This document shows positions 1 through 64,000 of a stretch of 64,000 bases of DNA, in pieces. This stretch comes from Zygnema circumcarinatum SAG 698-1b. Its lineage: Eukaryota > Plantae > Zygnematophyceae. The notes beneath the pieces were generated by a model. It was not told the origin of the DNA. It saw nothing but the letters and a program-made list of their open reading frames with translations, and did not search any database. Position 1 is the stretch's first letter. Every line of letters begins with the position of its first letter. The translations under genes and the position numbers were made by a program. Location of the stretch: positions 992,001-1,056,000 of the forward strand of contig CM074821.1 in NCBI GenBank assembly GCA_037447605.1, in the 5' to 3' direction.

Positions 1-59
1 TCTTCGCCCTCCCTCATTATTTTCTGCTCGCCAGCCGCCAATGCCAGCCCGCCACGTAA

Positions 60-330
60 GCGTCATATTCGTACGGACCGTCCCACCGGTTCACGTAGGG
101 GGCCAAATCGCGAAAACGAAAAATGTGGCACCCGGGGGGCCCTTCCTCCCTCCTTGTACGACAGCCAATCGCAGGCGCACCGCACACGCGCGAACGAGCA
201 AGACGCGCAGTCGTTCGGCGCCAACATGTGGCTGTCGGAGCCGCGCCGTTTGCGGCTCACCAGACGCAGCCAATCAGGGCCACGGAGGGGCCCCATTTGC
301 ACGTGTGATGTACGTCGACCGTCCGATCGA
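60..330 (+). promoter_or_regulatory. Putative FNR promoter region with CGTAC/GTAC motifs, ACGT cores and CCAAT boxes
   Basis: tcgtacgg (~69), tgtacga (~154), tgtacgt (~309), cacgtg (~300) and ccaatc (~166, ~270) lie upstream of the FNR ATG, which sits in a GCCATGG context. Confidence 0.4.
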
Positions 331-486
331 CCCTATCCGCCAGATGGACGGCTGAGATGTGCCTGCTGGGAGCCGGAACGCGGTACCATATCTTTGTGAG
401 GGCCGACTAGGGGCGAGTGTAGGGATTTGGAAGGCAGGAAGCAGGACTTGGAGGGAAGAAGCAAGGAAGCAAGTAAGGAAGCAGCC

Positions 487-3796
<3,310 letters not shown>

Positions 3797-5124
3797 GCGA
3801 GGCGCGCGGAAAGCTGTGAGCTGCTTATGAATCTTGAAGGACCGTATTTAAACTTGTAGGGTTTGCCAACCGTGATAGCTGTGGTAACCGCACTTTCAAG
3901 TGGCCTCGATTTTACGCCACCCGTCTGAACGGCATTATTTAGACATTTAGGGCACATGTACATTTAGTCAGGGCACTGTATTCCGTACTCACAACGGCAG
4001 GAGGTTGCAGAGGCAGCATGGAACGCGGAGGTTGTGTCGCTATCTGTACCGCGCAGACAAAGGGGTCTGCTAATGAACAAATTACGCAAATTGTCAGACT
4101 CGGGGTGGCTATCTACTGAAAACTGGCTGTCGTTATCACCTGAGTTGTCCTTGGATGGGTCTCTCTCTGTCCTCCCTCCCCTCTCCCTCTCCCCCTTGTC
4201 CCTCTCACTGTTTATCCTCCCTCCCTAGGAGCTGAAAGTTGAAGACGGGATGGAGGGGAGACGGGATGACCTGTACCCTGTCATTGTTTGTTTGCTCGGA
4301 AGGTGAAAGTCTCGTCCCGCTTCCATGTGGGTGTGACCGAGGCTTTTGAACGTCCTTTGAACATGGATAGCCTTCGCATTGATAGTGACAATAATCAAAC
4401 AAAACATCAGACCCTATTAGAAGCGAGGTAAAACGTAAACAAATTCACGTCCTCAACGTTCGTTTTTAGGAGGGAGGACGTTTTGTTCCTACAAAGCCTT
4501 TTGAAAATGAAAAGTCAGGGTTCAGGATTCTAGTCATGGTCTACAATTTGGATGGATCGTCAGGTACGCTTTGCGCATGAGAGCTTCATCCTGCGATTTT
4601 TAATTGGCTATGGACGAAACTGGAGTTATAAAGTCTGAATTTGAAGGCTGCATACGCATGGTCCAACCTTTTCTTTTTTTCCAACTTCAACTTCTGCTGA
4701 CGTGGTTCAGCTTTGCTTTTGTAATCTTGCTCGTGCGGACAATTGAAGTATACTTGGAGACATGACGTTGAATGAACCTCTCGAAATGCGAGTCTATTTC
4801 GAGTCCCTTCCGCGTACCCTGAGAAAATGGTGGACGAATAACAAAAGCACCAATCCTTGTCGATTCGACTCGATGAAAGTCGATTTCAGTCAAAATTTGA
4901 TATAGTCGGTGTCGTTCCAATTCGACACAGTCGCTTGCAGTTCGATTCGATAAAAAATTAAGGTTCAATTCGATACTATCGTCTGCAGTTGACTCGATAC
5001 TGTCGTTGTTTGAATGCTCATATCTCTGCAGGGGGCAGCTGCAGGCGCGTCTGCCCGGGGGGGATGGCTGTCGGTACAGCGAACCGGCCGCCTCAACGGC
5101 CAGTCCGAACGCCGTGACGACTTC

Positions 5125-5275
5125 CACAGGGCGGACCAGTAGGCCAACCATTCGACTGGTGCCAACCATTGGCGCCGGATCGAAACAACCATTCGACTGG
5201 TTGACAACCAGTCGACGTCCAACCATTGCCATCCAATGGTTGTCCAATGGTTGCCGATCCACTTCGGTGCCTGTC
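5125..5275. mobile_element. Short degenerate member of the AACCATTG/CAATGGTT MITE family (relative of 10710-11220)
   Basis: Starts cacagggcggacca (1 mismatch in 14 to the TIR at 10710). Ends in a decayed gatcca...cctgtc. The 21-mer aaccattgccatccaatggtt at 5221-5241 is identical to 10823-10843. Confidence 0.65.
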
Positions 5276-5299
5276 ACAGAAATCCGTCCAGTTTCCCGT

Positions 5300-6220
5300 T
5301 CTGCCGTCCGTACCTGTGCCGGCGCTTCGGCCCTGAAGGCCGGCCCTGGTCCCGCTGCTCAACTTTTCGGCCTTCTCCGGGCGGTAGTGGCCGACAATTT
5401 AACGACTTTTCGTTTCTTTCTTACGGATTTTCAGAATGTGCCGTATCCCGTAATACTGTAAGTTTCTATGTTCTGCCCCGCCTCTCTGCAGCGAGGGCTC
5501 AGATTCCGACGGCGGAGGACCGCGACGCCGACTGCCGGAGTGGGACTCCAGTCCCCGGCCGTCACGTGGACACCGTACAGTGCGAATCCGTACAGTAATC
5601 GTTCTGTTCGTACGACGGAGAAAAACAAACTCCATTTATTTTCGCAATGAAGGCCCACTTGCCTAACGCTCATTCGTACGGGCAAACGATCCGGGCAGTG
5701 TCGGCTTAAAACATTTTCTGCCTGAATTAAAGAATAGTGAAATTATTTTTCCGAAATTGACCAATGGGAAGGAGGCTCCGAAATAGATTTAAACTTTTTT
5801 TGGGCAGACTTAACGGTTTTTCGTGGACCTTGTCGGTGCTCGACAACCAGGTAAAGATTTGTTCAAGGATTCTTTACACCGCCAGACAATCATTCCTTCC
5901 GACCGGATCAACAATTATAAAAAAAAAACAACAGCGAACTCCCTCCAATCAGCCTCTCCGGATCCACCAGGTCAGCTCCCTATGGCCCAGATCTACCTTT
6001 GATCCACCCATAACACGTGCGAAGTGTCGGCGCATTGGACCCACTCGACTGTACGTTGGTGCCATCATTTTCGTACGGTCTGTCGTTTTCAAACGAGCGC
6101 TTTCCCTATCTGTACGATATTTTGTCTTTATAGGACCGTACAGTGACCGTGGTCGGCGCGCCGTCCCTTTGTTGCGGGCGGCCAAAAAAGTCCACTGACC
6201 GAACCATGTCACGTCACGCC
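5300..6220. promoter_or_regulatory. CGTAC-rich upstream region of the kinesin transcription unit
   Basis: At least 8 CGTAC/GTACG cores (~5310, 5572, 5588, 5609, 5674, 6051, 6071, 6111, 6136), plus cacgtg (~5563) and tgtcacgtcacg (~6207). Confidence 0.4.
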
Positions 6221-7234
6221 CATTGAACGGCGGCGAACGGGAGAGGGCGGCGAATTGACCACGACGCTCCGTTGACGCGTCAATAGATCTTGGAATAGAA
6301 TTAGTACTGAAAAGAGTGTTTCAGAATTGAATTAGATTATTACTTTCGATTTGAAGCTCACTCGTTGTTCAGGAGCCTGCCGGCAGCTCTCTCTTCGTGC
6401 GAGAGAGGGGACCTGAAAGCGGCGCTTTCAAAGGCATTCGGAGGGGGCGAAGGGCGGCAGAACTCCACTGCGTTTGGTTTCATTTTCAGTACAGATTTTA
6501 GGTTTTGATGCTCTTTTCTTTGCTGATAAATAGTCAGAATGTTGGCAGAAGGCAGGTATGTGAGATGCTGCTGCTACTGGCTTGCATGAAAGATATGCTG
6601 GAGGGTCTGGAGGTAGAATAGGCTGGTTGGGAGGGGATGTGTGGGAGAGGCAAAGGCGGCGCTGCTGCTCTAAAATGAGTAAGTTTTGAGTATGCACTTT
6701 CCGTCCTCCCTCCCTCTCCCTTCCATGCTCTTCTTGCACTCATTTTCCCTCTCTTTCCACATTTGCTTCTTCTTGACCTTTCTTTATCCCTCTCTACTGC
6801 GACATGAACGGGAAATCTCTCCAGTCTCTGCTGGAGCACAATGAGAAGGAGAGCTGCATTGTTGAAGGGCGTTTCATTTAGCTGCTGGCAAAGTGTCTCC
6901 AGGAGTGGAAAATGTAACTTTAAAACGAAATGTATGGCTAAGACGAAGGATTAAGCCTTAAGGAGAAAAAGAGTGAGGCATGACAGAGTGTCATGTTTCT
7001 TTTAATTTTGGGGATCCCTGCCAGGTGAAAGCCTGCAGTCGTGGAAAGTTTTGCTCATGGAAAGAAAGACAAAGATGCTGGAAAATTAAGTCCTTTGCTC
7101 CTCAATCACCAAGGAGATGCTGAGTTCTGATTACCGAACTTCAATCATAATTTTTCTACTATTTAAGTACTGGTCATGATTTTTTAAGAAACTAGAGTTT
7201 GCCTATCCCGAACTGGTGTCGATGATCCAAACTA

Positions 7235-7261
7235 CTCTCTCTCTCTCTCTCTCTCTCTCTC
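7235..7261. repeat. (CT)n microsatellite
   Basis: Uninterrupted CT dinucleotide run. Confidence 0.95.
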
Positions 7262-7611
7262 GCCGGTGGCTGCTACTGGTTTTTGCGTTTGTCAAGCGAC
7301 TCTTGCTCTGGACAAAGGGCCACTTTGGCTCAGGAAAATTGATCAATTCCACAATTTGCTTTCTTGTGAGAGCGGTTTTGCACTTTCTTGATTTCCCTAT
7401 GATGGCATCACTCACTTACATTGCAATGACAACCATCCGTGTTTGCGGCAATGAATGCAGGAAAGTAAGTGAGCTTTCTGGATCACTGGGTTTAAAAAAG
7501 AAAGTGAACGGCGAAGGGCTCGGCGTCATTTTGCTCTATCTGGAGGCTAAGCAAGGGAACCAATAAGGGGAATTTCAGAGTTTCAAGTTCTGGCCTCTAG
7601 GGAGGAGAGCA

Positions 7612-10310
7612 ATGGCAGGGAGGACGAGAGTTCAAGGAGACGGAAATGAATTTCTGGACCCTGGGTTTGTGGAAATTGGAGAAAGGAGAAGCTCAAGCGG
7701 TGGATTTGGAGGAAGAAGATTTAGGGAAGGTGATGGCCCCACTGGAAACGAAGTTATGAAGGTTGCATGCAGAATACGGCCTGCTCAGCGGGAGGAACCG
7801 AGAGTATGGGTAGTTTCTGGAAAGGTGCGCTTGACGATGCTGAGCCTTGTGCCGAAATTGGAAAGATTAGAAGTCGTCATTTCCTTTTCAGGATGGGGAT
7901 CAGGATGAGGGTGAGATGAGAATGAGGATGAGGTGACGTGAGGTGATAGATAATGCTTAAGCACTTAACAGACAGCTGCTTTCTTGAACAATTAGCGGAA
8001 AGTGGCCTGATGTAAGTTTGCGCAATTACAGACTGTTGCAGCAATTCCGCCACCATTGGATAGAGGAGGCCATCATCATGCAGTACGCCGTAACGCGCAT
8101 TCGCTTCCTTCTTTTACTTTTGACCAGGCTTTCGGTGAAGACTCAACAAACATAGAGGTGCAGCTCCCTCTTCTCGTGCTTTCCACATTGGCATGCCTTT
8201 CCTCAATAATCTTTGCCTAGCCAAATTCCCTCTCCCTCACTTTCCCGCCCCCTTTTTCACTTCCATGCCAGTCCCACCTTCCTCCCACGTCCACGTTTCT
8301 CTCCCGCGTTCACTATTCCCTTTCCTTCCAACCACTCCCCCCCCTTCTACCTCAACTTTGGATAGTTTCATTTCTGAAAGTAACTTCTTGTTTCATCGTT
8401 TCATCCGCTTTGAGTGCTCAGGTGTACCAGCAGTTCTGCAAGCAGGTGGTGCATCGTGCTATTGAAGGCTGCAAGTCAACACTGATGCTCTATGGTCAGA
8501 CAGGTACAAAGGATGGAAGACAAGATCCCCTCACTCTTTCTCTCTTTCTCTCTCTCTCTCGCTCCCTCTCTCTCTCTTCCCCCCCTTCCCTCTCCCAATT
8601 ATTTCCTTGCCCTTTTTTTCCCCATCTCTCTGTTTATTGATTTCGATTCTTGAATGCGCAGGTGCTGGAAAGACGCATACAGTAAGCGGTACAAAAGCAG
8701 AGGCCGGAGTGTTCACATATGCCATCAGAGATATTTTGGCAGCTGGCAAAGCATGTGAATCTGGGAAATTTTCATGCTCGTTCTCCGTTGTGGCTGTCTA
8801 CAATGAACGAGTGATGGATATGCTGAACCCGTCAGGTCCTGAACCCTTGGAAATGCTCGGGAAGGAACTTAGAGATAAAAACAGACAACCAGCCACAAAG
8901 GTAGAATTTTCTTCTGAGGAGGAAGCTCAGGAACTGTTTCATCTTGCGGAAAAGCAGAGAAAGTATGCAGAGACTCAGAAAAATACACGTAGCAGTAGAA
9001 GCCATACGGTATTCATTATTGATGTCAAGAGAACGACAACTGAGTGGGAAGATGATATGAGAGCGGATGTGGGAGGGAGGAGAGCAGGAACGGTGGAACG
9101 AGGAGAGGGAGTGGGAGGGGAGGGAATACAGCAGCAGAGCTCCATGGGTGGGAAGGACAGGCTATTGAATGGGGCCCTGAGAAGCATGAGAAGGGGAGTG
9201 CAGAAGAGGAGTGATGGAAGAGAAGGAGAGAAAGAACGTGTGCTGGTAACCACAAAGGGAACACTTTATCTCGTGGATCTGGCAGGCAGTGAGAGTACGA
9301 AAGAATCAGGTGCTACCGGTTTGAAGAAAAGGGAGACGGAGATTATCAATAAAAGCTTACTCGCTTTAACGGAAGTGCTTGGCCATCTCAGCCGAGGAAG
9401 TAGCCCAGACCTTGCTCCATATCGCCGTTCTATGTTGACGCGTGTACTGAGACCGTGCCTTGGAGGGACAGGGACTGACGAAAAAGGTGCCGTTGGGGAC
9501 TCCTTTGCAGCCATGATGTTTTGCATCGATCCTCTTAATCTCCGAGTGTCGGAAAAAACACTCAAGTACGGACTAATCACAAAAGCGATCAGAATTCAGT
9601 ACGGTATTCATATGGTGAGAGAGAAGGGAGATGAAGAAACGTCGAGCCAGCTTGCTCAACTCCAGAAGGAGATAGAGCAGTTGAAGGAGGAAAATGCGAG
9701 GCTTGAAAGGCAGCGAATGGCGTTGCTGCTGATATGGAGGAGGGGATGGCGGCAATGGATGCCGAATAATGGGAATCAGCGGAGCTCTGAAAATAAGGTG
9801 TCAGTGCAAGGGAGTGCAGCCCTGCCACCAAGGCCGAAAAAAATAAATATTTTTCGAACACAAGGAATGTTTGCCAAGGAGCAGATGGAGGTAGGAAAGG
9901 CGGGAGAGTTTACGGTAGATAGAAAGAGTCTGTTGCCTCCTATAACGAGAATTCAGTGTCTGACTCCTGCAGCGATAGACGTCTTGGCAGAAGGCTTGGA
10001 TGATGGAAGGGTGCCGGAGGCAGAGGAGTTTGAAGAAGGGCAAAATCCAACCAGTCCAAGAATAGATTTTCATTTTTCTGACTCAGATTGGGAGACAGAA
10101 GTAGGAGTGTTCTCCGAAGATGAAGGAAATGCTTTGGAGGAAAAGAAGGAGACTGTTGGAGGTGGAGAGAGGATTAAGTACGGAGGGAGGCATCACAGGT
10201 GTGAAGTTCCTTCAAAGAAGAGCTTATGGCGATGCATGCCATGCTTTGCGAGCCATGAGCATGTCCATCCGAATGAGGAACCTGGACTTGAAGGCACCGA
10301 AAATATATAA
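7612..10310 (+). CDS. Divergent N-terminal-motor kinesin; 4 exons, ~684 aa
   Basis: Exons 7612-7809, 8032-8157, 8422-8503, 8662-10310, in phase. Motifs MKVACRIRP, FTFDQAF, P-loop YGQTGAGKT (split by an intron), NTRSSRSH, LVDLAGSE, INKSLLAL and PYRRSMLTRVL, followed by a short coiled coil. The true start codon is uncertain because upstream exons are possible. Confidence 0.9.
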
Positions 10311-10709
10311 GGAAAGCGAAAAATATGTCAAAAAGTCCCCAAAGCTGCCTGTGGTTGGTTCTGCAGACAGCGTTGTAGATAACGGTGGACTGACATAGAA
10401 TGCGTTTGTAAGGGAGGCTGGATGAATGGGATTAGGTCAATACAGGGTGTTCTAATGGGGGCTTCAGTTTCTTTGGGTTAAAGGATAGGACTTAGAGCTC
10501 AAGGCTCTCTCTCCGCATTTCTCCCCCTCTCTAGTCTATGGTGATACGTTTTTTTGATGATGTATGGAACGCACTTATAGTAAAAGCGTAATGCAAATTC
10601 ACTGCAAGACGTTGCATCCATTTGGTTGTATGGAGACGGGGCAGAAGCGCTTCTCGAGCAAGAAGAGGGAGGGAGTGGGAGAGAGAGAAGGTTCAGAGGT
10701 TCAGTACCG

Positions 10710-11220
10710 CACAGGTCGGACCATTGCATCGACAACCATTGGACAACCATTGTTTTTTTCCATGGTCGGACGATCCAATGGCAATGGTCGTACGATGGTT
10801 TGGAATCATTGCAATGGTTGGCAACCATTGCCATCCAATGGTTCTCAACCATTACAATGGTTGGCCGACTCGCGAGCCAATGGTTGGCAACCATTGCAAT
10901 GGTTGGCGACCGTTGCAATGGTTGCAATCATTACATAGAAAACGCAAAAATTTCTTCGCCGACAGCCGGATTCAAACTCACGACTCATTATATATAGAAA
11001 GACAGTGGCTCGAACCATTGCCAATGGTTGTTTCGGTCTAAAGGCAATGCTTCGCAACCATTGCAATGGCTGGCAACCATTGCCATCCAATGGTCTGGAA
11101 CCATTACAATGGTTGGCAATCACTGGATCCAATGGTTCGAAACCATTGGCAATGGTTGGCTAGCGCGCGATCCAATGGTTCTCAACCATTGCAACGGTTG
11201 ATCCAATGGTCCGACCTGTG
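10710..11220. mobile_element. hAT-like MITE, 511 bp, filled with palindromic AACCATTG/CAATGGTT repeats
   Basis: Perfect 17-bp TIRs cacaggtcggaccattg (10710-10726) and caatggtccgacctgtg (11204-11220). Flanking 8-mers cagtaccg and cactactg match at 6/8, consistent with a decayed 8-bp TSD. No coding capacity. Confidence 0.8.
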
Positions 11221-11589
11221 CACTACTGTACTGTACTAGCGTTTAAAACCCAAAACCTCAAACCCCATGGAACCGTAAAACTCTTAACACAGTTCCAACG
11301 TGCTCAAGCGTCTCCATGCGCGACCAAGATGCCCTCAGTTCCGCGTTAAACTGGATGCACATGTAGAGCGACCAAAGACTATTTCTGCATCACGACAAAC
11401 GTTTTGCTGACGTCATAAATTGCAAAAAAAATCCTTCTTCCAGTGCAGAACAAGAGTCGAATTTTAACCAATCATAATTTGACACGTGTACATTTGTTAC
11501 ACGTGGCGCCTTCCCATTGCATAGTGGGCCATCCTCCTCCCAAAACTTTTGCGGTCAGACGGAAATTTCGGCTACATGTCCTTTCGGGA

Positions 11590-12015
11590 GACGTGTACGG
11601 CAAACCTAAAAAGCCAAAAAAGATGACGTAATTTTCCGTAAATCTGGCGCATTATTTTCGAACCATGGAAAATGCTCAAGAGGGTCACTACACGACAAAT
11701 CACACAAGTGCGCACCGACACTAACGACGAAGTCTGTTTCTTGTCGTGTCTGATCAGGTTGCTCAAAATCCGATTCCACCCTCCGCTGTCCATGTCAGTC
11801 CTCCGTTCGTACAGTCATGTCCACTGTCCGTATGGCAATGCCCCCATTATCAAGCTCGCACGTGCGAGCCAGCCCGTCAAATTCCAATTTCTGGAAGCCG
11901 CACACATTTCGGGTGTACGGCTTCTGTCTTTTTGGACGTGCTCGTACGCTATTTTGGCGTATGTCGGCGTACGGTTCTGTACGAATCTGTAAGTTTGTGT
12001 ACGAATATGTACGGC
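11590..12015. promoter_or_regulatory. CGTAC-rich promoter region of the PTI1-like gene
   Basis: At least 8 GTACG/CGTAC cores (~11593, 11807, 11914, 11942, 11967, 11978, 11998, 12008). A probable 5'-UTR donor (aag|gtaagg) follows at ~12237. Confidence 0.4.
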
Positions 12016-13299
12016 GAGTCTCTCCGCGTCTTGTGGCGCGCCACGCGGCCTTGCTTGCCACTGCGGGAGGGCGCGGAATCTGCAGCTGCAGGAGAAGCTG
12101 CACTGCAGTGGAGGGCGGGGCTGGCTGGCTGCCTGCAGGGGGGGGAGCTTCAAAATATTGTTACATTCAAATATCTGGAAAGGCAGGCATCAGGGTGTTT
12201 TGTTTGTAGTATTTGGAAAGGTCATGGATTGCTGAAGGTAAGGTGATGTGTTTCGGCTATCGTTGATGCAATTTTTGTATTTTTTTTTATCTTGTATGTG
12301 CGGATTGGGAAGAGGCAGTGGGCTGTGGATGCGTTTGGAAGTAATGTTTGTGAAGAATGAAGGAATGGTATCTGGCTGGATCTTCTGGAGTGTGTGTTTT
12401 GAAGTAATGCAGGAGCAATGGAGTTTGTAGGAGATGCGAATTAGTTCAGCTTGCAAGATAGCTGTTCATGAGCTTTGGTCGGAAGGATTCGTGAAGGCCG
12501 AAAACAGGTTAATGAGTATCAGAGCGGAGAAGGATCCGTGAACAAGCGATAGCGTTTGCCACAATAATTATACCGAGGCTAGGCTTTCGTAAGCGTTATA
12601 AAAGCTGTGGACATGAGACTACGGCCTTTGGGATTTGTGGAATTCAAGTATGGCTGTGCAGTTCATGATCAGATTGCATTTTAGAGGGGATACCGCCTCG
12701 ATAACTTATTTTGTATCTCGCAAATTATTATAAACATCAAGAAAAAGCTTCCAAGCGCCACACGGAGCTCAATATTTTTGATTCGTTCGTCCAATTTAAT
12801 AAGCTTGCTTGCTCCGCATCCTTGTTGGCATAGCCTGAGCTGTTTGTAATACCTTAAAACTTTTTTCTTGAAGTCCTTATTTATGTGCTCAGCCTTAATT
12901 CCTTTGTGCGCGCGCAAATAGCAAACATGCACGCAGGGAGAATACAGTTTGAGCTGTATAGAGTGTTTTTCTTTTGTGGGAGAGGAATGGGAAGGGCGCT
13001 ACAAGACCAGCGAACTCATGGGACTGAAAACTGCTGTGCTATGCAGTTGAATGATTTTCTCAACATCAGTTTGTCTTGTAAGAGTGAACCTTAGGCCTGG
13101 TTTGCTGCTCGTTGCAGATATCTTGTGGGATCCGTGAACCGGCATCACCTACGTTGATGTTCTCAACTCCGCAAATGCTTTTTTGATTTGTTACTATCTT
13201 ACGGTCGACAGCACGCAAGTGAAGGAGCAGGAAAATCTGCTTGAAGGGAAGATTTGCGGAGTAGAAATGCCGGGGACTTCAGAGGACCACAGCAGTGCT

Positions 13300-16200
13300 A
13301 TGAGCTATATTCCGTTCACGTGTTGCTTGGAAGACAGGGACAATGTGGAGGAAGCAGCACCACCACCGGCGAAGCCCGTTGAAGTGAAGAATGTTTCTCC
13401 CCAAGCAGGTGACTGCCTTGTAGTCGGAGAGATTGTAAGGCACTTGGCAACTTGTTTTATCATTCCTCCATCTGTATCTAGATTTGCCCCGTCACTGACT
13501 CTGAAGCTGTACCAGAGTCTCAATCATTTAAATTCAAGTAGGTCAAAAAACAAAATAATGCCTCTACCTGCAGTGGACGACCTTTGTGGCATTTTTTCAC
13601 AATCCGACGATATGGTGATTTAGTTTAAATATTAGAACTGGCTTACTTACTAGGAAAATTTTAGCTGTCCATGGTGAGCTATACATTTACCAATATCAAC
13701 AAGCTGTGAATGTTTTCATCGTGTGATTGACTCCTGCTTCCTCTTGTTTCTCGGCCTTTTTTGACCAGCTCCACCTGTAGAGAAAATGGCACCACTGCCA
13801 GTCAAGCCAGTAAGAAAGCTGAAAGAGGTGATTGAATATGTGAAACCGCAAAAGGAGCCATTGATGGCAGTCCTGGCCCTGACTCTGGAGGAGGTCAAGG
13901 AAGCTACTGGCGGCTTTGAACAGGAGGCCTACATAGGCGAAGGTTCAAGTGGGAGAGTGTTTCAAGGGCAGCTAAGGATCGGGGTCCATGTGGCTCTCAA
14001 AGTTTTGAAGTCAGCACAACAGCCAGAAAGTGAATTTCTAGCGCAGGTGAGTCTGCTGGAATGAGCTTATGTTTCCTCCCTCAACTATCATAACCATGTT
14101 ATTAGGTCCGACCTCCAAGTTTTGAAGATTTCTGGAATCCTTAAGTTTGCAGCTTCGAATTGCGAATGCTTGCCTTGGTTAAGCTTGTCGCAGACCATTC
14201 TGGGGCGATTTCCAGGCATATGCTAGTTTGATCCAATTATTCGGCATTTTTTACGCGACAGTATCCAGATTTTATTAGTATGTCTTAACCTTTGTGGGCA
14301 TTTTGAACTACATTCCCTTTACGACCTTCTTGACCTGATCCTACATGTAAGCACCGGTCGCAGGTTGCAAAAGTGGCTCGACTTCAACACGAGAACGTGA
14401 CGGCCTTGTTGGGTTACTGTGTTGACGGAGACACGCGCATGTTAGCTTATGAGCTTGCACCCTATGGGAGTTTACATGATGTGCTTCATGGTGAGGCATG
14501 GATGCACAGCGTGGATTTTCAGGTTAACATTAGTGGTGCAGTCATGTTTATCCCTCAGTTTTGGGGATTATTCACAGATTGTAGACTAATGAGATATTCC
14601 ACTTTAATAAATGTGACGTCATGTTCTTGTTCAAAGTTACACATGAAGTAAATGGTTTCGAGAGTGCAAACTGCTTCCGTTATTGGGCTTGTAGGACACC
14701 AGTTTATGACCTTAGTATGTCCTACAAAAGTGCCCATAACATGTACGTAGTCTAAGTAGCGTATCCTGCTCTGTTTGGTTATACCAATGGTTTCAACAGA
14801 TTGGTAGCTCATAGATGACAATTCATTCGGCGTGCATAATCTGCAGGCTGGAAAGGGGTGAAGGGCAGCAAGCCGGGTCCTCTACTGCACTGGCCACAGC
14901 GCGTCAAGATTGCGATGGGGGCTGCGAAGGGGTTGCTATACTTGCACGAGCAGGCACTTAACACCTTTGCTCACAAAGGCATTAAATCAAGCAACATCAT
15001 GCTCTTCAATGACTATGTCGCAAAGCTTGGCGACTTCAACCTGTCAAAAGAGCAAGCAGATCCTGCGGCTCCCTTTGATCCACAGCACGAATTTAGCAGG
15101 TGCTTGCACATTGGTTGCCCCTGTGGTATCGATTTTGTGCTTAGCTTGAGTCGAATGAGCACTTTTATCTCACCTATCAGAGAATGGATTCTTTTGACAT
15201 GTTTTGCAATCCACGGCTTTACTCGATGATGTCATTAGGTTATGCGCACTACTGTTAACTGGACGTTTGCAGAAATGTGAGAGTTTTTGCCTGAAAGTGT
15301 TTTAGTGTAAGGTAATGCAGGGAGATGATTTCCGAGAAGATGCAAGCTGAGAAAGCAGACATCTATAATCTTGGAGTTGTACTGCTTGAGCTTCTCACTG
15401 GTCGCAAGCCGGTGGATTCATCTGCACCCCATAATCAGCAATCACTGGTTACATGGGTTAGTTCTGCTTTCCCCTCGACTTTTGACGCTGAGTAGCTTGA
15501 TTGTGTAGTTGAACAGAATAAGGCAGGAATTTGATAGGCATATGATGCACGCTCTGAACTGACTTTAATGCGCTTAAAGCTAGAATTTGGTGGATCCCGG
15601 CTGTGCTTCTGATGATCATCATCTAATAAGGGCGTTTCTCCTAATTTATCCGAGATTGAGGGAAAAGGAAACAGAATGCACATGAATATCTGGAAGCTGG
15701 GTTTGAGGGAAATAGGGTGCAATGAAGGACTATAATTGTAATGGCATGGAATGAGAAATTAAGACATTGCACAAATAGATGCAAAAGGGGGTGGAACTAG
15801 ACTATGTGATGTGTTCGGGTAAGACATAAATTAGTCGTTGTGGTCAAGTAAGGTCGTTGCTATACGCCCCTTATGTCTTAAGCCCTGAAAACCCTAAAAA
15901 GTCGAAAAACCCTAAAATCCCTAAAAATCCTTTGTCTATCTCGACAAACTTAAGGGGGATGAATCTACTTGCAGGCAATGCCGAGACTGAGTATGGAGAA
16001 GGTGCAGACCATTGTGGACCCAAGATTGAAGGGACGGTACCCGGACGATGGGCCCTTAAGAGTAAGCTGTCTTTTTCAGCCATTCAATATTTAAATGTTC
16101 CTGGATATAGTTTCTTCCATGCTGTAAATCAGAACAGCCATCTTGCCACTTTCATTTTTACGGTTTTACCTGCAAGTAGGCACCTTCAGACATGTCCATT

Positions 16201-16480
16201 TCTCTAAGTTTGATGCAACACCGAGCCCTACTCTAGCTCTTGTTCCTGATCAAGCTGAGTTTTCATGTTGCAGCTTGGCATTGCGGCGGCTCTTTGTATG
16301 GATGATGTGGACTATCGACCGACAATGTCGACCATCATTACTGCACTTCAACCACTTTTATCGATGCACATGCCTTTACGAACATTGCCACTCTCCCATA
16401 CGAGGGAAAGCTTTACAAGGAGCGTAACGAGCAACAGCACCAACAGTCATGTCTCTACCAGACCTGAGTTTATACTATGA
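13300..16480 (+). CDS. PTI1-like receptor-like cytoplasmic kinase (RLCK-VIII type), probable pseudokinase; 7 exons
   Basis: Exons 13300-13408 (alternative in-frame ATG at 13267), 13769-14046, 14364-14490, 14847-15099, 15321-15456, 15975-16061, 16274-16480, in phase. PTI1 hallmarks: N-terminal [88 protein letters not shown]. The catalytic loop reads HKGIKSSN. Confidence 0.9.
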
Positions 16481-16779
16481 AGGAAAAATCCAGACGGAAG
16501 GTGCTCCGCATTTTGTCGGAATGCTGGTTCTTCTCCTCTGTCAACAACTCACAAGCAGGAGGAATCGGTAGGTGAACGCGATTCTAGTTGAAGTAGGGTT
16601 GGGACGGGAGGGAACAGGGAACTCAGTGGAATCTCGGATGCTTGTGGCAAGCTGCGTGAGCAGCACCCTCGTTGCTCTGAGAGCTTGGAACAAGCATTCG
16701 AGGAGAAAAAAGCAGGGAAGGATCCTTTCTGGCCCGTGGAGGTACTGCGCCATACATTAAAGAATGTTGGTGTAAGGGC

Positions 16780-16856
16780 TAGAGAAAGGGGAGAGAGAGG
16801 GGAAAGAGAGAGAGGGGAAAGAGAGAGAGAGAGAGAGAGAGAGTGGGGGGGGGGGA
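16780..16856. repeat. (GA)n / poly-G simple repeat
   Basis: Direct reading of the sequence. Confidence 0.9.
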
Positions 16857-18066
16857 GATAGCCATGCATGGCTGGCTGGACCTGTATAATGGTTAAAGGC
16901 AGGGGCTGTGGGGGGGTGTGTAGGGGCTGTCCGCAATGCTGGCAGGGATGGTGTCTGCTTTTTCAGGACAGCAATAATAATGGGTATATTACTATTTAAT
17001 AACTAGCGTAGCTTGGGAGGGTTGGTTTTAAGGGCCCTGCAGATCCCGCACTCGTTCTGGAGGGTGCCTGTAACCGGTGCCAAGATTTTGCAACTTCCCA
17101 AGCAGCAGTGTTCTTATGAAAATCCTAAAAATACTGCTGCTGGGAGCACAGTTGTATTGTTTCTGGCAACGGACGAACTCTAGTGTAGAGCGAAACTAGG
17201 GCTTTAGAGGGCAGTAGAGGGGCGGAGGAGCCTGCTAGGACACTCCAGGTGGCACGTTCTGATTGGTTAATATGGGGGTCGAAGATGTGCAGGGAAGCTC
17301 CTTTTGCAAGAAACTGCAAGCCCAACCCTATTGGATAGCCCTATGTAATGTGCAGCTTTGTAAGGCAGAGTAGGACTAGGTAGGTGGTCCACGGAGTTGT
17401 CTGTCCATGGAAGCTTTGTCTGGGACTTTGCGAACGTTGACTGTCTCTCCCAACCTCCCCTGTTCCTTTCTTTCCCTCTCCTCCTTCACCCTCCTGTTCC
17501 CCCGTATCTGTGGATGCCGGCGGCAGCTTGCGGGCACATGGAAATGAAGGGATACGTGAGGCATCTGCGCTTATTCAACTTCTCTAAATTGCTCTTACTG
17601 CAGCTTGCAATATTTGTAAATTCCAAAGGGGGTAAGTGGGGAGGCTCACGCAGGTGGGTGGGAGAGGTGGGGGTGAGTAGGTAGGGAGGTTTCTTCGTTT
17701 GAGTATAAACTACGCTCATCACGCCTAATATGACATTCGCTATATTTTCGAAAGGCATGGACCAGCGATTAGTCATAACGATACATTTGTGCTCAGAATA
17801 GCCCCCTTCTACCTTCTTCCACATCCCCCTGTACCTACCTATTCAGCAATAATAGTTGTGTTCTTTTTTTGAAAACACCAGCACCCATTATAATACTCAC
17901 AAAATAACTAAGTGATAACGTCCTTGTTAACGCTACAACGAAAGTCGATACTTCTGCTGCAAAAAAGCATCGTTATATTATACAATGATTCGTCACTCCA
18001 TTGGAGGAGGAGAACTGCCATTGATCTTACGATGACTCGGCCACTCGATTAGGGAAGGAAGTGGCA

Positions 18067-18176
18067 TTGATCTCGTGATGGCGATGATGCCATCAGATGT
18101 TCATGGACAAAATCAACATCATGGGGAACCACGAGGGACTGGTCGCCAAGGACCTAAGCACAAAAGAAAAAAGCGA
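18067..18176. repeat. Solo copy of the arm of the foldback element at 50156-50591
   Basis: ttgatctcgtgatggcg...ccatcagatgttcatggacaaaatcaacat...ggtcgccaaggacctaagcaca aligns with 50501-50590 (ttgatctcacgatggcaaggccatcaaatgtacagggataaaatcaacat...ggtcacaaaggacctaaggaca). Confidence 0.7.
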
Positions 18177-18622
18177 TTAGTCGTCCGCTTCTCGCTGCTA
18201 GCCAAGTCCTTAGTCAGCCACTTTTAGCCAACTGGCTAGCTACTAATGCGTCGCCCTCCGACCGCCAGCGTCGAGAGCGGAGAGCAGCGCGGGAGGGTAC
18301 AAACTCGGCCCTGTTAAGATCAAGCCAATCACAGATTGCCAGTTGTACATATTTCTGACGTGGCAGGCTGAGATTGGGCGAATCTAGAAGCAGGCGCGCA
18401 ATGCCCTCCCCATCAATGGGACGCCCTCACAGTTAAGTTCCTCCTCAATGCACTCAGGAGGGTGGCCCTGCCGGCATTAAAATCTCCATTTTTTTATTTT
18501 TTCTCTGAAAGAAGAAGAGCTGCAGCTCCATTCTATTCCACTTTTACTTAATTGAAGTGCAGAATCTGGCATTGGGTCGCTGAAAGGGAGCCCCACATCA
18601 TACATTCCGTGCAGCCTCAGCG

Positions 18623-20842
18623 ATGGCTATGGCGACTGTGCCTCACTCAGCTGTGTCGATGGCGGGCTCTCTTGCTGCCACGTGGCAGAGCCCCATCGTT
18701 TCTGGAGGCTCCTCCATTCCGGCAGTCGTTGCTCCGCCTGGGAGAGCTGCTCTTTGCGCATGTGAAGCTTCGCAGAAGGCAGAAATGTGCTTCAAGAAAA
18801 GTCTTTTTAAGACTAACATTTTCAGCAATTTGGATCATATGCATCACTCGCATTTTACATCTCATTTTCGGCCGATTTTCTCCAAGAAAATGTATGGAAA
18901 TTCCGTTAAAGCGAGAGTGCGTTTCAGACATCGAACGGCGAAAGTGTCAGCGAGCTTTGGAGAGGAGCTGCTGCACAATGAGGTGATTTGCCCAGGATGC
19001 AGTTTTTATGTGTAAGGTTGCCAAAATAGATTTTTTTTTTAAGATATATTTAACAAGGGAGATTTAACATGACAGTTTGCAGGGAGAAGGATGGCAGAGT
19101 TGGACAAAAAGTCAAACAAATTGACCCTAATTCTTGGCCATCCTTCAACAGCAATGCATGGTCATGCTTCTCTTAATCATCGACTTTTGTCCTTATCTTT
19201 GTCCGTTGCTTTATCTTTAGTTTTGTTTCTATTTTCCTTTCTGCTGATTTTTTTCTTTATTTCTATTCTATTCAATTTTCTTATTGCAGGCGCTTGCAAC
19301 TGCAACAGCAGCAATGCTATCTGCGCAGCTTTTGAAACCTTTCACTGCGGCATTGTCTGGGCAGGGCTTCAACTTGAAGCTGGTCATCAAATCCGGGGGG
19401 ATGCCATCCTCACATTCTGCGGTCAGTTTTAGTTTTCCTCTTAGAAAGAATAAGGGAATGAGCGAGAGGAGGAAGATTACCTCCTCATCAACCCCCCCCC
19501 CCCCCCCNNNNNNNNNNCAACCCCCCCCCCCCCCCCAAACCCCCAATTTTCAGCCCTTTAAGTAACAGCTTTGCAGTCGACAGAACAGAAAATGTTGTCC
19601 ATTTACAGTTCTTTTTGTGTTGGAAAAAAGTTTATTTAAAGCTGTGAACATTCAACATTTCAAAAAGAAACAATACAGCAGCATAGAGAGTTCTCACATT
19701 GAACCTCAACCGAGATGAGCTCTGAAATCAAACCCGGAGTGGAGTGTGACAGGTTGTCACATCGCTTGCGACTGCGCTCTGTCTGGAGAGGTGAGGGACG
19801 GGCTCTGCTCTCTCTCTACCTAGAACTCATATCCAATTTGAATCATGTTTTAACTGATCAAGTTATCTTACTTGAGTTGCTCCTTATCGTCCAATTGGTG
19901 AGAGCTGGGTTGGAACAGAGGCGCATCAGACCCCATATTTGGAGCTTTTGTCGTATACGCATGCATTGTTATGTATGATGCACAGGTGGGCAAAAGCAGA
20001 TCCCTCCTCTCCCTTCAAGCCTAAGTGATGATTGGAGGGTAATAAAAGCAAAAAAGCATCATGCCGCATGGCATAATAATCTACAATCTTGAACTTCCTA
20101 AAGACTCACAGTGCAGCAAACTTTTCAAAAAAGACCTAAGTCCTTTCTCTTTTGCTGTGGAGGGAGGAGTCTTCAGGGTGTACGGAGAGCAGTTGGAAAG
20201 CAAGCAGAGGTCCTGAACACTTTGGTGGTGCCTCAGCTTGCTGAACCCTCTCCCCTGAAATCCCTCCAATCAGAAGCCGCAGCTGTAGTTCCTCCCACAG
20301 CCATTGGGGTGGAACTGGGGAACCCCCAAAAGGTGGACCTGCAGTTCTATGAGAGTGGGAGCTCTGAGCTTGACAAGAAAACTGAAAGGGAAATTGGGGC
20401 TTCAATAGGGGTAGAGCTGGCAAATGCCCCCGCACAATTGGAGCTCGCCTTTGTTGAGAGCAGGGAGGGAGGGGGGAAGGCTTCAAACTCCACCAGTAAT
20501 GGACTCTCTGGGGGCCCACTTCAGAATGCTTTGGGAAGGAGGAGTGAAGGTGAAGGATCAGGAGAGGGAGGAGGAGGGGGAGGCAGTGGGAGGGAGGGGA
20601 GGCAGAGTCCGTGGGAGAGGAGGGATCGGTCTAAAGAGTTTTGGCAGGCAGCTGCAAGTGAGCCGAGCATGAGGGGGGGAGAGGTGGTCCCCCAAGAGCT
20701 GGGAAAGGTGGAGGGATGGCGACATATTCCTTTGAAGGAGTCAGTGGGGCATACGAAGCTGGAGGTCATTGTGGGGGCACTCGCAGGCATTCTCCTTAGT
20801 ATGGGGCTCCATGCATTGGGATGGTATTCCTCCTCCGTCTGA
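18623..20842 (+). CDS. DUF212 / acid phosphatase-vanadium haloperoxidase-related (divergent PAP2) membrane protein, probable plastid transit peptide; 5 exons, ~420 aa
   Basis: Exons 18623-18982, 19290-19421, 19753-19790, 19919-19985, 20177-20842, in phase. Motifs SGGMPSSHSA, LATALCLERG, IVMYDAQGVRRAVGKQAEVLN, LKESVGHTKLEVIVGALAG. Confidence 0.9.
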
Positions 20843-21244
20843 GAGAGAGGGGGTAGTGCTTTGTGAGAGCTTAAGGATTGGGGGGTGGACGGCTACAGAG
20901 GGAGAGGGCCATTGGAGGGTTTAAAAAGAAACAGAAAGTTTGAAGGTGGAGTTTTTTAGGGTCTGTGAAGTGCTGTCATTCAGAAGGTGAGCAGAGAGTT
21001 AGAGAGAGGGCCCAAGGGTCCCCATTTTCTGTGTGTGTAATTGCAAGGAAGTCTGTAAAGGTGAAATGTTGGGGGAGGGCGGCGGAGGCTTGTACATTAT
21101 TTTTGTGAAATTTGGCTGAAATTTTGCAGCGAATTATGGTCGCTGAACTGGAAACTTGGTCGTTTTTTAAGCATACGAGTCGATGAGATGTGCAATTTTG
21201 GATTCGTGCTTTTTGTTTATTTTTACGTTCTTTAACGACGGAAA

Positions 21245-21660
21245 CCAATGTACGGACACGCAACATTGTACACACTGTACATGAAGCGCAATGTTTGCAT
21301 GTTGGGCTTTTACAGCAGCGTCTAGGCGCGTCCCCTCGTGGCCTGTTTTGCTCGTGTTGATGTGCCATGATATATTATGGCCCAAGGACAAGAGCACACC
21401 CCAACCGTCTGATTGCACACGCCAATTAGTCTGCCAAGTGGCGACCCGACAGGTGGTGATGATGGCGTCATTGAACGACTACATGCGCTACAAACGGTAC
21501 GGTCCGTAGATGCATGTTCGTACTGTACGTGTACGGTGCCGACATCCGCACTCACCGTACGGCCATTTCCTGAACTTTTTGGCGTACTGTACTCGCTTTT
21601 CCTTTTGGCACGCGCTGCCATGTGTCAAAAGTACCGGAATTTACGGGGGACACGTGGCAG
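21245..21660. promoter_or_regulatory. CGTAC-rich, G-box-containing upstream region of the FAR1/MULE-derived gene
   Basis: GTAC cores at ~21250, 21496, 21519-21536 (three), 21556, 21583-21590; gacacgtggc at ~21650; telo-box-like ttttagggtt at ~21809. Confidence 0.4.
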
Positions 21661-21886
21661 GGTCTCATTGGCCATAGCCTGCGAGAACGGGCGAGACCCC
21701 TCTTAAAATGGCGACGGGCGGGAGAGGGGCGCGGGAAGTTAGGGTTGTTTTTTTTTTTTTTTTTTTTTTTAAATTTATTTAGAAATCAAGGCTTGCAGGG
21801 TTTGTACGTTTTAGGGTTCAGGTTTGCGGTTTGTGGCTGGGTTGGTTTTCTCTGCATGCGTCTTATGAAGGAGGAAGGGGGCGGCC

Positions 21887-22837
21887 ATGGCGGGCCCGTC
21901 ACAGCTGCAAGTCCCTGAATCGAACGCGGGGGAGTTTCCCAAAAATGATGCAAAGGGGCTGAAGAGGGTGAGTGTTTTTTTTTTTTTTTCAATTTTGATC
22001 ACACAACTAGATTATTTTCGTGGAGGTTTTTTTTTTTTCGCCAAACTGGAACTGCTGTGGTAGCCTGGATGTGGAAATCGATGAAGAGAGAGTGGCCTTG
22101 AGAGAGGAGCAGCCATGGGGAAAAAAGGAGGAAGAATTAGCGCTAACTTGATGATTTTTAGGGTTTTTTAAAACGGCGAAATTTGATGTTTTTGAGGGCT
22201 TTAAAAGGTGTCTCTGATGCAAATTCTAATGCATGTCAACCAGGATCGTGATCTCTGGATCATCCCTGAATACTCCTCCTTCGAAGGGAGGCAGTGGAGC
22301 TCTGCAGATGAAGCCTTTGAAGAGCTCCAACAGTTCGCCTTCAGCTGTGGGTTCGCCATAGGCCGCCTCCGAACGCGGAGGGATCCCTCCTCTGGGGAGA
22401 GCTGCAGAGTGAATGTGAAGTGCGCTCTGGGGGGGAGGCTGAGGTCGAGGAGCTCCGCTCGAGGCATTGGAGGGAGAGGGGAGCGCAGGAGGAGGACCCA
22501 ATGCAGCGAATGCCCATTTGCAGTAACCATTAGACGGAGACGAGGAAGTAAAAGCACTTTCTATTTGACTATAGACAATGGGAGGCATAGCCATGGGCAG
22601 CAAGACTTGCGTCGTTTTCCGCAGGCTCGAAGGGCGAGTGTTACGCCGCAGCAGTGTAACATAATTGAGGACCTGCTGAGTTCGAATGTGAACAGCCGGA
22701 AGATTTTAGACTCCGTTGACAACCCGTTATTGCTCCCGCAGGACATACGGAACATAAAGAAAAAAAGGCAACGGTTGCAAGGATCACAGAGGGTGCCGTC
22801 GGAAAAGCTCGAACTTTTGAAGTTGGAAGGGTCCTGA
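21887..22837 (+). CDS. FAR1/Mutator-transposase-derived DNA-binding protein (WRKY-GCM1-type zinc finger plus helical domain, no DDE domain); 2 exons, ~236 aa
   Basis: Exon 21887-21967 (GCCATGG start, AGG|gtgagt donor, phase 0) joins 22208-22837 (aaaag| acceptor). Pattern AFEELQQFAFSCGFAI...VKCALGG...RTQCSECPF...GRHSH...FPQARR...LLPQDIRNIKKKRQR matches Mutator/FAR1 N-termini. Stop at 22837. Confidence 0.75.
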
Positions 22838-24629
22838 ATAGATGGAAGGATGGGGATTGGAGCAGCGGTAAATAAGGAATTCAAGAAAAAGGCTGTTTTG
22901 GACCACGCATTTAACAGGTGATCTCCTTTTTTTTTTTCAAACTTGATTTAAGCGTCGGAGGAGGGAGGAAGGAGGAAAAGTGAGGCGGTTCCTTAAATTG
23001 GGGGATGTTGAAGAGGAAAGGGATGGGGGGGGATTGATTGGAGGAGAGACGAGGGAGAAAGTGAGAAACGAAGAGAGGGAGGACGAGATTAGCGATAGAA
23101 TTCGCTTGATTTAAACGCTTGTATCATTCTATGGCTTGCCTTTAAGATACCTACGTCCACCTCAGAATGATAAGGGATACAAATCCTTCATCATTCTTAC
23201 TGTAGTCAGATTCTATCCTTTTTCTCTCTCCTTTCCCTCGTCTTTCTCAGTTTAAGTGAGATCTAAAGCAGCGCTTTGTCCAATTCGAGAAAGGTTGCTC
23301 TTTGATGGTTAAAGAGCTCTAACTGACAGTTTTGTTTTTCTCCCTCTCTGTTAGGGAGTTACCTGCTACTTGTTACCTGTTACCTGTTAGGAAGGAGATG
23401 CGTCGAAGAGGCCGTTGAAAGGACTAGTGTTGCGGCTGTTGGACCTTCCTCGTCTGGAGCGAGCAGTTGTCCCGGTAGGGTTCAGTTTTCTAGCGCGTGC
23501 CAATTAGGTTTACCCTTTTTTGGATAGCCCAGGAAGGAATGGGCTTGGCACGCTCTTTTGATACTGTTCGGCATCTTGTATACATCGTCAACGTAATGTG
23601 TAAATATTTCACAACAAGTTGATCTCGTCTGTATGATGAGGATTGAGTTGTAATATGCATCACATCTTTTTGTGTGCCCTAAAAACCCTTTCTATCTCCA
23701 CATCATGTCGAGTGAATTTCATATAAATGTCGTGTTGTCTGAGTACCAATTTCAATGCATTCATTGCAGGTATGATTAGAACGGACCATTTGTTACATAG
23801 CTCCACATTTCTTGTTCAGAAGCAAAACCCTTTTACTGCGTTTACTGTAAAATTGAAGGTCCTTCAGTCGGTTGCGTTCTGTTCCACTGCGAAGCTGCAC
23901 TGTACCTGCCCTCTGCCCCTCCCTCACGTAATCCAGAAAATTCAAAACCTATTACCAAAATGTAAGCGGAACTGTCAACATTGCTATGTACAAACTACCA
24001 GTACCACTATCCCTCGACTAAGCACCGTTATGCAAGTTCCCGGGGGCCTTTGCCCACTTCCCTCCCTCCCTCGCTCACTCTCCCCATGTCAAAATGCTGC
24101 TAATCTGCCGTGGAATGGACCAATTTCAGAACATGTAGCCTCAGCCCCTCCTCTGCCGGGGCCCCACACGCCGTCCTAAAGATGCATCCGTGCCATTCTA
24201 ACATTTCAAAAAAGAAATTCCTGAATTTTACGCCTGAAATGGGTCGGATTCTCCTGAAGCCGAGGCACGTCCCTCCGCTTGCTCCTTGCCACTGCCTGCC
24301 GCTTGGAGAGATACAGATTTTGCTGAGCTGTCGCTCAGCCATTTGTCAACGACCTTCCTTCTCAGCTCCCTCTACGCTGAAGAAGTGTGCTGAGAGAGAG
24401 AGAGATAGAGAGAGGGGAGAGAGCGAGAGAGGGAGAGAGAAAAAGGGAGAAAGAGAGTACGAGAAAGCGGGAGCAAGCGAAGCACCTGGCCATGTACCAC
24501 CAAGAGCTCCTCTTTTTCGTTTCTTTCTACTCGGAGTACAGAAAGACTTTCTCAGTCGTTTGGGTCCCTGAAAGACGGCATCCGATCATTCGTGAATATG
24601 CTCCCAGTAATAAAGCCTCTACTGGAAAC

Positions 24630-27600
24630 TCAGGGAAGTTTTCGGCTCTGGCAGGCTGTGTACTGCTTGTAAGTGGAGTATTCGAGAGAGCAGTGCACGT
24701 GGAGGGGACACTCCTGACAGCAGTCAATATTATCTCTCTCCCAACTTGGACCCGGCAGTCTCCCAGCCGCACGGAGGCTGCAGAATGCAGCGAACTTCGC
24801 TGTAGGGGTTCCTGCAAGCAAAAGTTCACCCACCAGCATTGAAACTTTTAATTCCAACAAGGCACAACAGTACGGCACGACAGAGTGGCAGCGTCTCTCC
24901 CTCTACCTCTCCCTCTCCCTCTCCCTCCNNNNNNNNNNCCTCCCTCCCTCTCTCTCTCTATCTCTCTCTCTCTTTATCTCTCTTTATCTCTCTCTCTCTC
25001 TCTCTCTCCCCCTCTCTCTCTCTCTCTTTCTCTCTTTCTCTCTCTCTCTCTTTCTCTCTCTCCCTCACACAGGGTCACTCTATCCGTTTTTTCACCGAGG
25101 TTAATATATGGCGCTTCCGCTGAAGCTGACCTGAGGCATTGAAGAACGACGAGGAGAGGCTTTTGAGGCTTTCCATGTCGAGGACCGGCAGGCCATACAT
25201 GGAACTCGAGCCGTACTCCATACCCCACAGACTTTTTGGAGTCTGCGTATCACTCACATAGAAACCCCTCCTCGAGAAGAATATGAGAACACATGTAAAG
25301 GATAATGGGTTAAGGGCAAGAAGGCAGAGAGAGAGAAAGCAGTTGGGGAAGCGACAAGCAAAAGGGTCAAAGGGAACATGTGAAAATAAAGCACATTCAG
25401 GAAAAGGCTCTACTTATTCGACCTCTTATTCAGCCTCTTTCAGTCTCGTATTCAGAGCCTCCACCCCCCCCCCCCCAATTTACCTTCAAGTTAGCTGTAT
25501 GCTCGTTATATTCAAGCAGAAGCTGCTGTCGGTTGTAGCGAAAAAGGCGAAAAGAAGGCTTGTTATCAAACATTGGACTCAAAGACGGAGCCATGAGAAT
25601 GGCGGATCCTACTTTCCCATTCACTGCTCCCAGGGGGCCCCCTCCTACACCCTCTCTACTCTTAAGCCCAGATGCTCCTTGAGAATTCCATGTTTCCCCT
25701 CCCTTCAAACCATCCTCCGGCCTTTCTACTTTACCAAAAGACCCACCCTCTCTCGCACTTATCGCCCTTCCAGATGGAAGACGGTTTGTCCTTCTTGCCC
25801 AAGGAATGTAATATGCCCACCTACTCGTTGACAAGGTTTTCTGCTTTGGGTTTCTCCAGTTGCTTCCTGTAGAGCTCTCGTCAGCCGAAAAGAGAATCGA
25901 GTTTTCTGCCCTTAATTTTCTGCTTGACTTTTCTTCCCCTCCTGTCTCCAACCCTCCTCTTCCTCCCTCTTCCCTATGCTGAACTATCTTCTTTGACTCA
26001 TCTTCCATGCCGTCTTTTTCTGACAATAGAATAGGACTCCGAATTAGTCGAAACTGATCTCTATGAAGGTATCCGAACAGCTGTCCCACAACTACATCTG
26101 CATTATCTAAAATGATTTTTGCATACGCTTCTTCAAACCTGGGATGCCAAGATGGTCCTTTCCTGAAGGTCTTCACACCGGGGGGTCTATGTCCAGCAAT
26201 TATCACTCTACGGCCCTGCAAAAGAACCAACAAGAAGTCATCATCAGCTTTGATAGAAAGAATTTGACGATACAACTTTTTGAAGATACAACTTCTTGAA
26301 AGAGAATGTCAAGCAAAGAACGAAACGAAAGCATACGATGTATCACTGTTGTTGAGAAAAGCAGCCACCTCTCCGTTCCTTCATTAGAAAAATGAGATAT
26401 GCGTAGTCTCACCCAATGCCGAGCTCCCTTCAACTCTCCTTCTAGCCAAGCCAACTGGCCAGCAGGGTCGACATCACTGGGGGATGTGTCGGGAAGATCA
26501 GCCTGAAGCAGAAAGCAGAAACAAAATACGAAAAAATAGAAAAAAGGAAAGTAAAAAAGAAATAGAAGAACAAATACGTGGCTTTATATTCAATATGTGA
26601 AAGTGAACTAATTTCATAAGAGAGAGTAGAGGCAAGAGAGTCATCCCTACTGAACCCTCATCCTGGAGAGATGAGGACAATAATGAAAAGAAAATGAAGG
26701 CTATAAAATGATTAAGGGATTTTTTCAGAAATTCTTTCAGATTTCTTTTCTATAGTTCTTCCATTCGGAATTTAGACGTTCAAACATACCGAGTAAAGAA
26801 CCGTATTGAGTACGAGCACAGCCATGTTGGTGGGCTCACTCTGCTTCTTGTGCTTCTGTGCCGCCTTTATGAGGACAGTGAAGTAACCTCCTGCACCGAT
26901 CCAATAAGAGTTGAGTTTAAAGATATAAATTTCTGAAAGAGAATGTACAGGGTGAACAGAGACATACAGAGGCATTTGTGTGTGCTTACCTTTCTTAAAG
27001 GTTGTCATTGCATCAGGTCCAGCCTGCAAGACAAAGACGACATACAACCAATATTGTTCAACACATAGTAGCCAGCATATAACCATTGAGCCCACGTTTT
27101 CAAAAAAAATTCTGAAAAGACATCTATTATTCTCGAAACTTTTTCTGGCCATGCTGCTGTAATCAGGACCATCATGCGATATTTTAATGTATCTGATTTT
27201 TCTGATTTTTACTTTTGATAAAAATGGATTTTAAAGGCGTTTTAAGGGATTTAGACCCATACAGCATTAAGCATGGAACTCCAAGAAGTAGAAAGTCGAG
27301 CAAGCCAGCTGCTGTTCTCTGCAGGATGAATTTGCTCCCCTCTGCAAAGAATTTACACAGCCCATGCTCTGACATCAGCAGAGAGAGGTGGCAGCAGAGA
27401 CGGGCACGAGAGTGATTGGAGGACGAGGAGATGAGAGGATGAGAGGCAAGACAATTAACAAGCAGGGGACGAAGAGAATGAGTTTAAAAATCAGGACTGG
27501 AGATGAGGTAAGATGAGGCGAGTTGAAATGACGAGCGATCAGAGATGATTGATGAGAGATGTGGTCCTAGTCTTCAATCAGTTTTCTCCTCTCTTCTTTC

Positions 27601-30568
27601 GAAATTAGGGGCACACCCAGTCATGTAAAGTATTTCAGGAGAAGAGCTGCCCTACGTTTCAAGAGAGTCATGGATTGACAAAAGATTCCCAAAACTAAAG
27701 CTTAAGGAGGTAAGACCCCCCAAAAAACAAACGTAAATCTGCATGTGCGACATATGGGCACAGTAGTAGTGCCGAGTGCCCCTATTAATGGAAACCCGAG
27801 GTTAACATTCCTGATATTTCGCCAAGACCCTCCTTTCGGATTTCATTGCACTCACAGACATAAACTTAGAATTAGCAAACTTCCTAGGTAGCACTAGCGA
27901 TGTCTACCAGTAAAAGGAGGCGGGGTTCCTCTATTCATTGAACCAAAACTCTAGCCAAGAAACGTGAAGGGAAGGAAGGAAGAATGCATGCACTCACGGA
28001 GGATATTCACTATCCCCTAGCGTATAGATAATATTGGGGGTGGGGTCTGGAAAAGCTGATCGAATCTCCGAGTCAACCTGCACAGCCCCATTCAGCATAG
28101 CTTTGGAGGTTTGGTATTGCCATAGAATACTAAAGAAGTGGATACATATGAGATGGTCATCTGCCTGTTCAAAAAGTAAAGCAACACTGCTCCACAAGCC
28201 ATAGGCTGGAAGCATTTCCCGAACTTCCCATTATTAGCATGAAGTTATACAATCAAAAAACGAAGAGAAAGCAGGAGTAATGGAAAACATCAATTACGCA
28301 AAAAGGAGCTGGAAAGACTCAGGCATTTTTTACGTTCATTCAGAAACGTTCGGCATGAAAAAGGCACCTGCATGAGGACTTGCAGGGTGCTATTGCTGTT
28401 AGAAAGGTTAAAGGCAGTCATATCTCCGGTGACGAGGATAAAGTCGGGATCTCGTGCAAGTCGTGCCATTTCTTGAAGTCCTGTTCTCAGTAGACCTATG
28501 GGACTGCTCCCACAAAAAAATTGGAATGCAAAAAATTACGTGAGGGCATCCTACCTCAAAAATTGGAATCAACATAAACGTTCAAGCGCAGCCCAGGGTT
28601 TCAGGTGAACGTCAGTACAATTTAATACCTTAGCTCATCGATAAGAGTAAGGAACAACGGACATTCAGCAGGTAAGCCCTCTGGCTGTTTTCTAAGCTGC
28701 ATCTACGACTTAATCTAGACAAACATAACACGCATTATCTCCAGTCTGCACCAATGTAAGCATTCATGAAAATGCGAGCCTCATGAGACAGGTCAACCCA
28801 TTGTCCCTTAATGTGCCTGGAACTCAAAGCAGACAAATAAATAAATCTCCTCGTTTCCTAAAATTTCACTGCTGCTATTGACAGACGTAAACGTAGACTC
28901 CAATCGTGAAAACCTCCCTTGCATCAGGCTCGCAGAATAACTGCATTCTCTGCCACTAAAAAACAAACAGATGCTAAAGGAGGCCGAACTAACCAACTTA
29001 CGAGCAAGATTTCCAACAAATGTATCTGAAGGGGCTCTCCATCAAACACATTCAATGACAAACCCACTCTCCTGTACCTCCTTCCTTGAAGAGAGCCACT
29101 TTTTCATGTTCAAGTGAGAAACAAAAGTACCTATCGCATCCGTATTGGCCCATTGGTTCACTGCTTGCTGTAAGGTCGCCCCGACAGCTCGTCTTCGGAC
29201 TCGCATTGACCCTGTAACATGCAGGTTTCCCACATAACAAACATTAACATCAATAAAAAAAAATGCAGGTAAAACATAGAGACTCACTAAAATGATGAGT
29301 ATCGGAGTACAAGAATAGATGCCCACAGCTTTGACGAATAGGACTTTCACATCGTCAACTTACAACAAAGTGAAATCTTGAAATCCGACCACCCCGGATG
29401 AGCATGCAATGCAATGCATTATGCTTCGCCCTCACCATCCTCTCAAACCACAGGTTCCTTATTTTATATTCATGCTAATGTATTCAGTCTGAATATCTGC
29501 CTGGTTTGCGTCCCAGTGGAACTCGAAATGAGTGATTGGGAGGGTAAGGAATGATGAACCATGCTCCGTCTCTCCCCATCCATGGCCTGTTGTTTTGCAT
29601 ACATTCCTTTCCATAGGTACTGCTATTACCAAAACAAGGATTTGAAGGAGAAAGAATAGAATCGACCGTGAGAGAAGAAAATTCCTAAGGTAAGGAGCTA
29701 ATGAGGTAAGAAACCAGAGCGAGACACAGCACTTCACGCTACGCTAAGTGAATCTCCATCCGCCTTACGCTTATGTTAAAATTTCTAGTCAAAAGCTATT
29801 CGACTTCACATGTCAAACATAGTTTTCGCCCACTCTTTAGTGCATGACTTTTCTGAACACGGATTAGTTCAGGTTTTGAGGATGCTCTCACCTATACAAG
29901 GGGTCCACATGTAGATCCGACAAATGGAAAAATACGCCAGTCTCATTATCCTCGTAATTCTCCACAATATTGAAACAAAACACGAGGGTTGCGATCATTG
30001 CCCCCAAGCAAACTAAGGAGAACACCATCAAAGGAACCACCCACTCATTGATACGCGAACCCTCTTGCTCCTTGCAAGAGCTCTGCCGCCTCACTCCCCT
30101 CCGAAAATCCATGGCTGCCAGGGCCCCTGCTTCTGCGCTCCTTTGCGGCTTCAGCAAAGGCTCCATCATATCATTTTCTGCCTGCGGTGTTTCAAGCAGA
30201 GGAGGAGGGGGAGGGCTGATGGTTCGAGAAAACGATGACGACCTGCTCATTGAAGTGGGAACATTTGCACGGTATTCTCGCTGCGGAGTGTGGAAGAATG
30301 GAGAATTTGAAGGAGGAGAAATATTTGCTGGCAAGTCAGGCCGGGCCTTCTGCTCCTCCCTCTCACCGCTCCCTGTCTCGCTCGCGGTTTCAGGTCTCTC
30401 ATGAATATGCAGTGACATCGGAGGCGAAGGGGAGTCATCTGGAAGAGGGGAAAGCCTTCTTGAATAAGAAGAGAAAGCCCTAATTTCTGGACTGCTCTCG
30501 CTTCTGCGAAAGGCACCTCGAGCGCCGCCGTGGAAGGCCGGCGACCGCGGAGGTTTTGGTGACGTCAT
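24630..30568 (-). CDS. Acid sphingomyelinase-like (SMPDL3/Ppn1-type calcineurin-like) metallophosphoesterase with N-terminal membrane anchor; 11 exons, ~767 aa; non-canonical active site
   Basis: Minus-strand exons 30568-29892, 29211-29131, 28503-28368, 28077-27998, 27341-27263, 27023-26990, 26890-26790, 26502-26413, 26215-25484, 25242-25131, 24811-24630; all GT-AG and in phase, total 2304 nt. Motifs FHLSDLHVDPLY, GQYGCDSP, PDFILVTGD, GGYF, VLNTVLY, DPAGQLAWLE, IAGHRPPG, APSLSP..NKPSFR, WGMEY..YGL, and a C-terminal Cys pattern. Confidence 0.9.
24900..25068. repeat. (CT)n-rich intronic simple repeat containing a 10-N gap
   Basis: Direct reading; lies in the last intron of the minus-strand phosphoesterase gene. 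Confidence 0.9.
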
Positions 30569-30889
30569 GACCTGATGATGTGAATCTGAACCCTAGTTCC
30601 TACGCCTTGTGAAGGCAGTGCGCATCCTGCAATTCAGCAGCAGTGTTTGGGGGAATGATCAGCCAAAACATGTGATCAGGAAGCTCTGATGAGGTCCCTG
30701 TTTGCCCCTTAAATTATTCATCCGTCATATCGAAGATCCCCTGCATCAGTAGTGGCAATATCTGAGTTTAATTGCTCCAAATCCTCACCTTATTGACGGC
30801 TCCAAGAGGCTCCGAGTGCTGCTTCAGGGCTTCCCTCCAGAGGACTGCACAGAGCGTGTCAGCTGCCGGAAGTCAGCACTACAGTGAGG

Positions 30890-31700
30890 TCGCTATCCGT
30901 ACAATTCGTACAATTGGTGCCCGTACATTACCGTACTTGCGGTCACATGGAATCAAATCGTTCAGATATTTCAGTGAAAGCGTAAAAATAAGACACAAGG
31001 AAACGCGAGAAGCATTGTAAAAATATCCAGAATCGACGGTTCGCAATGACTCTTATTCTGATCGGACGGCTGTCGTGGTCCGTCAGACTGGACCAGTGAG
31101 TGCTTTTTTTTTTCTTTTACCTTTCAGGGTTGTCTTCAAGCGACGGCGGTACGGCCGACATCTGGACCACTCCATCGGACGGCTGCAATTTGCGGAAATC
31201 GACCCAGAATATTCGTGTTCGTACGATAGAACGCGATCATTGGAATATTGTCCGTAGCGAACGGACCTGTAGCGCCCAAACCCCTGTTGTAGCGCCATAG
31301 TGATATGAATCAGCTGTAGTCTCACATCGTCCAATGGGAAATCACCACGCCACAGAATGTGTACATGTGTCGCATTCCCATTCGTTTTTGCCGACAAAAG
31401 CTTGCTACAACCGCCTTTTTGTCGGTGCGGTGTGCCCCAGAGCCCGGTCGATCCCGACAAAAAAGCAGGGCTGAGCTGGCGCCCGCCCAGGGCTTCTGTG
31501 GCCTCTGATTGGCCGAAATCGCTCGTGGCTCAATCGGGAAGCAGATAGGGACCTCGCACGTGGTCCAGAAGACAACAAATTGCACCGACTTCTGAACGTA
31601 CTGTACACCTGCAACTAGGGATGGTACGGGCCGTACATGACCCGCCACACGAGCGGACGGTTTCATGTGCCAAGAGACGGCAGTCTGTACCGAGAAACAT
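30890..31700. promoter_or_regulatory. Divergent (head-to-head) promoter region shared by the phosphoesterase (-) and FGGY kinase (+) genes
   Basis: The two ATGs (30568 and 31976/32015) are ~1.4 kb apart. Four CGTAC cores occur within 30897-30939 (ccgtacaattcgtacaattggtgcccgtacattaccgtacttg), with more at ~31149, 31219, 31596, 31624-31636; cacgtg at ~31557. Confidence 0.5.
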
Positions 31701-32014
31701 TGCAGTAACTTCAACTAAAAGCATAGATGTCACGGGTTCTCATATATATGACGGATTCCCATTTGCTGGCGGTGAAGTTCTAAGAAAAGTGCTTGCAGGT
31801 TTGCTTCTTCAGTAGGGAATAGCTTCACTCCAGGCGGCATCTCCCTCCTGCAGATTGGCCACTTTTAGGGTTTGGCGCTTCTCCTGATGGTTCTGCAAGA
31901 GAGGGACTGTATGGCGGCGCACAAAATTGCGCTGCAGCCATAGACAGTGAGCTGTGAGAGAGTCGTTGCAGGGTTATGGAGTACAGGAATGCAAGGGTGC
32001 GAGCTGCTGTAGCC

Positions 32015-35000
32015 ATGGGGGATAGGGGGAGCGGCTCTGAGCGCCATGCCGGGCAGACGACATTCGTGGGAGTGGACGTCGGCACGTCTAGTGCACGTGC
32101 AGGTGCGTGGGACGAGGCGTGCGTCTAAGAGAGGAGGGACGGAGGGCGGGGGTCGGGGAAGGTGTGGAAAGGGAGAGGGAGAGGGAGAGGGAGAGGGAGA
32201 GGGCGAGGGCGAGGGAGAGGGAGAGGGCGAGGNNNNNNNNNNGGAGGGGGAGTGGATGAGTGTAGAGAGAGAGAGTGAGATTCAAGTGCAGAGGCAGAAA
32301 CAGAGAGATCGGAGGAGGGAGAAGGAGGTGAAGAGAAGGAGAGGGGAATTATGAGAAGCGAGGAGGGGGAGAGACAGGTGGGAGAGAAAGGGATTGGAAG
32401 AGTTTCGCTTTTGGGCGATAAAGAGAAGAAGAATTCTGACTGAATCGAGCATCATGCGCTCGTAGGGTTAACATTAGGGTTGAAACCGCTTGTTTGCTGC
32501 CTTAATGAAGATTTGAAATCTGGGTTCGTCAACAAATATGGGATGAGAATTTGAGGCAGGCCTTTTTTAAACGTTGTAGATGGGCATTTTCAAACGGCTT
32601 CTCCGTTGATTACAATTTCTCAGAAAAGATTAACACCCACTACTGCATGAGAGGGGCCCAGGTCTGGGTAGGAAGTTAACATTTTATTTAGTCTAAGACT
32701 TATGACGCTTATTGCGATGACTTCTGTACTTTCTCTATGAAAGATTCCTGCACACAATCACGCGAAGTCTGTTTCTTATTGCATCACCTTTGGTTGTTGG
32801 TCTTACATTCTTCATTTGTGGGATCATTATGAACTATGACAAAATGGTTGCATGATCTTGTAGAGCAAAGTTGTGTTAGGTTGAACAACTTGGTGGTCGA
32901 GCAAAGTTATGAAGCATGGGCCTCACTGAACCTCAAAAGCATTTTGCTCGGCTGCAGACATGAGAAATAGCGGAATCTCGTAGGATGAAAATCGTATTGT
33001 AGTTTAATATAGTGAGGCTGGTGGTGGCAGGTGTATTTGATGAGGAAGGCCACCTAATTGGCCACAGCAGTTGCCCTATTCAGATGTGGAAGGAAGCGGG
33101 CTGCATTGAGGTGAATTCATCTGCTTTCAGCTTCTCTTATGCAATGTTGTCTGCTACTACTCGTTGTACATTTCCTTCACAGAGCTATATGTATGGCATA
33201 TTGGAGCATGTTTATGGAGCCGTATGCTTTGCTGTCATCATTGGAGAGGAAGGGGGGATCCTGAAAGATAGGCTGTGAGACTCCAAGTCTACTGATCTTC
33301 ATTTACATCCATAGCCAAGAAAGAATATTAAAAGGAATGCTACCTTATGAAAGAAGCTAGCTATTTCTTTGGTTGAAGACTTGAAATCTGTGGAAAAGTG
33401 TGCGTGTTTCCAGGCCCTTATCGTCTTCTTTGCTGCAGTTCTGAGTTCCGTGGCAGCTTTCTGCAGCAATCATCTACCGACATCTGGCATGCCATCTGCT
33501 CGGCAGTGCATGGTGCATGCCGCTTTGCGGGAGTGCAGGCGGAGGATGTGAAAGGCATCGGGTTTGACGCCACGTGTAGCCTCGGTACAGTACTAATGCT
33601 TTATTAATGCCTTTCCCTTATTGTTTAAAGAATGAATAGCTGCAAACAGTTGTTTTTTTCGCGCTATTGGTATTAGGGATGACCCGGTTAATAAAGTTGG
33701 ACTTCATTAGTTACTTTATAATACTTTAAAACAGCTATTAAAGTTTAAAGTTTTAGACTTTGTTAACTTTATTATACCGTTTGAATTGAACAATTAAATA
33801 TCCGTACGACTGTATAGCTGTATATCCAGAAGACCGAACATCCGTCATCCCTATCGCCGTGCATTCGTACAGTCGTACAACAGTTAATGAAGTTAATAAA
33901 GTTATAATATTAATGGCCGGACTTTACAACCCTAAAAGTATAACATTAATATAATAAAAGTATTAATACGGCCATCCCTAAATGGTACTACGATCAATCC
34001 GAAGCTGAGTTTGAAGGAGTTACTACTCTGCTGACCTGTGTTAATTTTTGGTTTTGATTGTTCTAGCAGTCTTGTCTCACAACATCTGATTTTGGCTGTT
34101 CTATGTGCTTGTGTGGAAACAGTTGCGTTGGGGTCCGACGATCAGCCTGTAACTGTGTCCCATTCCGGTGATACACGACGGAACGTAATCGTATGGATGG
34201 ATCATAGAGCAGTGCAGCAGGCCGACCGAATCAACGCTTCAGATTCGCCAGTTTTGCAGTTTGTGGGAGGCAGAATCTCACCAGAAATGCAGCCTCCCAA
34301 GGTGGGCAGGGCAGACAACTGATGGGAAGGTCTGAGTAGGGGATACGAGTAGTGGTGATTTAGCATTTTACATAAAAGAAACTTGAGTCTGAAATGTGCA
34401 TTAAGCCTAGGGATCACCTACATCTGTTTCTTTTGGAGGGGTAATGGTGGAATTATATTGCAACTTGCGCAGCTTCTTTGGGTGAAGGAGAACCTTCCAG
34501 ACTCATGGACTCTTGCGTTCAGATGGATGGACCTTGGAGACTTCTTAACCTACAGGTAAAGTTTTCCTCTCCAAACACTCCTCACACCTCCCTCTCTCTC
34601 TCTCCCTCTCACTCTCTATGTCCCTCACTACGACCGCACACAACACACACAGCACAACTGCTATCCAACCCCTTAAGGGAAAGCTTACACTTAACTAAAT
34701 TACAGTCCCCAATTTGCGTGACATCAAAATCCAACAAAGTGTTGTATATCTATATATCCTGGACAAAGTGGAGACCCGAAAACCTGCTATCTTTCATACA
34801 ATCCTAAGAAGTTTTTGAAGGTCTTTTTTTATCTCTTTATAGAGCCACTGGAGACGATACCCGCAGCCTATGCACAACCGTCTGCAAATGGACCTATCTC
34901 GGCCATGCCCATGCGGGCCATGTGGGGGAGGAGGGAGCCATGGCCATGGAGGCCCTCGGATGGGATGGAGTTTTCTGGGAGGAGATAGGCTTGGGAGATG

Positions 35001-38000
35001 TGGTGGAGGGAGCCTTCTCCAAGATAGGTTTGGACCCGTCTCCATGGCGATTTCATTGTTGTAGAGGAGCTGAAGGAAAGAGGGGGAGGCGGGGGAGGAG
35101 GTGTAGGAGGAAGGGGAGGAGGGTTAGGGAGGGAGGGCCTTTGTGGGAGGTGTGAGGGAGGGAGGTGAGGAGGGGAAAGAGGTGGAGGAAGTAGAGGAGG
35201 GGGAGGGGAGGGAGAAGAGGTGGAGGAGGTGGTGGAGGGGGAGGGATGGAGGGAGGGAGGGAGGGAGGGAGGGTCTTTGTGGGAGTTGTGAGGGAGGGAG
35301 GTGAGGGGGATGGAGAGGTGGAGGATGTGCAGGAGGGAGAGGGGGGAGGGTCTTAGTGGGAGATGTGAGGGAGGCAGGTGAGAGGGATGGGGAGAAGGGA
35401 TATGAAGTTAAGCCCTGCTTCTTCCTCACAGACTTTCGGCGGTTTTATTTGTCAGGAAGAAGTGTGGCTGTTCCCGGCTATGCGCTGGGTTCAGGGCTCA
35501 CATTTTCAGCAGCTCAGGTCCGGCCCAACCCTAAGTTAACCCTAAGTTTTTTGCGAGCTCTGAATTGATGAATATACTTCAGACCTTCACTTCGGAATGG
35601 AAGAATGTTGTTTGCATTCCGGAAGGTTTTGTAGAATGTCGTTTCCTTTACGGAAGGATTTTTTTGGAAATTGTTATGGGGGATGGGTCAATCATGCAGG
35701 GCTTTTTGAGTCTTGGAGTTTTACTCAACTTAGGTTTTGTTGAAATATCGGTTTAGGTCTTCGTGTTTGATAGCAACATTTGGAATTTGGCGTTTTCTGG
35801 ACTTTGTCGGTTTCTTCAGGAGCTGGGCCTCATGCCGGGGACACCTGTCAGCACGGCATTGATCGATGCGCATGCAGGAGGGGTGGGAACAATGGAAAGT
35901 GTTCCTCGGAATATTCCCAAAACAAAGAATTTGCAAAAAGCAAAGGCGAAAGAAAACGATGAAGATGATGAAATTGATGACAATGGCGGTGCAAGCGGGA
36001 AGGGAGAGAGGGAGACAAGCGGCCGGAGGAGGGGTTCTGTGGGAGAGGAGGGAGAGAGAGGGGTAGCGTTGGAGAAGGAGAGGGAGAGGGAGAGGGAGGA
36101 GGAGTGGGAGGAGGTTAGTGTGGAAGTAGATGATGAGGAAGCTGTGACTCAGCGTCTTGTTCTTGTTTGCGGAACATCTAGTTGCCACATGGCAGTCTCA
36201 AAAGAGAAAATTTTCGTGCCGGGAGTTTGGGGCCCCTACTGGTCAGGTAATACTTTTTATAACTTTCATTATTGGAAAGGCTTTCTCTTAATTCTATTAT
36301 CTAATTTGTTTCAGAGATCTGCATCTCGATTTGATTCAAAGGATGCATTATGAGAACTTGAGAAAACCAGAATCGAGACCCCCTGTGAAACCCTAAACCC
36401 TGCATTTTTTGCGAAAATTTATATTTGTGTTCCTTAACACGTAAACTGAAACTAAGTTCTGGGCTAATTTTCTAAAAAATTGACAGTGTGTTGTTTGATT
36501 CTTAACCTGAAACTAAAAAATGGGCTCAAATTTCTGGCTGAGGTGGCAGCGATGATCCCCAACCTGTGGCTGACCGAGGGAGGGCAGAGCGCGACCGGAG
36601 CCTTGCTGGACCACCTGCTCAACGGACACGTGGCAGCAGAGGGGCTGGCGAACCGAGCAGCGGCCATGGGTGAGGATTCCTTTTGCCTTCGAGAGGGAGG
36701 GTGGGGTGGTGGAGAGGAGGGGAGGGGGGAGGGGGGGAGGAGGAGAGGAGGGAAGGGGGGAGAGGGGAGGGTGGAAGGGGGAGGGGGGAAAGGTGGAGGG
36801 TGGAGGGGGGAGGGGGAGAGGGTGGAGGGGGGAGGGGGGGAGGAGGAGAGGAGGGAAGGGGGGAGAGGGGAGGGTGGAAGGGGGGAGGGGGGAAAGGTGG
36901 AGGGTGGAGGGGGGAGGGGGAGAGGGTGGAGGGGGAGGGGGGAGGAGGAGAGGAGGAAGGGGAGAGGGGAGGGTGGAAGGGGGAGGGGGAAAGGTGGAGG
37001 GTGGAGGGGGGAGGGGGAGAGGGTGGAGGGGGAGGGGGGAGGAGGAGAGGAGGAAGGGGAGGGAGGGTGGAAGGGGGAGGGGGAAGGTGGAGGGTGGAGG
37101 GGAGAGGGGGAGGGGGAGGGGGGGAGGAGGAGAGGAGGAGGGAAGGGGGAGGGAGGGTGGAAGGGGGAGGGGGAAAGGTGGAGGGTGGAGGGGGAGGAGG
37201 GTGGAGGGGGGAGGGGGGAGGAGGAGAGGAGGGAAGGGGGAGAGGAGGGTGGAAGGGGGAGGGGGAAAGGTGGAGGGTGGAGGGGGGAGGGGGAGAGGGT
37301 GGAGGGGGGAGGGGGGGAGGAGGAGAGGAGGGAAGGGGGGAGAGGGGAGGGTGGAAGGGGGAGGGGGAAAGGTGGAGGATGGAGGGGGAGGGGGGAGGGG
37401 GCAGGGGGAGGGGGGGTGGTGGAGGGTGGAGGGGGAGAGTGGAGGGGGAAGGGTGGAGGGAGGAGAGGTGGAGGGGGAGGGGGGAGGGGGGAGGAGGGGA
37501 GGGGGGAGGGGGGAGAGGGAGAGGGGAGAGGGGAGAGGGGAGAGGGGAGAGGGGAGAGGGAAGAGGGAAGAGGGGGGAGAGGGAGAGGGAGGAGGAGGGA
37601 AGGGGAGGGTGGAGGGAGGAGGGAGGGTGGAGGGTGGAGGGAGGAGGGAGGGTGGAGGGGGAGGAGGGGAGGGTGGAGGGGGGGAGGGTGGAGGAAGGAG
37701 GGGTGGAGGGGAGGGGGAGGAGGAGAGGAGGAGGGTGGAAGGGGGAGGGGGGGAAAGGTGGAGGTGGAGGGGGAGGGGGAGGGGGAGAGGGTGGAGGGGG
37801 GAGGGGGGGAGGAGGAGAGGAGGGAAGGGGGGAGAGGGGAGGGTGGAAGGGGGGAGGGGGGAAAGGTGGAGGGTGGAGGGGGGGAGGGGGAGAGGGTGGA
37901 GGGGGAGGGGGAGGAGGAGGAGGGAAGGGGGAGAGGAGGGTGGAAGGGGGAGGGGGAAAGGTGGAGGGTGGAGGGGGAGGGGGAGAGGTGGAGGGGGAGG

Positions 38001-40523
38001 GGGGAGGAGGAGAGGAGGGAAGGGGGGAGAGGGGAGGGGGGAAGGGGGGAGGGGGGAAAGGTGGAGGGTGGAGGGGGGAGGGGGAGAGGGTGGAGGGGGG
38101 GGGGGGAGGAGGAGAGGAGGGAAGGGGGAGGGGGATGAGGAGAGGAGGGAAGGGGGGAGCGGGGAGGGAGGAAGGGGGGAGGGGGGAGAGGTGGAGGGGA
38201 GGGGGAGGGGGGGAAGGGGAGGGGGAAAGGTGGAGGGTGGAGGGGGGAGAGGGTGGAGGGGGAGGGGGGAGGAGGAGGAGGAGGGAAGGGGGAGGGAGGG
38301 TGGAAGGGGGAGGGGGAAAGGTGGAGGTGGAGGGAGGAGGGGGAGGGTGGAGGGGGGAGGGGGGAGGAGGAGGAGGGAAGGGGGGAGGGAGGGTGGAAGG
38401 GGGAGGGGGGGAAAGGTGGAGGATGGAGGGGGAGGGGGAGGGGGAGGGGGGAGGGGGAGGTGGAGGGTGGAGGGGGAGAGTGGAGGGGGAAGGGTGGAGG
38501 GAGGAGGAGAGGAGGGAAGGGGGAGAGGGAGGGTGGAGGGGAGAGGGGGAGAGGGGGAGGGGGAGGAGGAGAGGAGGGAAGGGGGAGAGGGGAGGGGGGA
38601 GGGGGAGAGGGGAGAGGGGAGAGGGGAGAGGGGGAGGAGGGGGAGGGGAAGAGGGGAGAGGGGGGAGAGGGGGAGGAGGGGGGAGGGGGGAGGGGGGGGA
38701 GGGTGGAGGGTGGAGGGGGGAGGGTGGAGGGGGGAGGGTGGAGGGGGAGGGTGGAGGGGGGAGGAGGGAGGGTGGAGGGGGGGAGGGTGGAGGAAGGAGG
38801 GGTGGAGGGGGGGAGGAGGGAGGGTGGAGGGGGGGGAGGGTGGAGGGGGAAGGGGGAAGGAGGGGTGGAGAGGGGAGGGGGGAGGGGGGAAGGGAAGGGA
38901 GAAGGGGAGGAGGGAGGGTGGAGGGGGGAGGGGGAGAGGGTGGAGGGGGGAGGGGGGGAGGAGGAGAGGAGGGAAGGGGGAGAGGGGAGGGTGGAGGGGG
39001 AGGAGGGGGGAGGGGGGAGGAGGGAAGGGTGGAGGAGGGTGGGGTTGGGGGGGGGGAAGAGGGAGAGTGTGAAGGGGGGAGAGGGGGAGGGTGGAGAGGG
39101 GTGTGGGGGAGGGAGGAGGGGGGAGGGGGGATGAGGATCCTTGAAATGCTGGCGACTGAGAGTTGTTGTGTGTGATGGAGGTCTGTGCAGGGGAGTCGGT
39201 TTACGCGATTCTCAATTCGTCTCTTTCTCAGATCGCTGCAGAGAAAGAGCTGCCGTTTGTCGCTGCTCTCACAAAGGATCTCCATGTGCTTCCTGATTTC
39301 CACGGAAACAGGTGAGCTGCCACGCTTTGATCTTGTTGTATTCTAGTTCAACACTGCCCCCCAAGTTAGGCCTCAGCATGATCATGGTCAGGTTGCCACT
39401 AGTGTAATATTTGTGTATGCGTACTCCAATATAGTCATATATGTTCGCATGCAGGCATATATGCACATGCTTACGACTACACGTGTGTAATCCTGTTGAA
39501 GCGCAAGTGTGCCATTACACGTGTATGCATGTTAATGTTTCAGCTGTTTGGATTGTATACGTGCTGAACATTTATGTTCAACTGCTGCGGTGTCACGTTG
39601 CAGGTCCCCATTTTCCGATCCAGTTTCAAAGGGTGTTCTATGTGGCCTATCGCTAGATACGAGCGAGGAGAGTCTTGCTCTGCTCTACCTCGCCACCATT
39701 CAGGGCATCGCCTATGGGACCCGCCAAATCATCGAGCACTGCAATGCAAATGGCCATAAGGTAAGCTCTCTCTCTTTTTCTCTTTCTCCCTCTCTGCTCT
39801 CTTCCTCTCCTCTCTCTCTCTCTCCTCTCTCTCGTCTCTCTCTCTTTCTCTCTTACTCCCAGTTGCTTAGAATCCACTCTTAATCCCGTCGACAGCCGGA
39901 AGTACGACGCACAGCTTCTATAACATTGAACCCAAATCAAGTAATCTATTTATGAATGGAGAAGACTTGTACCAATCTGACTGGCTACCAACACAATACG
40001 GCGCCCAAACCGGCAGAAAATACAGAAGTATCTCCTTAATTCGTAGAACTAAAAGAAGAACTAGCAGCAGCAGAAACAGAAATATCAACACTAAAACCAG
40101 AAGCATCACCTACATCTAAACCAAACCTTTCTCTTCTAAAGTCTATACGAATTACAGCGACACAACCTCCAGAACTGAGAACTGTTTCCATGCCAGATCA
40201 ACACTATCATTGCGTGCGGCGGTTTGGCCAAGAACCGGCGGTACCTTGAAGAGCATGCCAACATCACCGGATGTGATGTGGTCCTACCCAGAGAGTCGGA
40301 GCCCGTCCTTCTTGGAGCCGCCATATTGGGAGCCGTCGCGGCGCGGCGCTATGGGTCCGTACGGGAGGGCATGAGGGCCATGAACGCTGTGGGGCAAGTT
40401 GTACGGCCGGAGGGGAACGCTAAACTGAAACAGTACCACGAGGCGAAGTACTCCGTTTTCAAGGCCCTCTACACGCACCAAAAGGAGTATCAAGCAACCA
40501 TGGCGGATGGTGTGTCATCGTGA
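32015..40523 (+). CDS. FGGY: FGGY carbohydrate kinase (D-ribulokinase/ribitol kinase-like); 12 exons
   Basis: Exons 32015-32102 (alternative in-frame ATG at 31976), 33031-33110, 33467-33584, 34123-34301, 34473-34555, 34843-35027, 35456-35517, 35820-36246, 36550-36669, 39191-39311, 39604-39760, 40197-40523, in phase. Motifs [91 protein letters not shown]. Confidence 0.95.
33674..33980. mobile_element. AT-rich hAT-family MITE in FGGY intron 3
   Basis: Ends tagggatgacccggttaata and tattaatacggccatcccta are imperfect TIRs starting TAGGGATG, as in maize Ac/Ds. Flanking 8-mers attggtat and aatggtac match at 6/8. Confidence 0.75.
36693..39130 (+). repeat. ~2.4 kb G/A-rich low-complexity tract filling FGGY intron 9 (36670-39190)
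   Basis: Almost no C on the + strand; T occurs mainly within GGTGGA. Recurring subunits such as gggtggaagggggagggggaaaggtggagggtggaggg. Confidence 0.95.
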
Positions 40524-41811
40524 GGGTTTAGGGTTTGTGAAGGAGGGTTGCAAAATGAGGGGGGGGAGTTGAGGGAGTAGATGTAGTTTCATTTTCCTGT
40601 GCGTTCAAATCTCGTTAAGCAGGAGATTCTTCAATTGCGTATCGCAATGTATCGTTTCATTTTAATTCTAAGGTATATCGTCAATCAGCGTTTTTGAGGT
40701 GTTTCTTAGAATCTCGTCTAGCGGTATACCTTCGAGTGTCGCTCTACGGAGTACCCTCAAATGGCGCATCGCTGTGCAGGTCAGTGAACATCATGGAACT
40801 GTGCTTTTGGTCCTTCAAATATGCGCTAGAACTGCGTTTATTGCAGAGCATGGATCGCGGTCCTCGGTTGCTCGGACGCCCGAACACGGAAAATTAGGTT
40901 TCCCTCCCTCTCTCGCTTTCCCTCCCAATTTCCCTCCCTCTCACTCACTCACTCCCTCCCCTTCCCTCTCTCCCTCCCTCTCTCTCCCTACTTGTCCCTC
41001 TCCCTCCCTCCCTCCCCCTCCCTCTCTCTCCCTCTCTCTCTCCCTCCCTCTCTCTCCATCCTTGTCCCTCTCCCTCCCTCCCCCTCCCTCTCTCTCCCTC
41101 CCTCTCTCTCCCTCCCTCTCTCCCTCCCTCGGCCTCGCCTCACCACCGGCCTCACCTCGCTCCCATCCCCTCTCCAATCCCTCCCTCGTCAAGCGATATA
41201 TCTTCCGGTAGCGTATCGCGATATATTCTCGAACACAAATAAGCTCGGTACCGTTCCGTTAAATTTCTTCGCAATTTTGACCGTTCGACCGCCTCGAAGA
41301 AAAATTCGTGCAACTGACCATTGGACATGCCACGTGGACACGCGGGAAAACTTGGACCGTCAGTTCGGATTTATGGCCGTTGGATATACCACGTCAGCTA
41401 TCGGATTCTGCTCCCAACGGCCATCTTCTCGCCACGCTATCGCGTAATGTTGGATTTCAGGGGACTGCCAACCTTCGCACCTACATAGAACATCACGCAA
41501 CTGGCAGTACCGACATCATAGATACCCTAATCAATATTCCGATATATCTCAAACGATACTATCAACATATCACGATACTTTGTCCTCTCCACATTGAAGT
41601 TCCCCCTTCTGCAGGAGCGCGGGGGATGTGCGTGCGCAGGTCCATGCCCATGCATGCATGCATGCAGGCTGCAGACATACTTACATACATATGCATGTGC
41701 ATGTCGACATAGCCTGCTTACACGCCACATAGCCGTGTCCCCGCCATAGCCAGAGGGAGGGCTTGGTTGCAGGCACAGTCGAAAACAGCTGCTTCTGAGT
41801 TTGGGAGATTC

Positions 41812-41826
41812 AGGGTTTAGGGTTTT
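41812..41826. promoter_or_regulatory. Telo-box (TAGGGTTT / AAACCCTA) in the GlnRS 5' leader
   Basis: agggtttagggtttt lies 11 bp upstream of the ATG. Telo-boxes are established elements of plant translation-machinery genes. Confidence 0.55.
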
Positions 41827-41836
41827 GGAAGTCGCC

Positions 41837-44800
41837 ATGGGAGGGCCGCAGGCGGAGGCGGCAAGCAAGGAGGCGGTTTTGGACTTGTTTCTGCGCTGCG
41901 GATTGGAGGAAAAAACTGCACAGAATGTGCTTGCCAATGGGAAAGTGACAGCCAACCTCCGCGACGTCATCACTGAGGTCAGAATGGACCCAAATTCTAC
42001 TTCCTGAATGATAATTTTCTTGACGTCTGCAAGTTTTTTTGAGAAATCTGATGTTGAAATGTTTTTAGTATTCTGACTTTTACAATTTTAGTGAAGAATT
42101 TCTCATGAATTACTTTTGTAAAGTGTCAGGGCATTTAAATGCATTGTTTCCCCCATGCCTCTCTCTTTCTCACCTCCCCTTCTCCCTCCTACTCCCTCCC
42201 CTTCCCCTCTCCCTTCACGTCCTCCCCTCCGCCCCCTTCTCCCCCTCCCACTCTCACTTCAATCACTCCCTCTACTTCCCTCTCCCTCCAGTCACTCCCT
42301 CCCTTTCTCCCTCCAGTTCTCCCCTCCCTTCCCTCTCCCCTTCCACTCCCTTCCTCCCCTCTCCCTCCCTCCCTCCACTCACTCCCTCCCCTCCACTCTC
42401 CCTCCACTCTCTCGCCTCTTCCTGTTTTTAGCATTCCAACATTTTTTGCTTAAAACCATATTGCTTGCTTGTTAAGGAACTGTAAAGTAGTAAATTGAGC
42501 AATTGTTTCTTAAGAACATTAACTGGATTATGTTTGTAGGCGAATTTGAATGGCGGTTGCGACAGGTCGGTGGGGAACTTGCTCTACACTGTAAGCGCTA
42601 CTCAGCCCCTTACTCCCCTACCTCCCTCCCCGTTTTTTCCCCTTTTCTTTATGATTTAATGAGTTTTACCTCACATATTTCTTTACTTGCAAAGACTGCT
42701 ATCAAATTTTTCATGATTTGGTCTCCTGCTCTGCAATGTTCAAGATATTCCTTCAAAATATGCTTATGCACTTTTTTGGCTAATTGTCTTCTGAGATAAC
42801 ATTTGTTGAAAAGTAAATATAGTGTTTAAATAATCCTTTCTGTTCCATTTACCTTGTTCTTTTTCCGGAGCTTCACCTTTGTTTCGCATGAACTCATTCT
42901 CACAATGTGAACGCCGTGAGAGTCTCATAAGAGCATGAGATTGTTGGCTCAATATTGGATTAAAGGAATGCTGGATAGCTGTAAAGTTTGAAGGTTAGGA
43001 ATGTGTACAGTTCCATTACAGTTTCAGTTCCAGTTTCAGCTTCCGTGCCCTTATCATAACTTTTCATATTGTTTACCAAAAAACCCGTAAACAATATTTC
43101 CTGCCTGTGCATGCACAGATTGCAACCAAGTATCCCGCAAACGCCCTAAAGCACCGACCCACCTTTTTATCATACATCACTTCACAGAAGGTATGTGGAA
43201 AGCCTTAGCCATGAAATATGTCCTTTCATATTTCCTGCAAGTTGGAGGAAGGGGCCGTACAATTTGCATTAGGGATTCGTTTGCATCGTTTGCAATATAA
43301 TGAATGCATGCTCCATTCACATATTTAGCAGTCGAATAGGATTCTGGTCTGCCCATGTTTCCATGTGAGGGATCCAAATGCTCTTCCTTAGAATATCTGG
43401 CGAATGTGGTTAACCATCGTGGCTAAGATTGTCCCTTGAATGCAGATCAAGTCCATGCCCCAACTTGACGCTGCCTTCGCCTTTATGGCAAGCGTTGGGG
43501 AAGAGGCACTGAACGAGGAAGAATTGGCTGAAAAAAGTGGAGTGGGTATGGCTTGTTAGAGACTCCAAACAGCCATACCCCTCTCTTTCTCACTTTCTCT
43601 CTCTCTCTCACTCTCTCTCTCACTCTCTATACCTCTGTCACAGCATTTCTCTTGTATTTCATCTGTTCCTGCTTCCATTTCCACTTCTTGAAAGTGGATA
43701 TCACCCGAGCGATGAAGTTTCTCATGTTGGGAATCTGCAGGAGTGGAGGTGACTCTTGAGCAGGTCCAAGCTGCCGTTCGAGACGTGATTTCAAAGGAAA
43801 AGGATCGCCTTCTTCAGGAGCGGTATAGAGTAAATGGTAATAGCTTGAGCTTCTCCCTTCACAGTTTGCTTGCTGAGCTGGACTATCATACTATTAGTCT
43901 GTTCTTCATATTGGAATTTTTTTAGCGATCGACTGGTCGAAAAAAGGCATGTCTGCCCCGAACCATTTGAACACCCAATGCTGCATTAGAACCGGCGAGA
44001 TTTTAGGGATTTTAAGCAGCCAAGAGAGTGCATGTTTTAGAGGAATTTTAGGGTTAGGAGGTTGTGGATGGTAGTGAGCGAGTGGGAGGGGTTGGGAGAG
44101 GATGGGCAGTGGGAGGATTACTTGGCCAAGTGCGAGCTCTGCAGCCATGGGCGGATGGGAAGCTGACACGGGTGAGAGACTCGGACCTCGCTATGGGGGA
44201 GAGAGAAAGAGAGGAGAGAGAGGGAGCTGGAGGGGGGGAGGAAAGGGGAGAGACAAGGGGAGGAAAGAGGAGAGAAGAGGGGAGGAACAGTGGAGAGAAG
44301 AAGGGAGGGAGAGGGGAGAACCGAAAGGAAGGGAGAGGAGTTGAAGGGAGTGTGGAGAGGAGAGCGAAGGAAGGAGAAGAGAGATTGGGGAGAGAGATAG
44401 GAGACGAGAGGGGAGGGATAGAGAGGGGAGAGGATAGAGGAGAGGGATAGAGAGGAAATTGGAGAAGGAGAGGAGACAAGTAAGAAAAGAGACAGAGAGA
44501 AGTAAGCAGGGGCTATGGAGAGTGGAATGGTGGGAGTGGGAGCTGAGTGGGAGGAGAGGAAGATGGCAGGCGGAGCTTGATACGCAGATGAAGGAGCTGC
44601 TGGGAGAGAGGACGGCGGAGGACGACGAGAAGCCCAAGAAAAAGGAGAAGAGGAAGGGGAAGGAGGATGCCCAGGTGAAGGGAGAACGAAGGGAGTGCTG
44701 GAAAGTTAAAGTTAAGGAATTTGCATGCAAATAAAATAGCATATGACTTCCTTTCCTAAAGCAGGAAGAGTGCGCAGGATAAAACATGTGGGGCATTAGT

Positions 44801-46284
44801 AACAGCTCTGCATTTCAGAATCTCTGGAAACTCCTCTCCCTCCCCGCCCCCCTCCCCCCCGCTCCCTTTTTTTTCTGTTGTCTCTTTCTCCCTTTTCCAT
44901 CTCTACACTTCAAGGGGTCATTAGCCAGAGCAGGCAATAAAGCAAAATAGAGCGTCCCCTCCCCACCCCTACCTCCCCCCCCCTTCTTTTTTTCCTTTTC
45001 CCCCCTCAACCATTTATCTGATTCTTTAGTTTCTTCTCCTCACAACTGCACAAGCCTGCAGCATTTCAAGTAGGCCAACTTTTTTAATTTATGGGGTCCC
45101 TCTTTGTAAGTTTTTTCTTGCCATCAATTTGCTAAGTAAGAAGTGAGTGGCTGTGTCTCCCTGAGTTCAACAGGATGCCAAGAGCACTACCTCGGCCTCT
45201 CCCTCCCCCTCTCCCTCTCCCTCTCCCGCTGCTCCGCCGGAGGAAGCCGATCCCTATGCTCAGTTTCCCAAGCCGGAAGACAACCTTCAGGTGATCGCAT
45301 TTCCCTTTGAAGCTTGTAGCAAGCCTGTAGACCAAGCTTCAAATTACTTGTAGTTACCTCAAAAACTCGGATACTGTATAAATATATATACATACATATG
45401 CGCATATACATGCGTGTGTATATATATAAAAATATTATTGTTTTGTTATGTATTGGAGGAGGGATTGAATGCATGGCTGGGTGCCGGCAGGTTCACACGG
45501 AAATTCACTTCAGTGGAGGAGAAATTTGGAGACCTCATAATACTAGGGAGAGGCTTGAAAAGCATCTGAAAGTGACACGTGGCGCAATCATGTCTCGCTT
45601 CCCTCCCGAACCCAACGGATATCTCCACATCGGCCATGCAAAGGCAGGAGCAACCTGACTATTCTGACTAACTACTGATTGCTTTAATTTAATGATTCAA
45701 CTGTTTTTTTTTTCTCTGAGAATGTGTTCGTTAGAAATCCCTTTTGTTGGGTCTCTATATACCTCAACATTTGACTACCAATTTTTCGCAACTTTTTGAC
45801 TCACTAGGGAGAGAGGGCTCCATGTTGACAGGCTATGAATGTGAGCTTTGGACTGGCGAGAGAGAGAGGGGGGCACTGCTACTTGAGGTAGGAGAGGCCC
45901 TTCCTCCTTTTCAGGGTTGCTAGTAGTGAAGCTCATGAAGTAGACACCTTTCTTTTTTTAATACAAACTGAATGGTTTTTAGGGTTTCTAGGCCTTTAAA
46001 ACCACCTAGGAATTTGATAATGCTTAGGTCCTTTGTGATTGATCGAAGTAATGGAGTTGTGAAAGGCTTATAAACGGTGAAGTATTCCGAAAACGGTGAA
46101 ATATTTCGAGTATTTCCCTCCTTGTACCATTATTAATTATCATATTAGAATATTACTATATTATTAACATTAGTGTGCCTGTTTCATGCAGATTTGATGA
46201 TACAAACCCTGAAGCAGAGAAGCAGGAGTATATCGACCATATCGAGGAGATAGTGAGGTGGCTCGGTTGGGAGCCTTGGAAGGT

Positions 46285-46338
<54 letters not shown>

Positions 46339-48115
46339 TGCCCGTAGGGGTTGCTGCATTCCTAGTGGTTTTGGAGCTCTCCCTCTAAAGCCATATCCTC
46401 TTGAACACATTGAGCATTACCATAGCCATAAGGACTTTTCAGTTTTGACCAACATTAGCATAGTCATAAAGCCTCTTCAGCAATTCTTCCTTATGCTCAT
46501 TTAGTGGCAAAAACATCGAGAACATGCCTGAAAACTTTGTATTATGGGTTGGATGGATACATACACTGTTATATGTATATGTACACGTGTGTATACATGG
46601 ACATGTTTCCATCATTTTATTAGTGGTTTCTTCCTTTTGGTTGGTTTCAGGTAACCCACAGTGCGGACTATTTCCAGGAGCTCTATGAGCTGGCAGTTGA
46701 ACTGATCAAGCGAGGCTATGCCTATGTAGACCATCAGGTGCCTCTCCCTCCTCTCTCCCTCCACTCTCCCTCCGCTCTTTCCCTCCTCCCTCTCCCCTCC
46801 TCATTCAACTCTACCTTCAGTATACGCTCCCCACTCGCTTCGCACCCCCCTCTACCACCCTCTCTCTTCCCCTTCCTCTCCCTCTTCATCTTCCAACCCC
46901 TCCGAGCTCTCTTCTTCCACTTCCACTTTCTTTGTCTCGTTTGTTTCTGTAGACTCTTCAATGCTTGTAAAATCTCACATGTTGGAGGACCTTAGAAAGC
47001 AAATTCAATTTTTTTGAAACTTTCAGACCGGCGATGAAATAAAAGAGTTCCGCGAGAAGAAAATGAACAGTCCATGGAGGGACCGCCCCATTGAGGAATC
47101 GTTACGACTCTTTGAAGATATGAGGAGAGGGTTGGTAGAGGAGGGGGGGGCCACTCTCCGTATGAAGCAAGACATGCAGAATTTAAACCCCAACATGTAC
47201 GATCTCATAGCCTACCGCATTAAGGTGCGTCTCTTCTCTCTCTCTCGCTCTCTCTCTCTCTCTCCCTCTCTCTCTCTACCCCCTCCCTTCCCCCCACTCT
47301 CTTTCCCTTCCTCGCCTCTCTTTCCCTCCTCCCTCCATTTTTATGCAAAACCTTCCACGATAGTTGAGTAAACAGAGGGTGAAAGGGATTGTTGGAACGG
47401 AGTAGCTCCCCTTCTTTGTCTTTTTTCTTTTCCTTTTATGAAAGTTCTGTAAACTGGTTTTTGATGTAAAACGAGCAGTTCACGGAGCACCCTCGCTCTG
47501 GACATAAGTGGTGCATCTATCCGAGCTATGACTACACGCACTGCATTGTGGACTCGTTGGAGAATATCACACACTCAGTGAGCTCTCGCACCACTCTCAC
47601 AGGCTGAAAGCTGTAGCATGACTTGGCTAAACTTAGTCAGCTAGGTTAGCATAGCTTTCATGCTATCTAAAGGATGCAAAAACTAGGAGTTTATGCAGAT
47701 TGAAGGTTCCACCACATGTTTTTTTCACTTAGTGAGGGCTTTGAACTTCTCATTTGGTTGGAAGATATCGCCATTTGGAAATGGGAACTCGTAACTATTT
47801 GAATACTTTCTGAAATATTTCCCCATTTCTCCCCTCCTGGTTTTGGCCCTTTCCCTGTCCGTCTACTCGTTATTTTTTTCTATTTCTACTTCTTTTGTTC
47901 TCTTTCTCTTTTGTTTCTTTTCTTCATATTAGATGCTGCAGAAGTTATATCTCTAACGTTTGATCCCTTTCCGGAGGGAGCAGCTCTGCACGCTCGAGTT
48001 CGAGACTCGGAGGGCCTCTTACTATTGGCTGCTGGAGGCCCTCGGCCTCTACCACCCGCACGTGTGGGAGTATGCGCGACTCAGCATCACCAACACCGTC
48101 CTCTCAAAACGCAAG
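41837..48115 (+). CDS. QARS: Glutaminyl-tRNA synthetase, eukaryotic type; 15 exons recovered, 3' end missing at an assembly gap
   Basis: Exons 41837-41977, 42540-42590, 43119-43190, 43446-43545, 43741-43836, 44110-44171, 44570-44674, 45174-45290, 45491-45643 (GC donor), 45832-45887, 46192-46282, 46651-46737, 47027-47224, 47479-47577, 47984-48115, in phase. Motifs [51 protein letters not shown]. No anticodon-binding-domain exons were recognised after the gap. Confidence 0.96.
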
Positions 48116-48139
48116 GTCTCTCTCTCTCTCTCTCTCTCT

Positions 48140-48239
48140 NNNNNNNNNNNNNNNNNNNNNNNNNNNNNNNNNNNNNNNNNNNNNNNNNNNNNNNNNNNNN
48201 NNNNNNNNNNNNNNNNNNNNNNNNNNNNNNNNNNNNNNN
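48140..48239. other. 100-N scaffold gap
   Basis: Run of N following a (CT)n tract. Smaller 10-N gaps occur at ~19508, 24929, 32233, 49576, 50072 and 60184. Confidence 0.99.
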
Positions 48240-49086
48240 CGTCTAAAACTCCTTTATAATAAAGATATCACCCACGCCAAGTTCTCCCCCTCTCTGCCTT
48301 AGCTACTTCTCCCCTTACTCACTACCTTCGCGTATGGCAGGCGGCCAGCAACCTTGGCTTGACCTGGGGAAATAAGTCACGGGACTCTGATGAGTCTAAT
48401 GTGGTTATCCTTCATAACAAAGCTAAACCCTATATACGCCGTAGGCGTGTTGCGTGGCATCTTCTTGTTGACCGATGTCGTCACGGCACGCCCTCATGCG
48501 TTCGGCCCGGCCGAATGCAGCGTTCAACATCGACTGCGGTCTTTACTTAAACCTACTTGACACCGACCTGGTCCGGTCGTCCGTGCAATTCGCCCATCCC
48601 CGGAAACATGCGTCGTTCGAGCCCTTGGAGAACTTCGTAGCCACGTCCGTGCAGCGTCTGCCGCTCCAGCGGCCTTCAATGTTAAGTTCGGCAGCGCGCC
48701 CGTACCCATTCAGCGGCCGTCGCTGACCGAAAATCTCCGTCGTCGCGTTTCAGCGCCGTTCACACTTGTCGCGTGTCTTGTTCGGTCTCCTCGTGAGATT
48801 GACACCGTCATGATCCGCGGACATATAGAATCCGGCAGCGGTTCGCCCGACGTCACCGACATCCTCAGCGCGTCACGGACGCTGACGATGGCCCGACCGT
48901 ATTTCCTAGGAACACTACTAGCAGATCTCATGTTTCCCAACTGAGGACCACAACAATGTTAGTGTGAACCCGTACAATGTCTAACTATAGCACACTAACA
49001 CTAACAAAACACACTGCGCAAATACCCTATTTACAACAATACGTCCCGTAAAACATTCAAACCAAAAATTGTCGTACATAGAAAAA

Positions 49087-49460
49087 GACACGTGGCAATG
49101 ACAAAATCAGTACGCGATATACCCCATTTTCTACGCATTCGATCCGACGAAACGCACAACCAATCAGAACGCGCGACGTGGCAACGTCAGACTCGCGGAA
49201 ATTATACCCCAATTTCATTAAATTCATCCTTCACAACCTAACAGAATCCGTACGCCACATAAAACACGCCGTCGTACGTACAAAGCGACACGTGGCAATG
49301 ACAGAATAAGTACGCGATCTAACCCATTTTCGGCGCATTCGATCCAACGAAAAGCACAACCAGTAAGGACGCGCAACGTGGCAAAGTCAGACTCGCGGCA
49401 ACTATACCCCATATTCATTAAATTAATCTTTGACAACATAATCGAACCCGTCGTACGGAT
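49087..49460. repeat. Diverged tandem duplication with a 200-bp period, each unit carrying two ACGTGGC G-box cores
   Basis: gacacgtggcaatgaca occurs at both 49087 and 49287. The units align through acgtggcaa(c/a)gtcagactcgcgg...ataccccca...ttcattaaatt. Confidence 0.85.
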
Positions 49461-49539
49461 CAAAACCACCGCAAAGCTTTTGCCTACGGCAACGCAAAAA
49501 TCGTATAATACGCATGTATTATACAGCGTATTATATACG

Positions 49540-49575
<36 letters not shown>

Positions 49576-50155
49576 NNNNNNNNNNCCCCCCCCCCCCCCC
49601 GCCCCGCGAACGGCGCTTCCGACCGTTGCGCCTGCTGCCGCTGCCTCTGCCGCGGCCACGTGGCAGCCTCTTGTCGTTGTCTTTGCGTTTTCCTGTCGCG
49701 TGTCTTGCTGCATTGCTCTGTTTTTGTTGTTTGTGCTTCTTTTCGTTTTTTGTTTTTTGTTTTTGGTTGTTTTGCTGCTGTTTTGCTGCGGTTTTTTCTG
49801 TTCTAACGTTTCTCGCCTTGTTTTCTGACATTTTCTGCCGTAGCTTGTCTTGCTGTGTTGCGTTTTCCCTTTTGTCTCCCCCTTTGCGTCTCTTCGTCCT
49901 TGTGCTTCTTCTTTTTGAGCTGCTCTCGCCTTTTATGCCCTTTCCACCCTTTTTCTGCTGTTTTTCTCCTTCCTTTCCCTTCTCCCTTCCCGTCGCCTCC
50001 CTGGTCCCTTCCCTTCCCTTCCTTTCCTTATTCCTCCACCTCTGTTTCCCTATCCCTTCCCTTCCAATCCCNNNNNNNNNNTGACCTTCGCGGCTGCTTC
50101 TAGGGCTGCGTTGTTGTGCCTAGGCGTAGTTTTCCGCTCCTAGCTTCGTTTTATT

Positions 50156-50591
50156 GTGTTTCGGTCCTTTGTGACCAGTCCTTCGTGGTTCCACATGTTG
50201 CCTTTATCCATGTAAATTTGATGGCCTCGCCATCGCGAGTTCAATGAAAGTTTGCGCTCTGAGTCGAAAAGGTTTCAGCTTCAAACTGAGAGGATTCGAA
50301 ATCGAAACGAAATCTCGCACGCTTCTATCCAACGGTTTGAATATCACACGTGCCCACGTGGCCCATCCAACGGTCATTGTTGGAGTGACTCGGTCAACTA
50401 ACGGATGCCGTTGGGTGCCGGTAGTTACGGCCGTTGCATTCAGGACGTTTTTCACATATACGGTAAATATACATATATAGAGAGTAGAGGGGAAATAGCC
50501 TTGATCTCACGATGGCAAGGCCATCAAATGTACAGGGATAAAATCAACATGGGGAACAAAAGGAATCGGTCACAAAGGACCTAAGGACAGA
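50156..50591. mobile_element. Foldback/MITE-like element with ~90-bp inverted arms
   Basis: The reverse complement of 50203-50244 (ttgaactcgcgatggcgaggccatcaaatttacatggataaa) matches 50501-50542 at 37/42. Similarity continues through ggtcacaaaggacc. Related copies lie at 18067-18176 and 46021-46039. Confidence 0.7.
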
Positions 50592-51700
50592 AAGAAAGAG
50601 CCTGTAAGTGGAAATCTACTTCTAGGCTCAACAACTTGGCACTAGAAGCAGCCACTAAGGTCGTCGATATATGGCACGTCACGCGAAGGGAGAGGTGGGA
50701 GACCACGGGGACGGGCACCAACAACTGCTGCACGCTGATGGTTGGATATGTATTATAGAGAGTAAATATGTATATACATATGACAAACCACAAACGAACA
50801 GTAGCCGATGGGGGCTCCGCCACCTGGATGATGGGCATCGATAGCCAAAACTTATGGGCAATGAGTCATAGGCATGCACATCAGGGGGGAAGCAGAGAGA
50901 GAGGAGAGGAATACGGGAGGAGGGTGAAGGACGGAGGGAAAGGATGGAGAGGAAGGAAAGAGAGGGCGAGGAGGGAAGCACATCTACCACCCCCAAGATT
51001 CCTTGTTAGATAAGAAAAACTCCCCATACCGGCTGCCGTCCGTTCAACATTGTATGCAAGATGAGAGGTGCGAACTCTTCGACGTATCCGTCCATGTACT
51101 CCGCAAAACACAAAACATAGTTATGTGGGATAGTCTTTAGGTTGGTGTAGGGAATGCGAGCCACCCTTTCCAGTCTAGAGAAATAGCCGGCAGGTGTCTG
51201 CCTTTTCCCCCAAGTCAAATCTGCAGCCATATCTACGGTCTAAACCTCCTTATGGACATCAATCTGTGCGCATGAACTTTTCTATATAAAGAATGCAAGC
51301 AGGGTTCAGCAGGGTCTAGCCGAGTTCCTGCATGCTTATGAAAGTGGGATTCATCTGTAACAACAGCTGAATTCTTGAACTTCAGAAAAGTGTAATCCTA
51401 AATGAAACCCTAAAAAAGATTGACAGTGCGAACGAGTGGTGCCAAACCCACCAGCCCCTGCGCACTGCCATCTTCTTTCAGCGGGACGGCTCCTTCCGCC
51501 GCGCAATTGTGAACCATGGAGCTAATCACACACCCATGTAGAGATAAGTCGCCCAAAACAGATAAATAGAAGATTGCTTAGGCATTCTGTGCTCATCTCT
51601 GTCTCGTACTTGCCATCGTGGCTTATGAACTTCGGCTTCCATACTGCCCATAAAACTTGAAGAATGAACTTTCTTGAACTTGAAGACTCCTCCCCCTTTA

Positions 51701-54700
51701 CTAGCAATACTTGAAGCTTACAATATGCGTGGGCAGCACATGCTCGTTCACATCATCCTCCCACACGATATACCTTGTGGGCTCCTCCATATTGTCAGTC
51801 CCTGTGTCAAATCTATCATCGCTTGGCCGCCGCTGCAGAGACTCAAAGGGCACTACCTCCATTGCTCCCACAATCAATCGGCACAAAAGCATGTGCTTCT
51901 CTCCACTGCTATCCGGCACTGCAAACTCTGCACTTGTATACGCTCTTTGCTCCGGAGCAAAGTAGATTCCTTGACCATATAATCGCCCATTTCTTCCCCC
52001 TGGAGACAGCTTGAATCCATTCAAAACAATGTTTTCAAGATTCTCGAATGGTGCTCCATGCCATGCAAGACGCTCATTTGCGTTTCCTCTAGCAGCTCGC
52101 CTGTCTGACAAAGCCCCCTCAAAAGCATCTCTCCTTCCCTCTGGGGCCCTAACTTCATACACACAGGTCACAGTCACAGGGCGGAGGGGAGATGGCGAGT
52201 TCACTATGGAGTCCACACTAGACCCTACTGAAACCCTCGTCTGTTTCTTTGTCATTCCGTTTATAAAGCGACCCACTACTTCGTTATACTGTGGAGACCC
52301 CGAACGCAGTGCTTTGAACATGGGTGGTCGAGCTGCCAAAAAGTGCGGCTTGCTTTCATCAACAGGGGGTGCTGAAGGGACGGAGTTTGAGCTGCTAGCA
52401 GAAGCAGAAGCAGAAGCTGAAGAACGGTGGGGGTCAAGTAGACTCTCCCTAGGGGAGGGGCAAGATTCAAGGCTATAGGAGCGAGGGAGAGGAGTTAAGG
52501 AAGGGAGAGGGGTTACAGAGGCAGACCTGCCCGGCATGCTATTGGATTGAGGGAGGGGGGGGGGGTAGGAGGGGGAGTTTTCCCTTGCAGACCATGAAGT
52601 GGACCGCTGGGAAACGGAAGGGGAGGGAGCTAAGCCCTGACTACGTAATTCCTGTAAGAGGGGAGCATACATAGCCAAATATCTCGGTTCTTGACTTCCT
52701 GGATGAAGCCCCTGAAAGGGCTTTGCAGGGTAGTTCCAAGCACCCAATGGAGGCACTCTCCAACATATGGATTTCGCAAACATAGAGCTCGCATTAATCT
52801 GAAAACACACAATGAAAGTACTGCATCAGTCGATGATTAGAGACCGGTCCAAGATGGAGAGTTTTGTATATAAAGCAAACAAACCCAGGAATCTATGATT
52901 GACTACAAGAGAGGAGGAGCTTGATCACTTGGTCATACGAGATGCAGACTTGTCCATGTCATGTTCATGACTTCACATCTGCATTACTACAAAGTCAACA
53001 TTCTCTGGAAACGCCATCTCCTGCCATACAGGTCTCTAATGAACCTCTCCTCATCAAGGATTCAACCGGCATTCAAGAATTGAGCATTACCTGCAGCTGC
53101 TGCCTGAAATCGACTATGTAAGTAGCCCCCGCAGAAGTGACAAGGGCGCAATATGCGGACCCCTCTCCCAGCTCAAAACTCACAGCGCGAGCTGCACTCT
53201 CATCGTATGCATTCCAAGTCCCCCCTTCAAAGTATCGAACTTCCAAGGGATTGTCGACTGCATGCTGCCAAAGCCGCTCCTGCATTGCTCTTTGACCAGC
53301 AGCATTCGCTACATGAATGGGCAGATTTCCGTACTGTTCTCCCCACATGCACCCCGGATGCACACGTGGTTTGAGTGACCAAGTTCAGACATTCCTCAGG
53401 CAAGAGAGAGGGTGATTGATGAGCATGTTTTATACATATGAAACAGGAGTGGGTCTAGGTTGTGAATGAATGAGTTTGTGACTGAGGACTTATGGAGTTT
53501 GAGGGACGGAGGTGTGGCATAGTTATCATACATGGAGGAGGGAAAAGAAAAATGAAGAAACCATTACAGTGAGGGTAATGAGGCGATGTGTAAAACATCT
53601 CGAGAAAAAAAAAAGATCAGCTAATGCTGACGTGGACAAAGACGAAACTTGAAATAGCATTCAAGACACTACTGGATTGATGAGAGATTGCTGGGAGGTA
53701 AAAGATCCCCAGCACAATACAGGCAAAGGAGGGGTATGTAATGGTTTCAAACATAGACAGAAGAACATGAACGAGATGCATATGAAATAAATTCCAGAGA
53801 TTACAAATGCAGAGTTGCTTCAGATCAGGCGTAAGAAATTTCAGCTAGCCTGAAACAACCAACGACTTGTCCGTTAGTTCCAGGATTCCTTGTGCTACCA
53901 ACTCTGCATGAGTTGGTAGCACAAGGCTTGCCTCCATAGCAGTATAGCCGCACCTTGTCCCTCACAGTGTGATCAGCTCCGCTGCGAAGTAAAGCATCCG
54001 CCACCTCCACATAGTTTGTACGAGCCACATAGTGTAGTGGAGTTTGCCCAAACTGGAGTGCAGGAAAGTGAGGAACAGTCAGCTTCAGCACATCATTGCA
54101 TTCCATCGTTAACGAATTCAGCATAAACTTTGATGTTTTGAATGTAAACGCATTGCATTGAGAAGGCCTCAGTCACAAAACAGCTCGCGGTCTTGACCTG
54201 GCAGTAGTGCTTCCGCTTCATATGGCAAATTATTCATAACCACTAAGTTGTGAATGAGATGAGACCAACGCTTGAACCTTAGCAGCGACTTGGAGCGAGG
54301 CAGCAGTGTGAGCCATCCTATATCTCGATACGCTCGTCAATCACGAAAGCCATCGGATGAAGTCGCCAGAAAGCAACTGGAGATACAACGACGAATACAC
54401 TCACATCATCTTGGGAGTTCAAGAAAGCTCCGTGCTGCAGCAGGGTCTCTACAATTTCCAGCTGCCCAGCATGGGCTGCAATATGCAACGGTCGACGATG
54501 ATGCTGCAGGAACATCAGCAAACAGGCTTATGAATTTTCAATAATAACTCTTCAAAGCCATGCGATGTGAAAAGCCAAAAAAATGAACCTAACATATGTA
54601 CCCACAGCCCAACCCACTCACTAATCTCACCCCAACCAAATGTGAAGAACGTTCACCTTCACCTTCAAAATATCTTTCTTCCAGTGTCATATTCTAAGGA

Positions 54701-55155
54701 AGATTTGTAAAAGCAGACGAGCATCATTATCAAGCAATCCGACGGCCATCTCGATACAGTGAATGTAAACACAGGACCTCAGATGTACAGTATACAAATT
54801 CATCCTTGAAGAAACCCGGTATCTGAACATGGATGCGTGTAGAAATGCAGTTGCATTTAAGCATTGTGACGCCACTACCCCACTTCATGCTGCGCAAAAA
54901 TGCACCGCATCAAGTTCCACAGACTTCGCCAACATTTAAAACCGAGGATCAAACCAGACCAAACCAAACCCCGCGCGAGCAAATATTCCTGCAAATACAT
55001 TTCCTGAAGCCCTAATCTTTAGCAGCTGCCCTCGTTACCTTGCCCAAACTCTTGGAAACCCTATTCGCATCCGTTCCGCGAAGCAGCGCCTTCCTCACGC
55101 CTTTCACGTCTCCATTCTTCGCCATGCTGTCCATCGCAGGACTGAAGAGCCCCAT
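51701..55155 (-). CDS. Ankyrin repeat-WWE-PARP catalytic domain protein; 5 exons, ~551 aa
   Basis: Minus-strand exons 55155-55039, 54503-54405 (99 nt), 54052-53954 (99 nt), 53333-53091, 52798-51701; all phase 0, GT-AG. Ankyrin motifs RPLHIAAHAGQLEIVETLLQHGA, GQTPLHYVA...GAD, GNLPIHVA. WWE-like YFEGGTWNAYD...TYIVDFRQQLQIN. PARP motifs NERLAWHG, LYGQGIYFA, MLLCRLIVG, FDTGTD...PTRYIVW...VLPTHIVSF. Confidence 0.9.
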
Positions 55156-55399
55156 AGCGATCAAACCACAGCCCTTCCTCTTCTCTCCCTTTCAAATCCC
55201 GAACCTCTGCTTTGAACCTGTTTCTCCCTACCCTCCCTCCCTCCCTCCCTCCCTCCCTCCCTCCGTCCTTCCCTCCCTCTCTCCCTCTCTCTCTACCTCC
55301 GCCCTCCCCCTCTCACCAACCCTCGCACGTGCGACATGGCCGCAGTCAGAACTTCTCAAAAAGACCATATGCCAGTCCCTCGCCCTTGGTCCGGTCAAA

Positions 55400-55870
55400 C
55401 CTCACGTGACGTGACGTGACGTGACCTGCCGTGATACTGCCGCCCTTGCGGGCCTCCCTCTCCCTTACGTCTCTCCGCATTCGGCGCAGTTTCGCCGAAC
55501 GGCCGACATTGGTGCCCTCCCAGCCGTTGGATTTGTACGTGCAGCGACCGAGACCGTCCGATTGTGAGACTCCCGCACGTGCAGGGCGCCGTCCTGCGCC
55601 GGCGGCATCGATGGCGGTGCAAGTCACCTGTCCGTATCGTACGGACTGCAAAGGGCCGGCCCTGGCCTGTACGAACCACGTGGCGGGCGGCCGCACCGAC
55701 CGGGTCCCGAATCCCACGCAATGCGGGGCTGGCGCGTGGCAAAAGTCTTGTGACAAAATTGTACGGCATTGTACAGTCGTAAGGCGGCTGGATGCCGTCG
55801 AGGGTAAAGGTCGCTGACGGCCCCGCCAATGGTTGTCTGTCATGTCAACATAATTCTCACGTGGCGAGCT
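55400..55870. promoter_or_regulatory. Upstream regulatory region of the ANK-WWE-PARP gene
   Basis: A (gtgac)4 tandem at ~55406-55425, CGTAC/GTACG cores at ~55637, 55668, 55760, 55771, and cacgtggc at ~55677 and ~55859. Confidence 0.4.
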
Positions 55871-56750
55871 GTGATTGGCCCGAGAGTGACAAATAGTGCT
55901 CAAAAGTGCGCGAGAATTCTCTTGTCCCCTTTTAAAAGAAGGTTCCGCAAGGGAGCGCAGGCGTTCCATGGGCACTCCATGTGGCAGTTCCGTTGAACGA
56001 GAACTGTCACAGCATCATGTACACAGAACAGGTTCCCTCCCCCTGCAGCAGCAAGCAGCAGTGCGCCTCCATCCAATCGCACAGCCCCAATGGGGGGTGT
56101 CAGACTCAACAAAATTTTGCGAACATGAAAGTTTCGGAAGTAAGCAGCTGCATCCCAATGTCGCCGGAGTAGTGCTCGTCCTGGTCTCCAACTTGCAAAC
56201 AACGTCTAAGTCTTTCTAGTCTGTCACCCCCTATTCCTGCTGCTCCCTTAAAGAACAACAAACCACGAAACAAGGCCATGCATGACCAGCCATCAAAATT
56301 ATTCAAAAGCGAGCTATCCATCCTTCCTGAGATGGTCCTGCTCCGGCATTGAATTTGAATTTGAATTTTTTTTTTTTGAATTTTTCCTCCGACCTGCTTT
56401 CCAGTACCTCGCAGTGGGACGTCGCTCGATGTGTTGCGCCTCTCAAGTAATGAAATGAAGCAGAACTACATCGATCTAAACCTAAACCTCCGCCACGTGT
56501 CGACTCAGGCCAGCCATGCATGCATGCATGGCCATGCAGTGTATCCGGCGGCGGATGGGTCCAACGGTTGCGTTTGAAGGGCCTTAGCCTCCCCTCAGAT
56601 TTTGAAAACCTGTCAGCCACTGATCGCCTTCGAAGGTTGAATATCAAAAATACACAATCAAATTCCAGATTTTTTTTTCCCCAACTCATTGGTCAGCCCC
56701 CCCCCCCCTAGCCTAAATTCTTGGGTCTCAATCCCCCCCTGAACTAAAAC

Positions 56751-56766
56751 CCTGGATCCGGCCCTG
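56751..56766 (-). mobile_element. Possible solo hAT-type terminal repeat (CAGGGCCGGATCCAGG on the minus strand)
   Basis: cctggatccggccctg resembles the CAGGGGCGGATCC-type ends of hAT MITEs. No partner TIR was found. Confidence 0.3.
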
Positions 56767-56951
56767 AACATATCCAAGAGAGAAAAAACCCTCGCTTCAT
56801 GCAGAGCTCCCTTTGCTTGCATCAGAGGTGCTCGCCGGCCCCTGCTTCCTTTCTATCCGTACCGGCTCCTCCGCTACAAGAGAGAAGCTCCGTACATTCT
56901 GCAACAAGCACAGAGCCAATTAATTTGATAACATCAAGATTTTTTAAAAAG

Positions 56952-56995
56952 TGGCGCGCTGGTAGAACTCGAACCCACAACCAGCGTGTTCGCAG
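56952..56995 (-). pseudogene. tRNA 3'-half relic or tRNA-derived SINE head
   Basis: The minus strand reads CTGCGAA-CACGC-TGGTT-GTGGG-TTCGAGT-TCTAC-CAGCGCG-CCA followed by CTTTTT. This gives an anticodon-loop geometry, a pairable T-arm with a B-box and a Pol III-like terminator. The 5' half is unrecognisable. Confidence 0.5.
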
Positions 56996-58019
56996 CATAA
57001 ACTAATCATCATCAACAATATCTCAAGCCAGTTTATCATTAATCCTTGCTGCAACGCCATTATCAGCATATCTTCCTTATTCTATAACTATATTCAACTC
57101 AAACTTTTGGCTGCAACAGAATGCGGCCATAGATTTTCCACGGAGAAAAATAACTGGCATCCTGTCCCTATTCTACATTCTTTCTCAAAAACACATCACA
57201 CGTTGGAAATTCCAGAACCTGTACATAACCAACACCAATTTGCTTCTTTCAAATCTTTGTGGTTGTACCAATTCTATATTGAAGCCTACGCATTGTAGGC
57301 TGTAGGCTTGTTGTTTTGAGGTTTTCAGCACGTTCGAAGGTTTGAAGGTTTGAAAGAGTTTCGCCTCTTGCCAGCATAATTGACCCAAATCCTCACGGAA
57401 CTTTAGATTTAAAAAACTTCGCGTTCTGAAGAAGTTAGATTTATCTCAAAATTTTAAAAAATTCCAGTACCCAGTTCTTTCCATTTATAACTCATTTATC
57501 TAGCCTTACTTCTCCTTGGCAGTTAAAAAACCCATCAGCTACAGCCCGTGAACCATACCCTAGAGCTACCCTCACCCGCCTCTCGCAACATTTCCGCAGC
57601 TGCCCTAAAAGCAGAACACATCGCGCCTCCTGAAAGTTCAGCGCAGCCACACAGTTCAGCAACCTCACGGCCTCCTCCCCGCAGGCCACGTGTCCTCCTC
57701 CTCCTCCCCCTGAACCCCTCTCCCCCCTCCCTCCCTCCCCCTCCACCAATGGCGGGGCCGAGGGGGGCGTGCTTCCACCGGGAGAGGGAGAGCTTGCGGG
57801 GGAGGCCCCTTCGCTCTCCAGCGTCATGCCACGTGTCACACCTCCCTCTCCGCCACGTGGCGCGCTGTGAGCGCTCGCATCCGCCGACCTTTCCTAATGT
57901 TTTTGCCGTTCTGAACCATGATGGAGTGCCGTTCTCTGCTCACAGTTACACACAGCGATTTGGCGCATAGATCCACGCTCCCGTCCGTCGTTTCATGTGT
58001 TGTTACCATGTGGCGTTCT

Positions 58020-58420
58020 GTGCAGTACCGTAACAAAACCTTGCCGTACGGTGTCGTACGAAGGACTTGTTTTTAGCCTATCCAATTTCGGCCACGTGGC
58101 GCTCTGACGTCCCTCCAGGTCTCGGGCCGCCATCTTTTTGGAGTCGGCCAATCCAACTTTTCTGGAAGATGCTTTCGTACGATCCGCACCTGCAATCCGT
58201 ACGGACAAAAGCAAGTTCAAGTTGGACACATTAGCAAATCAGGGACTGCCGCGTGTGCAAGCTCCCAGTTCTACGCTCTCTGATTGGAGGATGTGAACGC
58301 GGGATTCGGCGTTGACAACGACAGAATGTGAAACCAATGTGAACAGGTCGTGAAATGACCGAAAGGAAATACCCTTTTTGCTTTTCCGTCGTACGGAATG
58401 GTACGACCTGTACGGAATGG
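58020..58420. promoter_or_regulatory. CGTAC-rich upstream region of TypA
   Basis: ccgtacggtgtcgtacga (~58044), tcgtacga (~58175), ccgtacgga (~58198), tcgtacggaatggtacgacctgtacgg (~58389) and gccacgtggc (~58091). Confidence 0.4.
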
Positions 58421-58502
58421 CCTCCAGCCAGTCCAACGGCTGACGAGCGCCCCCAGCCACAAGGTGCGGCGCCGCGCGACCGGGCGGCCGCCGGCCACGT
58501 CA

Positions 58503-61500
58503 GGGCCCGCGCTGGCCGGGCCCCGTCCAAAACCCTGGCGAGCCCTGCGGCCGCGCGGGGGATATGGCCGGCTGTTCCAAAATTTTCGAATCCTCGCTTC
58601 CAAAACCCTGAAGCGGAGATTAGAAGGTGCGGCAGAGCAAAAGTAGCAGGAGGAAGGGTGCAGAAGGACTTGGCAGGAGTTGGGCGCTGCTGCTGCAAAC
58701 TCTGCAAGAGAAGGGAGCTTGCTAGCGCGGGGCGGACGGCAGCCATGGCGGCCGTTGGAAGCTGCGTGGGGAATGCGGTCGTCGGAACCTGCAGGCTGGT
58801 TGAGGAGCGGGGGGGGGCGGATGTGAAGGTGAGGGAGTGATGGGAGGGAGGGGAGGGAGGGAAGGGAGGAAGGGAGTTAGGCAGGGAGGGGAGGGAGGGG
58901 AGGGAGGAAGGGAGTTGGGCAGGGAGGGGAGGGAGGGGAGGGAGGAAGGGAGTTAGGCAGGGAGGGGAGAGATGGAGGGAGGGAGTTAGACAGGGAGGGA
59001 GGCGCAATGAAGGAAAGAAGCGAGAGAGAAAGAGAGAGGTGGAGAGGAAGGGAGGGAGGGAGGGAGAGGAGGACGGAACGAATAAGAGGTGGGGGGAAGG
59101 AGGAAGGGTGGGAGGGAGGGAGAGAGGGAGGTGGAAGGGAAGAGAAAGTGAGGGAGGGAGGGGTGGAGGTGGAAGGGAGGTGAAAGGGAGGGGAGGGAGG
59201 GACGGAGGGAGAAAGGGAGGCGAAAGTGAGGAGAAAGGATTTGAGGTGGAGGGGAGGGGAGGATCGGATTGTATGGGGATTCGATCTTGAAGGCTTAGAG
59301 TTAGTTTGATGCTATGAGTTGTCTTTGGGGCTGCTGTTCTGACTTGAAGAACGTTTGTTCAAGCTTATAACCTCGAGAGCTATCTTGCCGTGTTCATTTG
59401 CAGCCCGCATTGCGGCAAGCAGTGCGATGCAGCAGCCGTCCAGCGCAGTGGAGTGGAGGCCTTCAGCAGAAGCAAGGGGTGGAATCTCGCAGCTTTTTTG
59501 GCCACGCTGTGGCGGCGGATCTTCAGACCCTGCGAATCGCAGAGTCTCAGGCGGCTCGTGAAGTTGCTACAGTCAGTGCGGCTCTTGCGACAGAGCCAGC
59601 AGGTACGGCTGCAGGAGAGCAGCACCTCTCTGCATTATTTCCATGCTTGGTGGTGTGTTTTGGTGGTTCCTCGGTGTGCGGTGTGCGAATACTTTATATG
59701 TGGTTGTTGGTGTGTCTCATGTGTATGCTCTCAAAGTCGAGTATAAGTGGAACAAAATAGCACTGACCATTCCTTGAAGTCCTGGATGTTGAAGAAAAGT
59801 GGTCAAAGAAGGTTTCCAATCCATTCTACTGTAATCTCTGTTCCTCAGCTGCTTTACTTGCTTCCACTCTAATAACATTTCAGACAGCGATCAGAGATTC
59901 GATTTTCTTTTGAAATTTGAATGGGGCTTGCGTTGCGTTAAAGCAGTTGCAGATTCTGCTCCGTCGGGAAAAAAATCTCGTGATGATATTCGCAACATTG
60001 CTATCATTGCACACGTTGATCATGGAAAGACAACTCTTGTGGATGCAATGTTGCGGCAAGCCAAGGTGAGAGTTGGATGAGATTTTTGTTAATGTCTTCT
60101 CCGCACATTCCATCCCCTTCGAGACATTTTTTCTTACTGATTTCCCGAAGCACGAAACTCTCATTCTGTTTATCCATGGGCCCNNNNNNNNNNGGGCCCG
60201 CGCTGGCCGGGCCCCGTCCAAAACCCTGGCGAGCCCTGCGGCCGCGCGGGGGATATGGCCGGCTGTTCCAAAATTTTCGAATCCTCGCTTCCAAAACCCT
60301 GAAGCGGAGATTAGAAGGTGCGGCAGAGCAAAAGTAGCAGGAGGAAGGGTGCAGAAGGACTTGGCAGGAGTTGGGCGCTGCTGCTGCAAACTCTGCAAGA
60401 GAAGGGAGCTTGCTAGCGCGGGGCGGACGGCAGCCATGGCGGCCGTTGGAAGCTGCGTGGGGAATGCGGTCGTCGGAACCTGCAGGCTGGTTGAGGAGCG
60501 GGGGGGGGCGGATGTGAAGGTGAGGGAGTGATGGGAGGGAGGGGAGGGAGGGAAGGGAGGAAGGGAGTTAGGCAGGGAGGGGAGGGAGGGGAGGGAGGAA
60601 GGGAGTTGGGCAGGGAGGGGAGGGAGGGGAGGGAGGAAGGGAGTTAGGCAGGGAGGGGAGAGATGGAGGGAGGGAGTTAGACAGGGAGGGAGGCGCAATG
60701 AAGGAAAGAAGCGAGAGAGAAAGAGAGAGGTGGAGAGGAAGGGAGGGAGGGAGGGAGAGGAGGACGGAACGAATAAGAGGTGGGGGGAAGGAGGAAGGGT
60801 GGGAGGGAGGGAGAGAGGGAGGTGGAAGGGAAGAGAAAGTGAGGGAGGGAGGGGTGGAGGTGGAAGGGAGGTGAAAGGGAGGGGAGGGAGGGACGGAGGG
60901 AGAAAGGGAGGCGAAAGTGAGGAGAAAGGATTTGAGGTGGAGGGGAGGGGAGGATCGGATTGTATGGGGATTCGATCTTGAAGGCTTAGAGTTAGTTTGA
61001 TGCTATGAGTTGTCTTTGGGGCTGCTGTTCTGACTTGAAGAACGTTTGTTCAAGCTTATAACCTCGAGAGCTATCTTGCCGTGTTCATTTGCAGCCCGCA
61101 TTGCGGCAAGCAGTGCGATGCAGCAGCCGTCCAGCGCAGTGGAGTGGAGGCCTTCAGCAGAAGCAAGGGGTGGAATCTCGCAGCTTTTTTGGCCACGCTG
61201 TGGCGGCGGATCTTCAGACCCTGCGAATCGCAGAGTCTCAGGCGGCTCGTGAAGTTGCTACAGTCAGTGCGGCTCTTGCGACAGAGCCAGCAGGTACGGC
61301 TGCAGGAGAGCAGCACCTCTCTGCATTATTTCCATGCTTGGTGGTGTGTTTTGGTGGTTCCTCGGTGTGCGGTGTGCGAATACTTTATATGTGGTTGTTG
61401 GTGTGTCTCATGTGTATGCTCTCAAAGTCGAGTATAAGTGGAACAAAATAGCACTGACCATTCCTTGAAGTCCTGGATGTTGAAGAAAAGTGGTCAAAGA

Positions 61501-61874
61501 AGGTTTCCAATCCATTCTACTGTAATCTCTGTTCCTCAGCTGCTTTACTTGCTTCCACTCTAATAACATTTCAGACAGCGATCAGAGATTCGATTTTCTT
61601 TTGAAATTTGAATGGGGCTTGCGTTGCGTTAAAGCAGTTGCAGATTCTGCTCCGTCGGGAAAAAAATCTCGTGATGATATTCGCAACATTGCTATCATTG
61701 CACACGTTGATCATGGAAAGACAACTCTTGTGGATGCAATGTTGCGGCAAGCCAAGGTGAGAGTTGGATGAGATTTTTGTTAATGTCTTCTCCGCACATT
61801 CCATCCCCTTCGAGACATTTTTTCTTACTGATTTCCCGAAGCACGAAACTCTCATTCTGTTTATCCATGGGCCC
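58503..61874. repeat. Exact tandem duplication of 1681 bp (58503-60183 = 60194-61874) separated by 10 N
   Basis: Constant offset of 1691. No differences were seen on inspection. Each copy begins and ends with GGGCCC. Confidence 0.95.
58745..60065 (+). pseudogene. typA: Truncated first copy of TypA exons 1-3 (probable assembly duplicate)
   Basis: Exons 58745-58828, 59404-59602, 59953-60065 are identical to the downstream copy; the copy ends in intron 3 at the N gap. Confidence 0.6.
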
Positions 61875-64000
61875 CAGCTTGACCAGGGACTGGCCCTCTT
61901 CTATGCACAACGGATTAACATGACAGTAAACTTGTTAAATTGTTAATGTAATTGTGTGCTTATTGATGCAGCTTCAAATTCTGTCAACAATTCTATATTG
62001 TCCTAACCTCTTCCCTTCCAGTTCCTGTTTTTCAGGACAGTCTTGTGTAGCTCTCTCAGTCATGACGCGGGGTTTCAATCGGTGGGTTTCAGGTGTTCCG
62101 TGACAATCAACAGATGCAGGAGCGCATCATGGACTCGAATGACTTGGAAAGGGAACGTGGAATTACTATTCTGAGCAAGAACACTGCTATCACCTACAAG
62201 GACACCAAGATCAACGTTATTGACACACCTGGTCACGCTGACTTTGGTGGTGAAGTGGAGCGAGTCCTCAACATGGTTGATGGTGTACTTCTTTTGGTGA
62301 GTCGTGTTGTAGGAAATGGAAGCCACATGCACATGATGTGACTGGAAGATCACAGGAAGAGGCCTCCAGGGAAGAATTGATCTCCACAAGCCCACCATGA
62401 TTTGAATGGAAGAACTCATGTAACCCCCTTTAAAAGAGTTTTGAGAAATGGAGAAGAGAGTATTTGTCTGTGATCAATTGGACTTTGTTGGCAAGGTCTT
62501 TCTATCAGCACTCAACAGAATGAGTAATTATAGACCACTACCTTCACCTGGTTAACTACCCTTTTCCGACTGCCAACTAGCTCAATTGAAAGCCTAGGTC
62601 AGAAACTCTGGCGAGCTCGCTTGGCTGTATAGGAAACGTGTGACATACAGCGAGTTGCAGGTTTAACGACGATCGAAATTGAAGGTCTTAAGGTTGAAAG
62701 TGTAGGACCTGCCAAGTATAATATATGATAGGTTTTTTACCGCTGAATTGAATTGAATCGAGTACAATGAATGAGGCGTCCTACCTTTTCGTACACACCC
62801 GCGAACACTCTGTTTATTCCAGCCAGTAGGTTTAGGATGTTACGAGTTCGTAAACTGAAGCGATTGCTGAATTCATGGAGAGATACATGAAATGCCACAG
62901 TCATGCATTCCATTGCGGTCTAGGCCTTGACTTTCGTGCATGCAGAGTTTATGCTCATCCTTCAGCGCCTAAACGCGCTGAGAAACCGACCCGTCCTTCT
63001 TTGTGCAGGTGGACTCTGCGGAGGGCCCTATGCCCCAAACCCGCTTTGTATTAAAGAAGGCTCTTGAGCTGGGTCACCGAGTGGTGGTGGTAGTGAACAA
63101 AGTAGATAAACCTGCAGCTCGAGTGGAGTATGTTGTTAATTCTACATTTGAGCTCTTTTGCGAGCTCGAAGCCACAGATGACCAGGTAAATGATGCTATC
63201 CCTTCTTCATTGAAGGGGTTTGAACCTCTTGCTTCAGTGTTTTTACGGTATTTGCCTTGTGTGTATCTGCCTCCTCAAGAGGAATGATGTTTCTGGATGT
63301 TATTTCGCCTTACTCATTACTCTATGTCAAAAAATGCAGTGCGACTTCCAAACGGTGTACGCCAGCGGCATCCAAGGAAAGGCGGGGCTGACTCCAGACG
63401 CTTTGGCTGATGATTTGGGGCCCCTTTTTGAGACGATTATCCGCTGTGTTCCACAGCCTTTTGTAGATGTCACTGCCCCTCTGCAGCTTCTGGTCTGCTC
63501 TCACTCCTCTGTCTTAAAACACTTTAGAGGTGTAGCTCAGATGAGCTCTTGCTCTTGATTAGGTCTCACCATATTCTTGCAGGCTGTTCTCTTGGAATAT
63601 TCTTTCGTTTTTTGGGAGGGTGCAAATGGTTACCTGTCTCTGTTTATTTGCACTTTCTGAAATCACTTTTGAAATTTTATTCGGCCCTCATTTTTAATGA
63701 AAGAAGTAATGTCTGCAGGTGACCAACTTAGACTATGAGGAGCACAAGGGACGCATTGCTATTGGTCGTGTGCATGCAGGCTCCATTTCGCGCAGTCAGG
63801 ACGTGAAGGTTGTCGCTCTCCCCTGCGTCATTACAATGAAGTAGAAATATTAGACCATGTGGAATACTTGATACGTAAACAGCTGCAAGCTGTGCAAGTA
63901 CTTGACAGGCGGGATGAAACGAAATAGGAAATGGATCAAGAAATGAAAGGAGGCTGAGTGGTTATGGAAGTGATGCTGTTGCAGATCTGCACTCCGGACG
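60436..64000 (+). CDS. typA: Plastid TypA/BipA translational GTPase (SVR3-like); 5' part, runs off the window
   Basis: Exons 60436-60519, 61095-61293, 61644-61756, 62093-62296, 63009-63185, 63340-63492, 63719-63808, 63985-64000+. Motifs [98 protein letters not shown]. Transit peptide with VRCSS. Confidence 0.96.

What the first reader, a model, noticed from the sequence alone, without database searches (positions are those of the whole stretch)
51701..55155. Ankyrin-WWE-PARP protein: a tankyrase-like architecture in a green plant lineage
Seen: an intact 5-exon gene joining 3-4 ankyrin repeats, a WWE domain, a Ser/Pro linker and a C-terminal PARP catalytic domain. Exons 2 and 3 are each exactly 99 nt and phase 0, i.e. 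one 33-aa repeat per exon. The NAD+-binding His (AWHG) and Tyr (GIYFA) are kept, but the Glu of the H-Y-E triad is Arg (PTRYIVW), and there is no RST domain. The N-terminus MGLFS could be myristoylated. Established: land plants have PARP1-3 and RCD1/SRO proteins (WWE-PARP-RST, with degenerate NAD+ residues). Ankyrin plus PARP is the animal tankyrase design, which land plants lack, and WWE domains bind ADP-ribose. Inference: this may be an NAD+-binding mono-ADP-ribosyltransferase or reader-writer with an ankyrin substrate-recruiting module. It could be an early relative of the SRO family or an independent convergence on tankyrase. I do not recall this exact combination described in plants.
Basis: partly seen in the sequence, partly recalled or inferred. 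Interest (0 to 1): 0.8.

Follow-up and report, generated by a model that had tools for sequence, protein, structure and literature searches.

The report
Algal ankyrin-bearing relative of RCD1/SRO
This is a real, expressed gene of a streptophyte alga that encodes ankyrin repeats, a WWE domain and a PARP-like domain; it is not a tankyrase relative but the algal sister form of the land-plant stress-hub family RCD1/SRO, carrying ankyrin repeats where land plants carry an RST domain.

Summary
A 5-exon, 551-aa gene lies on the minus strand at 51701-55155. All introns are GT-AG and phase 0, and exons 2 and 3 are 99 nt each. RNA contigs from three runs show all four splice joints at the predicted bases. 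The protein has four ankyrin repeats, a WWE domain, a 48% Ser+Pro linker and a C-terminal PARP-like domain with H433-Y465-R528. There is no RST domain.

The tankyrase reading fails. By sequence, fold and tree, the PARP-like and WWE domains belong to the plant SRO/RCD1 clade. The nearest solved structures are wheat SRO1 and Arabidopsis RCD1, and tankyrases are distant outgroups.

Proteins with the same architecture occur in Chara, Spirogloea, Mesotaenium and Closterium. They form a well-supported clade apart from all RST-bearing land-plant SROs.

H-Y-R is not special to this gene. It also occurs in moss, lycophyte, fern, conifer and Amborella SROs, so it is probably ancestral.

The proposed N-myristoylation is not supported.

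I read the protein as a pre-RST, SRO-type ADP-ribose signalling adaptor. Whether it has catalytic activity is unresolved.

I found no description of it in the open literature. First-reader notes of this scan mention other WWE/PARP-like genes without RST elsewhere in this genome; I did not check them.

The parts
55156..55218 (-). 5' UTR (minimum extent)
   Evidence: RNA contigs of X1 and X2 reach 55218. There is no ATG between 55218 and the start codon (read).
55039..55155 (-). Exon 1, aa 1-39: start codon and ankyrin repeat 1 (N-terminal cap)
   Evidence: Joint 54503/55039 in 3 runs. Helix pair 8-14/17-25 in the model of orthologue P0001. No Pfam hit on its own.
54405..54503 (-). Exon 2, 99 nt, aa 40-72: ankyrin repeat 2
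   Evidence: Pfam Ank 36.3 bits, E 5.3e-9. Splice joints on both sides.
53954..54052 (-). Exon 3, 99 nt, aa 73-105: ankyrin repeat 3
   Evidence: Pfam Ank 35.9 bits, E 7.3e-9. Splice joints on both sides.
53091..53333 (-). Exon 4, aa 106-186: ankyrin repeat 4 (C-terminal cap, to about aa 132) and the first part of the WWE domain
   Evidence: Pfam WWE 19.7 bits on this exon alone. Helix pair 110-116/120-132, then WWE strands from 136, in the P0001 model. The Closterium orthologue has an exon of the same 243 nt.
52622..52798 (-). Exon 5, aa 187-245: last part of the WWE domain, plus a conserved extension (strand and helix) found only in the algal clade
   Evidence: Alignments A1 and A4. pLDDT about 90 through residue 240 in the P0001 model. 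The two WWE tryptophans are invariant across 47 algal and land-plant sequences.
52319..52621 (-). Exon 5, aa 246-346: Ser/Pro-rich disordered linker
   Evidence: 48% Ser+Pro. pLDDT below 50 over the matching residues 253-337 of P0001. Poorly conserved and variable in length among orthologues.
51704..52318 (-). Exon 5, aa 347-551: PARP-like (ADP-ribosyltransferase fold) domain of the SRO/RCD1 type. His433 = 52058-52060, Tyr465 = 51962-51964, Arg528 = 51773-51775.
   Evidence: Pfam PARP 58.8 bits. PDB sequence search: 7plq 8e-24, 5ngo 3e-22. AlphaFold model pLDDT 92.5. Foldseek top hits are 7plq and 5ngo. Codons checked.
51701..51703 (-). Stop codon; the protein ends with the PARP-like domain
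   Evidence: No RST is encoded downstream or anywhere in the window.
51400..51700 (-). 3' UTR (the part that was examined)
   Evidence: Contigs at exon depth run unbroken from exon 5 to 51400. They continue about 870-900 nt beyond the laid stretch, to roughly 50505-50533. That part was not examined and could belong to a converging neighbour.

Best explanation
The gene encodes the streptophyte-algal form of the RCD1/SRO (clade 2) PARP-like family. It is a modular adaptor of ADP-ribose signalling. A rigid N-terminal unit joins four ankyrin repeats to an SRO-type WWE domain. A flexible Ser/Pro-rich linker follows, then a C-terminal PARP-like domain with the triad H-Y-R.

Shown: the gene model and its transcript; the identity of the domains; its placement as sister to the RST-bearing land-plant SROs; the conservation of the architecture in Charophyceae and Zygnematophyceae; and the presence of H-Y-R in SROs of many land-plant lineages (that it is ancestral is my inference from that spread).

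Inferred mechanism:
- The WWE domain reads poly(ADP-ribose), as shown for Arabidopsis RCD1.
- The ankyrin repeats bind client proteins, a role that the C-terminal RST domain plays for transcription factors in land plants.
- The Ser/Pro linker is a site of regulation by phosphorylation, as in RCD1.
- The PARP-like domain, which keeps the NAD+-site His, Gly and Tyr, still binds NAD+. It may mono-ADP-ribosylate itself or ankyrin-bound clients. I put NAD+ binding at about 55% and transferase activity at about 40%.

On this reading, land plants either lost the ankyrin module and gained RST, or kept only an RST-bearing paralogue.
For: Gene and transcript.

Domains.

SRO kinship:
- PDB sequence search gives wheat SRO1 at 8e-24 and RCD1 at 3e-22 against PARP15 at 4e-13. 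The alignment to RCD1 is ungapped over 147 residues.
- Foldseek ranks 7plq and 5ngo first.
- The full-length model of P0001 matches RCD1 and SRO1 best, over WWE plus PARP.
- jackhmmer runs seeded with the algal WWE and with an SRO WWE converge on the same 100 proteins.

Tree (IQ-TREE, 56 rows; ultrafast bootstrap/SH-aLRT):
- SRO superclade 99/99.
- Algal ankyrin clade 95/97.
- Algal and RST-bearing rows are separated in all 200 bootstrap trees examined.
- The order within the algal clade (Chara, Spirogloea, then Mesotaenium, Closterium and the window's group) agrees with the accepted branching of these algae, as I recall it.
- The 168-row tree agrees.

Orthologues with ankyrin repeats, WWE and PARP: Chara braunii (two), Spirogloea (P0309 carries Ank and PARP), Mesotaenium, Closterium. 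Three of the four intron positions are shared with Closterium, including the one inside the WWE domain.

Active-site conservation:
- WHGAP and the YG.G.Y.APE..A..SAE stretch are invariant in 7 algal sequences.
- H-Y-R is also found in Sphagnum, Diphasiastrum, Psilotum, Pteridium, Adiantum, Cryptomeria and Amborella SROs.
- Arabidopsis RCD1, shown not to bind NAD+, has L-H-N (PMC2848248, PMC6175486).

Published function of the family: the RCD1 WWE domain binds PAR with a Kd of about 28 nM; its WWE-PARP linker is phosphorylated by PPK kinases; AtSRO2 is reported to have mono-ART activity (all PMC10115779).
Against: - No biochemical data exist for any algal member.
- The catalytic Glu is Arg. Active mono-ARTs have a hydrophobic residue there.
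- In the HMMER alignment to PARP15, the position that I recall as matching the nicotinamide-binding Ser of PARP1 (Ser904) is Tyr here, as in RCD1. A near-invariant Ser lies two residues later, so the pocket may not be canonical.
- RCD1 and wheat SRO1 are reported inactive (PMC6175486, PMC9614482).
- The protein lacks RST, which the literature treats as defining for SROs (PMC4245714), so strict family membership fails.
- No nuclear localisation signal was seen, so the compartment is unknown.
- The tree has few and distant outgroups. The land-plant side, once Marchantia Mp5g18990 is included, is weakly supported (93/49).
Confidence: 0.6

Rival explanations
1. Pure pseudoenzyme scaffold. The PARP-like domain neither binds NAD+ nor transfers ADP-ribose, as reported for Arabidopsis RCD1 and wheat SRO1. 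It only bridges the ANK-WWE unit and its partners. The conserved His and Tyr would then serve folding or binding of some other ligand.
For: The closest solved relatives are reported inactive (PMC6175486, PMC9614482). Glu is replaced by Arg. The position I recall as the nicotinamide-binding Ser is Tyr, as in RCD1. Mutations in the RCD1 cleft do not abolish its function (PMC6175486).
Against: RCD1 lost both His and Tyr (L-H-N). The algal clade keeps the His, Gly, Tyr and the surrounding loop invariant from Chara to Zygnematophyceae, and many land-plant SROs keep H-Y-R. That pattern points to selection on the pocket itself. AtSRO2 is reported active despite a poor triad (PMC10115779).
Confidence: 0.33
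2. A tankyrase-like enzyme, either a homologue or a functional convergence. The ankyrin repeats would recruit substrates that the PARP domain poly-ADP-ribosylates.
For: Ankyrin repeats lie N-terminal to a PARP fold. ESM-feature look-alikes are tankyrase clusters. Tankyrase-2 appears at rank 4 in the whole-model Foldseek search.
Against: Four repeats rather than 15-18. No SAM domain. H-Y-R, not H-Y-E. Tankyrase PARP domains score about 15 bits in phmmer, are absent from the top 50 PDB fold matches, and are far outgroups in the tree. The ungapped alignment to RCD1 implies the short beta4-beta5 loop of SROs and mono-ARTs, not the long loop of polymerases (PMC2848248, Table 2).
Confidence: 0.03
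3. A gene-model artefact: two neighbouring genes (an ankyrin gene and a WWE-PARP gene) wrongly joined.
For: Fused models do occur nearby in this family. P0010 of Closterium joins ANK-WWE-PARP to a GRAS domain.
Against: All four joints are present in RNA contigs of three runs, at exon-level depth. Independent transcript assemblies from relatives encode the whole architecture in one reading frame (P0001, P0002). Intron positions are shared with Closterium.
Confidence: 0.02

Closest known systems
Land-plant SRO family, type A (Arabidopsis RCD1/SRO1; wheat SRO1): WWE - disordered linker - PARP-like - RST
   Same: The PARP-like domain is the closest by sequence, fold and tree. The WWE domain is of the same subtype: PF23467 (WWE_5) reaches its cut-off in the Chara orthologues P0011 and P0013, and the two jackhmmer runs converge on the same proteins. 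A disordered Ser-rich linker lies between WWE and PARP. The alignment to RCD1 is ungapped. The H-Y-R triad is shared with many non-Arabidopsis SROs.
   Different: No RST domain; the protein ends with the PARP-like domain. Four ankyrin repeats lie directly before the WWE domain, where RCD1 has nuclear localisation signals. The algal clade has its own conserved extension after the WWE domain. It is found in algae, whereas the family has been described as restricted to land plants (PMC2848248, PMC2964712, PMC4245714).
Animal WWE-PARP mono-ADP-ribosyltransferases (PARP11, PARP12, PARP14, TIPARP; clade 3)
   Same: A WWE domain followed by a PARP fold with His and Tyr kept and no catalytic Glu. The fold matches with TM-scores of about 0.70-0.79.
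   Different: Much weaker sequence similarity: E 4e-13 for PARP15 and 7e-4 for PARP12, against 1e-22 to 1e-24 for SROs. The third triad residue is hydrophobic in these enzymes and Arg here. They have no ankyrin repeats.
Tankyrases (clade 4)
   Same: Ankyrin repeats N-terminal to a PARP fold.
   Different: See the membership test. Repeat number, SAM domain, triad and phylogenetic position all differ.
Marchantia polymorpha Mp5g18990 (P0067): WWE-PARP without RST
   Same: A member of the SRO superclade that also lacks RST and keeps His and Tyr (H-Y-L).
   Different: No ankyrin repeats. No intron in the WWE domain. It groups weakly with the land-plant side (93/49), not with the algal clade.

Membership tests
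SRO / RCD1 family (clade 2 PARP-like proteins) | PARP-like domain that groups with RCD1/SRO rather than with other PARP clades | tested here: met
   PDB sequence search, Foldseek, ML trees with 99/99 support for the superclade.
SRO / RCD1 family (clade 2 PARP-like proteins) | C-terminal RST domain (PF12174) | tested here: not met
   The protein stops at the end of the PARP-like domain. An RST HMM built from 116 SROs finds nothing in six frames of the window or in the algal orthologues (best E above 0.6). No Pfam RST hit.
SRO / RCD1 family (clade 2 PARP-like proteins) | N-terminal WWE domain (type A members) | tested here: met
   Pfam WWE 25.3 and 25.4 bits in P0001 and P0002, and 19.7 bits on the window's exon 4 alone. 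The profile hits solved WWE domains. Both tryptophans are invariant with SROs.
SRO / RCD1 family (clade 2 PARP-like proteins) | Restriction to land plants, as described in the literature | tested here: not met
   Named orthologues come from Chara, Spirogloea, Mesotaenium and Closterium. The 2010 papers left this open for lack of algal data.
Tankyrase (clade 4 PARP) | 15-18 ankyrin repeats organised in clusters | tested here: not met
   Four repeats: two with Pfam hits, four helix pairs in the model.
Tankyrase (clade 4 PARP) | SAM domain between the ankyrin repeats and the PARP domain | tested here: not met
   No SAM hit. A WWE domain and a disordered linker lie there instead.
Tankyrase (clade 4 PARP) | H-Y-E triad and a PARP domain that groups with tankyrases | tested here: not met
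   H-Y-R. Tankyrase domains score about 15 bits and are outgroups on a long branch.
Active H-Y-hydrophobic mono-ADP-ribosyltransferases | NAD+ binding and ADP-ribose transfer | not testable with these tools
   His, Gly and Tyr are kept. The third position is Arg. The position of the nicotinamide-binding Ser is uncertain. This needs biochemistry.
PAR-binding WWE domains (RNF146 type) | Binding of iso-ADP-ribose or PAR | not testable with these tools
   The Y..DF...Q.N....(R/K).I pattern shared with TRIP12 and the SRO WWE domains is present, with Lys at the basic position. Mapping to RNF146 contact residues rests on my memory and was not verified.

The most novel reading that the evidence does not exclude
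The ancestral SRO, before plants moved onto land, was an active NAD+-using mono-ADP-ribosyltransferase. It used ankyrin repeats to recruit substrates and a WWE domain to read poly(ADP-ribose). Land plants swapped the ankyrin module for the transcription-factor-binding RST domain, and several lineages then let the active site decay.
Probability: 0.25. Interest if true: 0.75.

Novelty: new variant of a known kind. Interest (0 to 1): 0.55.

Why it matters
RCD1/SRO proteins are central stress and development hubs of land plants. Their origin has been an open point since 2010: both founding surveys said they could not tell whether streptophyte algae have them (PMC2848248, PMC2964712). A later survey stated that all members carry RST (PMC4245714).

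This gene and its orthologues show three things:
- The WWE-linker-PARP-like core predates land plants.
- In algae the core came with a different partner-binding module, ankyrin repeats.
- The NAD+-site His and Tyr were probably still intact in the ancestor.

That gives a concrete system for asking what the puzzling 'inactive PARP' domain of RCD1 was originally for. It also helps date the gain of RST relative to terrestrialisation.

Tried and rejected
- The profile search with the full-length alignment was swamped by unrelated ankyrin proteins. It was useful only for supplying tankyrase outgroups.
- The bacterial promoter/terminator scan of the upstream region is irrelevant to a eukaryote.
- Pfam scans of the largest neighbouring ORFs found nothing, so the genomic context is uninformative.
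- The ESM Atlas feature search returned tankyrase and ankyrin clusters by architecture only. It found no algal cluster and ran no structure search.
- Wang et al. 2012 on the RNF146 WWE domain is not held, so the iso-ADP-ribose contact residues could not be mapped from a source.
Distances in the NAD+ pocket, for example where Arg528 points, could not be measured.
- The spliced 551-aa protein has no single reference. The orthologue P0001 (70% identical) stood in for whole-protein folding and Pfam scans.
- N-myristoylation was considered and rejected.
- A hidden downstream RST exon was considered and rejected.
- The organism's name could not be established. Its placement among Zygnematophyceae rests on the tree.
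Full report
**The observation**

I rebuilt the gene from the sequence. It lies on the minus strand. Its five exons are 55155-55039, 54503-54405, 54052-53954, 53333-53091 and 52798-51701. All introns are GT-AG and all junctions are phase 0. Exons 2 and 3 are exactly 99 nt. The product is 551 aa with no internal stop.

Contigs of public runs of the same organism were laid on 51400-55400. In three runs they show joints at exactly the four predicted intron borders. Exon depth is about 120-300, against about 3-29 in most intron bins. One contig runs from exon 5 through exon 4 into exon 3. A fourth run of the same species label held nothing. So the ankyrin exons and the PARP exon belong to one spliced transcript.

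The 5' UTR reaches at least 55218. At the 3' end, contigs continue about 0.9 kb beyond 51400. I could not examine that part.

**Domains**

Pfam gives these scores:
- PARP: 58.8 bits.
- Ank: 36.3 bits on exon 2 and 35.9 bits on exon 3.
- WWE: 19.7 bits on exon 4 alone, just under the cut-off of 21.1. The domain is cut by intron 4.

The contiguous orthologues P0001 and P0002 score 25.3 and 25.4 bits for WWE. P0001 is 80% identical to the window protein in this region. A profile of the region finds the solved WWE domains of DTX1, Deltex, TRIP12, HUWE1, PARP11 and RNF146 at E 1e-7 to 7e-4.

An AlphaFold model of P0001 was built (P0001 is 70% identical overall; 47-sequence alignment). It shows:
- four ankyrin helix pairs (residues 8-132) running straight into the WWE sheet (136-217);
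- a conserved extra strand and helix (to about residue 240);
- a disordered stretch (253-337);
- the PARP fold (344-554).

In the window protein the linker is 48% Ser+Pro.

No RST domain exists in the protein, in any frame of the 64-kb window, or in the algal orthologues.

The suggested N-myristoylation is not supported. The residue at the position where the PROSITE pattern (recalled from memory) needs a small residue is Pro. Gly2 is absent from several orthologues.

**What it is**

The PARP-like domain is of the SRO/RCD1 type.
- A sequence search of the PDB gives wheat SRO1 (7plq) at 8e-24 and Arabidopsis RCD1 (5ngo) at 3e-22. The best animal enzyme, PARP15, is at 4e-13.
- The alignment to RCD1 is ungapped over 147 residues.
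- The AlphaFold model of the window's own domain (pLDDT 92.5) has 7plq and 5ngo as its top Foldseek matches, followed by PARP10, 15, 14 and 12. No tankyrase is in the first 50.
- The whole-protein model matches RCD1 and SRO1 best, over WWE plus PARP.
- jackhmmer runs seeded with the algal WWE and with a land-plant SRO WWE converge on the same 100 proteins.

An exhaustive HMMER search of 1.84 billion cluster representatives returned first a small set of close relatives and then land-plant SROs. The close relatives that carry names are from:
- Chara braunii (two genes);
- Spirogloea muscicola (two);
- Mesotaenium endlicherianum;
- Closterium (two species);
- a 'Leptophrys vorax' transcriptome whose sequence sits with Closterium and may be prey contamination.

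Wherever the sequence is full length, the architecture is ANK-WWE-PARP.

**Tree**

I built maximum-likelihood trees of the PARP domain: 168 rows with a quick search and 56 rows with a careful search. Supports are ultrafast bootstrap/SH-aLRT.
- SRO superclade: 99/99.
- Clade of all ankyrin-bearing algal proteins: 95/97.
- All RST-bearing proteins fall on the other side of that branch in all 200 bootstrap trees examined.

Within the algal clade, Chara branches first, then Spirogloea, then Mesotaenium, Closterium and the window's group. This agrees with the accepted branching of these algae, as I recall it, and is what orthology predicts.

Tankyrase domains were obtained by accident. They score only about 15 bits against the query. 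They root the tree on a very long branch.

The Closterium gene shares three of the four intron positions, including the one inside the WWE domain. Marchantia Mp5g18990, a WWE-PARP protein without RST, does not share it.

**The triad**

His433, Tyr465 and Arg528 align with the H-Y-E positions. This holds in the alignment to RCD1 (L333, H365, N428 in PMC6175486) and in the alignment to PARP15.

Arg at the third position is not peculiar to this gene. H-Y-R is the commonest state among the 168 relatives. It occurs in SROs of Sphagnum, Diphasiastrum, Psilotum, Pteridium, Adiantum, Cryptomeria and Amborella (both RCD1 and SRO2). So H-Y-R is most simply the ancestral state of the whole clade. The L-H-N of Arabidopsis RCD1 is a later decay. 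Jaspers et al. had already noted that moss SROs keep 'more conserved' triads (PMC2848248).

**How it probably works**

The steps above are shown. What follows is inference from the family.
- The RCD1 WWE domain binds poly(ADP-ribose) with nanomolar affinity, and this sets RCD1's sub-nuclear location (PMC10115779).
- The RCD1 linker between WWE and the PARP-like domain is a phosphorylation target (PMC10115779).
- The RCD1 RST domain binds disordered regions of transcription factors (PMC6908617).

The algal protein has the same WWE-linker-PARP-like core. Its WWE keeps the motif positions shared with TRIP12 and the SRO WWE domains. It has ankyrin repeats, a general protein-binding module, and no RST.

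I therefore read it as an adaptor. It couples recognition of ADP-ribose polymers to ankyrin-bound clients.

The His, Gly, Tyr and the surrounding loop are strictly conserved from Chara to Zygnematophyceae. They are retained in many land-plant SROs. This suggests that the pocket still binds a ligand, most likely NAD+, and may support mono-ADP-ribosylation.

Against this:
- the catalytic Glu is Arg;
- the position I recall as matching the nicotinamide-binding Ser of PARP1 is Tyr, as in RCD1;
- the two solved SRO domains are reported inactive (PMC6175486, PMC9614482).

AtSRO2 is reported active despite a poor triad (cited in PMC10115779), so the triad alone does not decide the matter. I put NAD+ binding at about 55% and transferase activity at about 40%.

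**Comparison with the known**

Tankyrase membership fails on every defining feature tested: repeat number, SAM domain, triad and phylogenetic position.

Strict SRO membership fails on RST, which the literature treats as defining (PMC4245714: 'all members ... contain ... RST').

The protein is best described as the RST-less, ankyrin-bearing sister form of the SRO family.

**Novelty**

Both 2010 surveys said that SROs were known only from land plants. Both added that streptophyte algae could not be examined.

Full-text searches combined RCD1, SRO, the WWE domain or the SRO gene family with streptophyte algae, charophytes or the relevant genera. They found nothing beyond those two statements. Subscription journals are not covered.

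The orthologues sit in public databases as hypothetical proteins, or under automatic names such as 'Poly [ADP-ribose] polymerase'.

First-reader notes of this scan mention other WWE/PARP-like genes without RST elsewhere in the same genome. I could not check them.

**Verdict**

The gene is real, expressed and conserved. It is a new architectural variant of a known family. It is of moderate to good interest for the origin of the RCD1/SRO hub. It is not a tankyrase.

Noticed in passing
window 55403-55426 (about 250 nt upstream of the start codon, about 185 nt upstream of the furthest RNA contig end): A run of overlapping ACGT-core elements, CACGTGACGTGACGTGACGTGACC. It is a G-box followed by repeated ACGTG units. 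It could be a cluster of bZIP-type binding sites in the promoter. A (CCCT)n tract lies at about 55228-55275.
   Followed up: no
window 52553-52565 (inside exon 5, linker region): A homopolymer of about a dozen G on the + strand (C on the coding strand) lies inside the coding sequence and encodes a Pro run. X1 and X5 contigs break near it; one X1 contig ends there in a run of loose G. An X2 contig crosses it without any difference, so the reading frame is supported.
   Followed up: partly
window about 50505-51400: RNA contigs at exon-level depth continue about 0.9 kb beyond the stretch that was laid. This implies either a 3' UTR of about 1.2 kb or overlap with a converging neighbour's transcript. 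ORFs there have no Pfam hit.
   Followed up: partly
P0007 / P0288 (EukProt, labelled Leptophrys vorax): A WWE-PARP sequence in the transcriptome of an amoeba groups tightly with Closterium (100/100). From memory, this amoeba feeds on algae such as Closterium, so prey contamination seems the likely cause rather than an amoebal gene.
   Followed up: partly
P0010 (Closterium sp. Naga37s-1, 1486 aa): The deposited model joins ANK-WWE-PARP to a full GRAS domain. This is probably two neighbouring genes fused by annotation. If real, it would tie this family to a plant transcription-factor domain.
   Followed up: no
L001 (Marchantia polymorpha Mp5g18990, P0067): A land-plant WWE-PARP protein (H-Y-L) with no RST and no ankyrin repeats. 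It sits near the base of the land-plant side of the SRO clade with weak support. It may be a second RST-less lineage that survived in liverworts.
   Followed up: partly
P0062, P0135, P0130, P0286, P0287 (Logan / ENA / JGI, organisms unknown): A small, long-branched group of short WWE-PARP proteins with H-Y-R. It lies inside the SRO superclade but outside both the algal ankyrin clade and the RST clade. Its source organisms were not identified.
   Followed up: partly
same genome, other pieces (first-reader notes s1-339086, s1-339070, s1-337074): Other WWE/PARP-like genes without RST are noted in this genome: a WWE-WWE-PARP-like protein, a cluster with HSPA12-type Hsp70s, and an SRO-like protein with H-Y-I. 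If they are real, the family has diversified in this alga.
   Followed up: no
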